This document shows positions 1 to 64,000 of a stretch of DNA of 64,000 nt, one piece after another. The stretch comes from Ranitomeya imitator. Lineage: Eukaryota. The notes below the pieces were generated by a model. The model did no database searches. It saw only the letters and a list, made by a program, of their open reading frames with translations, and was not told the origin of the DNA. The stretch covers positions 35,774,001-35,838,000 of the forward strand of contig NC_091283.1 of NCBI RefSeq assembly GCF_032444005.1, written 5' to 3'. How positions within the stretch are numbered: position 1 is the stretch's first letter; every line of letters begins with the position of its first letter. Position numbers and translations under genes: made by a program.

Positions 1-1320
1 GCATTGTTTTATATATAATATTTATTTTATGATCCGCAGAGTGCAATACTCTTGTAGAACTTCTTATTTTTCTGGCCAGTAGGGGTCGCTGTTGACTCAT
101 TGCCTCACCATTGACAGGTAACGCCTCGGTGCCTCCTGTCCTATCACAATGTGCTGCGGCTTTTAGAGGTTTCACCCTTTTATACACTTTTACAATGTTC
201 AGTTCTTTGCACATTTTTTTGCCCCTCCAGGATGAACGGTTTCTTACAGTGCTTGTTGGCCGGCGCCACCTACGGCCGGCGGCCCGTGATCTGCAGGAGG
301 AATAAATTATGGGTTAACAGTTTACTTGACTGGATCAATAAAAAGGCCAATGATGATGATGACGAGATCTGTGTCTGTGCTGGCGGCGCTCATGTTTTCA
401 TGCATGTGGATTAGGTGGTGTCCGGTTGAGACCGCCCATATTGCTGTCCTAGGAGGCGCGTAATGGAGAGGAAGGCTCCAACTTTACAACAAAAAACAAA
501 AAAAAAAAGTTTTAGGGCGTGAATACTTTTTCAAACTTTGTATTTCTCTGATGCACTGAACCAAGTTTTGCAAATTGTTAAAGAAAACGATGTCCTGCCG
601 TGTTGCGTATGCAGTCCCCATGCAGAGCTATGTGTCTCCGTGGTTACAGACAGTCTGATTCCTCACTCTCGTGATCACATTAACAGGATTAATTTAGAAA
701 TTACAAAGAAATTCTGCGCGTAGTCTGAAACGCATAGATATGCATTGGAGCTGTATACACAAAACGGCAAGTTCTGAATCTTGGCATAGCTCTTCTTTGC
801 CTGCCTTGGGCGGCTCAGTCTAATATAATTTGCGTTTTTATTTTGTTTTTTTTCTCGCCTCCTCCAGACCTCGCTCCCAGCTCTAGTGATCTATAGATGG
901 ATATTGCGCTTGCTCTGGAGTTGCCACGGAGATAAAATGTGTATGCACATCCACTGTATTATGTCCTTGTAAGGGCAAGTCACATGACATGTTGTTTACC
1001 TGTTGAGGCTGCTATGACAACCCCAGAGCAAGCAGGAGTACGTGTGATTTTTGGTGTAAAGTCGGCACAGAAGTGGTGAGGCTTTTGCCCGCTGTTCCTT
1101 GCCGTTCCTGTCCTGTTATTAAGAACCTGTTTTATAGATCTGGTTTCTTGTAGCCTCAAGAGAAGGCCGTCTTGTCGTGGGCTACTGACGTCATTTGTCT
1201 CTTCACTTTCTGCTCTCTGCACATTTTGTATCACTCCACTTTCATTTCTGCCGTCTTCTATCCGTCCTCCGCTCCTTCCTTCCCTCCTTTTCCCTCTTTC
1301 TCTGTCGCTTTATCTCTCAG

Positions 1321-4300
1321 CGGTGTGAATCTCTCCCGAGGACTCATGGCGCAGAGGAACTGCTACAGCCGCCACTCGTGTGTCTCCCCACCGCTTCTCT
1401 CCAGGGCGCCACCTACAGGTACGTGCAGCTCTATGCTCCATTACACCACTCACAAAACGATGAAAGCCTTTAAAAAAAAAAAAAAAAAAAGTTGCACTTC
1501 ATATCTTTGCCTTGAGATGGCGATGTAGAGTATTGTCACAAGTGTCCAAATTAGAGCTAGCATTTTTATTTAACAGCGCACCGTGTGGTCAGCCGTGGTA
1601 CTGCAAGTAAAAAGTTAACATGGGCCGACGTGCCCCTCTGTCCATGTCACCTGGTGTACTACACATACAAAGTGTCAGAATGACAAAGCTTTTCTCCAGG
1701 GGTTCCAGATTTACTGTAGTTTAAAAGTGATTTTTGTTACTAAAATGTTTTGGGGGCTCATGGGACCCTTGTGACCTATTTATTTGGGATTGTCTGGGCT
1801 TAGGGACCCCCGTAATTGTTTTCTTTGCTCTATATTATCTGTATTAAGAGTTGTTATATTTTTCTTCCTGCAGTCGACGATGGAGAAGAGCAGGATGAAG
1901 GCGCTAAAAGGTAAGAGCCGCTCCATGTATTAATCCTATGTGTAACGCAGGGGCAGACGTGAGTGTTGTCTTCAGGCAGACGGCGGCAGCGCTATTATAC
2001 GTCTGTGCGTGTCCTACATCCGTGTCCACTGTTCCTCAGCTTTTATAGCCAATGAGCCGGGAAATCAGGGACCCAGGTGCTGCTCCTTCTAAATTAGGAG
2101 GCAAGTGACACTACTGTAGGGCGCCAATAGTAGTTGTTGGACATATGCTAATCTGTTGGGTGTAAAGCAGAGAAAGAGTTAATGTGTGCTTGGCGGTCTA
2201 TGGCAATTAAGGGTTGATGTCTGTCTGCGTCACCCATAGATCTAGGGCAGCGATAGGTTAACACTACATACTTGGTGTCCAGTGGATAACTAACCCCGCC
2301 AAATTCCAGCATAGTCCCTGTAGCAGAAAGAGTAAGACCCTCATGTGTTCCCTTCTCCCACGGACTGCTTGCCTAGCTCACAGAAACTATTCATGATACC
2401 CTTCCTTCTGAAACAGGCTGCTCGCCATGCCCAACATCTGTCTCACACTGGCAGCTCCTCTCTGCCTCTCGCAGGCTGCTCGCCGTGTCCCTCCTCTCGC
2501 AGGCTGCTCGCCGTGCTCCTCTCTGCCTCTCGCAGGCTGCTTGCCGTGTCCCTCCTCTCTGCCTCTCGCAGGCTGCTCGCCCTGCTCCTCTGCCTCTCGC
2601 AGGCTGCTCGCCGTGTCCCTCCTCTCTGCCTCTCGCAGGCTGCTCGCCCTGCTCCTCTGCCTCTCGCAGGCTGCTCGCCGTGTCCCTCCTCTCTGCCTCT
2701 CGCAGGCTGCTGGCCGTGTCCCTCCTCTCGCAGGCTGCTCGCCGTGCTCCTCTCTGCTTCTTGCAGGCTGCTTGCCGTGTCCCTCCTCTCTGCCTCTCGC
2801 AGGCTGCTTGCCGTGTCCCTCCTCTCTGCTTCTCGCAGGCTGCTCGCCCTGCTCCTCTGCCTCTCGCAGGCTGCTCGCCGTGTCCCTACTCTCTGCCTCT
2901 CGCAGGCTGCTCGCCGTGTCCCTCCTCTCGTAGGCTGCTCGCCGTGCTCCTCTCTGCTTCTCGCAGGCTGCTTGCCGTGTCCCTCCTCTCTGCCTCTCGC
3001 AGGCTGCTTGCCGTGTCCCTCCTCTCTGCCTCTCGCAGGCTGCTCGCCGTGCTCCTCTCTGCTTCTCGCAGGCTGCTCGCCGTGTCCCTCCTCTCTGCCT
3101 CTCGCAGGCTGCTCGCCGTGTCCCTCCTCTCTGCCTCTCGCAGGCTGCTCGCCATGTCCCTTCTCTCTGCCTCTCGCAGGCTGCTCGCCGTGCTCCTCTG
3201 CCTCTCGCAGGCTGCTCGCCGTGTCCCTCCTCTCTGCCTCTCGCAGGCTGCTTGCCGTGTCCCTCCTCTCTGCCTCTCGCAGGCTGCTCGCCGTGTCCCT
3301 CCTCTCTGCCTCTCGCAGGCTGCTCGCCGTGTCCCTCCTCTGCCTCTCACAGGCTGCTCGCCGTGTCCCTCCTCTCTGCCTCTCGCAGGCTGCTCGCCGT
3401 GTCCCTCCTCTCTGCCTCTCGCAGGCTGCTCGCCCTGCTCCTCTGCCTCTCGCAGGCTGCTCGCTGTGTCCCTCCTCTCTGCCTCTCGCAGGCTGCTCGC
3501 CGTGTCCCTCCTCTCTGCCTCGCACAGGCAGTTTCTTACCTGTACTGATCAGAGTGAAGGGACAGACGACTGGGCGGCTACTGAACTTCTACAGGCTGCA
3601 TTCTTTGTTTAGGCAGACAGCTTCATCATTGCTCTACAGGTCCTTCTAAAAAAATTAGCATATAGTGTTAAATTTCATTATTTACCATAATGTAATGATT
3701 ACAATTAAACTTTCATATATTATAGATTCATTATCCACCAACTGAAATTTGTCAGGTCTTTTATTGTTTTAATACTGATGATTTTGGCATACAACTCCTG
3801 ATAACCCAAAAAACCTGTCTCAATAAATTAGCATATTTCACCCATCCAATCAAATAAAAGTGTTTTTTAATATCAAACAAAAAAACCAACAAATAATAAT
3901 GTTCAGTTATGCACTCAATACTTGGTCGGGAATCCTTTGGCAGAAATGACTGCTTCAATGCGGCGTGGCATGGAGGTAATCAGCCTGTGACACTGCTGAG
4001 ATGTTATGGAGGCCCAGGATGCTTCAATAGCGGCCTTAAGCTCATCCAGAGTGTTGGGTCTTGCGTCTCTCAACTTTCTCTTCACAATATCCCACAGATT
4101 CTCTATGGGGTTCAGGTCAGGAGAGTTGGCAGGCCAATTGAGCACAGTAATACCATGGTCAGTAAACCATTTACCAGTGGTTTTGGCACTGTGAGCAGGT
4201 GCCAGGTCGTGCTGAAAAATGAAATCTTCATCTCCATAAAGCATTTCAGCCGATGGAAGCATGAAGTGCTCCAAAATCTCCTGATAGCTAGCTGCATTGA

Positions 4301-7300
4301 CCCTGCCCTTGATGAAACACAGTGGACCAACACCAGCAGCTGACATGGCACCCCACACCATCACTGACTGTGGGTACTTGACACTGGACTTCAGGCATTT
4401 TGGCATTTCCTTCTCCCCAGTCTTCCTCCAGACTCTGGCACCTTGATTTCCGAATGACATGCAAAATTTGCTTTCATCAGAAAAAAGTACTTGGGACCAC
4501 TTAGCAACAGTCCAGTGCTGCTTCTCTGTAGCCCAGGTCAGGCGCCTCTGCCGCTGTTTATGGTTCAAAAGTGGCTTTGCCTGGGGAATGCGGCACCTGT
4601 AGCCCATTTCCTGCACACGCCTGTGCACGGTGGCTCTGGATGTTTCCACACCAGACTCAGTCCACTGCTTCCTCAGGTTCCCCAAGGTCTGGAATCGGTC
4701 CTTCTCCACAATCTTCCTCAGGGTCCGGTCTCCTCTTCTCGTTGTACAGCGTTTTCTGCCACATTGTTTCCTTCCAACAGACTTACCATTGAGGTGCCTT
4801 GATACAGCACTCTGGGAACAGCCTATTTGTTGAGAAATTTCTTTCTGGGTCTTACCCTCTTGCTTGAGGGTGTCAATGATGGCCTTCTTGACATCTGTCA
4901 GGTCGCTAGTCTTACCCATGATGGGGGTTTTGAGTAATGAACCAGGCAGGGAGTTTATAAAAGCCTCAGGTATCTTTTGCATGTGTTTAGAGTTAATGAG
5001 TTGATTCAGAAGATTAGGGTAATAGGTCGTTTAGAGAACCTTTTCTTGATATGCTAATTTATTGAGACAGGTTTTTTGGGTTATCAGGAGTTGTATGCCA
5101 AAATCATCAGTATTAAAACAATAAAAGACCTGACAAATTTCAGTTGGTGGATAATGAATCTATAATATATGAAAGTTTAATTGTAATCATTACATTATGG
5201 TAAATAATGAAATTTAACACTATATGCTAATTTTTTGAGAAGGACCTGTACCTGGTAAATAAAGGGGTTGTCCGGCCATGGGCTACAAATCACCACTAGA
5301 GGGAGCTCTCTGCATACAGATGTATGCAACCACCATTGAAGGAGCTCTTTTAATACAGATTTATACAGCCACTACTAGGGGAGCTCATTATATACAGATT
5401 TATACAGCCACCACTAGGGGAGCTCATTATATACAGATTTATACAGCCACCACTAGGGGAGCTCATTATATACAGATTTATACAGCCACCACTAGAGGAG
5501 CTCATTACATACAGATTTATACAGCCACCACTAGAGGGAGCTCACTGTATACAGATTTATACAGCTACCACTAGGGGAGCTCATTACATACAGATTTATA
5601 CAGCCACCACTAGGGGGAGCTCACTGAATACAGATTTATACAGCCACCACCAGGGGGAGCTCACTGAATACAGATTTATACAGCCACCAGTAGGGGAGCT
5701 CATTATATACAGATTTATACAGCCACCACTAGGGGAGCTCACTGTATACAGATTTATACAGCCACCACTAGGGGAGCTCATTACATACAGATTTATACAG
5801 CCACCACTAGGGGGAGCTCACTGAATACAGATTTATACAGCCACCACCAGGGGAGCTCATTACATACAGATTTATACAGCCACCACTAGAGGGAGCTCAC
5901 TGAATACAGATTTATACAGCCACCAGTAGGGGAGCTCATTATATACAGATTTATACAGCCACCACTAGGGGAGCTCATTACATACAGATTTATACAGCCA
6001 CCACTAGAGGAGCTCATTACATACAGATTTATACAGCCATCACTAGGGGAGCTCATTACATACAGATTTATACAGCCACCACTAGAGGAGCTCATTACAT
6101 ACAGATTTATACAGCCACCACTAGAGGGAGCTCACTGTATACAGATTTATACAGCTACCACTAGGGGAGCTCATTACATACAGATTTATACAGCCACCAC
6201 TAGGGGGAGCTCACTGAATACAGATTTATACAGCCACCACCAGGGGGAGCTCACTGAATACAGATTTATACAGCCACCAGTAGGGGAGCTCATTATATAC
6301 AGATTTATACAGCCACCACTAGGGGAGCTCACTGTATACAGATTTATACAGCCACCACTAGGGGAGCTCATTACATACAGATTTATACAGCCACCACTAG
6401 AGGGAGCTCACTGTATACAGATTTATACAGCCACCACCAGGGGGAGCTCACTGAATACAGATTTATACAGCCACCACCGGGGGGAGCTCACTGAATACAG
6501 ATTTATACAGCCACCAGTAGGGGAGCTCATTATATACAGATTTATACAGCCACCACTAGAGGGAGCTCATTATATACAGATTTATACAGCCACCACTAGG
6601 GGAGCTCATTACATACAGATTTATACAGCCACCACTAGAGGGAGCTCACTGAATACAGATTTATACAGCCACCACCGGGGGGAGCTCATTATATACAGAT
6701 TTATACAGCCACCACTAGGGGAGCTCATTATATACAGATTTATACAGCCACCACTAGGGGAGCTCATTATATACAGATTTATACAGCCACCACTAGAGGG
6801 AGCTCATTATATACAGATTTATACAGCCACCACTAGGGGAGCTCATTACATACAGATTTATACAGCCACCACTAGAGGGAGCTCACTGAATACAGATTTA
6901 TACAGCCACCACCGGGGGGAGCTCATTATATACAGATTTATACAGCCACCACCGGGGGGAGCTCACTGAATACAGATTTATACTGCCACCACTAGGGGAG
7001 CTCATTATATACAGATTTATACAGCCACCACTAGGGGAGCTCATTATATACAGATTTATACAGCCACCACTAGGGGGAGCTCACTGAATACAGATTTATA
7101 CAGCCACCACTAGGGGAGCTCATTACATACAGATTTATACAGCCACCACTAGAGGGAGCTCACTGTATACAGATTTATACAGCCACCACCAGGGGGGGCT
7201 CACTGAATACAGATTTATACAGCCACCACCGGGGGGAGCTCACTGAATACAGATTTATACAGCCACCAGTAGGGGAGCTCATTATATACAGATTTATACA

Positions 7301-8756
7301 GCCACCACTAGGGGAGCTCACTGTATACAGATTTATACAGCCACCACTAGGGGAGCTCATTACATACAGATTTATACAGCCACCACTAGAGGGAGCTCAC
7401 TGAATACAGATTTATACAGCCACCAATAGGGGGAGCTCATTATATACAGATTTATACAGCCACCACTAGGGGAGCTCATTATATACAGATTTATACAGCC
7501 ACCACTAGGGGGAGCTCACTGAATACAGATTTATACAGCCACCACTAGGGGAGCTCATTACATACAGATTTATACAGCCACCACTAGGGGAGCTCATTAT
7601 ATACAGATTTATACAGCCACCACTAGGGGAGCTCATTATATACAGATTTATACAGCCACCACTAGGGGGAGCTCACTGAATACAGATTTATACAGCCACC
7701 ACCGGGGGGAGCTCACTGAATACAGATTTATACAGCCACCACTAGGGGAGCTCATTACATACAGATTTATACAGCCACCACCAGGGGGAGCTCACTGAAT
7801 ACAGATTTATACAGCCACCACCGGGGGGAGCTCACTGAATACAGATTTATACAGCCACCAGTAGGGGAGCTCATTATATACAGATTTATACAGCCACCAC
7901 TAGGGGAGCTTATTATATACAGATTTATACAGCCACCACTAGGGGAGCTCATTATATACAGATCTATACAGCCACCACTAGGGGAGCTCATTATATACAG
8001 ATTTATACAGCCACCACTAGGGGAGCTTATTATATACAGATTTATACAGCCACCACTAGGGGAGCTCATTATATACAGATTTATACAGCCACCACTAGGG
8101 GAGCTCATTACATACAGATTTATACAGCCACCACCAGGGGGAGCTCACTGAATACAGATTTATACAGCCACCACCAGGGGGAGCTCACTGAATACAGATT
8201 TATACAGCCACCACCAGGGGGAGCTTACTATATACAGATTTATACAGCTCTCAATGATTTCAATGAAGCCTGTATGCGTATCTAATTGCACAGATCTCAG
8301 CAGAGAACTAAGATACTAGACATTGGTTTTCACACTTCTGGTGTACAGTATGGGGGGTGCAGTATTATAACAAGGCAATAGGAAAATCCAAAGACTCTCT
8401 ACCTCCCTGTAGTCTGTTTTGGGACTCTGTAGGTGTTGGGGTGTTAATTTCGGAATAAATTAATGTTTTCTTTCCCCATCATCACAAACAGGGGTAACAC
8501 AATTGTGGCCGGAGAAGCCCACCATAATGGGAATGTTCATCCCAAGAACAATCTGCAAAAACCAACGTTGTTCAGCACCCAGCCCCCAGGAGGAATTAAA
8601 AGTCCAGTTATAAGCGAGGAACAGAATAAACCCTGCCGCCTGGACCATTTCACGGCTCCTTGGTTAGACACTCCTTCATGGACTGTGCTGGGAACAGTAA
8701 GGAACGCACAGTGGGTGAAGCGGAAGCAGGAGCTGCGCGGGACACGTCCGTGGTGA
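1321..8756 (+). CDS. ATAT1: Alpha-tubulin N-acetyltransferase 1, 3' part (last three coding exons; 5' exons not identified or upstream of window)
   Basis: Exons 1321-1418 (GVNLSRGLMAQRNCYSRHSCVSPPLLSRAPPT), 1874-1910 (VDDGEEQDEGAKR) and 8492-8756 (GNTIV...SWTVLGTVRNAQWVKRKQELRGTRPW*) have AG/GT boundaries and compatible phases (2/1, 1/2, 2/stop). They match the human ATAT1 C-terminus as I recall it (GLVAQSCCYSRH...; ...RSTRPW*) and lie next to C6orf136, as in human. Confidence 0.88.
2455..3529. repeat. GC-rich minisatellite, ~36-bp unit (gcctctcgcaggctgctcgccgtgtccctcctctct), ~30 units
   Basis: Directly visible tandem units with 28-36 bp length variants, inside the last ATAT1 intron. Confidence 0.95.
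3637..5248 (-). mobile_element. Full-length Tc1-family DNA transposon (IR/DR type), 1612 bp
   Basis: 200-bp TIRs at 3637-3836 and 5049-5248 (caggtccttct...), near-identical. TA TSDs at 3635-36 and 5249-50. Direct repeat aaattagcatat at the outer and inner end of each TIR. Confidence 0.97.
3915..4919 (-). CDS. Tc1 DD34E transposase, uninterrupted, 334 aa
   Basis: MGKTSDLTDVKK...; N-terminal HTH; GRKR motif; FSDESKF, FQHDLAPAH and SPDLNPIENLW, with 34 residues between the second D and the E. Confidence 0.95.
   Translation of the reverse strand: MGKTSDLTDVKKAIIDTLKQEGKTQKEISQQIGCSQSAVSRHLNGKSVGRKQCGRKRCTTRRGDRTLRKIVEKDRFQTLGNLRKQWTESGVETSRATVHRRVQEMGYRCRIPQAKPLLNHKQRQRRLTWATEKQHWTVAKWSQVLFSDESKFCMSFGNQGARVWRKTGEKEMPKCLKSSVKYPQSVMVWGAMSAAGVGPLCFIKGRVNAASYQEILEHFMLPSAEMLYGDEDFIFQHDLAPAHSAKTTGKWFTDHGITVLNWPANSPDLNPIENLWDIVKRKLRDARPNTLDELKAAIEASWASITSQQCHRLITSMPRRIEAVISAKGFPTKY
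5291..8248. repeat. Minisatellite, ~39-bp unit (tatacagatttatacagccaccactagggg(g)agctcat), ~75 units, CTCF-like core
   Basis: Tandem units visible. Larger blocks recur (e.g. 5596-5781, 6186-6371 and 7175-7360 give near-identical translations). Confidence 0.95.
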
Positions 8757-8826
8757 CGCAGGACACAGCAGAGGATGACACTCAGCACTGACACTTTTTT
8801 ATTATAAATTTGTTTTATAGCAGGGT

Positions 8827-8832
8827 AATAAA
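8827..8832 (+). terminator. AATAAA polyadenylation signal of ATAT1
   Basis: AATAAA about 70 nt after the TGA at 8754-8756. Confidence 0.6.
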
Positions 8833-9339
8833 ATACATTATATATACAGAGTCTCCAATATTCTGCCAGAGGTTGGAGAAAGTCTGTGCACAGCAGCTCC
8901 CCCTAGTGGCGACTGCAGGCAGATGGAGTTTTATTATTTAAAGGGATAGGTAGGGGTATAAACTGGACTATGTGAGGTCCCTTGTGCTGATGTGGTGGTT
9001 GGCTTTTCGGGCCATATGCTCTGCTGTAATTTGTGCTACAGCGCTCTGATCGAGGCTACAGTACCATATATCCTGACATCGGCACTTTCTATAAGTGAGC
9101 TCCGCTCCTGAGCCTGCTCTCCACACCCACATGTTATGTACATGTCAGAAAAGGGTTAAAGCCTTATGCACATGGTGGCCTAAAAATTCTGTTTTGTATG
9201 ATGCCAATATACGGACATTTACAAGACGTGTATGCTTTTGTTCTTCACGCCGCACCCTACGCAGCACAGAGGTAGGGAGCTCGCTATTGGTTATACTATC
9301 GTCATTTACTAACGTGGAGCACAGCTAATTGACTGACCC

Positions 9340-10032
9340 AAGCCGGCGTTCACACACTGCCATTACGGTATATTTATTTTAAATCCTTCTGCAGCAAAAG
9401 AAGACGCTGCAGCCGCAACATGTGAACACATCCAAAGACCATCTAGATTACCGCTCGATCACATGAGCATATAACAAGGCCGAGCGCTGAAATTTTATCC
9501 GACAGCACTCGGACCAGTGTTACCCTATGTGGCGATTCAGCGTGATAAATAAATCACAGCGTGCCGCGAGCGGCTCCATAAATCAGATCTCTCACACACC
9601 CATACAAGTCTATGGTGTGTGTGAAACATCGGACTGCACTCAGATGTCATTCAAGTGCAGTCCGATGTGCACACGCTGAGAAAATTGAGAATTTTAAGTT
9701 CTCCATCTTCGCACCTGTGATCCAATTTTGTCAGGCGACAGAATCCGATCACACCAAGCTCATTAGCATAGTCGTCCGGATCCTCTCGCATGAGATAATC
9801 GACGGCCGTGTGACCCTGGCCTTAGGCCGGAGTCGCACTAAATGTATGAAAAATCTGTCCAACTCTCCCTGCTGAGAGTCGCACGAGTGTCATGTGAGTG
9901 CAATCCGATTTTTTTTTTTTTTCCACACCTAGCATCTGATTTACATCCGATTGCAATGCGATTTTAATATGAGCTTTTACATAGAGCAGTTCTGTCATTT
10001 ACACATCGTTTTCATAGGAAATATTCTTCAAA

Positions 10033-10067
<35 letters not shown>

Positions 10068-10836
10068 CACCGTATATATAGAATAAAAGCCAGCAATTTA
10101 TGTGCCACGTACAGTAATATCACAGATTGACAGGTTAGAATAGATATATACGCATAGAATACATAAATATATAGATGTCAGTGACAAAGCTGCACATGTA
10201 TTTAATAAAAGATTATGTTTTGGAAAAACATGACGTACAATTTCGTAACCAGCAGAGGGAAAGCCGATGACTGGTTACTGATGTTTATAGCCTGGGAAGG
10301 GGGTAATGCCCATGGAGCTTCCCAGGCTATTAATATCAGCTCACAACTGTATACTTAGCCTTTCCTGGCTATTAAAATGGGGGACCCTAAAAGAAAGACA
10401 CGTAGGGTCCCCCTATAATTAACAACCAGCAAAGGCTATACAGATAGCTGTGGCTGATATCGATAGCCTAGGAAGGGGCCATGGATACTGTCCCCTCCCC
10501 CAGGTATTTGTCACTGACATCTGTGTACCTACCTATTCTATGTGTATTTACTATATGTAATCCCTCTCTTCTATCCTGCTGTGAGTTTACACTACGCGGC
10601 TGCTGAATTGCTGACTTTTCTTCTATGTATCTAACTATGTAATATATATATATATATACATATGTGTGTGTATGTCACTGACATCTATATGTATTCTATG
10701 TGTATACTATTCTAACCTATCAGTCTGATTTTATTGTATGCGGCAGATGAATTGTTGGCTTTTTTTCTGGTGCGTAAAAATCGGGACAGCACTCGTGTGG
10801 GCAGGGTCCATTTACGGTAGCGTGACCCCGGCCTTA
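9340..10836. mobile_element. Cluster of nested fold-back MITEs
   Basis: TIR-like ends (e.g. ggccggagtcgcact at ~9827, gtgaccccggcc at ~10823), internal inverted segments and (TA)n runs. Boundaries approximate. Confidence 0.55.
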
Positions 10837-11438
10837 TTCCTAAACTCTCAGCTCACGTCTGATTGGTCCATGTGCGCCGCTGACTGAACGCTGAGAGCAC
10901 CCGGCTCTGTTATATTCCCCGGAACATGACTTGTTTATTGGAAAAATTTCCAGCATGCCCCATTGTGGTCTGTTTTATGCATGAAATATGTGACGGCGGC
11001 TCCAGCTCCATGTTCTTGGCTTGTTTTTCCCACGGGTCGTCTATACCCGGCCTCAGCCTCATTGGATTATTTATTTTTTGCTATTATCTTATCGGTGACT
11101 CCTCTTCCTTTGAAATGCGAAGAATAATCCTCCCAGCCGGACCCCAGGTGCAGAGATGTCCTATGCAAACAAGAAGGGTCTCTGAGATCCCACCATCAAA
11201 GGAAGCCATGATGAGTTCCCAGGAGTCGGGAGTCACCACTGCACCAGGAACAATGACACAACCTGCCCCTAAATTCCTGCATGGACATGGAAATGAGGAT
11301 TTTATTCTGTCTTCTCATTGTTATGGGAGGTCACAGCCCAGGTGGCACCACAAGGCCCAGATGGTTGTAGCCCCCACTAATGTCCTATCTGCCCGCCCAC
11401 TACTGCCATCAGGATGGAGTCTGTGCCCGTCCTGTCCT

Positions 11439-14400
11439 GTGCAGGGGGCGGCTCTCACGTTACTGTTCCCCCATTATTAGTGCAGGGAGCGGCTCTCACG
11501 TTACTGTTCCCTCATTATTAGTGCAGGGGGCGGCTCTCACGTTACTGTTCCCCCATTATTAGTGCAGGGGGCGGCTCTCACGTTACTGTTCCCTCATTAT
11601 TAGTGCAGGGGGCGGCTCTCACGTTACTGTTCCCCCATTATTAGTACAGTGAGCGGCTCTCGCGTTACTGTTCCTCCATTATTAGTGCAGGGGGCGGCTC
11701 TCACGTTACTGTTCCTCCATTATTAGTGCAGGGAGCGGCTCTCACGTTACTGTTCCCTCATTATTAGTGCAGGGGGCGGCTCTCACGTTACTGTTCCCCC
11801 ATTATTAGTGCAGGGGCGGCTCTCACGTTACTGTTCCTCCATTATTAGTGCAGGGGGCGGCTCTCACGTTACTGTTCCTCCATTATTAGTGCCGGGGGCG
11901 GCTCTCACGTTACTGTTCGCCCATTATTAGTGCAGGGGGCGGCTCTCACGTTACTGTTCCCTCATTATTAGTGCAGGGGGCGGCTCTCACGTTACTGTTC
12001 CCCCATTATTAGTACAGTGAGCGGCTCTCGCGTTACTGTTCCTCCATTATTAGTGCAGGGGGCGGCTCTCACGTTACTGTTCCTCCATTATTAGTGCAGG
12101 GAGCGGCTCTCACGTTACTGTTCCCTCATTATTAGTGCAGGGGGCGGCTCTCACGTTACTGTTCCCCCATTATTAGTGCAGGGGCGGCTCTCACGTTACT
12201 GTTCCTCCATTATTAGTGCAGGGGGCGGCTCTCACGTTACTGTTCCTCCATTATTAGTGCCGGGGGCGGCTCTCACGTTACTGTTCGCCCATTATTAGTG
12301 CCGGGGGCGGCTCTCACGTTACTGTTCCCCCATTATTAGTGCAGGGGGCGGCTCTCACGTTACTGTTCGCCCATTATTAGTGCAGGGGCGGCTCTCGCGT
12401 TACTGTTCCTCCATTATTAGTGCAGGGGGCGGCTCTCGCGTTACTGTTCCTCCATTATTAGTACAGGGGGCGGCTCTCGCGTTACTGTTCCTCCATTATT
12501 AGTGCAGGGGGCGGCTCTCGCGTTACTGTTCCTCCATTATTAGTGCAGGGGCGGCTCTCACGTTACTGTTCCTCCATTATTAGTGCAGGGAGCGGCTCTC
12601 ACGTTACTGTTCCCTCATTATTAGTGCAGGGGCGGCTCTCACGTTACTGTTCCCCCATTATTAGTGCAGGGGCGGCTCTCACGTTACTGTTCCTCCATTA
12701 TTAGTGCAGGGGGCGGCTCTCACGTTACTGTTCCTCCATTATTAGTGCAGGGAGCGGCTCTCACGTTACTGTTCCCCCACTATTAGTGCAGGGAGCGGCT
12801 CTCACGTTACTGTTCCCTCATTATTAGTGCAGGGGGCGGCTCTCACGTTACTGTTCCCCCATTATTAGTGCAGGGGGTGGCTGCTCTCTCACGTTACTGT
12901 TCCCCCATTATTCGTGCAGGGGGCGGCTCTCTCACGTTACTGTTCCCCCATTATTAGTGCAGGGGGCGGCTCTCACGTTACTGTTCGCCCATTATTAGTG
13001 CCGGGGGCGGCTCTCACGTTACTGTTCCCCCATTATGAGTGCAGGGAGCGGCTCTCACGTTACTGTTCGCCCATTATTAGTGCAGGGGCGGCTCTCGCGT
13101 TACTGTTCCCCCATTATTAGTGCAGGGGCGGCTATCACGTTACTGTTCCCCCATTATTAGTTCAGGGAGCGGCTCTCACGTTACTGTTCCCCCATTATTA
13201 GTGCAGGGGGCGGCTCTCACGTTACTGTTCCCCCATTATTAGTGCAGGGGGCGGCTCTCACGTTACTGTTCTCCCATTATTAGTGCAGGGGGCGGCTCTC
13301 GCGTTACTGTTCCTCCATTATTAGTGCAGGGGGCGGCTCTCACGTTACTGTTCCCTCATTATTAGTGCAGGGGGCGGCTCTCACGTTACTGTTCCCCCAT
13401 TATTAGTGCAGGGGCGGCTCTCACGTTACTGTTCGCCCATTATTAGTGCAGTGAGCGGCTCTCACGTTACTGTTCCCCCATTATTAGTTCAGGGGGCGGC
13501 TCTCACGTTACTGTTCCCCCATTATTAGTTCAGGGGGCGGCTCTCACGTTACTGTTCCCCCATTATTAGTGCAGGGGGCGGCTCTCACGTTACTGTTCCC
13601 CCATTATTAGTTCAGGGGGCGGCTCTCACGTTACTGTTCCCCCATTTAGTGCAGGGGCGGCTCTCACGTTACTGTTCCTCCATTATTAGTGCAGGGGGCG
13701 GCTCTCACGTTACTGTTCTCCCATTATTAGTGCAGGTGGCGGCTCTCACGTTACTGTTCCCCCATTATTAGTGCAGGGGGCGGCTCTCACGTTACTGTTC
13801 CTCCATTATTAGTGCAGGGAGCGGCTCTCACGTTACTGTTCCCCTATTATTAGTGCAGGGGCGGCTCTCGCGTTACTGTTCGCCCATTATTAGTGCCGGG
13901 GGCGGCTCTCATGTTACTGTTCCCCCATTATTAGTGCAGGGGGCGGCTCTCACGTTACTGTTCCTCCATTATTAGTACAGTGAGCGGCTCTCGCGTTACT
14001 GTTCCCCCATTATTAGTGCAGGGGGCGGCTCTCACGTTACTGTTCCCCCATTATTAGTGCAGGGGGCGGCTCTCGTGTTACTGTTCCCCCATTATTAGTG
14101 CAGGGGGCGGCTCTCACGTTACTGTTCCCCCATTATTAGTGCAGGGGTGGCTCTCACATTACCGTTCCCCCATTATTAGTGCAGGGGGCGGCTCTCCCGT
14201 TACCGTTCCTCCATTATTAGTGCAGGGGGCGGCTCTCACGTTACTGTTCCCCCATTATTAGTGCAGGGGGCGGCTCTCACGTTACTGTTCCCCCATTATT
14301 AGTGCAGGGGGCGGCTCTCACGTTACTGTTCCCCCATTATTAGTGCAGGGGTGGCTCTCACATTACCGTTCCCCCATTATTAGTGCAGGGGGCGGCTCTC

Positions 14401-16831
14401 CCGTTACCGTTCCTCCATTATTAGTGCAGGGGGCGGCTCTCACGTTACTGTTCCCCCATTATTAGTGCAGGGGGCGGCTCTCACGTTACTGTTCCCCCAT
14501 TATTAGTGCAGGGGGCTGCTCTCCCGTTACTGTTCCCCCACTATTAGTGCAGGGGGCGGCTCTCACGTTACTGTTCCCCCATTATTAGTGCAGGGGCGGC
14601 TCTCACGTTACTGTTCGCCCATTATTAGTGCAGGGGCGGCACTCACGTTACTGTTCCCCCCATTATTAGTACAGTGAGCGGCTCTCGCGTTACTGTTCCC
14701 CCATTATTAGTGCAGGGGGCGGCTCTCACGTTACTGTTCCTCCATTATTAGTGCAGGGGGCGGCTCTCGCGTTACTGTTCCCCCATTATTAGTGCAGGGG
14801 GCGGCTCTCACGTTACTGTTCCCCCATTATTAGTGCAGGGGGCGGCTCTCGTATTACTGTTCCCCCATTATTAGTGCAGGGGGCGGCTCTCACGTTACTG
14901 TTCCCCCATTATTAGTGCAGGGGGCGGCTCTCCCGTTACTGTTCCCCCATTATTAGTGCAGGGGCGGCTCTCACGTTACTGTTCGCCCATTATTAGTGCA
15001 GGGGCGGCTCTCACGTTACTGTTCCCCCATTATTAGTACAGGGGCCGGCTCTCACGCTACTGTTCCCCCATTATTAGTGCAGTGAGCGGCTCTCACGTTA
15101 CTGTTCCTCCATTATTAGTGCAGGGGGCGGCTCTCACGTTACTGTTCCCCCATTATTAGTGCAGGGGGCGGCTCTCACGTTACTGTTCCTCCATTATTAG
15201 TGCAGGGGCGGCTCTCACGTTACTGTTCCCCCATTATTAGTGCAGGGAGCGGCTCTCACGTTACTGTTCCCCCATTATTAGTGCAGGGGGCGGCTCTCAC
15301 GTTACTGTTCCCCCATTATTAGTGTAGTGAGCGGCTCTCACGTTACTGTTCGCCCATTATTAGTGCAGGGGGCGGCTCTCACGTTACTGTTCGCCCATTA
15401 TTAGTGCAGGGGGCGGCTCTCGCGTTACTGTTCGCCCATTATTAGTGCAGGGGCGGCTCTCACGTTACTGTTCGCCCATTATTAGTGCAGGGGGCGGCTC
15501 TCACGTTACTGTTCCCCCATTATTAGTGCAGGGGGCGGCTCTCACGTTACTGTTCCCCATTATTAGTGTAGGGGCGGCTCTCACGTTACTGTTCCCCCAT
15601 TATTAGTGCAGGGGGCGGCTCTCACGTTACTGTTCCTCATTATTAGTGTAGGGGCGGCTCTCACGCTACTGTTCCCCCATTATTAGTGCAGAGGGCGGCT
15701 CTCACGTTACTGTTCCCCCATTATTAGTACAGTGAGCGGCTCTCGCGTTACTGTTCCTCCATTATTAGTGCAGGGGGCGGCTCTCGCGTTACTGTTCCCC
15801 CATTATTAGTGCAGGGGGCGGCTCTCACGTTACTGTTCCCCCATTATTAGTGCAGGGGGCGGCTCTCGTATTACTGTTCCCCCATTATTAGTGCAGGGGG
15901 CGGCTCTCATGTTACTGTTCGCCCATTATTAGTGCAGGGGGCGGCTCTCGCGTTACTGTTCGCCCATTATTAGTGCAGGGGCGGCTCTCACGTTACTGTT
16001 CCCCATTATTAGTGTAGGGGCGGCTCTCACGTTACTGTTCCCCCATTATTAGTGCAGGGGGCGGCTCTCACGTTACTGTTCCCCCATTATTAGTGCAGGT
16101 GGCGGCTCTCACGTTACTGTTCCCCCATTATTAGTACAGTGAGCGGCTCTCGCGTTACTGTTCCTCCATTATTAGTGCAGGGGGCGGCTCTCGCGTTACT
16201 GTTCCCCCATTATTAGTGCAGGGGGCGGCTCTCGCGTTACTGTTCCCCCATTATTAGTGCAGGGGGCGGCTCTCGTATTACTGTTCCCCCATTATTAGTG
16301 CAGGGGGCGGCTCTCACGTTACTGTTCCTCCATTATTAGTGCAGGGGGCGGCTCTCACGTTACTGTTCCTCCATTATTAATGCAGGGGGCGGCTCTCCCG
16401 TTACTGTTCCCCCATTATTAGTGTAGTGAGCGGCTCTCACGTTACTGTTCCCCCATTATTAGTGCAGGGGGCGGCTCTCACGTTACTGTTCCCCCATTAT
16501 TAGTGCAGTGAGCGGCTCTCACGTTACTGTTCCCCCATTATTAGTGCAGGGGGCGGCTCTCCCGTTACTGTTCCCCCATTATTAGTGTAGTGAGCGGCTC
16601 TCACGTTACTGTTCCCCCATTATTAGTGCAGGGGCGGCTCTCACGTTACTGTTCCCCCATTATTAGTGTAGTGAGCGGCTCTCACGTTACTGTTCGCCCA
16701 TTATTAGTGCAGGGAGCGGCTCTCGCGTTACTGTTTGCCCATTATTAGTGCAGGGGGCGGCTCTCGCGTTACTGTTCGCCCATTATTAGTGCAGGGGCGG
16801 CTCTCACTTTACTGTTCTCCCATTATTAGTG
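11439..16831. repeat. Minisatellite, 41-bp unit (gtgcagggggcggctctcacgttactgttcccccattatta), ~130 units
   Basis: Directly visible tandem array of about 5.4 kb between ATAT1 and C6orf136. Confidence 0.97.
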
Positions 16832-17037
16832 AAGTCAGCACAGATGGGCGCCCGCTACTTTCTGCAGGTTTCTACTTTTCTGCTGTTATGGAAACCGGAA
16901 ACCAGAATTCCATTCGGTGACGGATCCGTCGTTGTGGACACGAATGGATCCTGGTGAGGATGGTGCTGTGGCCGCCAGCAGCTTTCATAGAGGTTGTCAG
17001 CCAGTTTTCCTAAAACAGTTTGTTGGATAAGGCTGAA

Positions 17038-17313
17038 GTTGGTTTCTTATTCTGCAATTTTTTCTTTTCTGTTTATTTTTTTTAGATTTAACCTCCAAAA
17101 ATAAGCATCACAATAATAACATACAGTGCCCGAGGTGCCCTGATGCGAATACACTTAACAGGCACAAAAATGGGCATCAAAGTGGGCACCGAAGGGCGTC
17201 AATGAAAGGGTGAAATGCCTTTGCGCCACTGGTATCACACTGCAGACATATAGAGCAGGGAGCCCCACATCAAACCCAGGTCTCACCAGCCTGGCCCAAA
17301 TGGGTTCTGGGCA
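17038..17313 (+). repeat. Copy 1 of a ~275-bp inverted duplication (partner 21424-21695)
   Basis: The reverse complement of 21424-21695 aligns along the whole length with scattered substitutions. Confidence 0.85.
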
Positions 17314-17949
17314 GGCTCGGACTGGCCCACCGGGAAATCGGTGGATCCTCCGGTGGGCCCCTGACTCCGACAGTCTCTCTCTTGTCAGTATCCCTGCATG
17401 CATGATTTAAGCCCCGCCACTCACCGCTCAACAGAAGAGGGGAGAAAAGCTGAGCTCCTGCATTGCCTGGTGGTGTAACATAGAACAGTGTGCGGGCAGG
17501 ATCTCTACCTTCTCTCTCTCCCTCCCCCAGTCTCTGGCTAGGATGGAGGCTCAGGAGCACAGCCATTTCCCTGAGCTACACTAGCTAAGATGCTGCTGGA
17601 GCCGATCACAGCAGTAAGCCCCGGCCACCAGCACCGACTGGGTCAGGCTGCTGGAGCACGGGGCCAGGAGAGCTGTGCAGCCACTGCTGAAGAAAGTTCT
17701 TAATGACCTGACTAGAAGATGGCCTCTCTCCCCCATACTGCTGCAGCCTGTCAGACAAGCTCAGCTCTGCTGTCGGCACGGACAGGAGGGGGAGGGGCGC
17801 TCCAGAGGAACACAGTGCTGACCTGAAGTGAGTACTGGAGCTTCCTGTTTATGTCTCTGTCCTGACTCTCTCCTGTCCTCCACCCCAACAAAAGCTGTTT
17901 TTCCTTTTTGCCCCATACAGCTGCACTCTCCCTGCCCCCTCTACCCTTT

Positions 17950-20900
17950 CGGGTATGTGCACACGTATTCTGAGTCCACTGTGGATTGTTCTGCAGCGGA
18001 TTTGATAAATCCGCAGTGGAAAACCGCTGCGGATTTATCGTGGTTTTTTCTGCGTTTTCCACTGTGGATTTACAACTGCGGTTTTCCATAGGGGCAGTTG
18101 TAAATCCGCTGTGGAAAACGCAGAAAGAAGTCACATGCTGCGGAATGTAAACCGCTGCGTTTCCGTGCGCTTTTTTCCGCAGCATGGGCACAGCGTTTTT
18201 TGTTTTCCCATAGGTTTACATTGAAGTGTAAACGCATCGGAAACTGCTGCTTATCTGCAGCTGCGGAAACGCTGCGGATCCGCAGCAAAAATCCGCATCG
18301 TGTGCACATACACTTCTGCATTCTAGTTGCTGAAATCACAATGTCTCCCCCCCACTGCTGTTCTGTGATGGTGAAAGGAGATCTCCATCTTCTTCACAGC
18401 GCTTGCTGCCCCGAGATCCATCTATGTGCACACGTTGCGGATTTTGATGCGTTTCTGCAGCGTTGTTGGACGCGCGGAATTGCCTCAAATCCGCAGTGCG
18501 TTGTGCGCACAATGTTAATAGGAAATACAAAAACGCTATGCACATGCTGCGGAAAAAAAAAGTGCGGAATCACTGTGGTTTTTTCCCCACAGCAATTGAG
18601 TAAGGCAAATCCGCACATCAAAAAATGCTTGACAATCCGCAAGTAATCCACAAGAAATCTGCATCAATTCCATGTGAAATCCGCAAGCCTTTTGGTCTGC
18701 GTTTTGTGCCAAGAGATGCAGATTCTGTGTGGAAAATGCCGCAGGCCAATCCGCAACATGTGCACATACCCTAAATGTATATACAAATGCACACCTATAC
18801 ACTATATAAATAAGTACAATGTGCATGTCTGCAATGCATTTATGGAAGTGAATGTGTATACAATACATTTGACATTTTTAGTGATGGAGTCAGACATAAA
18901 AAAGCATATATGCTTTAGTTAAACGCACCACAGAAAAATGCTCATGTACCTTTAAAAAAAAACCTTGCACTTTTATATGCAGAATGAATAATATATCTAT
19001 AATGTTGTTTATAGCAAAAATATAATAGTACAAAAAATTACCACCTCCACATGCCCAAATTTGTTAATAAAAGTAGATAATTAAAAGGGTTATCCCATTT
19101 TAAAAATTACTTCATAATCTCCGGGGTATAAAAAAAAAAGGTCAAAAACAACTGAGTTTTAGGGTACGTTCACACAGGACTTTTTTGCTGCGTTTTTAGT
19201 GCTAATTTTCAGCTGCTTTTTACAGTACCAGCAAAGCCTGTGAGATTTCAGAAATCTCATGCACACACATTGGTTTTTTTGTGTGATCAGTATTTTGTGC
19301 TTTGCTGCGTTTTTTGGACAAGGAGAATGTCACTTATTTCAGCGTTTTTGCTGCGTTTTTTCACCCATTGACTTGAATGGGTGTTGAAAAAAACGCAGCA
19401 AAACCGCAGGTATCATTATTTGCTGCGTTTTTGCTGCTGAAAATCCAAGGACATTAGCCTAGAAAAAGAGAAAAAAACACACCAAAAAACGCACCAAATA
19501 TGCACCAAAAACGCACCTAAATTAGCATAAAAAAAGCAGCAAAAAAGTCCTGTGTGAACTTACCCTTAGGCTGTGTGCCCACATTGTGTTTTTTAATGCG
19601 TTTTTGCCGCAGCATGTTCATTATTTCTGCAGAATCTCGACTATTCTGCCGCCATTGGATTGCATTGAAATGCTCACTTTACGCATGTGGCTATGCCCAC
19701 CATGCATAAAGTGAGCGCTTCATGTGCGGTTGGTACCCAGGTTGGAGGAGAGGAGACTCTCCTCCAGGCCCTGGGTACCATATTCCTGTAAACAAATAAG
19801 AATTAAAATAAAAAATAGGGATATAGTTACCTTCTCATGACGCCCGGCGTCCTCCCGCCTCTCAGCGGTGCACATGGCGGCTTCTGTTCCCAGGGATGCA
19901 TTGCACGAATCACCTGAGATGATGTCGCGATCACGCAGCAGGCGCGAGCGCATCGTCGGACTACGGAGGGTGAGAATAGCAGGTTTTTTTGTTTTTTTTT
20001 TTACATTATTTTTAACATTACATCTTTTTACTATTGATGCCGCATAGGCAGCATCAATAGTAAAAAGTTGGTCACACAGGGTTAATAGCAGCGTTAACGG
20101 AGTGCGTTACCCGCGGCATAACGCGGTCCGTTACCGCCGGCATTAACCCTGTGTGAGCGCTGACTGGGGGGGAGTATTGAGCGGGCGCTGACTGCAGGGG
20201 AGTAGGGAGGGACTAATCGGACTGTGCCTGTCGCTGATTGGTCGCGGCAGCCATGACTGTCAGCTGCCGAGACCAATCAGCGACATGGGATTTCCGTGAC
20301 AGAAAGAAAAAAGGACAGACAGAAAGACAGACAGAAAGACAGAAGTGACCCTTAGGCAATGATATAGTAGATTAAAAATGAAAAAGATTGATCTCTGGGA
20401 AACGAAAAAAAAAATACTAAATCTTGACGGCCTAAAAGGGAACAGGTGTAGCTAGGATCACATTGGTATGCAGGTTTTTTTCTTTGTATTGTTATAGTAA
20501 CAGAAAAATTAAACTAAGGCCATGACCACACGCTCAGTATTTGGTCAGTATTTTACATCAGTATTTGTAGTCAAAACCAGGAGTGGAACAATCAAAGGAG
20601 AAGTATAATAGAAACATGTGCACCACTTCTGCATTTATCACCCACTCCTGGTTTGGGCTTATAAATACTGTGCGCCGCCTCCTATGTTCAAAATACATGC
20701 CTGTTGCCTGCACTCTGCCAGCATTTCTCGCCTGATGTAAGTCCACGGGCAGCGCGCATGGTGCATGCCCGAGAAAAGGTGGCAGAGCGCAGGCGCCGAG
20801 CATGTATTTTGAACACAGGAGGCGACGCACAGACGCAAGAGGGAGATGATTGACGTCTTGGAGGCCATTGACACCGGGGAGAAGACATACCTCCGGGACT

Positions 20901-21056
20901 CAATACAGGTATGTCGCGAAATTTATAAAAGTGATTATTTCAGTGTTCCTAGGGATACTAAGCATAAAAGCCACCTTCACAGAATGCAGCCTTAGTGCTG
21001 CTGAAGGTGGTTCTTTTACTTAAAAACGGCCTGGGGGGTGACAGGTTCCCTTTAAA
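17950..21056. mobile_element. Cluster of MITEs (gggtatgtgcacac..., gggtacgttcacac..., ...gtgacaggttcccttt families)
   Basis: TIR pairs such as 17951 gggtatgtgcacac / 18759 tgtgcacataccc and 19162 gggtacgttcacacagg / ~19550 cctgtgtgaacttaccc, plus palindromic interiors. Boundaries approximate. Confidence 0.6.
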
Positions 21057-21423
21057 TACAGTGATCAGGTCTTTGTTGTTTCCGTTAGAGTGCTACCTTT
21101 TTAGCGAAAAAAAAATGTGCAGCATGTTGTATTTGTTCTTCTAATGAATATTATGAAACTTACTACTGAGCCTCCTGACAAATACTACAAAACAAAGGTG
21201 TACCTAGCCTGAGCATTGAAATTTAGAGTGGGCCCCTGGAGTCAGTTCCATTGGTGGGCCCTAGTCACCCCAGTTCGACACTGGTTCTGGGCATCAGAAG
21301 TGGCATAAAAGTGGGCAGTCGATTTTGGCTATTTGAATAAGCAACTGGTGTTTTTAAGGGGTTAAATGACTTTGGGCCACTGATCTCACACTAAGAATAC
21401 ACAGATAGTGATGCCACTTCTGA

Positions 21424-21695
21424 TGCCCAGAACCCATTTGGGCCAGGCTGGAGGGTCCTGGGTTTGATGTGGGGCGCCCTGTTCTATATGTCTGCAGTGT
21501 GATACCAGTGGCCCAAAGGCATTTCACCCTTTCATTGACGCCCTTCGGCGCCCACCTTGATGCCCATTTTTGTGCATGTTAAGTGTTTTCACATCAGGCA
21601 CCTTGCTGCATTGTATGTTATTATTGTGATGCTCAGTTTTGGAGGTTAAACCTATAAAAAACAGAAAAGCAAAAATTGCCGAATAAGAAACCAAC
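21424..21695 (-). repeat. Copy 2 of the ~275-bp inverted duplication
   Basis: Reverse complement of 17038-17313. Confidence 0.85.
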
Positions 21696-21759
21696 ACACA
21701 AACCGACACACAGTGTCCTTCCTTCTCTCTGCTTGTCATTGAAGGACATGTGCTTTGCC

Positions 21760-22167
21760 CTCAGTAAAGATGGCTGCCTCACAACACGCCCCATATAGTC
21801 TATCGACCAATCAAGTCACAGGATAGACGGTCACGTGACAGTAGTACCTGAGAAGCTGGCTTATGGCGTTAGCTTTAATTTGAAGCGCTGGAACGCAGAC
21901 CGCGGAAGTGCCCTCGAGAGCCTCGTGTCTATTGGTCAGGAGCTCTGAAGGGCGGATACCTGGCAGCTACACACTTCCTAATTGGACACTATACACACAC
22001 CTCTGCGCCCCGATTGGTTGGTTGGGATTTTCCTGCAGTTTCATTGGCTAGCGCTGATTTACGTCTTCTTCCTCTATTGGATGTCGGTCACTCCTCGGGT
22101 GCGATCTGTCCTCGGCGGTTGCCGGTTTTAGTTGAGTGACGTCACACCCGTTTACCGGTGGAGCGCC
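21760..22167 (+). promoter_or_regulatory. C6orf136 promoter (CpG-rich, TATA-less, CCAAT/ETS/YY1-like motifs)
   Basis: CCAAT at 21807; ATTGG at 21931, 21981, 22013, 22043 and 22076; ETS-like CGGAAGTG at 21903; aagatggc (YY1-like) at ~21767; directly upstream of the ATG at 22168. Confidence 0.7.
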
Positions 22168-25100
22168 ATGGCGCTGTGTGTGAGGCGGCTCCGCGGAGCT
22201 CCGGGGATCGGGAGTCGGTGGAAGAGCGGGATACGCAGCGCTGGTGGAGCCACGGGCAGAGTGCGGGAGAGTATGCGGGTGAGTGCAGGGGATGAGCCGT
22301 TATTGCTGCACGTCCAGTCTGCTAATGTCCAATGTGCGCAGTATAACCTCCATCATGTTATATTAACCCCTCCTCCCTGACTGTGAACCACGTGGATAAG
22401 GCATAAGCCTCGTTGCCTATAGCAACCAATCATTGTTCAAATGTTCGTTTAAAAACCGCAAACTAACAACTGATTGGTTGCCAAGAGCATAATAACGGAC
22501 TAGCAACCAATCGCAGCACAGCTTTCATTTATAGTGATACCTGGCGACCGTCCAATCGCTTCACGGCTTTCATTTATTATAGTGCTCTTGAATAATGAGA
22601 GCTGCTCTGTGATTGGATGCTTTGGTCAACAATGGCAGTTTTTGTTTTTCCTCCCGTAATGAAGGCCGTGCTGCGTCTGGTTGTGAAGCAGCAGCTGTGC
22701 TGTCACGGGACGACGGAGGAAATGTGGAATTACTGTGATAATAGGGGCCTCCCACTGCTCGGTGACGGTGTGATACCCCGTATCTCTGGTGTTTGCTCAC
22801 TTCTGCCCTCACCCGTCTTACATTCCTCTTGTTTTCTCTCAGGCTCGAGATGCCATCTTGTACCGGGACCTGCGGCCCTGTCCTCGCCTCACCACTCCTC
22901 TTAGACGACCGTCTCCGACCCCGACGGCCGCACTCTCCGCACTTGTCCGGCCCAGGGGCCCCCAGATGTGTTTACCGCCAGCGCCTGAGCAGGGCCCGGC
23001 CCCGTGGGACTTTTTACTGCAGAAGTTGCCTCCACAGCCGATACTAGGTTGTCTCCCCTGTGCCAAGCCCAGCAGCGGGCCCCACCGCCCGGAGGACGGG
23101 TGCCGGCACCTCAGCACTTCACAGCTGGACTGTTTTAGAAGCTTGTTTGAGCCTGGAGTTTGTCGGACCCCTTACCAGGCTCTAGTGTTACCCCTTCCTC
23201 CAGGACACGAAGGGTTATTAGCGTTTACACCCAGCAACAGGGTCCGCGCCAACCAGACCCCCGGCACCGACAGATCGGACATGGAGCAGCACCTGGCAGC
23301 GATGTATGAGAAACTGAGGGACGAGGTGAGTGCGCAGAGAGGGGATTAACCCCTTCCAAACGTGTGCCGATGGGCTGCGACGGCAGCCAGAGTCCTACTG
23401 AAAGCCGCCATGAAGCCCGGCCATAGACCAAGCTGCAGAAAGGGTCATCGTGTTTCCTATGTATTGGACTACTGTAAAGCAAGTGATAAAAAATATAAGA
23501 AAACAAAAATACATATATAAAAAAATCAGTCATTGTACAGGAGAGGGGGAGGAGGTGAGCTGTGACATCACCTATTGTGAATGGTGGATCCTGTGTAATC
23601 TACTGTATATAGAGGTGTTATCAGTCATTGTACAGAAGGAGGAGGTGAGCTGTGACATCACCTATTGTGAATGGTGGATCCTGTGTTATCTACTGTACAT
23701 AGAGGTGTTATCAGTCATTGTACAGGAGGAGGAGGTGAGCTGTGACATCATCTATTGTGAATGGTGGATCCTGTGTTATCTACTGTACATAGAGGTGTTA
23801 TCAGTCATTGTACTGGAGGAGGTGAGCTGTGACATCACCTATTGTGAATGGTGGATTCTGTGTTATCTACTGTATATAGAGGTGTTATCAGTCATTGTAC
23901 AGGAGGAGGAGGTGAGCTGTGACATCACCTATTGTGAATGTTGGATCCTGTGTTATCTACTGTATATAGAGGTGTTATCAGTCATTGTACAGGAGGAGGA
24001 GGTGAGCTGTGATATCATCTATTATAATTGATTCTAAAGTTATTGCACTAGGCCTGATCTTCCGACATTGATACATCGGGGAGGTCATTTGCTAATATCA
24101 TGATCATGGGAGATTATTGTCTGTGTTGAGAATGAGACTGCTGAAAAATCTTCTGTAAAGAACAGGAAATGTGGGTCTGAATTTGCAAAATTTCAATTAT
24201 TTTCTTAAGGGTATGTGCACACGTCCGGATTTTTCGCGTTTTTTTTGCGGATTTTCCCGATAAAAACGCTATAAATCCGCATAAAAAACGCTCAAATTAT
24301 GCATCCTATCATTTAGAATGCATTCCGCATTTTTTGTGCAGATGTATGCGTTTTTTTCCGCTAAAAAAACGCAATCCGCAAAAAGAATGGCCATGCTCAT
24401 TCTTTTTGCGGATTTTCTGCGGATTTCATGCATTCAGGGAAAAAAAAAAAAACGCGAGAAAAACGCGCGGAAAAAAACGCGATTTTCTGGCAGATTTCTC
24501 CGGATTTTGTCAGGAAAAAAACCTGACGTGTGCACATAGCCTAAATATACAGATTGTGATCTGAAAAAGTTTTGGTGTGTTTTTTTTTTTTTTTTTTTGT
24601 CTTTTTTTTTCTATACTTTGAGACTGGTTTGATTCTTCTCTCACTTTGGACCATTCAGCACACAAGTTTGTTTTTTCCCTTCCCCCATGACGGCACACCT
24701 GAGAGAGGGGATCCGCCCAGCCAGGACAGGAAACCCTACTGAAAATAAAAGGGCGGTACCTTTCCCTCGCTTCAGTTGGTTTTCAGAGCATGAGAGGCCC
24801 CCCTGGTTAGTACACATGGCAATCCAACACCACATCATATTAACTAAAAAAGCACCCAAAACAATAGTGCACACCGAAAAGGTGATAAAGGGGGGGAATA
24901 TACAGGTGCCGTCATGGGTTCCGGAAAAACCTGTTACCAGTAAGTAACCCTGGTGTTTTCCCTTCCCCCATGATGGCACACCTGAGAGACTTTTGTAGAA
25001 TGAAACCTTAGGGAGGGACCACCGCTTGGAGTACCCTTCTACCAAAGGTTAGGTCAGCAGAGGAGGAAAGGTCTAGCCGGTAGTGCTTGAAAAAAGTTGA

Positions 25101-27700
25101 GGGTGAGGACCAGGTAGCAGCCTTGCAAATTTGATCAATTGATACCTCAGCCTTTTCCGCCCAGGAGGTAGCCATGGCTCTGGTAGAGTGAGCCTTGATG
25201 CCTTCAGGAACCGGAGTGCCACCCGCAGAGTAGGATAAACTAATGGCCTCCCTAATCCATCTAGCAATAGTACTTTTAGCTACCCCACACCCTCTTTTGC
25301 TACCCTGAAAGGCTATGAATAGGGTTTGGTCTTTCCTCCACTGACTAGTCATAGATATGTATTGTAACATAGATCTTCTCACATCTAGCATGTGGAGCTT
25401 TTGTTCCCCTGGATTTTTGGGATTACTACAGAAAGATGGTAAGGTAATCTCTTGAGTCCTATGGAACTTTTGAACCACCTTGGGGAGATAAGCCGGGTCT
25501 GGTCTTAGAACGATCCTGTCATCAAAAACCTGAGTATAAGGAGGGGATATTGACAGGGCTTGCAAATCACTTACCCTACGTGCCGATGTTAGGGCTACTA
25601 GAAGAACTGTTTTAAGGGTAAGTAACTTAGGTGATAACTCCTGTAAAGGCTCGAAAGGGTGTTTAGTTAGAGCTTCTAAGACCAAATTTAGATCCCAAGG
25701 AGGGATTTTTGGGATAACGACCGGCCGAGATCTACTGCAAGATTTTATGAATCGTGAAACCCATCTATTTGAGGCAAGATTACAGTTATACAGGGCCCCC
25801 AAGGCTGAAACCTGAACTTTAAGGGTGCTGGTTGCTAACCCAAGATGTAATCCTGCTTGCAGAAATTCTAGGATAGGACCCACTGGAGCCACCTCCCCCA
25901 ATGGTTCACCCAGGAAGTCAAGAAATTTTTTCCATGTCCTACCATAGATTCTAGAAGTTATGGGTTTTCTGCTTTTCAACAGGGTGGAGATTAAACCTGG
26001 TGAGAATCCATGGCGACTTAGTAACGCCCTCTCAAATTCCAGGCTGCCAGATGGAAGCCCTTCACCTGAGAGTGGGTTACTGGGCCCTGGGTTAGTAGGT
26101 CCGGAATTTCTGGCAAAATCCATGGATCTGTTACCGACATCTGTCTTAGAAGGGAGAACCATGGTCTCCTTGGCCAAAATAGAGCTATGAGGATAATCCT
26201 CGCCTGATCCTCTCTGATCTTCCGGATCACAGCTGGGATCATCACTATCGGGGGGAATGCGTAGGCCAGAGAAAACTTCCAAGGTATTAGTAGGGCATCT
26301 ACTGCGAAGGGATGTTCTCTTGGATTCAAGGAGCAGAATTTTCTGACTTTTTTGTTGTGAGAATTGGCAAACAAGTCTATCAGGTGTGCCGTCATGGGGG
26401 AAGGGAAAACACCAGGGTTACTTACTGGTAACAGGTTTTTCCGGAACCCATGACGGCACCTGTATATTCCCCCCCCCTTTATCACCTTTTCGGTGTGCAC
26501 TATTGTTTTGGGTGCTTTTTTAGTTAATATGATGTGGTGTTGGATTGCCATGTGTACTAACCAGGGGGGCCTCTCATGCTCTGAAAACCAACTGAAGCGA
26601 GGGAAAGGTACCGCCCTTTTATTTTCAGTAGGATTTCCTGTCCTGGCTGGGCGGATCCCCTCTCTCAGGTGTGCCGTCATGGGTTCCGGAAAAACCTGTT
26701 ACCAGTAAGTAACCCTGGTGTTTCTGTTTTTTTTTTTTTTTTTTTTACTATAGTTGCCGAATTTCCTATGGAAGCCGGTGAATTATTCCTTATACAGGAA
26801 GGACATGGAGTTCGTCAGTAGCGCGCTGCACCTGCGCTTACGGTAAGAGCGGAGCAAACATTTTTTTTCCAAACTTCCATCATGTCCGCAATGGCCGCCA
26901 GTGATGACCTCCCCTGCCTTGTCCTCCCACAGCGGCCTGGTGAAGTACCAGCTCTTCCTGACCATCAGCCGCCTGCTGCTGCTCTGTTATTTCACCAATG
27001 CGCGGATCTCGGTGCTGAAGATGACGTCTCATCCAGAGAACAACACCATCCAGGCCCGCTGGTCGCTCACCGGCCTCCCGCTGCACACGCTCTTCTTGTA
27101 CTTCTTCCGCAGGGACAAGAGTGAACTGTACAGGTGATAATATCTCCGCTCCCCGACTGGTGCGGAGTAGTGGTAACCAGAAATGTCAGATGGGTGGGAG
27201 CAGGTCATGAGAAGCTTGACGAGGAGGTGGTCGCGGTGTTTTCAGATGGCCAGTCCGGGCCGAGCACTGGCCGCTCAGTCTGAATAATCCACACAAACCC
27301 CCCAAAAATATGATTCTTGCAACATAGTTTGTTGCACAAATGCATGCGCCGTGGTTCAGGGGATCGTTACCGATCAATTTTGTCTACATGGTCAGACTGT
27401 ATCTTTCTCGTTTTCAGGACCTACGATGCGTTTTCCACCTTCCAGCTAGCTCCGGATGGGTTAATATGTCTACATAAGGTGGAGCAGGTGAGTGCAGTCA
27501 CAGACCCAGTGGTGATGTGTGGCCCTCAGACGGTGCGATGATGGCCTCTGTACCTATGGCTCTTGCAGGTGATGCCCTCTTCCCCCATAACGGTGACCAA
27601 GAAGACTGTTTTGGCCGCCGCTCTTCTCGCTCTGGGGCTGGGAGAAGAACGACCCGCTCTAAATCTCCTCTCCAGCCCTAAAATGCCCCATGAACTGTAA
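22168..27700 (+). CDS. C6orf136: C6orf136 homolog (DUF2358-type), complete, 6 exons, 361 aa
   Basis: Exons 22168-22278, 22843-23325, 26754-26842, 26933-27133, 27418-27487 and 27569-27700, all AG/GT with consistent phases. Protein segments MEQHLAAMYEKLRDELPNFL..., HPENNTIQARWSLTGLPLH and RTYDAFSTF match human C6orf136 as I recall it. Confidence 0.93.
23527..24022. repeat. ~90-bp tandem repeat, ~5.5 units
   Basis: gtgagctgtga(c/t)atca recurs at 23555, 23645, 23735, 23822, 23912 and 24002. Confidence 0.95.
24208..24542. mobile_element. MITE (agggtatgtgcacacgtc...gacgtgtgcacatagcct)
   Basis: Terminal inverted repeats, no coding capacity. Confidence 0.75.
25008..26162 (-). CDS. DIRS tyrosine recombinase, uninterrupted (384 aa from first ATG; frame open from 26282)
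   Basis: Catalytic set present: TSARRVSD (R), LPKV (K), AHSTRA (HxxR), AATW (W) and FKHY (Y). PWDLNLVL motif is typical of vertebrate DIRS YR. Confidence 0.93.
   Translation of the reverse strand: MVLPSKTDVGNRSMDFARNSGPTNPGPSNPLSGEGLPSGSLEFERALLSRHGFSPGLISTLLKSRKPITSRIYGRTWKKFLDFLGEPLGEVAPVGPILEFLQAGLHLGLATSTLKVQVSALGALYNCNLASNRWVSRFIKSCSRSRPVVIPKIPPWDLNLVLEALTKHPFEPLQELSPKLLTLKTVLLVALTSARRVSDLQALSISPPYTQVFDDRIVLRPDPAYLPKVVQKFHRTQEITLPSFCSNPKNPGEQKLHMLDVRRSMLQYISMTSQWRKDQTLFIAFQGSKRGCGVAKSTIARWIREAISLSYSAGGTPVPEGIKAHSTRAMATSWAEKAEVSIDQICKAATWSSPSTFFKHYRLDLSSSADLTFGRRVLQAVVPP
26018..26395 (-). CDS. DIRS methyltransferase-like (MT) domain ORF, 125 aa from a junction-derived ATG (frame open from ATG 26680)
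   Basis: IDLFAN...VDAL...W...YAFPP...IILIALFWPRRPWF is the C-terminal MT domain of the DIRS pol ORF. It overlaps the YR ORF in another frame, as is usual for DIRS. Confidence 0.75.
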   Translation of the reverse strand: MTAHLIDLFANSHNKKVRKFCSLNPREHPFAVDALLIPWKFSLAYAFPPIVMIPAVIRKIREDQARIILIALFWPRRPWFSLLRQMSVTDPWILPEIPDLLTQGPVTHSQVKGFHLAAWNLRGRY

Positions 27701-28263
27701 CCCCTGACCCCTCCATGGAGTGTACTCCCCTCATTGCCCTGCTGCAAGCCCTACATAATACGGCCGAAGAGACGGAGAAGCCTAACACCGAGCACGGGTA
27801 GGACGAGCTGTGCCCATAGTCCGATCTGCTATCAACAAGTCGTAGTCTTACCTGATGCAGAGCTCCACAAGAGACTCTGAAATACTCTGCACTGCTGTGT
27901 CTGCATGCGCAACCTTGAACTTGCCTGTGGATTTGTAACATATACTTGTACATAATTAAATTATAACTAAAAGTGTCCGTGTGTCCAGAAATGTTTCACG
28001 ACGGAGGGAAATCTAAGCCGGGATCACTATAAAACTACTGCGTCTGATAATCTGGAATCTGAGTGGGGATAAAAAGGTTCAAAAAAACATGGCGGAAAGA
28101 TGGCGCAAAGTCTATCAGTAACAGCATAGAATGTAACCTTAGGCCAACGATAAGCTCAATGGTATCTGCAATGATTGGAGTGATACTTCTGTTTACTTTA
28201 CCTAATGGATCGCAAGTTGTTACTGCTTCAGCCTCATTCCATTGTATCTTTGCCCAAATTCTT

Positions 28264-29707
28264 ATTTCTCCCACTTCATTGGGGGGGACAGGAACCCATG
28301 GGTGTATGCTGCTGTCACTAGGAGGCTGAATCTACAGTAGGCAAAGAAAGTTCTGCCCATCACACCCACCGACAGGCATAAAGTTAATCTGTTTTAGCTT
28401 AGTATCAGTAGGAGGCAGACATTGGTCTGGACCTCGGCCCGTTTCTACCCTTTGACTATGTGCACACGTTGCGGATCCGCAGTGTTTTTTCCCGCGCTGA
28501 TTTGCACCAAATCCGCAAAGGGTAGCTCAAGCAATGTTAATCAGTGGTAATCCAGAATTGGTGTGCACATGCTGCGGAACATTCCGCACTGATTCGCAGT
28601 GTTTTATTTTCCACAGCATGTCAATTTTTTTTTTTTTGCGGATCTCACCCATTGACTTACATGGAGTCAGTCAAATCCAGAGGTAAACCGCAGGTGTAAA
28701 AAGGTTTGCGGATTTGTGTGCCAAAAACGCTGCAGAAAGGAACGAGGAAGAGTGTGTGGGTGGAGAATATGTGCTGATCTGTCTGCGGGTGTCTGTGTGT
28801 GCAGCCAGGTATCATCTTATGGGACTACTCCCATCTGGCTATGTCTGCTGTCAGATATAACAGTGACAGCATGAGCCAATAATGGGACATCATCCGGCGC
28901 CTGTGTTCAATTGTAAAAAAAAATTCATACTTGGACACCTAATCCCCGAATTCATCGATCTCCTGAAACAAAAATAAAATAAACCAACAGAAATACTCCC
29001 TGTGCGACGTAGTCCATTACCGATTGTCCCACGACGATCTCACGTGTAGAACAGTCTCATCGGGAGATGTGACCTCGCTACCCGGCCTCTATAACATGCG
29101 CCATTTCTGGGGTGGCTGAGAGCTGATGTTTTTAGCCTGGGGGGGGGGGGGGGGTGACAATATACATGGCCCCTTCCCAGGCTATTAATATCAGCCCACA
29201 GCTGTCTGCCTAGCCTTTGCTTGTTCGATTTTATAATGGGACCCCATGTCAATTTTTTTTCTGGGGTTCCCCCTGATATTAATAGCCTGGGAACCTTTAT
29301 GGCTATTGGCTCCTTCCCAGAATATTAACATCAGCCGTCAGTCAGTCTCCGCAAGATAAATATCACCAGTCCAGTGTATAGGGCGTGGTGATTCTGCACG
29401 GTTCAATGAACACCTGCTTGTGTGTGCCTTTATTTGAGGCTGCCATCACACTAGCAGTATTTGGTCAGTATTTTATATCAGTATTTGTAAGCCAAAACCA
29501 GGAGTGGAACAAATAGTGGAAAAGTATAATAGAAACATATGCACCACTTCTGTATTTATCACCCACTCCTGGTTTTGGCTACAAATACTGATGTAAAATA
29601 CTGACCAAATACTGCTAGTGTGATGGCAGCCTAATTGTGTGGGGGGGTGTTTGCCGTTAATATTAATGAGGGCATCTGGATGAAGACATTGAACAGGGAA
29701 ATCACAA

Positions 29708-29747
<40 letters not shown>

Positions 29748-32700
29748 CTTTATTTAGCTATCAAATCAGCGGAAAACTTCAACTGTGTTTTCTGCCGAGA
29801 GAGACAGAATCCGTGCAGAATTATACACAAAGAAATCTGCAACGTGCGCACATAGCCTTTAGGTTTTGTTGTGTTTTATCAATCATTTCCCATTTAATTT
29901 CAGATACAGCTAGTGAGGGCGACAGAGTGCAGATATAACTCTGATCGCTCATCTAGAGCCCAAGAATATAGTGTGGATTTTTTTCACTATTGTATCCTCT
30001 CTGGTCTACGAGGCAGGAACCTAACACAGGAACAGTGTTTGGGGCTCCTAGGCGGATGGTTTAACACTGTTCCCCATTCTGCTCGCCCCCCCAAGCCAGA
30101 TGGTGCAGGGAGAGAAAATAGATCAGTTACCTTCCAGCTCCCCAAAATACAGTTTCTGAGACTTATTTCTCCCAGTCTATGCCTAACCCCAGGGAGACTT
30201 TCTCCCATCCTCCGACTATTGTCCTTCACTTTGCATGTTTGTCCTGTAACAGGAAGTTTCCCTGTGCCAAGGTTGCAGTCACCCATCATGCATCATGATA
30301 TTCCCCCACGAGCACCCCACATCCCCCAATGAGAGCGCACCACCTCCCCCAAGTTGCCGACCAAACCAAAGTGTACCAGACCTTGGTCTCTGTCATAGAC
30401 ATGCTACTGCCATGCATGTCTGCTTCTCTGGGTGTTCTGGACACTCTGGTTTCCCAAACCCACCATGGTAGATCATGCAGAGGTTCCAAAAGGCATGTCC
30501 ACACTAGCACATCGTCCAGTTCTCTATCACCTTCAATGTCCTCCAGGAGAGCATCCCTCTCTCACTCACCCTCCACGATACAGCGGTTCAGGAGTCAGAC
30601 TCCTATTCCAAGTCAGATTTTGATCTGGACTCCAAACAAATCTTAAAACTATGGGCCATAGTGGATAGTCTGATGCTGGCTGTTAATCAGGCCCTTAACA
30701 AAGGACATGGAGCCTTTACCCTGTGAGCAGACCGTATCCTTCATGAAGAAAAAGCACCTTCCTTTTGCCAACCACAATGAACTCACCAGAATCTTTACCA
30801 GGGAATGGGAGCACCCAGAAAAAACGTTTTTAGAGAAGAAAATGCATGGAGGTCTTGTATTCATTTGCGACTGACCTGGTGCACAAATGGGCAGTCTCCC
30901 GACTCTCGCCTTGCTGAATGATCTCTCCAACAGGCAAACCAAGGCACTCAGTAACTCTGCCTTTGAGGCTGCAGGTTCAGCCATTTGCCACAACTTGTGT
31001 ATCCAAGTCTGTTCTAGCCTGGGCAAAACTCCTTCGCCAACATGTTTTGTTGGGCGCTCCCACTACCGAATTCGCCGATTTAGCGAACCAGATTGCACAT
31101 GCAGGTAAGGCCCTCCTGACTGCTTCTCTCAACTCAGCTGCCTGCTCAGCCCTTGCGGCTGGCAACATCGTCACTATCCGCAGGGTCTTGTGGCTGAAGG
31201 CATTGAACGCGGACTCAGCCTCCAAGAAGTCCCTCATCAGTCTCCCTTTTCAGGGCTATTGGTTTTGTGAAAAGAACTAGACAAAATAATTTCAGACACC
31301 ACGGGGGCAAAGAGTACTATCCTTCTGCAACATAGCACCAAACGCCTGCCTTTCACGATATACATAATCCAGTTTCGTTCCTTTCAGAAACTTTAAGTCC
31401 AGAACAACAACTGCTAGGACAAATCTCTAGTCCGCCTGGAAGAAAATAGACCCTCCTACAGGCCCGCCCCTTCCTGGCGTCCACAAACCCACCAGCGCTA
31501 GATCTAACAGATTTTCTACACCTCTACCTGGGAAGCCTATCAGGGTGGGCAGCCATCTTCTTCAGTTCCAGGACCAGTGGTTCTCAGTCGATGATGCTTG
31601 GGTCCAGGATGTAGTCTCCTAAGGCTACAAAAAAAAAAAAACCTTCCACTTTATCGATTCGCTGTACAAGACAGGCATCGTCATTCCTGTTTTACTCCAG
31701 AGAAACGCTTTGAGTTTTATTTAAACCAATTTGTGGCCCCAAAGAAGTTTGCCCCATCCTGGACCACAAATTATTGAACAGACGTTCATCTGTGTCACTT
31801 CAGGATGGAGTTTCTTCGGTCGTAGCAGATCTGTACATACCTATTTTCCCTCCTCACCAGAGGATCCTCCCTTTCGCAGTCCAGGAAACGCACTTTGTTT
31901 ACAGCATCCAGGGTTTTTATGAAGATAATGGTGACAGTCATGGCCATTCTTCGAAGCAGAGGCATTTTAGTCATCCCGTATTTGGACAAAATTCTGATCA
32001 AGGCTCCATCCCCCTCAGCATGTCACAATAGTCTGCAGATCACCCTGGACACCTTCTCTGGTTTCAGCTGGCTCACAAACTGGTCAGAGTAGACTAACTC
32101 TGGCCCAAGGCATAGTTTTTCTGGGAATGCTGTTTGGTACCGAACAGGCCAGTTTTTCAGCCCGAAGAAAAGTACTCAGCCCTACTACATGGAATTCAGA
32201 GTCCCTCCCCCTACTCTCTCTTGTTCTGCAGGAGAATACTGGGCAAGATTGTAGCCTCAGTGGAAGTCATCCCATTCGCACAGCTCCACACCTTACAGCT
32301 CTTTTTCCTATCAAGTTCACTCGCTCCCTGGACCGCCTTGTGACACTTCCTTCCCGGATCAAGAAATCCTTGGAATGGTGAAGATGCTCTCCCATGTTCT
32401 GTCGGGAAAGATTGTTTCTGCCAATGCATTGGAAGGTTGTAGCAACGGATGTGAGTCTGCTCGTTTGGGGACCAGTTTTTCAAGACCTAATAGTCCAGGG
32501 CCGATGGAAAGCTCAGGAATCGTCCTGTCCCGTCAACATTCTGGAACTCAGAACAATCTCCCTTGCTCTTCTTCACTGGCACAACCTTCTCTCTGGCCAT
32601 CTGATAAGCGTCCAATACGACAATGCCAGTACATCAACCGCCAAGGAGGAACTCAGTCGAGTAGTGATGTAAAAAATGGCTCAGATCCTGTCATGGCCCT

Positions 32701-34660
32701 AGTGGAACGTACCGCAATCGTAGCGGTACCCATCCCGTGAGTGGACAACTGGGCTGCCGACATTCTCAAGCAGAGAGCTTCGCTGTGGGCGACTGGTCCC
32801 TGAACCAGTCAGTCTTGGACAAGATCTGCCTCAGATGAGGAACTCCTGACGTTGATCTGATGGTATCCAGATTGAACCACAAATTTCCCAGTTTGTGTTC
32901 AGATCTCAGTCCCCTAGCAATCGACTCCGAGGCGCTGGCGATCTCCTGGTCCCAATTCTACCTCCCATAGCAGTTTTCTCCGCTGCCACTGATCCCCAGG
33001 GTTGTCAATAAGATCAAGGTGAAAGGCATGCAGTCATACTCTTTGATCCAGACTGATTACATCTGCATACCAAACTTTCATGGGCCAATCTCCTTGCGGA
33101 CTCTTCGTGGAAACTTCCAGATCCTCTCAGGGCCTTATCTTCCACCAAAAATCTCTCAATTTAATGGCATGGTGGTTGAAGCTGCAGTACTGAAGTTGTT
33201 GGTTTCTCAGTTCAGGGCGAGGAAGCCACTTTCCTCTCGCATTTACTATTGTACATGGGAGGCCTACTTCCGCTGGTGCAAAGCAAACCCCCTATGGTTT
33301 TTGCTCTTCAGCAGTGTTCCCAAACTCCGGTCCTCAAGAGCCACCAACAGGTCATGTTTTCAGGATTTCCTTAGTATTGCACAGGTGATTGAATGCTTGC
33401 CTGTCCAGGTGATGCAATTATCACCTGTGCAATACTAAGGAAATCCTGAAAACATGACCTGTTGGTGGCTCTTGAGCAGGGGTCCCCAACTCCAGTCCTC
33501 AAGGCCCACCAACATGTCATGTTTTCAGGATTTCCTTAGTCTTGCCCAGGTAATAATTGCATCACCTGTGCAATGCAAAGGAAATCCTGAAAACATGACC
33601 TGTTGGTGGGCCTTGAGGACTGGAGTTGGGGACCTCTGCTCTTGAGGACCGGAGTTGGGGAACACTGCTCTACAGCATTTTTGCAGTCAGGCTTTGAAAT
33701 GGGACTCTCTCTGTTCCCTTAAGGGTCAGGTCTTGGTGCTTTCCATTCTGTTTAAGAATCTGGCGTCTCGGCATCAGATCAGGAGATCGCACACTCTGTT
33801 TCACCTTACCAAACCCGGGATAGGGCCTTGGGACCTCAACTTGGTACTGGATGTCCTTCAGGAGTCCCCATGCAAAATCTCCATCCTGGAAGGTTCCCTT
33901 ACTGGTAGCCATCACCTCAATCGGATGAGCGTCCATACTAGAGCTCCTACTTGCCATTCACCTTACATGGTGTTCATCCTTTCTTCCAAAGATGGTTTTC
34001 TCGTTTCACCTCAGTGAAGACATCGTACTTCCCTTCATTTTGCCAGTCTCCCTTTCATCCTCGGGAGCGGTCAGCTAAACAAACTGGACCTGGAAAGCGC
34101 TCAAAGTTCACTGCTTCTCCAGGACGGCACCCTTCAGATGAGTGGACTCAGTCCATAATCCCCAGTGAAGGCCTCCTGGGCTGTCCTTCACCAGGCATCT
34201 GCTTTGCAAAGCTGCTACATGGACTTTCATCCATACTTTTGCAAAGTTCTACAGGGTTCACACTTATGCATCATTTGATGCGAACCTCGGTACAAAAAGT
34301 CCTTCAGAACAGTGGTCCAAGTTCAGACTTGAGGGTACTTGTTCTTTTGCATACCCTTGGGACTACTTTTGGAAGTCCCATCGTTTCCTGTGTCCCCCAC
34401 CATAAAATCTGTTTATCCCCAATGAAGGATCTCAGTATCAGTCCTTGTGTAAAATTATGTTGGATCTGTTATGTTGGTTTCTGCCTTTATGTTGATTCTC
34501 CTCCTGCTTTCCTCACTAAATGATTAGCTCCTCCCCAGCATTATATATCCAACAGGCACGTAAATAATTTTTGCCTAGAGGCAGGAGCATACACTCATGG
34601 TTTCCTAATTTCCCACAATGAAGGCTCTGCGAGAGATTTTAGTGTGAGTACCCAAAATCT
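28264..34660 (+). mobile_element. Degenerate full-length DIRS element with nested MITEs
   Basis: 5' ITR (tttctcccacttcattggggggacaggaacccatgggtgtatgct) is complementary to ~34585-34620. Frameshifted gag-, RT- (LVIPYLDKILI), RNase H- (VNILELRTI), MT- and YR-like (PWDLNLVL) remnants lie at 30300-34350. Confidence 0.8.
33312..33667. mobile_element. hAT MITE containing a second related hAT MITE (33477-33638)
   Basis: Outer element cagtgttccc...gggaacactg has 8-bp TSD ctcttcag/ctctacag. Inner element caggggtcccc...ggggacctctg has perfect 8-bp TSD ctcttgag. Confidence 0.9.
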
Positions 34661-35574
34661 TCATGTTAACATGTGGCTTTAAGTCTACATTGTTTTTTTT
34701 TTTTGGTATGGTCGCTGTTGGGGGCGTGATTTTTATCTTCTGGACTTTTGCAGCCAATACAACACGTACTATTTTTTTTTTTTTTTAATATACTGTATAT
34801 ACTTGTGTATAAGCTGAGTTTTTCAGTACTTTTTTTGCTGGTGACTGGAGGCAGAAGCCAGCTGCTGCAGCTAAAGCCTGTGCCTGCTGCTAAAAAGAAA
34901 TGAATATTCATGGCACTTGCAGTGAACATTCTTTTATCTTATAGCGCGCGCACAGGCTTAAACTACAGCAACCGACTTCTGCCTCCTGTTACACGTTGGG
35001 CGCATCAGCTTCCAGCGGCCAGGCTAGCGTGGGTGCCCGCTCATTAAGGTAATGTATATTCACCTCTCTCCACTCCTATTTGAGTGGAGAGGTTTGACTA
35101 TTCATTACCTTAATGCTCGCTCGGCAGCAGATGCTGCTGGCATAGGAACAAGATGCTGCGAGGGCGCGCAGGGAAGGTAAGTAAGATTCCTTTTATGCTT
35201 TTCTCATGAGGGCCATGCAGACAAGGATGGGAATAAGGAACCATGCATACCAGGATGGGGATGAGGAGCAATGCGTGCAAGGACGGGGATGCGAAGCCAT
35301 GCATACCCGGCTTAAAGTAGAGTCAATACATTTTCCCAGTTTTTTTAGGCAAAATGAGGTGCCTCGGCTTATACAGGAGTATAAACGGTAGTTGCAAAAT
35401 CATTGTACAAATGCATTCAAGTGCCCACCCCTCCGTTTATATAACTCTGGGTTTATATTCTTGATTTTTACACCATTTTTAGCAAAACTTGCAATCTTTT
35501 TGCTCTTAAAGCGAACTGGTCAGCAGGACTGTGCTCAGTAAATTACATGCAGTTAGGTCAGCGCCATACACTGA

Positions 35575-35830
35575 TTATTATTATTATTATTTATTTATAT
35601 ATATAGCACCATTGATTCCATGGTGCTGTACATGAGAAGGGGTTACATACAAGTTACAAATATCACATACAGTAAACAAACTAACAATGACGGACTGATA
35701 CAGAGGGGCGAGGACCCTGCCCTTGCGGGCTTACATTCTACAGGATTATGGGGAAGGAGACAGTAGGTTGAGGGTTGCAGGAGCTCCGGTGTTGGTGAGG
35801 CGGTAGCTCCGGTGTTGGTGATTAAAATGA
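35575..35830 (-). mobile_element. 3' tail of an L2-type LINE (or derived SINE)
   Basis: The reverse complement contains tagaatgtaagcccgcaagggcagggtcct, also seen at the L2 end near 59965, and ends in an (aat)n tail. Confidence 0.7.
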
Positions 35831-35852
35831 TACTTTGTTTAATCTTTGCAAT

Positions 35853-36258
35853 TTTCAGTTAATGAGATTCTCGTGCTTCAAGGTGGGGCTGCGAGGGCTG
35901 GGGTATGTGGTGCTCGGGCCTCTGTCATCCACTGGTGGGTGGAGCTTGCGCAGATTGGCAAGCCATGCGCTCAATTGACGCGACTGCGCACGAGCCATTT
36001 TGTTGAAGGAAACGCAAAAAATTGGCTCCAGCAAAATTGCGGCGTGATAGATGCTACTGCGCAGGCGCCAATTTGCTGTTACATTTTTTTTTGTAAACAC
36101 CACAATATTAACTGGGCAAGCACAGTATTTAAAATAGGTTGAGTGAGCGGTCACTAAAGACCACAGAGACGAGAATAAGGCAAAAAGCACCAAAAAACAA
36201 AACAAAAAAAAAAAACACCAACAGGCCGCCAAAAGCACGAGAATCTCATTAACTGAAA
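35853..36258. mobile_element. MITE-like element with ~26-bp inverted repeats
   Basis: tttcagttaatgagattctcgtgctt at 35853 versus aagcacgagaatctcattaactgaaa ending at ~36257. Confidence 0.55.
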
Positions 36259-36867
36259 ACAAAGATTAAACCTCAAGATGAATCCCATCAACCCAGGTAT
36301 CATTGTATTCAGTACAACGGCACCGACCTGACACTGTCTGCAGGTTACTGGGCACAATCCTGCTGGCAGGGATATCAGGGACTTGGAAGTCTTTTTCCCC
36401 TTCGAGAACATGCTCACGAGCATCATAAAAGTGCGGCCCTTGCCATGACACGAATAAAAAAAAAAAAAGCTGCTTGGCTGGACCCTCGGCCATCAGGTGA
36501 TCACCATATTGGTTCAAGATTGAAGACTTGCATTTTTTTAAACCTACTAATCTAGATACTTTTACAGCAGAATCAGACAAGGTCATTGATGCCAAAATCT
36601 GTACCTCCATCATGGCGTACCCTGTATACGGGGGCCTGCTTGGAGAACACGGGACATTTAAAAGAAGTATTGCGTTTTGACCAGTGAAAAGCCAAAGATA
36701 ACCAGAACAAGTGTACGTTTTGTCTCTCTGGTAAGTGGCTTGCTGGTGGACACACGCGTACAACAGCTCCGATCGGTCTTTAGCCTGAGATATCACCAAG
36801 ACCTGAACATTGCCATTTACCACCGAGAACGTTAGGGCAGCGAGACCCGGGTAGCCAGACTTAATCC

Positions 36868-37740
36868 TCACGTTATCCTCTATGCTGATGACACCCAATT
36901 ATACACCTCTTGTCCTGACCTCACATCCACCTTAATACAAAGTACCAGGGATTGTCTGGAACATTCGTGTCCTTCCCCATGCCAGATATTGCAATTGCCT
37001 TGGGTGGCACAAGAGGCACGCTCACTGTCGTGGGGTCATATTTGATATGGAACAATTGGTTATCTTTCCATTTAAATACCGTCATTAAATAACTTTGCAG
37101 ATTCGCATATAGAGAATGTGATTGGACAGTTATTGTAATGTCACCATCTCCCTTATCCCCATAACATTGTGTTAATCATTAAGAATTTACGGTCAATAAG
37201 ATGTAATGCCCAACACAATTTGTAAATAAAAATTTATGTTTAAAAAAAAAAAAAAAGACATAACTCTCCTATATCCGATTCACTCGCTCATGTCACCTGC
37301 ATCTTAAAAACATCTCCAGGATCCGACCGTTTCACCTTTTGAAAGATGTAGAAATAAAAAAAAAATTCACCTCACCCTTTTTCATTCTCGCATGGACTAC
37401 TGCAACTCTCTAATGATCGGTCTCCCTCTAACCAAACTTTCTGCTCTCCAATGCCGTATTTCTGACCAGCCGCTACACTGATGCCTCCACCCTGTGACAG
37501 TCATTACACTGGTTGCCCATCTGCTACAGAATACAATACAAACTTCTCTCTCACTCACAAATCTCTCCACAGTTCTGCCCCACCCTACGTCTCCTCCCTA
37601 TCGCCCTAGACATGGCCTCCATTCTGCAACTGATCTAACACTAACATCCTCAATAAACCAAACCTCGCACCTCTATCTTCAAGACTTCTCTTAATGCTGC
37701 TCAAGTCTTCTGGAATGCACTACCCCAGACGATTCAACTT
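36868..37740 (+). mobile_element. Degenerate L2 LINE reverse-transcriptase fragment
   Basis: YADDTQLY motif at ~36880 and C-rich L2-like ORF2 3' sequence, with stops and frameshifts. Confidence 0.7.
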
Positions 37741-38101
37741 TATAAACACATCTGCCTTACTAATCTAAATCTTAACTGTTCCCTCTTTGTAAGTTTTCCC
37801 CAGAATCTGGTCCCTCCTATTCTTCAGTCTCTATATCCTCCATGCGCCCAATTTGACAACATTTCCTGCCCAATAATTTTGTTAAATCCCAATCTCATTA
37901 GCCAGGTGGCTTAGCTTGGCATTATGGAAGTTTTCAGACCCGAGAATTTTTTTTTTTTCCACCTCACCAGATTCACATCACTACTGGTGATCCAGACTGG
38001 AGATCACGATCAGCAGTGATCTGGCTATAGAGCGATGCAGCGAGATCCCAGAACCACATCCAATAGTGAAAGCCGGCACAGAAATTCCCAATATATAAAT
38101 A

Positions 38102-38107
38102 TTTATT
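38102..38107 (-). terminator. AATAAA polyadenylation signal of ABCF1
   Basis: tttatt on the + strand, about 145 nt past the ABCF1 stop. Confidence 0.55.
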
Positions 38108-38250
38108 ATTTATTAGTCTTCTCTGCAAGAACAAGGCAGCGAAATGAGATTTAAAAATGAGAAAGATGCCCCTCCTCCATCCTTCCTCCCCAAATCTCAC
38201 AATGGGCTCCGTATCTGGACAGATGGCTATGGCACGTTGGTGGCGACCCG

Positions 38251-41200
38251 TCACTCCTTGTCTTTGGGCTTGTGGACTATGACCTCGCCCAGGCTCTCCA
38301 GGACTTCCCTCTTGTAGTCGTCAAAGTCGCCTTCGATCTGGTTCACGGTCTGTTCCTCTACCACCCACAGCTGACAGTTCGTCTCTGTGATGAGGCGGGC
38401 ATCGTGGCTGACCGTGATCACCGCTGTATAAAGAAAAGAGTGGAACACATCGTGTGTAAAAGGGGCCAAATACACAAATGAGGACGACGTCTGGATTCGG
38501 GGGTCTGTGACCAAAAACCTGTCCCATCAGTGTCAGTCCTGGATGACACCAGTATCCAAATGCCCCTTGTACAGCCCTCCCGACAAATAACATGGACGCT
38601 TACCTCCTTTATATTCATTCACGGCGTCGGCCAAAGCGTCAATGGATTCAATATCCAAGTTATTGGTGGGTTCATCCTGTAGGGGGCAGTAGTGGAGAGC
38701 CAGGATCAGTATGACTGGTTCTTCCTATTCATCCCCAATCTAGTTATCACATGTACTCACCAAAATGAGGACATCAGGTTCCCGACAACACAACTCTGCG
38801 AAGACGACTCGAGCCTTCTGCCCCCCTGCAATGGAGACCAAATACCCCGCCATTAGAATCACTCAGCCATATCTAATGGGGCCGGGAAGGGCCAGGGCCG
38901 CGAGGGGCCAGTCACCTGACAGCTTGCAGATCTGAATGGTGTGTGCGTGGCTCTCCAGACCAAACCTCCCCAAACATTTCCTGGCATCCTGATACGCGAG
39001 GTTGAAATTTCGCTGCAGATACTCGGTCGCCGTCTCCTCCATGGTTAGCTGGTCGGCATATTGCTGATTGAAGAAGCCAATTTTCTATGGGACCGGAAAA
39101 AAAAAAAACGGAGTAGAGTCAGACACGAAGGGGGTGCGTCGTAAGGAGCGGAGTCATCATCCTCTGCAGACCCCAGTACTCACCAGTCGGTGATTTTTCC
39201 TCATTTCTCCTTTTGTCTGTGAAAATGAACAAGGAACGTTTATTATCCGGTTCTACATATAATGGATTTTAACAAGAATGTTATCCTCCGCTGCCGTATA
39301 CTCACCGGGGTCAGTCTCCCTGTCAACAGCAGGAGCAGCGTACTTTTTCCCACCCCATTCGGACCCACGATACACACTGACGACAAGAAAAAGCATCAAA
39401 TATGAAAAACCCATTAATCAAGTCTAAAGTGGGGCAGTATTATAGTAGTTATATTCTTGTACATAGGAGCAGTATTATAGCAGTTATAGTCTTGTACATA
39501 GGGGGCAGTATTATAGTAGTTATATTCTTGTACATAGGGGCAGTATTATAGTAGTTATATTCTTGCACATAGGAGCAATATTATAGTAGTTATATTCTTG
39601 TACATAGGGGCAGTATTATAGTAGTTATATTCTTGTACATAGGAGCAGTATTATAGTAGTTATATTCTTGTACATAGCGGCAGTATTATAGTAGTTATAT
39701 TCTTGTACCTAGTAGCAGTATTATAGTACTTACATTGTTGTACATAGGGGAAGTATTACAGTAGTTATATTCTTGTACATAGCAGTATTATAGTAATATT
39801 GTTGTACATAGGGGGCGGTATTATAGTAGTTATATTCTTGTGCATAGGAGGCAGTATTATAGTAGTTATATTCTTGTACATAGGGGCAGTATTTTAGTAG
39901 TTATATTCTTGTACATAGGGGCAGTATTATAGTAGTTATATTCTTGTACATAGGGGCAGTATTATAGTAGTTATATTCTTGTACATAGGATCAGTATTAT
40001 AGTAGTTATATTCTTGTGCATAGGAGGCAGTATTATAGTAGTTATATTCTTGTACATAGGGGCAGTATTATAGTAGTTCTATTCTTGTACATAGGGTACG
40101 GTATTATAGTAGTTATATTCTTGTACATAGCGGGCAGTATTATAGTAGTTATATTCTTGTACATAGGTGCAGTATTATAGTAGTTATATTCTTGTGCATA
40201 GGAGGCAGTATTATAGTAGTTATATTCTTGTACATAGGGGCAGTATTTTAGTAGTTATATTCTTGTACATAGGGGCAGTATTATAGTAGTTATATTCTTG
40301 TACATAGGGGCAGTATTATAGTAGTTATATTCTTGTACATAGGATCAGTATTATAGTAGTTATATTCTTGTACATAGGGGCAGTATTATAGTAGTTCTAT
40401 TCTTGTACATAGGGTACGGTATTATAGTAGTTATATTCTTGTACATAGCGGGCAGTATTATAGTAGTTATATTCTTGTACATAGGGGCAGTATTTTAGTA
40501 GTTATATTCTTGTACATAGGGGCAGTATTATAGTAGTTATATTCTTGTACATAGGGGCAGTATTATAGTAGTTATATTCTTGTACATAGGATCAGTATTA
40601 TAGTAGTTATATTCTTGTGCATAGGAGGCAGTATTATAGTAGTTATATTCTTGTACATAGGGGCAGTATTATAGTAGTTCTATTCTTGTACATAGGGTAC
40701 GGTATTATAGTAGTTATATTCTTGTACATAGCGGGCAGTATTATAGTAGTTATATTCTTGTACATAGGTGCAGTATTATAGTAGTTATATTCTTGTACAT
40801 AGGGGCAGTATTTTAGTAGTTATATTCTTGTACATAGGGGCAGTATTTTAGTAGTTATATTCTTGTACATAGGGGCAGTATTATAGTAGTTATATTCTTG
40901 TATATAGGGGCAGTATTATAGTAGTTCTATTCTTGTACATAGGGGCAGTATTATAGTAGTTATATTCTTGTACATAGGAGCAGTATTATAGTAGTTATAT
41001 TCTTGTATATAGGGGCAGTATTATAGTAGTTCTATTCTTGTACATAGGAACAGTATTTTAGTAGTTATATTCTTGTACATAGGAGCAGTATTATAGTAGT
41101 TATATTCTTGTATATAGGAGCAGTATTATAGTAATTATATTCTTGTACATAGGGTACGGTATTATAGTAGTTATATTCTTGTACATAGCGGGCAGTATTA

Positions 41201-44200
41201 TAGTAGTTATATTCTTGTACATAGGTGCAGTATTATAGTAGTTATATGCTTGTACATAGGGGGCAGTATTATAGTAGTTATATGCTTGTACATAGGGGGC
41301 AGTATAACAGAAGGGCCCAGTGGAGTAGTAGCTATTCCCGTGGCGGGGCCTACACGCTGCCTCACCTCTGGAGTCCATGTCTATGCCAAAATCCAAGTTC
41401 TTAAACAGCAGCTTCTGCCCGGTGTAGCCAAACTCAACCCCTGCAGGAACACAAGGAACGGATCAGACCTTGCAGCCCTGGTGTGGGGCACGGCCTGGTG
41501 TCCGGTCTTCTTACCATGGAGGCCCAGAATTGGAGGGCTGAGCGGTGGGGGGTTTGGGAAGGTGAATTTCACGGTATACTCCTTTGGCCTCTTCAGTAAC
41601 TCGGACGGTTCGTTGCTTTCTTCGTCTGCATTTTTCTTTCGACATTTTTGCTGCTTTCGCGTTAAAGCTTCTTTCGTCTGCTTCTCCTGGAGGGCAAACA
41701 CTAGAATATGAGCAGGTTGGCCAGTGGCAGCCGTCTCATGCTGGGTCAGTGTACGCCACGCCTGTGGGGGGGCGCTGGGTATTACATGCACAGGCTATCC
41801 TCCTGCATGGAAGGGGCAGCCTCTTACCGCTTGTTTGGAGGATTTTCCCCCGGCTTTTAGGTCCTTCAGCTTCTTTTCTTGCTTTTCATACTGTTTCTGC
41901 ATCTCCTTCTGTTTCTGCTGATACATCTTCTTAAAGGTCACTGAAAGGAAGGAAAAGCAAATCACATATGATCAGAGCCAGAGCAGGGTCTGGAGGGGTC
42001 ACAAAATGCCCCCCGGAGCCTAGACACTCACTGTAATTGCCCCGGTAGTAATACAGCTTCTGCCCGTCCAGGTGCATGATGTCTGTACATACGTCGTCCA
42101 AAAATCCCTGGTCGTGGGACACTATGAGGAGCGTTTTCTTCCAGCTCTGGAGGTAACTGGGAGAGGAGAAACATCAAGATGGAGGCTCCAAGGACAGCAG
42201 GTGTCCGACCATAAGTTGCTGCCCCGACCATATTTAATGGAGATGCTGCAGATTACTCACTTATTCAGCCAGATGACGGCGTTGAGATCCAAGTGGTTTG
42301 TGGGTTCATCCAACATGAGGAGCGTTGGTTCCATGAAGAGAGCTCTGAAATAAAGAATGTGTCTAATTACATGAGGAGGGGAAAGAGGGGGATGCGGCTG
42401 CATGATATCAGTGTTTCAGAGAAACGCATTTACAGGGAGCGAGAAAAAACAGCATAGTGGAGACAGCGCTACTACATGAGCAAATGGGACCAAGCACTTG
42501 ATCATGGTACACGACTGCTAGGTACTAGACCATCCTACTGAAGATGAGGGAAGAGGGGGGATGCAGGTGCAGGTTCTCAATGTTTAAAGGGAAACAGAAA
42601 AAGGACTAGCAGGGTGCATAGAGACCTACATGACCCAATTGGGCCACCCACTTCATCATGGAGTGTTTGGTACTGAACGTGAGGGAGGAGGGGGATGCAG
42701 CTGCAGTCTTTCACAAAGCATCAGGGAGAGGAAAGCAGCATTTAAGTCAATAAAATCTGGTTAGATATTGTGTGTAACGAGAGGCAGGGTGTTCTTAGTT
42801 ACCTGGCTAGTGACACTCTCATTCTCCAGCCTCCACTGAACCTCTTGGTCTCCCGATCCTGCATCTCTGGGGTAAAACTCAAACCAGCCAAGATACGACG
42901 GGCTTTGGCTTCTGCTGAGGCGGCTCCGGACGCCCGCAGCTCTTCATATACCTAGGGGGTGACATATAACGGTCATTTTCTGCCCTGCTGAACGGTAACG
43001 CTGTCGTCCCCAGATACCCTCGGCGGTGACCTTCTCCAGCCGCTCGGCAGCGCTGTCGTCTCCCTTCTCCAGCCTGGCCTGCAGCTTCTTCTCCTGCTCC
43101 AACAACTTCAGACGTTTCGTGTCGGCCTTCAGAACGGCCTGGACAGCCGGGGTTTCATCCGCCACAACCTCTGCGGGCAGAAGGGGGTGACGGACATGAG
43201 GTATAAGCCGTGGCAGGCGCAGCGGGCACGCACATATCTGGGCACCCGGCTGTTCTTACCTTGCTCACAAAGCAGCACATCGATGTTGGGGGGAATGTTC
43301 AGGGCCCGGTTGGCGATGTGTTTTAGGAGAGTGGTCTTCCCTTTCCTGACAGAGAAGAAACAAAGCCCACCTAAGCATAGAGGAAGCAGAAAAAACAAAG
43401 ACAAGTGGGCGGCACCCGCCAGCACTCACCCGTTGGGACCCACTAAACCATAGCGACGGCCCGCCACCACGTACAGGTCGGCGTTAACAAACAGCTCTTT
43501 GCCGTGGGCAGAAATGCTGAATTTTTCCAGCTAAACAGAAGGAAATAAAGACTGGTATTAGCATTAGATTAGGTTCTGCCCTCACTTCAGTACCTCTGCT
43601 TGCGGTCAGTAAATGCTTATACACATGGGATACAGAGGAGCCCCCACTGTCACGAGCCCCCCAGCTGTGCGAGCTGCACGACCCCAGGAAAGGTTCCCTA
43701 CCACTGAATGTAAACAGAGTTCACTGACAGCAAGCAGAGGTCCAGCTTACAAACAGCCGGACGGGTGGTCCGATATGTGACCCCTGCGTACCTTGATATC
43801 GGAGGCGTTCTCCAGCATGGCCTGACGAGAGGAGAGCTCCGCCTGTGACACCGAGAAGTCATCTTCAGCCGCGGTGGCCTTCTTCATGGCGGCCACCTGC
43901 TTCTCATAATCCATCTATATAAAGGGGAAGACAAAAACCCATAAGACGGGAATCACGAGTCCAGATACGGATCACGACTCCTGGACCGGACGCAGCACAA
44001 CAATCTGGAAGATCCAGGACCAGAGGCGTCAGTGCAGAACTGTCCGACTGACCTGCTTCTTCATCTTCTTCTTCTCCTTCTTACTCAGGTTGGCATAAGG
44101 ATCCTCCGCTGCGGCAGGCTTTCCATCCGCTTCATCCTCATCACCAGACTGTCAAATCAAACGTCACATCAGATTTTACAAATGCATCAAATCAGACCAT

Positions 44201-47038
44201 CATAACCAATGGTGGATGCAAGGAGCTCCCCCTAGTGGTGGCTGCAGACAGGATCTTATCATGTATCTCTGTATACAGGGAGCTCCCCCTAGTGGTGGCT
44301 GCAGACAGGATCTTATCATGTATCTCTGTATACAGGGAGCTCCCCCTAGTGGTGGCTGCAGACAGGATCTTATCATGTATTTCTGTATACAGGGAGCTCC
44401 CTCTAGTGGTGACTGCAGACAGGATCTTATCATGTATCTCTGTAAACAGGGAGCTCCCCCTAGTGGTGGCTGCAGACAGGATCTTATCATGTATCTCTGT
44501 ATACAGGGAGCTCCCCCTAGTGGTGGCTGCAGACAGGATCTTATCATGTATCTCTGTATACAGGGAGCTCCCCCTAGTGGTGGCTGCAGACAGGATCTTA
44601 TCATGTATCTCTGTATACAGGGAGCTCCCCCTAGTGGTGACTGCAGACAGGATCTTATCATGTATCTCTGTATACAGGGAGCTCCCCCTAGTGGTGGCTG
44701 CAGACAGGATCTTATCATGTATCTCTGTATACAGGGAGCTCCCCCTAGTGGTGGCTGCAGACAGGATCTTATCATGTATCTCTGTATACGGGGAGCTCCC
44801 CCTAGTGGTGACTGCAGACAGGATCTTATCATGTATTTCTGTATACAGGGAGCTCCCCCTAGTGGTGGCTGCAGACGGGATCTTATCATGTATCTCTGTA
44901 TACAGGGAGCTCCCCCTAGTGGTGACTGCAGACGGGATCTTATCATGTATCTCTGTATACAGGGAGCTCCCCCTAGTGGTGGCTGCAGACAGGATCTTAT
45001 CATGTATCTCTGTATACAGGGAGCTCCCTCTAGTGGTGACTGCAGACAGGATCTTATCATGTATTTCTGTATACAGGGAGCTCCCCCTAGTGGTGGCTGC
45101 AGACAGGATCTTATCATGTATATCTGTATACAGGGAGCTCCCCCTAGTGGTGGCTGCAGACAGGATATTATCATGCATATCTGTATACAGGAAGCTCCCC
45201 CTAGTGGTGGCTGCAGACAGGATCTTATCATGTATCTCTGTATACGGGGAGCTCTCCCTAGTGGTGGCTGCAGACAGGATCTTATCATGTATCTCTGTAT
45301 ACAGGGAGCTCCCCCTAGTGGTGGCTGCAGACAGGATCTCATCATGTATCTCTGTATACAGGGAGCTCTCCCTAGTGGTGACTGCAGACAGGATCTTATG
45401 TATCTCTGTATACAGGGAGCTCCCTCTAGTGGTGGCTGCAGACAGGATCTTATCATGTATCTCTGTATACAGGGAGCTCCCTCTAGTGGTGACTGCAGAC
45501 AGGATCTTATGTATCTCTGTATACAGGGAGCTCCCTCTAGTGGTGGCTGCAGACAGGATCTTATCATGTATCTCTGTATACAGGGAGCTTCCCCTAGTGG
45601 TGACTGCAGACAATCTTATGTATCTCTGTATACAGGGAGCTCCCCCTAGTGGTGGCTGCAGACTGCCAGTGTAATAGTGTCATAGCAAGTACAATATCTG
45701 GACTCCTGACATCACGACTCCGCAGCATGTTGGTTCCCGAGCACCATGTCGTAGCCCCACACTCACTTGCTCTTCCTCCCCCGCACTTCCCATATCATCA
45801 TCATCATCCAGCGCAACAAAGCGATTCTGAGATAAAGAAAAACAGGTTGAAGTACAGACTAAGGCCACAGCAGCCGGGGGCTTTACATGGGGCTCCAGTC
45901 TTATTATAGTCCAAAAACATTAGCCGGGTGCCGGAGATGGGAACAAACTGACAGCAGAGAACATAAGATTACAGTCATTTATAGGGACGGGTAAACAGGA
46001 CGACCCCCAATGTGACCTCACCTGCGGTGGTTTCGGCTTCTTATCCCCCTTTTTGGGTTTCTTGTCGTCCTCGTCACTGAGGTCAGGAGCTTTGGGCGGA
46101 GGTTTCTGGTGGGAAAATAAACATCTCTATTATCAGATCTCCATTGTAGGTCGGCAGCTACTTCATTCACCAATAAGGGGAAGGGCCCGCCCCATAAGGG
46201 GAAGGGCCCGCCCATGAGGAGCCGCCAAGGTCACCGGGAGGAGCCACCAAGGTCACCGGGACGACTCACTTTGCCTTTTGTTTTTTCCTTTGGTATTTCC
46301 TCATCGCTTTCTTCGCTGGGTGGCTGAAAGAAAAAAAAAAAAAAAAAAAGCAAGGGCTATAAGACTGAGAAAGAAACCAAGACCCAACGTCTATCAGATG
46401 ATGCGAGTCCCACCTTCTGCTTGACAGTTTCATTTTTCTTTCCCTTCTTATTCGGTTTCTTCTCTTCTTCCTGTCATATTAGTTTGCAACAATGGGGAAA
46501 AAAAACAAAAAAACATTTATATGTGTAAGGCCACCATTTACAGACAACTGCCACCCCAACGCTCGCTTACCCGTCACCTGGTCCTCCCGCACCCCACACC
46601 CACGCACACCCGGTCCTCCCACACCCCACACACACGCACGCACGCCCAGTCCTCCCACACCCCACACACACGCACGCCCGGTCCTCCCACACCCCACGCA
46701 CACGCACGCCCGGTCCTCCCACACCCCACGCACACGCACGCCCGGTCCTCCCACACCCCACACACACGCACGCACGCCCAGTCCTCCCACACCCCACACC
46801 CACGCACGCCCGGTCCTCCCACACCCCACACACACGCACGCACGCCCAGTCCTCCCACACACACGCACGCACGCCCAGTCCTCCCACACCCCACACACAC
46901 GCACGCCCGGTCCTCCCACACCCCACGCACACGCACGCCCGATCCTCCCACACCCCACACACACACCCAGTCTTCCCACATCCCTCACCCATGCACGCCC
47001 GATCCTCCCACACCCATGCACGCCCGGTCCTCCCACAC

Positions 47039-47083
<45 letters not shown>

Positions 47084-50000
47084 GCCCGGTCCTCCCACAC
47101 CCATGCACATGCACGCCCAGTCCTCCCACATCCCTCACCCATGCACGCCCGGTCCTCCCACACCCCACACACACACACACACGCACGCCCGGTCCTCCCA
47201 CACCCATGCACATGCACGCCCGGTCCTCTCACACCCCACACCCATGCACGCCCGGTCCTCCCACACACATTCATACCCGCTCCTCCCACAACCCACACAC
47301 ACACGCACGGTCCTCCCACACCCATGCACATGCACGCCCGGTCCTCCCACAACCCACACACATTCTTGCCCGGTCCCCCCACACACATGCACGCCTGGTC
47401 CTCCCACAACCCACACACATTCTTGCCCGGTCCCCCCACACACATGCACGCCTGGTCCTCCCACAACCCACACACATTCTTGCCCGGTCCCCCCACACAC
47501 ATGCACGCCCGGTCCTCCCACACACCACACACATGCACGCCCGGTGTGGTTGAGCGTTCATATATCACCGAGAGGAGGGGAATAAGCTGCTGTAAGATGT
47601 TACCATTGGAGATGAAGCAAGAGATTGGGCATGTTGAAATCCAACTGCCCAATCCTTTTCTCCCCGACATCTTAGATTGGTGGAAGAGTCAGGATACCCC
47701 CTCCCACTTTAGATGGTCGGTCAGTCCCACTATAGTGTATGGCCACTTACTTTTTTTTTTTTTTTTACACGGCTCTAAAGTCCTCTGTATGAAGGGAGCA
47801 TGTGCGACCACTCCTGGTCTAGGAGAGCGGTGTTTGACATGCTCACTACAACTCCACTCACAGAGGAGACTTTGGCCCCCCAATGTCAGGGTCGCTGGGT
47901 TCCCATCCATCTTGCAGTCGCTCATTACCTTTACTTTCTTTCCTTTGTTTTTCTTCGCAGTCGTCTTCTCTTCCTCTTCATCGTCCTCCTCATCTTCACT
48001 ATTATCACTACCGAGGGCAGCAAATATATTTCTCCCCGCAGGCTGCAATATAACCAACGACACCAGTGCGTAAGAATGGAGGCATTTCTCATAGCAACCA
48101 GTACACACCGTGGGGAAGGGGGGGATGGCGGTGATAGAAGTCTACAGTAAGGAAAGGAGACCAAAATATAAGGACGGAGCGTGCGATCCAGGATCGATGC
48201 TCAGAATGGTTCTCCCCATAAAATAATTCTGGGGCTTCCATTCTTATGGTTCCTCTCTTACTTCCCCTGGAAATTTGTGATTCACATTGATCATTGGATG
48301 TTACCATTGGAGGTAGAGTCTGAACTGAGCGGACCGATCACGCGGTGTAAGGAAGCGCCCCGATAACATGAAACTGGGCACCTTGGGGCCCAGTTATTAA
48401 CATTTCCAGGAGGAATAACAGAGGAGATATAGATAGATATATATATAGAGAGAGATTGCTCTAGAATTGTTATTTAGGTCGGCATTTACTAAAGCAGACA
48501 TGTCAGAGGAGCAGAGAAAGCCCCTTTGAATTGCACACACTCACTTGCGCTTTACCACGTCGGGGGGCCGGTGCAGGGTCTGCCAAGGGGAAAAAACAAA
48601 AGACTTTAGACAGGAATTACTTGGACAACTCTGGTCAAGTAAAAAAATGTTTCCACTGGGCGGAAGGATAAATGGTAACGCTGCCCACTAGTCATACCCA
48701 GCAGAATTATAAATGCAGCTCTGGAGTACAATAGTGGAGCAGATCAGTCACCCGGCCTTTCCGTACCTGACTCTTCCTCTTCATCGCTGGGCTGCACCGA
48801 CAGTTTTTTCAGCTTCTCTGTGATCTCCCGATCTTCATCGTCATCATCATCGTCGTCGTCGTCTCCTCCCTTTTGTTTCCTCCGGTCCTTCTTCTTCTTG
48901 TCTTTCTTCTTTTGCTGTGGGGGAGATCAGTGGACACAGCGGTGGTTAGAAGAGACGGGCAGAGCGCCCCCTGGAGGACACAGAGCGCTCGCTGCCCCAC
49001 CTGCTGTTGCTGCTGCTCCTTCTCTCGCTCTCTGGCAGTTTCCTCCTCCTGCGCCTGTTTATTATCTGCTGACAACTCTTCGAAAAACTGGTGGAAGAAA
49101 AGCAGAAACCGATTATTATTATTGATGAGCGAATATACTCGTTGCTCGTGTTCGGGTGGTCTCCGAGTATTTATGACTGCTCGGAGATTTAGCTTTCCTT
49201 GCAGCAGCTGAATGATTTGCAGCTATTAGCCAGCGTAAGTACATGTGGGGGTTGCCTGGTTGCTAGGGAATCCCCACATGTGATCAAGCTGGCTAAGAGA
49301 TGTAAATCATTCAGCTGAGGTGAGGAAAGCTAAATCTCCGAGCACTAAAAAATACTCAGACCACCCGAGCATGCTCTGGAAAGCCCGAGCAACGAGTACA
49401 CTCGTTCATCACTAATTATTATCCCCATTCCCTACACAACGGACGTGGAGAAGGTGAAGGATGCAAACAAATACAAACATTCGGAGAACCTACCGCCTCT
49501 AGGACCCCCTACTGCCTCCAGGGCCACGCATTTCATCCACACTGCAGCTAATCCCACATATCCCCAGGAGTCCCAGCAGCGTCCTCCCCGCACATCCCCA
49601 GGAGTCCCAGCAGTGTCCTCTCCGCACATCCCCAGAGTCCCAGCAGCGTCCTCTCCGCACATCCCCAGGAGTCCCAGCAGCATCCTCTCCGCACATCCCC
49701 AGGAGTCCCAGCAGCATCCTCTCCGCACATCCCCAGGAGTCCCAGCAGCATCCTCTCCGCACATCCCCAGAGTCCCAGCAGCGTCCTCTCCGCACATCCC
49801 CAGGAGTCCCAGCAGCGTCCTCTCCGCACATCCCCAGGAGTCCCAGCAGCGTCCTCTCCGCACATCCCCAGGAGTCCCAGCAACGTCCTCCCCCGCGCAT
49901 CCCCAGGAGTCCCAGCAGCCTCCTCCCCGCGAATCCCCAGGAGTCCCAGCAGCCTCCTCCCCGCACATTCCCAGACGCGTCCCCTCCGCACATCCCCAGT

Positions 50001-53000
50001 AGTCCCAGCAGCGTCCTCTCCGCACATCCCCAGGAGTCCCAGCAGCGTCCTCCCCCGCGCATCCCCAGGAGTCCCAGCAGCCTCCTCCCCGCGCATCCCC
50101 AGGAGTCCCAGCAGCCTCCTCCCCGCGCATCCCCAGGAGTCCCAGCAGCCTCCTCCCCGCACATTCCCAGAAGCGTCCCCTCCGCACATCCCCAGGAGTC
50201 CCAGCAACGTCCTCCCCCGCGCATCCCCAGGAGTCCCAGCAGCCTCCTCCCCGCGAATCCCCAGGAGTCCCAGCAGCCTCCTCCCCGCACATTCCCAGAA
50301 GCGTCCCCTCCGCACATCCCCAGGAGTCCCAGCAGCGTCCTCTCCGCACATCCCCAGGAGTCCCAGCAGCGTCCTCCCCCGCGCATCCCCAGGAGTCCCA
50401 GCAGCCTCCTCCCCGCGCATCCCCAGGAGTCCCAGCAGCCTCCTCCCCGCACATTCCCAGAAGCGTCCCCTCCGCACATCCCCAGTAGTCCCAGCAGCGT
50501 CCTCTCCGCACATCACCAGGAGTCCCAGCAGCGTCCTCTCCGCACATCCCCAGGAGTCCCAGCAGCGTCCTCTCCGCACATCCCCAGAAGCGTCCTCTCC
50601 GCACATCCCCAGGAGTCCCAGCAGCGTCCTCTCCGCACATCCCCAGAAGCGTCCTCTCCGCACATCCCCAGGAGTCCCAGCAGCGTCCTCCCCGCACATC
50701 CCCAGGAGTCCCAGCAGCGTCCTCCCCGCACATCCCCAGGAGTCCCAGCAGCGTCCTCCCCGCACATCCCCAGGAGTCCCAGCAGCGTCCTCCCCGCACA
50801 TCCCCAGGAGTCCCAGCAGCGTCCTCCCCGCACATCCCCAGGAGTCCCAGCAGCGTCCTCCCCGCACATCCCCAGGAGTCCCAGCAGCGTCCTCTCCGCA
50901 CATCCCCAGAAGCGTCCTCTCCGCACATCCCCAGGAGTCCCAGCAGCGTCCTCTCCGCACATCCCCAGAAGCGTCCTCTCCGCACATCCCCAGCAGCGTC
51001 CTCTCCGCACATCCCCAGAAGCGTCCTCTCCGCACATCCCCAGAAGCGTCCTCTCCGCACATCCCCAGAAGCGTCCTCTCCGCACATCCCCAGAAGCGTC
51101 CTCTCCGCACATCCCCAGAAGCGTCCTCTCCGCACATCCCCAGAAGCGTCCTCTCCGCACATCCCCAGAAGCGTCCTCTCCGCACATCCCCAGAAGCGTC
51201 CTCTCCGCACATCCCCAGAGTCCCAGCAGCGTCCTCTCCGCACATCCCCAGGAGTCCCAGCAGCGTCCTCTCCGCACATCCCCAGGAGTCCCAGCAGCCT
51301 CCTCCCCGCACATCCCCAGGAGTCCCAGCAGCCTCCTCCCCGCACATCCCCAGGAGTCCCAGCAGCCTCCTCCCCGCACATCCCCAGGAGTCCCAGCAGC
51401 CTCCTCCCCGCACATCCCCAGGAGTCCCAGCAGCCTCCTCCCCGCACATCCCCAGGAGTCCCAGCAGCGTCCTCTCCGCACATCCCCAGGAGTCCCAGCA
51501 GCGTCCCCTCCGCACATCCCCAGGAGTTCCAGCAGCATCCTCTCCGCACATCCCCAGGAGTTCCAGCAGCCTCCCCCTTCTAATCTCAGAAGTTGCCTCA
51601 ACATCCCCAGCAGTGACAGAAACTCACCCAACTACTATTGCCACTCACAGCATTATCCTCCCAAAGCTCCCCAATATTCAAAGCAGCCCCCTCCGAATCA
51701 CAGCAATATCATCTCTGCACTTCCCCAGTAATCACAGCAGCCCCCACTACTACTGACAGCAGTGGTCTTCCCATCCTTTACTAATCGGTACTGCAGCTTC
51801 CCCTACTAATCACAGCATACTCTTCCCCAGACGTCACTGCAGCCTCCCATTACCTCTCCCTTCTAATTACAGCAGTTTCCCGCCTTGCACCCCCAGTAGT
51901 CATTGCAGCTTGACCCCACTACTCACTGCAGAATCCTCCTATGCCAAGGTCTGTGTGGCTCTATAAAGTGTGGCTCTTAGTGTACAGCAGAAATATGCCA
52001 GAAGTGACCATAAGTTCAGAGCCACAACTGTTTGCTGACCGACTCCATCACCTTAAGGGAACCTGTCACCCCCAAAATCGATGGTGAGGTAAGCCCACCA
52101 ACATCAGGGGCTTATCTACAGCATTCTATAATGCCGTAGATAAGCCCCCGATGTTACCTAAAAGAGGAGAAAAAGACGTTAGATTATACTCACCCAGGGG
52201 CGGTCCGGGTCCGATGTGTGTCTCAGGTCCGGTCCGGGGCCTCCCATCTTCATTCCATGACGTCCTCTTCTTGTCTTCACGCTGCAGCTCCGGCGTAGGC
52301 ATACTTTGCCTGTTGTGGGCAGAGCAAAGTACTGCAGTGCGCAGACGCCGGGCCTCTTTGACCTGTCCCGGCGCCTGCGCACTGCAGTACTTTGCTCTGC
52401 CCTCAACAAGGCAGACAAAGTACGCCTGCGCCGCAGCGTGAAGACCAGAAGAGGACGTCATGGAATGAAGATGGGAGGCCCCGGACCGGACCTGAGACAC
52501 ACATCGGACCCGGACCGCAGCGGGACCGCCCCTGGGTGAGTATAATCTAACCTCTTTTTCTCCTCTTTCAGGTAACATCGGCAGCTTATCTACAGCATTA
52601 CAGAATGCTGTAGATAAGCCCCTGATGACGGTGAACTTACCTCACCATCGATTTTGGGGGTGACAGGTTCCCTTTAGTTTCCCACTATGCCTACTTATGT
52701 CCTAACAGATATTACTCCACTAATCCTTAGTCTCCTTCACTACAACCAAACATTTATCACCTTCCCACCTGACCGGCTCCGCACACTTACATCTCTCCTA
52801 CAGAACCACAAAATAAGCCCGGCACTGTCCTTCTCCTCACAGGTGGTGACATATCTCCCAATCCTGGACCTCCACGGCTGATACCCCCCACAATCCTCCG
52901 CCGGTCCCTATGCAAAAAGCTCCACGTCATTAATGGCCTCTTTACCTCTCACAATCTATCCTTCCTGGGCCTCACCGAAACACTGCTGACACCCCCATCC

Positions 53001-56000
53001 CCCCCGACACGGCCTCCCCTGCTGTGCTACGGTGGTCTTCACCTCACCCACGCTCCTTACCCTGGTAACGGACATGGTGGAAGAGCTGGTCTTTCTAACA
53101 CCTGCACCTTCAGCCCAATCCCACCTCTACCCTCCATCATCCTCTCTCTTTTTGAAGTCCACTCTGTCTCCAACCTCCAAGTGGCCGTCATATCCCGACC
53201 TCCAAGCCCGGAACTGCCTTTATTGACTAATTCTGCCTTTATTGACTAATTCTACACGTGACTTCTCCACTTTCTCTCCGCTGGCATTCCCACTATCATC
53301 ATGGGTGACTTCAACATCCCCACTGACACCTGCCAGCCAGCAACCTCAAAACTCCTATCTCTTAGTTCATCTTTTGGACTTACTCAGTGGTGCTACTCAG
53401 CCACCCACACAGACATACGATCTTATCTTCACCCATCGCTGCCCCAATCTAACCTCACAACCTGCCCTCTACCCATCTCTGACCACCATCTACTTACATT
53501 CTCTTCCCTGTCCTCCTCATCTACTGCCCAAGTCTAACATCTACCTCACCCCCACAGAACGTTCACACACAGGTGCTTCTCACAAAATTAGATTAAAAAG
53601 TTAATTTCAGTTCTTCAATACAAAAAGTGAAACCCATACATTATATAGAGTCATTACACGCAGAGTGATCCATTTCACGTGCTTATTTCTGTTAATGTTG
53701 AGGATTATGGCTTACAGCCAAATGAAAACCCAAAAGTCATTATCTCAGTCAATTAGAATAATTAAAGGTACCTTCACACATAACGATATTGTTAACGATA
53801 TCGTTGATATTTGTGACGTAGCAACGATATCGTTAACGATATCGTTATGTGTGACAGCGACCAACGATCAGGCCCCTGCTCGGAGATCGTTGGTCGCTGA
53901 ATAAAGTCCAGAACTTTATTTCGTCGCTGGACTCCTGCTGACATCGCTGGATCGGCGTGTGTGACACCGATCCAGCGATGTCTTCACTGGTAACCAGGGT
54001 AAACATCGGGTAACTAAGCGCAGGGCCGCGCTTAGTAACCCGATGTTTACCCTGGTTACCATGCTAAAAGTTAAAAAAAAACAAACACTAGATACTTACC
54101 TACCGCTGTCTGTCCTCCAGCGCTGCGCTCTGCACTCCTCCTGTACTGGCTGTGAGCCGGAAAGCAGAGCGGTGACGTCACCGCTCTGCTTTCCGGCTCA
54201 CAGACAGTACAGGAGGAGTGCAGAGAAGCAGAGCGCAGCGCTGGAGGACAGACAGCGGTAGGTAAGTATCTAGTGTTTGTTTTTTTTTAACTTTTAGCAT
54301 GGTAACCAGGGTAAACATCGGGTTACTAAGCGCGGCCCTGCGCTTAGTTACCCGATGTTTACCCTGGTTACCGGCATCGTTGGTCGCTGGAGAGCGGTCT
54401 GTGTGACAGCTCTCCAGCGACCAAACAGCGACGCTGCAGCGATCCGGATCGTTGTCGGTATCGCTGCAGCGTCGTTAAGTGTGAAGGGGCCTTAACAAAA
54501 ACACCTGTAAAGGCTTCCTCAGCGTTTATAAAGGTCCCTTAAGTCTGTTTCAGTAGCTCCACAATCATGGGGAAGACTGCTGACTTGACAGATGTCCAGA
54601 AGGCGTCACTGACACACTCCACAAGGAAAGTAAATTTTGCATTTCATTTGGAAATCAAGGTCCCAGAGTCTGGAGGAAGAGTGGAGGCCACAATCCAAGC
54701 TGCTGGAGGTCTAGTGTGAAGTCTCCACAATCAGTGATGGTTTGGGAGCCATGTCATCTGCTGGTGTAGGTCCACTGTGTTTTATCAAGACCAAAGTCAG
54801 CGCAGCCGTCTACCAGGACATTTTAGAGCACTTCATGCTTCCCTCTGCTGACAAGCTTATTGGAGATGGAAATGTCATTCTCCAGCAGGACTTGGCACCT
54901 GTCCACACTGCTAAAAGAGGGATTTTTGGTTCTTACCATAAAATCTCTTTCTTGGAGCCTTCATTGGGGGACACAGGTAAGGCTACTTTCACACTAGCGT
55001 TAACTGCAATCCGTCACAATGCGTCGTTTTGCAGAAAAAACGCATCCTGCAAAAGTGTTTGCAGGATGCGTTTTTTCTCCATTGACTAACATTACGCGAC
55101 GCATTGCGACGGATTGCCACACGTCGCAACCGTCGCGCCGTGTTTCGGCCGACCGTCGGCCGCAAAAAACGTTCCATGTAACATTTTTTGCAGCCGACGG
55201 ACCATCTTTTCCGACTGCGCATGCGCGGCCGGAACTCCTCCCCCACCTCCCCGCACCTCACAATGGGGCAGCGGATGCGCTGAAAAGCAGCATCCGCTGC
55301 ACCCGTTGTGCGGCGGAGGCAACGCTAGCGTCGGTAACCTCGGCCCGATGCACTGCGACGGGCCGAGCCCGACGCTAGTGTGAAAGAAGCCTTACCATGA
55401 GTGTATGCTGCTGTCACTAGGAGGTTTGACAATATGCAAATAAAGAAAAATAACTCCTCCCCGGCAGTATACACCCTCCGACAGGCACCTCAGATGGTGC
55501 AAAAGCAGTAGTAGGAACAAGTATAAAAAACGTAACCTATGTACCAACCCACAACAACGGCACAACATAAATGGAGGGTGCTGTGTCCACCAATGAAGGC
55601 TCCAAGAAAGATTTTACGGTAAGAACCAAAAATCCCTCTTTCTTTCTCGCTTCATTGGGGTACACAGGTAACCATGGGACAACCAAAAGTAGTCCCCAGG
55701 GCAGGATAATAAGAATAGAGAACTAGGTCGGCCGGTGCGAAATCGCAGCCTGCAGTATCTTCCTACCCAGGCCTGCATCCGCAGAAGCCTAAGTGTGCAC
55801 CTTGTAGAATTTCACAAAGGTGTGGATGGACGACCAAGTTGCGGCCTTGCAAACCTGCGAGGCCATAGCTTGGTGACGAACCGCCCAAGAAGATCCCACA
55901 GCCATGGTAGAGTGAGCTCTCACCCCCGGGGGAGGCTGTTTGTCTTGAACACGGTATGTCTCCAGGACCACCGAACGGATCCACCGAGCAATTGTGGACT

Positions 56001-59000
56001 TAGAGGCGGGGAGCCCCTTCTGACGACCTTCCGAGATGACAAACAGAGGGTCGGACTGATGAAAAGGAGCAGTTCTGGCAAGGTAGACTCGGATAACCCT
56101 GACCACATCCAAATTGTGGAGAGATTTCTCCAAAGGATGAACGAACTGGGGAAGGGCACACAGAAGGAAGGACGATGTCTTCATTGATGTGAAAAGCCGA
56201 AACCACCTTTGGCAGAAAAGAAGGGACAGGCTGAAGGACAACTTTGTCCTGATGAAGGACCAGAAAGGGAGAACGACAGGACAACGCCGCCAACTCAGAA
56301 ATTCTCCTGATCGAGGTGATGGTGACCAAAAAAGCTACTTTCCAGGAAAGAAGCGAAAAAGAGATGTCCCGAAAAGGCGTACACTGGAGGGCACCGAGCA
56401 CAAGGTTGAGGTCCCAAGGAGCGACTGGAGGATGGTAAGGAGGTGCAACACGAGCAACCCCCTGATAGAAGGTTCTCACCTGGGGGAGAGAAGCAATGTC
56501 TCTTTGAAAGAGAATGGACAAGGCAGAAATCTGACCCTTTAACGTGCTCTTATCTTTGTTTGTATGGCACGTTGAGAAAAACCTGCGTCCTTCAGGATCG
56601 CGGCCTCAACGGCCATACCATTAAATTCAGAGACTGAGAACTCGGGTGGAAGAGGGAACCCTGAGATAGAAGATCCGGACGGTCTGGGAGCCTCCAAGGT
56701 TCGTTCGATAACATGATCACTAGCTCCGCGTACCAGGCCCTGCGGGGCCAATCTAGAGTTACTAAGAGAACGGGAACCCCCTCTGACTTTATCTTCTTTA
56801 CGACCCTTGAAAGTGAGGGAAGAGGCGGGAACAGGTAAGGCATCTGAAACTGGGCCCAGGAGATCACGATAGCGTCGCAGCCGACGGCCCTCGGATCTGG
56901 ATAAGCACTGGGGAACGCCACCTCCTTATGACCTGCTTGTTGCGAGTCCCTCCCTGATGGTTTATGTAAGCCACAGCTGTGGCGTTGTCCGACTGAATGC
57001 GGACTGGTTTTTCTGAGAGGAGGGGCTACCCGCGGAGGGGGGCTAGAAAAATACCTGTGATTTCCAAGAGCTTGATCGGGAGGTGTGCCTCCTGAGCAGT
57101 CCAGCGCCCGTGGGCTGTGAGGTGGAGAAAGACCGCACCCCACCCCTGGAGACTGGCATCGGTGGTGATGACCTGCCAGTGGAGGGGAGAAATGATCTCC
57201 CGCGCAGAATGGAAGTGGATAGCGTCCGCCAAGTGAGAGACTGTCTCACCTCAAGAGGGAGGCGAACTGGGCGGTCTAAGGAGAGTGGATTCCTGTCCCA
57301 AACTGACAGAAGGGCCAGCTGGAGAGGGTGAGAGTGGAACTGAGCATAAGGGACCGCTTCCATGGAAGGGACCATCTTGCCCAGAACCCTCATGCTGAGC
57401 CGTAGAGGTAGTGGGGTAGGACGCCTACATGAAGATGAGGAACATATCAGGATCCCTTGATGGCAGAAAGGGTCCTGGGAGATGTGGTCCTGCTTCCCGC
57501 GCTATATCAACCGGCGCAGAAGACGGAGTCAACCCCTTAAAAGGGGGGAGGTCACCTCAGGTGACCACAGTCTTCCTCTTGGCTGACCATAACCCCATAG
57601 AGAATCTATAGGGTATTGTCATACCAACCAGGCAACCCCCACATGTGCTCAGCCCGGCTAGCAGCCATAAATCATGCAGCTGAGTCAACAAAAACTAAAT
57701 CTCCGAGCAGTCACAAATACTCGGGAGACCACCCAAGCATGCTCGGGAAAACCTGAGCAACGAGTATACTCGCTCATCACTAGCTGTAAGCCATAATCAT
57801 CAACATTAACAGAAATAAACACGTGAAATAGATCACTCTGTGTGTAATGACTCTATATAATATATGAGTTTCACTTTTTGTATTGAAGAACTGAAATAAA
57901 TTAACTTGTTGATGATATTCTAATTTTGTGAGAAGTGCCTGTACCTAGACACTCACACTCTCCAACTCTAGTCTACCGCTGTCCTCCATATCCTCACTCC
58001 ATGACATACAGCGCCTCTGCTTCCTACAATGCTACACTCACATCAGCTATTGACTCCTCGTCCCTCTCGTGCACAGCAGAGTGCGACAAATCAATAGACA
58101 ACCCTGATACACCAACGTCATTAAAGAGCTTTAGCGAGCGTCCAGGGTTGCAGAGCGGAACTGGAAGAAAATGCATTCACAAGAAGAATTTACTACATTC
58201 AAAAAAAGCCCTCACATCTGCTAAACAGCCCTACTTCACAACCCTTGTATCCCACAACCGCAAACAGCTATTCAACACTTAACTAACTCCTCTGCCAACC
58301 ATTTCCCCCTCCGACCTCCCTCATTTCGGACTAAGACTTTACTGCTTAATCTTGTTGAAGTGTACAGCAAAGACTTGCCTGATTTGGTCAACCATCACAA
58401 GCCCTATGTATACCAGACCACTGCCCTCCCCACCATCAGCGAAGGAGGGCTTACTCATCTCCTCTCCAAATCACACCTCGCCACCTGTTCACTTGACCCC
58501 ATCCCATCTCCTATCAACCTCACCACCACATTCATCCCATCCCTAACCCATCTCTTCAACTTACGGTATTTACTTATGGTACCTTCCCTTCTGCTTTCAA
58601 ACATGCCACAATTACCCCCATCCTGAAGAAGCCATCCCTTGACCCAACCGCTACATCCAGCTGTCGTCCCACTGCTCCCAGTCGCCTCCAAACGCCACGA
58701 AAAACACATTCACACTATCCTTTCCTCTCACTTCTCATCTAACCTACTCTTTGACAACCATCAATCCAGCTTCCGCCCCCAGTATTCCACTGAAACTGCC
58801 GTAACCAACATTCTCTGTACTCCTCCTTCTAGACCTGTCCTCTGCCTTCGACACAGTTGACCACTGCCTCCTACTACAGATCCTTTCTTCCTTTGGCATC
58901 AAATACCTCGCCCTATCCTGGATCTCCTCATACCTTTCCAACCGCACATTCAGCGTCTCCCACTCCCACACTACCTCCTCATCCCACCCTCTCTGTTGGG

Positions 59001-61574
59001 AGTCCCTCAAGGCTGTGTCTTGGGACCTCCACTTTTCTCTATACCTTTGGCCTGGGAAAACTCAAGCTCCCATGGCTTCCAGTACCACCTATACATTGAT
59101 GACACTCAGATCTACATCTCTCGGGCTCAGACGTCACCTCTCTTCTGTCCAGAATCCTGGAGTGTCCATCAGCCATATCCTCCTTCTCCTCTCGCTTCCT
59201 AAAGCTCAATGGAGACAAAACTGAACTCATCATCTTTCTTCCATCTCATCTACCTTCCCTTTCTGATCACCCTTTCCCCTGTACCGAATATCCACTGCCT
59301 CGGAGTAACCCTCAACTCTGCCTTGTCCTTCAAACCGCACATCCAAGCTCTCGCCATCTCCAACTAAAAAATATTTCCAGAATCCGTCCTTTCCTCAACC
59401 CTCAATCTACTAAAATGCTTGTGCATGCCCTCATCATCTCCCACCTCAGCTACTGCAACATCCTCCTCTGTGGCCTCCCTGCTAACACGCTCGCACCACT
59501 CCAGTCCGTCCTTAACTCTGCTGCCCTATGAATCCACCTCTCTCCTCCTCCGATTCTCCCCTCTGCAAATCCCTTCATTGGCTCCCAATTCCAACGTATC
59601 GACTTCAAACTGCTAACACCGACCTACAAAGCCGTACAAAAACCGGTTTCTCCCATATATCTCTGAACTAATCTCCCGTTACCTTCCACCGTGTAATCTT
59701 TGGTCCTCCCAATATCGCCTTCTCTCCTCCACACTCATATGTTCCTCATCCGATTGCTTGCAAGACTTCTCCTGAGTGTTCCCCATCCTGTAGAATTCTG
59801 TGCCCCAACACGTCCGATCAATCCCGACATTCGGAACTTTCAGACAGAACTTGAAGACCCATCTCTTCAGGACAGCTACTGCCTGCAAGGACCCCACTGC
59901 CTCCTCACCAGCGCCGGAGCTGCTGCAGCCCCCCGAACCTACTGTCTCCATCCCCACCATCCTGTAGAATGTAAGCCCGCAAGGGCAGGGTCCTCTTCCC
60001 TCTGTGGCAGCAGGAGCGACCCCCCACCTCTGCTCTCAGTGGTGACATCTCCCGGGGTCTCCCCACAACCTCTCCTGCCGCCATCCCAGCCCACTGACCG
60101 CCTGTGTGCAGCTTCCACTGACAGCGCAATGGTCACAGAACGGCCGCTGACTGCTACGTCTGCAGGGAGAGAGGGGGCTCACAGCGTCCGGCCCATGATT
60201 GGAGGAGCCCAGTTATTTCAACCAAAATTCTATAAGAAAAATCAATAAAAGAACTTACCGATTTCTTTCCCTTCTTGTCTTTCTTTCCTTTCTTCACCAC
60301 CTTATCTGAAAGCGAAAAAAAAAAGTCACAGCGTTATCTGCATGCATTCTGCTGACATAGCTGCCCCACCCCCAAATGTCTGCCATAAAGACCCCCGATA
60401 GCCCTGCAGAGCACAACCATTGCCACCATCGTGGGGACCCTTCCCCATAATAGTATGCAGATTGTGAACATTGCAGCACCTCCTTTATGGTGGAATCGCC
60501 CGACACACCAGCCCTGGGCGGAGGCTGCTCCCATTCCCAGCATGCACCTCAACGCGGTGTACAGCCCCTGAGGAGCGACTCCCTGCACCCCTCATTGATC
60601 AGCTGACTGGGTCATGGCTTACCAGCTACAGCGTCGCCCGTGGGTTACGGGGCCAACACACGGCCCCCCACTGACCGTCTGCTGTCAGCCCCGGTGGCAG
60701 CACGCTGTGCGCAGTGTATGGCGCAGACCCGCGGTCCTCAGCCGCGGTCCTACACGGGGCCGCTCACTGATTGCCGGAGATATCGGAGGAGCGGCGGGAG
60801 TCCGAGATCTCCCCTCTATGGACATTAATCATTTACCCCAATATTACGTCATCAGTCTCATTAACCCTTTATAAAAGCGATTCCCATGTTATAAAGTGAC
60901 GATTTACAACCATTCCTCACTTTATGGGGACAGCCCTGATTCCGTCTTAACCCTTTTGAGGTGTCTCCAGCCCCTTTATTATCAGGATCCACGTTGGTCC
61001 CAGAGGTCAGACCCCCCCCCCATCAGTTATATAAAGGGGACCTGACAGCGGGTGAAGAGTAGACCATTCCTGCTCCTATTTTAGCTCTGCTGCCCCCCGG
61101 AATATTCTCCAGTAAATCAGTCACGTGGCCATCTGTACTTACTGCTATAGAGTATGCTTTACTGAGGAGGCGTGGCTTATAAATCCTCAGGGGCGTGGCT
61201 CAGATCCTCTGGGGCGTGCCTTTAGGCTAATCTGCATAAGCCACACCCCCATAAAAAGCAGTAAATAAAAAGCCCGCACATCTCAGGAACCGTATGGCGG
61301 ATTTAGAAAATACAAAAACCGTTAGCGTAAGGGGAACAGCGGGGATAAAACGAGTAAAAGCTGGAAACGCTTTCTCTGGTGACTGGATCCCTTTAAGCAG
61401 CGGACACCTCCGTCTCCGTCTCCGGGTCTCGTCACTTGTACTGGACCAGAATCCTAAGTGTCAGTGATTTCCTATGGGGGCGACTACCTGCAGTCACTGC
61501 CCTCCCCAATATGGCGGGGACTCACCCGTCTCCTTCCCCTTCTCCTCGTCCTCCACATCCTGCTTCCTGGGCAT
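38251..61574 (-). CDS. ABCF1: ATP-binding cassette sub-family F member 1 (ABC50), complete, 27 coding exons, 860 aa
   Basis: Exons (5'->3'): 61574-61526, 60305-60259, 49087-49001, 48914-48767, 48579-48545, 48042-47929, 46470-46414, 46323-46270, 46105-46022, 45826-45767, 44148-44053, 43914-43792, 43530-43430, 43345-43260, 43170-43031, 42951-42803, 42344-42261, 42156-42032, 41940-41828, 41686-41515, 41440-41366, 39376-39306, 39216-39184, 39084-38916, 38825-38761, 38676-38604, 38423-38251. All GT-AG; total 2583 nt in one frame. Walker A GPNGKGKT and GPNGVGKS; signatures FSGGW and LSGGQ; Walker B LLMLDE and VLILDE. Confidence 0.97.
39431..41306. repeat. AT-rich minisatellite, ~35-bp unit (cagtattatagtagttatattcttgtacatagggg), ~52 units
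   Basis: Tandem array filling most of ABCF1 intron 21. Confidence 0.96.
44220..45662. repeat. Minisatellite, 57-bp unit (cagggagctccccctagtggtggctgcagacaggatcttatcatgtatctctgtata), ~25 units, CTCF-like core on minus strand
   Basis: Tandem array filling most of ABCF1 intron 10; gives a 19-aa period in the spurious ORFs. Confidence 0.96.
46578..47545. repeat. CA-rich minisatellite (~30-bp unit cacgcccggtcctcccacaccccacaca) with a pure (CA)n run at ~47041
   Basis: Visible tandem array in ABCF1 intron 6. Confidence 0.93.
48964..48977 (-). promoter_or_regulatory. Single canonical CTCF motif (CCTCCAGGGGGCGC)
   Basis: Matches the CTCF core CCASYAGRKGGCRS at 13 of 14 positions, in short ABCF1 intron 3. 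Sequence match only. Confidence 0.4.
49123..49415. mobile_element. Fold-back MITE (t-gatgagcga...tcgttcatcacta family); a half copy at ~57620-57782
   Basis: Palindromic arms, with the same sequence recurring at 57620-57782. Confidence 0.7.
49553..51575. repeat. GC-rich minisatellite, ~34-bp unit (ccccaggagtcccagcagcgtcctctccgcacat) with 25-bp variants
   Basis: Tandem array in ABCF1 intron 2. Confidence 0.95.
52056..52673. mobile_element. Near-perfect palindromic MITE (agggaacctgtcacccc...ggggtgacaggttccct)
   Basis: Whole-length fold-back, with TTAA/TTTA-like flanks. Confidence 0.85.
53766..54492. mobile_element. Fold-back MITE with TAA TSD (PIF/Harbinger-like)
   Basis: taa|aggtaccttcacac...gtgtgaaggggcct|taa, with internal 70-bp palindromes duplicated in inverted orientation. 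Confidence 0.85.
54914..57600 (-). mobile_element. 5'-truncated, degenerate DIRS element (RNase H, MT, YR, ICR, rITR, rE)
   Basis: YR is split by a frameshift (56521-56000 and 56241-55789) and has HSTM instead of HSTR. RNase H motif LLEITGIF; MT motif YLFPP. ICR at ~55598-55670 is complementary to the terminus at 54917-54960. TTT junction. Confidence 0.85.
54980..55392. mobile_element. MITE (aggctactttcacactagcg...cgctagtgtgaaagaagcct) inserted in the DIRS ITR
   Basis: TIRs visible. It splits the ITR sequence acacagg|ta|ccatg, which is seen intact at ~55664. Confidence 0.8.
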
Positions 61575-62434
61575 CCTTGTACCGTCAGGAAGAAGCTCCT
61601 TCTACAGATGATGTCACCGCCGTCCCGTGATGTCAGTAAAAAACCCGCTTACTCACGTGGCGAAGCCCAATCTACCGGCCCGTCCACAAGCCCGGCCCCC
61701 TGAGAATCCACTAAACCAATCAGAACAAGCGTTACATTACCTATTCCTTATTCTAATGATAGAAAACATGCCATTGGCTAAGATTTGTGTGAAGCAAAGG
61801 TCGTCGTTTCCTGATTGGTTGGATGCTTACTTAAAACGAGGCGTGACTCATCTTTAGTTGCCACCCAAAATTACGAGGCTTGAGCCGCAATGCGTTCCTG
61901 CCCTGTCATTGGCTGACTGAAGTAATTTGCCGGAAATCGTAAATCGGCTTGTTCTCATTGGTCAATTCTAACATCACCTCGAGGCGTGACACACATGCTG
62001 CCTGATAATTGGCTGATAGGTGGCAGGTTCGAGGCGTGGAACGCACAACGGGCATTTCCTGTTGCTAGGGGTATGAGAAGCACATTGTTCTGCTTAATTC
62101 TTGCCTGGGATTGCAGGGTTCTTACCTGTGACTGTAGAAGGAGCCTTAGAGGACGCTGGCTCCTTAGGGGGAGAGACAGAACTCTCCTGTTAGTGGACCT
62201 GTGAGGTAGGAGGGCTGACCCTGGAAAACCAGCAGTGGGGGCAGAGGCAGAGATCAAATAAGGGGCTTAGAAAGTGAATCATTTCTCCAGGCCTGAAGTA
62301 GAAGTGGTTTTGACCTCGATATGATGTCACAGCAGACGGTGTCCATATTATAATCAGTTCACAGCGGGGGTCAGAGTCCAGAACCTCTTTATCCGGGAGT
62401 CAGACCCCAAATCTTGGGTCTATGAAACTGAAAA
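61575..62434. promoter_or_regulatory. Bidirectional ABCF1/GNL1 promoter
   Basis: 860 bp between the divergent ATGs. CCAAT at 61667 and 61716; ATTGG at 61773, 61814, 61908, 61957 and 62008; CACGTG at 61654; CCGGAA at 61930; repeated gaggcgtg. Confidence 0.8.
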
Positions 62435-63741
62435 ATGCCTCGTAAGAAGCCGTTTAGCAATAAGCAGAAAAAAAAGCAGCTCCAAGACCGGCGAGAGCGG
62501 AAACGCGGTATGTATCACGAGAAAAGCTTTATACATTGGAAGGATTGTCCGCCGTTCCCAGGATCTCTGCTGGCTGTCAGGGAATGCGAGCATCAATATT
62601 TACTAACGTTGTATCCAGCCCAGACACCGACATGTAGCACAGACGTGTCCGCTGTGGGTCGCTACCATGCATTGGGAACGGTCACGTGCATCGGGGTATA
62701 ACATGCGCTCTGTTCCGTTATTGTGGAGCATCGGGGTATAACATGCGCTCTGCTCCTTTATCGTGCAGCATCGGGGTATAACATGCGCTCTGTTCCGTTA
62801 TTGTGGAGCATCGGGGTATAACATGCGCTCTGCTCCTTTATCGTGTAGCATCGGGGTATAACATGCGCTCTGTTCCCTTATTGTGGAGCATCGGGGTATA
62901 ACATGCGCTCTGTTCCTTTATCGTGGAGCATCGGGGTATAACATGCGCTCTGTTCCTTTATCGTGCAGCATCGGGGTATAACATGCGCTCTGCTCCTTTA
63001 TCGTGTAGCATCGGGGTATAACATGCACTCTGTTCCTTTATTGTAGAGCATCGGGGTATAACATGCGCTCTGCTCCTTTATCGTGTAGCATCGGGGTATA
63101 ACATGCGCTCTGTTCCCTTATTGTGTAGCATCGGGGTATAACATGCGCACTGTTCCCTTATTGTGTAGCATCGGGGTATAACATGCGCACTGATCCCTTA
63201 TTGTGGAGCATCGGGGTATAACATGCGCTCTGTTCCTTTATCGTGGAGCATCGGGGTATAACATGCGCTCTGTTCCCTTATCGTGTAGCATCGGGGTATA
63301 ACATGCGCTCTGTTCCTTTATCGTGGAGCATCGGGGTATAACATGCGCTCTGTTCCTTTATTGTAGAGCATCGGGGTATAACATGCGCTCTGTTCCTTTA
63401 TCGTGTAGCATCGGGGTATAACATGCGCTCTGTTCCTTTATCGTGGAGCATCGGGGTATAACATGCGCTCTGTTCCCTTATTGTGTAGCATCGGGGTATA
63501 ACATGCGCTCTGTTCCTTTATTGTGGAGCATCGGGGTATAACATGCGCTCTGTTCCTGTATTTTGCTGCCAGGGCCACTTGACGCCGGCAGGTCCGAGTC
63601 AAACAGCCGAAGCCAGAGCAGAGAACGTGGCGAGGAGAACACGGACACGTCAGACAGCGAGAGCGTCCGCCCCCAAGTGAGGAGAATCAACCAGCAGCCG
63701 CAAGTCTTCAAGCCGGGAGAAAAAGGATATGACCCAAACAG
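62435..63741 (+). CDS. GNL1: Guanine nucleotide-binding protein-like 1, exons 1-2 (gene continues beyond window)
   Basis: Exon 62435-62507 (MPRKKPFSNKQKKKQLQDRRERKR) and exon 63573-63741 (GPLDAGRSESNSRSQSRERGEENTDTSDSES...GYDPNR), GT-AG and phase-consistent. Matches the human GNL1 N-terminus as I recall it (MPRKKPFSVKQKKKQLQDKRERKRG...GYDPNR). Confidence 0.95.
62688..63556. repeat. Minisatellite, 40-bp unit (gcatcggggtataacatgcgctctgttcctttatcgtgga), ~22 units
   Basis: Exact 40-bp period; fills most of GNL1 intron 1. Confidence 0.97.
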
Positions 63742-64000
63742 GTCCGCCATGAAAATATGCCCAAAAAATGGATTTTAGGGGGCTACAATATTGATTGCGT
63801 TTTATTAGGACAGACCACCAATATAAGATTGCTGTAGGTCCGAGTCCTGGCCCCCAAAGACGCAGGTTCACTTTCGAGGGGATTTCATGTCCTCCAGCTG
63901 CGTTTGGTTTCAGATAAAAAGTTTTACTCTTCCCTGGGTTCAGCGCTGAGTCTACACTGCTGCTTCCGGGGTCTGTTATTGTCTGCAGCACTGACATCAC

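What the first reader, a model, noticed from the sequence alone, without database searches (positions are those of the whole stretch)
24673..26720. Inside-out mini-DIRS: precise plus-polarity ends around an inverted core of only an intact tyrosine recombinase and an MT domain
Seen: the termini read as a normal plus-strand DIRS (lE-lITR ... ICR-rITR-rE, TTT at both flanks). The coding core faces the other way: an uninterrupted YR with all catalytic residues and an MT-like ORF are on the minus strand, and gag, RT and RNase H are missing. The ICR is present twice in inverted orientation, so the arms form a 309-bp inverted repeat (24684-24992 / 26373-26683) with only 3 substitutions and one homopolymer length difference by my count. 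The abnormal junction falls on a 10/11-nt microhomology (ctgagagactt in the ICR versus ctgatagactt at the MT start). Known: canonical DIRS1-like elements have one ICR, co-oriented with gag-pol-YR, and integrate a circle via YR at a T-rich junction. Inference: this is a young template-switch product that keeps all cis signals plus its own integrase. It could be the member of an undescribed semi-autonomous family, retro-mobilised in trans or moving as a Crypton-like YR DNA element.
Basis: partly seen in the sequence, partly recalled or inferred. Interest (0 to 1): 0.85.

Follow-up and report, generated by a model that had tools for sequence, protein, structure and literature searches.

The report
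Rearranged defective DIRS retrotransposon copy
This is a real 2-kb remnant of a frog DIRS retrotransposon that lost gag, RT and RNase H and gained a second, inverted copy of its end-repair signal, most likely through one copying error, and nothing found here shows it has multiplied into a family.

Summary
At 24673-26720 two inverted arms (24684-24992 / 26373-26683) differ by 3 substitutions and one G-run length. They flank 1380 bp that encode, on the minus strand, the last 120 aa of a DIRS pol (the MT domain) and an intact tyrosine recombinase. The ends plus TTTT match both ICR copies at 83/84.

Two corrections.
- **Breakpoint.** Contigs from four public runs follow the window up to 26380 and then run on into different sequence. 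So the breakpoint is 26380/26381. The true microhomology is 7 of 8 nt, not 10/11; the 'ctg' comes from the ICR.
- **No family shown.** No indexed run holds the junction 31-mers, the window has no other copy, and no protein in the database carries the ITR-MT fusion.

Best reading: a one-off template-switch product of a high-copy, apparently transcribed DIRS family. An incomplete DNA strand ending at the MT start re-primed beside the ICR and copied ICR plus ITR in reverse. Because the arms are symmetric, the 'inside-out' polarity needs no special explanation. The copy lies in a T-run 33 nt upstream of a candidate 3' splice site of a DUF2358 host gene.

The scan also noted this stretch as s1-307519. 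Interest is moderate to low.

The parts
24671..24676 (.). Left flank T-run (6 T) at the integration crossover
24673..24706 (+). Left terminus: TTTT, cccttcc, the 13-nt core CCCATGACGGCAC, then acctgagaga. It is complementary to the left half of the ICR.
24707..24905 (+). Left ITR body, inverted repeat of 26460-26660
24906..24989 (+). Left-arm ICR copy. On the + strand it reads as a circle junction (right end-TTTT-left end). On the - strand it is the canonical ICR directly downstream of the YR.
   Evidence: contigs from other runs cross 24992/24993
25008..26282 (-). Tyrosine recombinase ORF, given as the ORF extent. Likely ATG at 26162 or 26123. All catalytic residues are present.
26018..26380 (-). 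Pol C-terminal 'MT' domain (IDLFANSH...RGRY, then stop), complete from its start. It overlaps the YR ORF, as in canonical elements.
26373..26381 (.). Illegitimate junction. Parent-type sequence ends at 26380 and ICR sequence starts at 26380/26381. There is 7/8-nt microhomology with a retained mismatch at 26379.
26376..26459 (+). Right-arm ICR, in canonical polarity relative to the right ITR and rE, but joined abnormally to the MT start
26460..26683 (+). Right ITR
26684..26720 (+). Right extension (rE), 100% complementary to the right half of the ICR
   Evidence: (pair I3)
26721..26723 (.). Right flank TTT

Best explanation
This is a single defective derivative of an active, high-copy DIRS1-like retrotransposon family. 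On the minus strand it keeps the canonical 3' part of the element: MT domain, YR, ICR, right ITR.

gag-RT-RNase H has been replaced by a second, inverted copy of ICR + ITR. The likely cause is a template switch. A growing DNA strand (the window's + strand) had copied ITR, ICR, YR and MT and stopped at the MT start (26380). Its 3' end AAGTCTAT then paired with AGAGACTT beside the ICR (24985-24992). That pairing site lay either on the strand's own 5' part or on the other parental strand. The strand then copied ICR + ITR in reverse.

This resembles a mis-placed version of the fold-back step that the Cappello model uses to rebuild the left ITR from the right one. The ends were then set by the normal ICR-guided closure and YR crossover in a T-run. 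If the switch happened at a replication fork after insertion, the ends were simply already in place.

Because both arms carry the same signals, core orientation relative to the ends is arbitrary. It could also flip later by recombination between the arms.

Shown: the anatomy, the breakpoint, the existence of the parent family and the canonical YR-ICR adjacency. Inferred: the switching mechanism, its stage (before or after integration) and the single-copy status.
For: - The arms match at 305 of 309 aligned positions, and both ICR copies match the joined ends at 83/84.
- In X1, X3, X11 and X5, contigs match the window up to exactly 26380 and then run on for 13 to 540 further letters.
- In X5 the parent-type contig has depth 492, against 9.35 for the single-copy flank.
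- The junction overlap is 7/8 nt. The mismatch keeps the parent's base, as expected for a primer end.
- YR stop followed by the ICR is conserved in DIRS transcripts of other frog data sets. So the minus-strand YR to left-arm link is the original one.
- The fold-back restoration of the left LTR from the right LTR, and the requirement for the ICR, are described in PMC7192593.
- The junction words are absent from all indexed runs.
- Core pieces from other runs differ from the window by 0-9 letters per 120-1012 nt.
Against: - A simple first-strand fold-back with closure on the same strand predicts ends co-oriented with the core. The observed opposite polarity needs closure on the other strand, a later flip, or the two-switch replication version.
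- The full-length parent could not be retrieved, so what follows its left ITR is not known.
- No independent read set was shown to contain the junction, so neither its reality outside the assembly nor its copy number is proven.
- One X5 contig shows a different junction 4 nt away. This may mean recurrent events or relatives.
Confidence: 0.6

Rival explanations
1. It is a member of a multi-copy, semi-autonomous mini-DIRS family that keeps ITRs, ICR, MT and YR. It would be retro-mobilised by RT supplied in trans, or would move as DNA through its own YR.
For: - All cis signals and an intact YR are present.
- The opposite polarity of ends and core would follow naturally from a second replication round started from the other ITR.
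- DIRS-1 RT can act in trans on a truncated element (PMC7192593).
- A non-autonomous DIRS element, TOC1, is known in Chlamydomonas (PMC9940879).
- One X5 contig has a similar junction.
Against: - No run holds the junction 31-mers.
- No other copy in 64 kb.
- No ITR-MT fusion protein anywhere in the database.
- The only junction-like contig in X5 is at single-copy depth, while the parent contig is about 50 times deeper.
- ORF intactness is expected from youth alone.
- The truncated DIRS-1 construct did not complete retrotransposition.
Confidence: 0.1
2. It arose after insertion. A canonical plus-oriented full-length DIRS sat here and was remodelled at a replication fork. The first strand switch occurred within the long ITRs and the second at the MT/ICR microhomology. 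The result inverted MT-YR-ICR, duplicated the ICR and deleted gag-RT-RNase H. This is a sub-variant of the best explanation that differs only in stage.
For: - It gives exactly the observed order and the observed end polarity without further assumptions (sequence logic).
- The element end appears present at this locus in X5: the flank contig starts about 55 nt before 26757.
Against: - It needs two switches in one event.
- No allele or orthologue with a canonical element was seen, though none could be searched.
Confidence: 0.2
3. It is an assembly artefact: a wrong path through the inverted ITR repeats, or a chimeric join.
For: - No independent run was shown to hold the junction words.
- Elements flanked by inverted repeats are prone to inverted paths in graph assemblers.
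Against: - The arms differ at 4 sites, so they are not a collapsed copy.
- The junction has a biologically typical microhomology and leaves both ORFs whole.
- The element is only 2 kb with unique flanks on both sides. The source appears to be a chromosome-scale assembly, with findings listed 787 Mb further along the same piece. Such assemblies are usually built from long reads, which would span a 2-kb element; I did not verify the sequencing technology.
- Logan contigs drop rare variants, so their silence is weak evidence.
Confidence: 0.07
4. It is a YR-driven invertible segment. The recombinase gene lies between two inverted copies of its presumed site (J and ICR) and flips its own core, like Flp/FRT. 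This is the other first-stage note on the same stretch, s1-307519.
For: - Two 84-bp sites in inverted orientation, 82/84 identical, flank an intact YR.
- Such a flip would explain the inside-out polarity.
Against: - There is no evidence that both orientations exist. A flip creates no new 31-mers, so contig data cannot show it.
- The arrangement is explained as a by-product of the duplication.
- The specificity of DIRS YRs has not been tested experimentally (PMC7192593).
Confidence: 0.05

Closest known systems
Canonical vertebrate DIRS1-like retrotransposons (e.g. DIRS-37_XT of Xenopus, AcDIRS2 of Anolis; PMC9210276, PMC3266345)
   Same: - ITRs, and an ICR complementary to both termini.
- A short core motif repeated in the ITRs and ICRs.
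- TTT start and an A-run circular junction.
- The MT-then-YR order with overlapping ORFs.
- YR stop followed directly by the ICR.
- Insertion without a target-site duplication.
   Different: - No gag, RT or RNase H.
- The ICR is present twice, in inverted orientation.
- The coding core faces against the ends.
- Length is 2.0 kb instead of the 5.2-6.0 kb listed for annotated DIRS1-like elements.
TOC1, the non-autonomous DIRS-order element of Chlamydomonas, and the RT-less INT1 remnant (RNase H-MT-YR) in its mating-type locus (PMC9940879)
   Same: They are DIRS derivatives lacking RT. INT1 keeps MT and YR, as this element does.
   Different: TOC1 is a multi-copy mobile family. This element is seen at one locus only and has a duplicated inverted ICR.
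Crypton DNA transposons (PMC3212892)
   Same: A YR is the only enzyme with a known DNA-joining role encoded in the element.
   Different: - The YR here is that of a retrotransposon family whose other copies continue into pol sequence upstream of the MT start.
- Its best matches are frog proteins, several fused to RT or RNase H domains.
- It has DIRS ITRs and an ICR.
- No copies were found that would show DNA transposition.
5'-inverted or fold-back products of other retroelements (L1 twin priming, snap-back cDNAs); from my own knowledge, not tested here
   Same: A truncated copy with an inverted segment joined at a microhomology, made by a polymerase changing template.
   Different: Here the inverted part is the distal terminal signal block (ICR + ITR). 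The product therefore regains a complete set of DIRS ends.

Membership tests
DIRS1-like retrotransposon (autonomous) | Tyrosine recombinase ORF with the catalytic R..K..HxxR..W/H..Y residues | tested here: met
DIRS1-like retrotransposon (autonomous) | Reverse transcriptase and RNase H domains | tested here: not met
   The 1380-bp core is filled by MT and YR only.
DIRS1-like retrotransposon (autonomous) | gag-like ORF1 | tested here: not met
   No such ORF. The ITR-derived ORF has no relatives.
DIRS1-like retrotransposon (autonomous) | MT-like domain at the pol C-terminus | tested here: met
   61% identity over 120 aa to the pol C-terminus of L002; 120 database hits to this part.
DIRS1-like retrotransposon (autonomous) | Inverted terminal repeats, plus an ICR complementary to both termini, with a junction motif that matches the flanks | tested here: met
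   (83/84; TTTT)
DIRS1-like retrotransposon (autonomous) | A single ICR, near the 3' end and co-oriented with the ORFs and the ends | tested here: not met
   There are two inverted ICR copies. The core is opposite to the ends.
Non-autonomous / mini DIRS family | Several copies share the same internal junction at different loci | tested here: inconclusive
   The junction words were found in no indexed run and there is no second copy in the window. The source genome itself could not be searched.
Crypton | The YR lineage is separate from retrotransposon YRs, with no RT-bearing relatives of the same sequence | tested here: not met
   Contigs nearly identical to the core (0-2 differences over 143-345 nt) continue upstream of the MT start into different sequence. 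The best protein matches are frog YRs, some fused to RT or RNase H domains.

The most novel reading that the evidence does not exclude
The element is a working mini-DIRS. An MT+YR-only unit with duplicated inverted ICRs would replicate with RT borrowed from full-length relatives, starting from either ITR, or would move and flip as DNA through its own recombinase. The second, slightly different ITR-to-MT junction seen in run X5 would then be a sister copy.
Probability: 0.08. Interest if true: 0.75.

Novelty: new variant of a known kind. Interest (0 to 1): 0.35.

Why it matters
The replication of DIRS elements is still largely a model. The fold-back that rebuilds the left ITR and the ICR-guided closure have little direct support outside Dictyostelium.

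A natural vertebrate copy whose only defect is a mis-placed strand switch, but which still acquired perfect ends in a T-run, is a small piece of evidence. It suggests that these steps tolerate, and act on, symmetric substrates.

It also places an intact recombinase between two inverted copies of its presumed site, which is a ready-made test object for DIRS YR specificity. As a single defective copy it has no wider consequence, unless a family is found.

Tried and rejected
- **Related frog loci.** Look-ups in dendrobatid genomes returned no DNA because the files are too large.
- **Metagenome scans.** Two scans, one with the YR protein and one with a 26-nt terminus pattern, found nothing.
- **Parent element.** It could not be recovered. 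The protein database holds nothing closer than 65% to the YR, and transcript contigs of related families break inside the ICR.
- **Splicing as the origin of the junction.** Rejected: there is no GT after the left side and no matching donor/acceptor pair at 24989/26380.
- **Nested insertion of one DIRS into another.** Rejected: neither part has a complete pair of ends, and the MT junction is not at a T-run.
- **ITR-derived ORF (MTAHLREG...) as a gag N-terminus.** No Pfam or database support. Its in-frame run into MT in the right arm depends on the 9-G run and is probably chance.
- **Dating from arm divergence.** Two substitutions in 309 nt, one of them a CpG transition in the left arm. I kept this only as 'young', because gene conversion between the arms would reset it.
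- **Literature.** I found no paper describing a DIRS copy with a duplicated inverted ICR.

Full report
**Anatomy**

The element spans 24673-26720 (2048 bp). On the + strand it reads as follows:
- Left terminus, 24673-24706: TTTT, cccttcc, the 13-nt core CCCATGACGGCAC, then acctgagaga.
- ITR body, 24707-24905.
- An 84-nt block, 24906-24989, equal to right end + TTTT + left end.
- The reverse complement of a YR ORF (26282..25008).
- The reverse complement of the pol C-terminal MT domain (26380..26018).
- The reverse complement of the 84-nt block, 26376-26459. This is an ICR in canonical polarity.
- The right ITR, 26460-26683.
- The right extension, 26684-26720.

The arms 24684-24992 and 26373-26683 differ by three substitutions and a 7-versus-9 G-run. 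The joined ends match each ICR copy at 83/84. The 13-nt core occurs six times: four as in a canonical element, plus two from the extra ICR. This fits the short motif shared by ITRs and ICRs described in PMC3266345. The motifs occur nowhere else in the 64-kb window.

**Coding content**

The YR ORF has 233 database relatives. The best are 60-62% identical frog proteins, some fused to RT or RNase H domains. In an alignment with seven of them, R236, K268, H365, R368, W391 and Y401 are invariant.

The MT segment aligns from its first residue (IDLFA...) to residues 342-461 of a pol fragment of another frog's DIRS transcript. In that fragment RVT_1 and RNase H lie upstream. A related contig (L008) shows the canonical order RT, MT and YR, with MT and YR overlapping as they do here.

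**Which link is abnormal**

In transcript contigs of related DIRS families, the YR stop is followed about 20 nt later by the same series seen here on the minus strand. That series is tctctcaggt, then GTGCCGTCATGG, the left ICR, AAAA, the right ICR and the core. Contigs from other runs also cross 24992/24993. The YR to left-arm adjacency is therefore canonical.

In contrast, contigs in all four runs laid (X1, X3, X11, X5) match the window up to exactly 26380 and then continue for 13-540 letters unlike the window. The X5 loose end reads TTCTGGTGAGCCCC. The parent family thus reads ...GSPE-IDLFAN..., and 26380/26381 is the single illegitimate junction.

The real overlap is AAGTCTAT against AGAGACTT, 7 of 8 nt. 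The mismatch at 26379 keeps the parent's base. The chance of 7/8 or better at a random junction is about 4e-4.

**Family or one-off**

- In X5 the parent-type contig ending at 26380 has depth 492, against 9.35 for the unique flank. The parent family is therefore high-copy. Near-identical core contigs occur in RNA-labelled runs as well, which suggests the family is transcribed.
- A 60-nt query in which 29 of 30 31-mers are junction-specific found no holder. Only one of four sampled words was present, and only in two other organisms.
- The protein search with the 220-aa ITR-plus-MT ORF returned only MT-part matches, with 55% coverage or less.

This argues against an abundant family. It is weak evidence against a rare one, because Logan contigs drop rare variants and the source genome could not be searched.

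One X5 contig at single-copy depth joins 24708(+) to 26376(-). This is a different junction, 4 nt from the window's. It remains unexplained.

**Mechanism**

In the Cappello model, as summarised in PMC7192593, the antisense cDNA restores its left LTR by using the right-LTR sequence as template. The ICR then guides closure of the ends. The same paper shows the ICR to be essential.

The window's + strand is the antisense strand of the core. A strand that stopped at the MT start and re-primed at the 7/8-nt match beside the ICR would copy ICR + ITR in reverse. That yields exactly the observed order and the retained mismatch.

A two-switch version at a replication fork inside an inserted canonical element gives the same product. 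In that version the first switch lies within the ITRs and the second at the microhomology. It also gives the observed end polarity without further assumptions. I cannot separate the two versions.

Because the arms are symmetric, the 'inside-out' polarity can arise in three ways: closure on either strand, homologous recombination between the arms, or YR action on the two inverted sites. It therefore carries little information about origin.

**Context**

The element lies in an intron. Its right end is 33 nt upstream of a candidate 3' splice site (..actatag|TTGCC, 26753/26754). That exon, ending at 26841, is spliced to 26932 across a 90-nt GT..AG intron in two runs. The downstream exon encodes part of a DUF2358 protein.

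**Precedents**

The literature held here describes canonical DIRS structure, a non-autonomous DIRS element (TOC1) and an RT-less RNase H-MT-YR remnant in Chlamydomonas. I found no description of a duplicated inverted ICR.

**Verdict**

This is a real, neat but probably unique defective copy. It is a new structural variant of a known kind and of moderate to low interest, unless a genome-wide search finds more copies.

Noticed in passing
window 24190-24560: A roughly 370-bp MITE-like repeat with 41-nt imperfect terminal inverted repeats (24194-24234 / 24516-24556) and internal TTTTGCGGATTT-type repeats. Summed contig depth in the part of it that was laid (24300-24581) is about 33,000-290,000 in DNA run X5, against 9 for single-copy flank. 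It is therefore one of the most abundant repeats of this genome.
   Followed up: no
window 26754-26841 and 26932-27137: Two host exons on the + strand, joined across a 90-nt GT..AG intron in runs X1 and X11. The second exon matches Pfam DUF2358. The DIRS copy sits in the poly-T tract 33 nt upstream of the first exon's candidate 3' splice site, so it may have displaced the branch point.
   Followed up: partly
window 24708 / 26376 (run X5): One single-copy-depth contig joins the outer ITR start to the MT start, 4 nt from the window's own breakpoint. It may be a second, independent aberrant junction at the same spot.
   Followed up: partly
window 26680-26018 (-) versus 24687-24947 (+): An ATG inside the terminal core opens an ORF through the whole ITR. 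In the right arm (9 G) it runs in frame through the ICR into the MT domain (220 aa). In the left arm (7 G) it stops after 86 aa. The ITR part has no relatives.
   Followed up: yes
L001:532-1611: In a related frog DIRS transcript the gag ORF matches Pfam LAP2alpha. This agrees with the published DIRS origin of the LAP2alpha domain (PMC4495291 appeared in the literature search; I did not read it).
   Followed up: no
window 26350-26409: One junction-region 31-mer is held by runs of two other organisms (G, H) that were not among the holders of the element. It is probably the conserved ITR/ICR end preceded by the same base, which would mean the DIRS termini are conserved across species.
   Followed up: no
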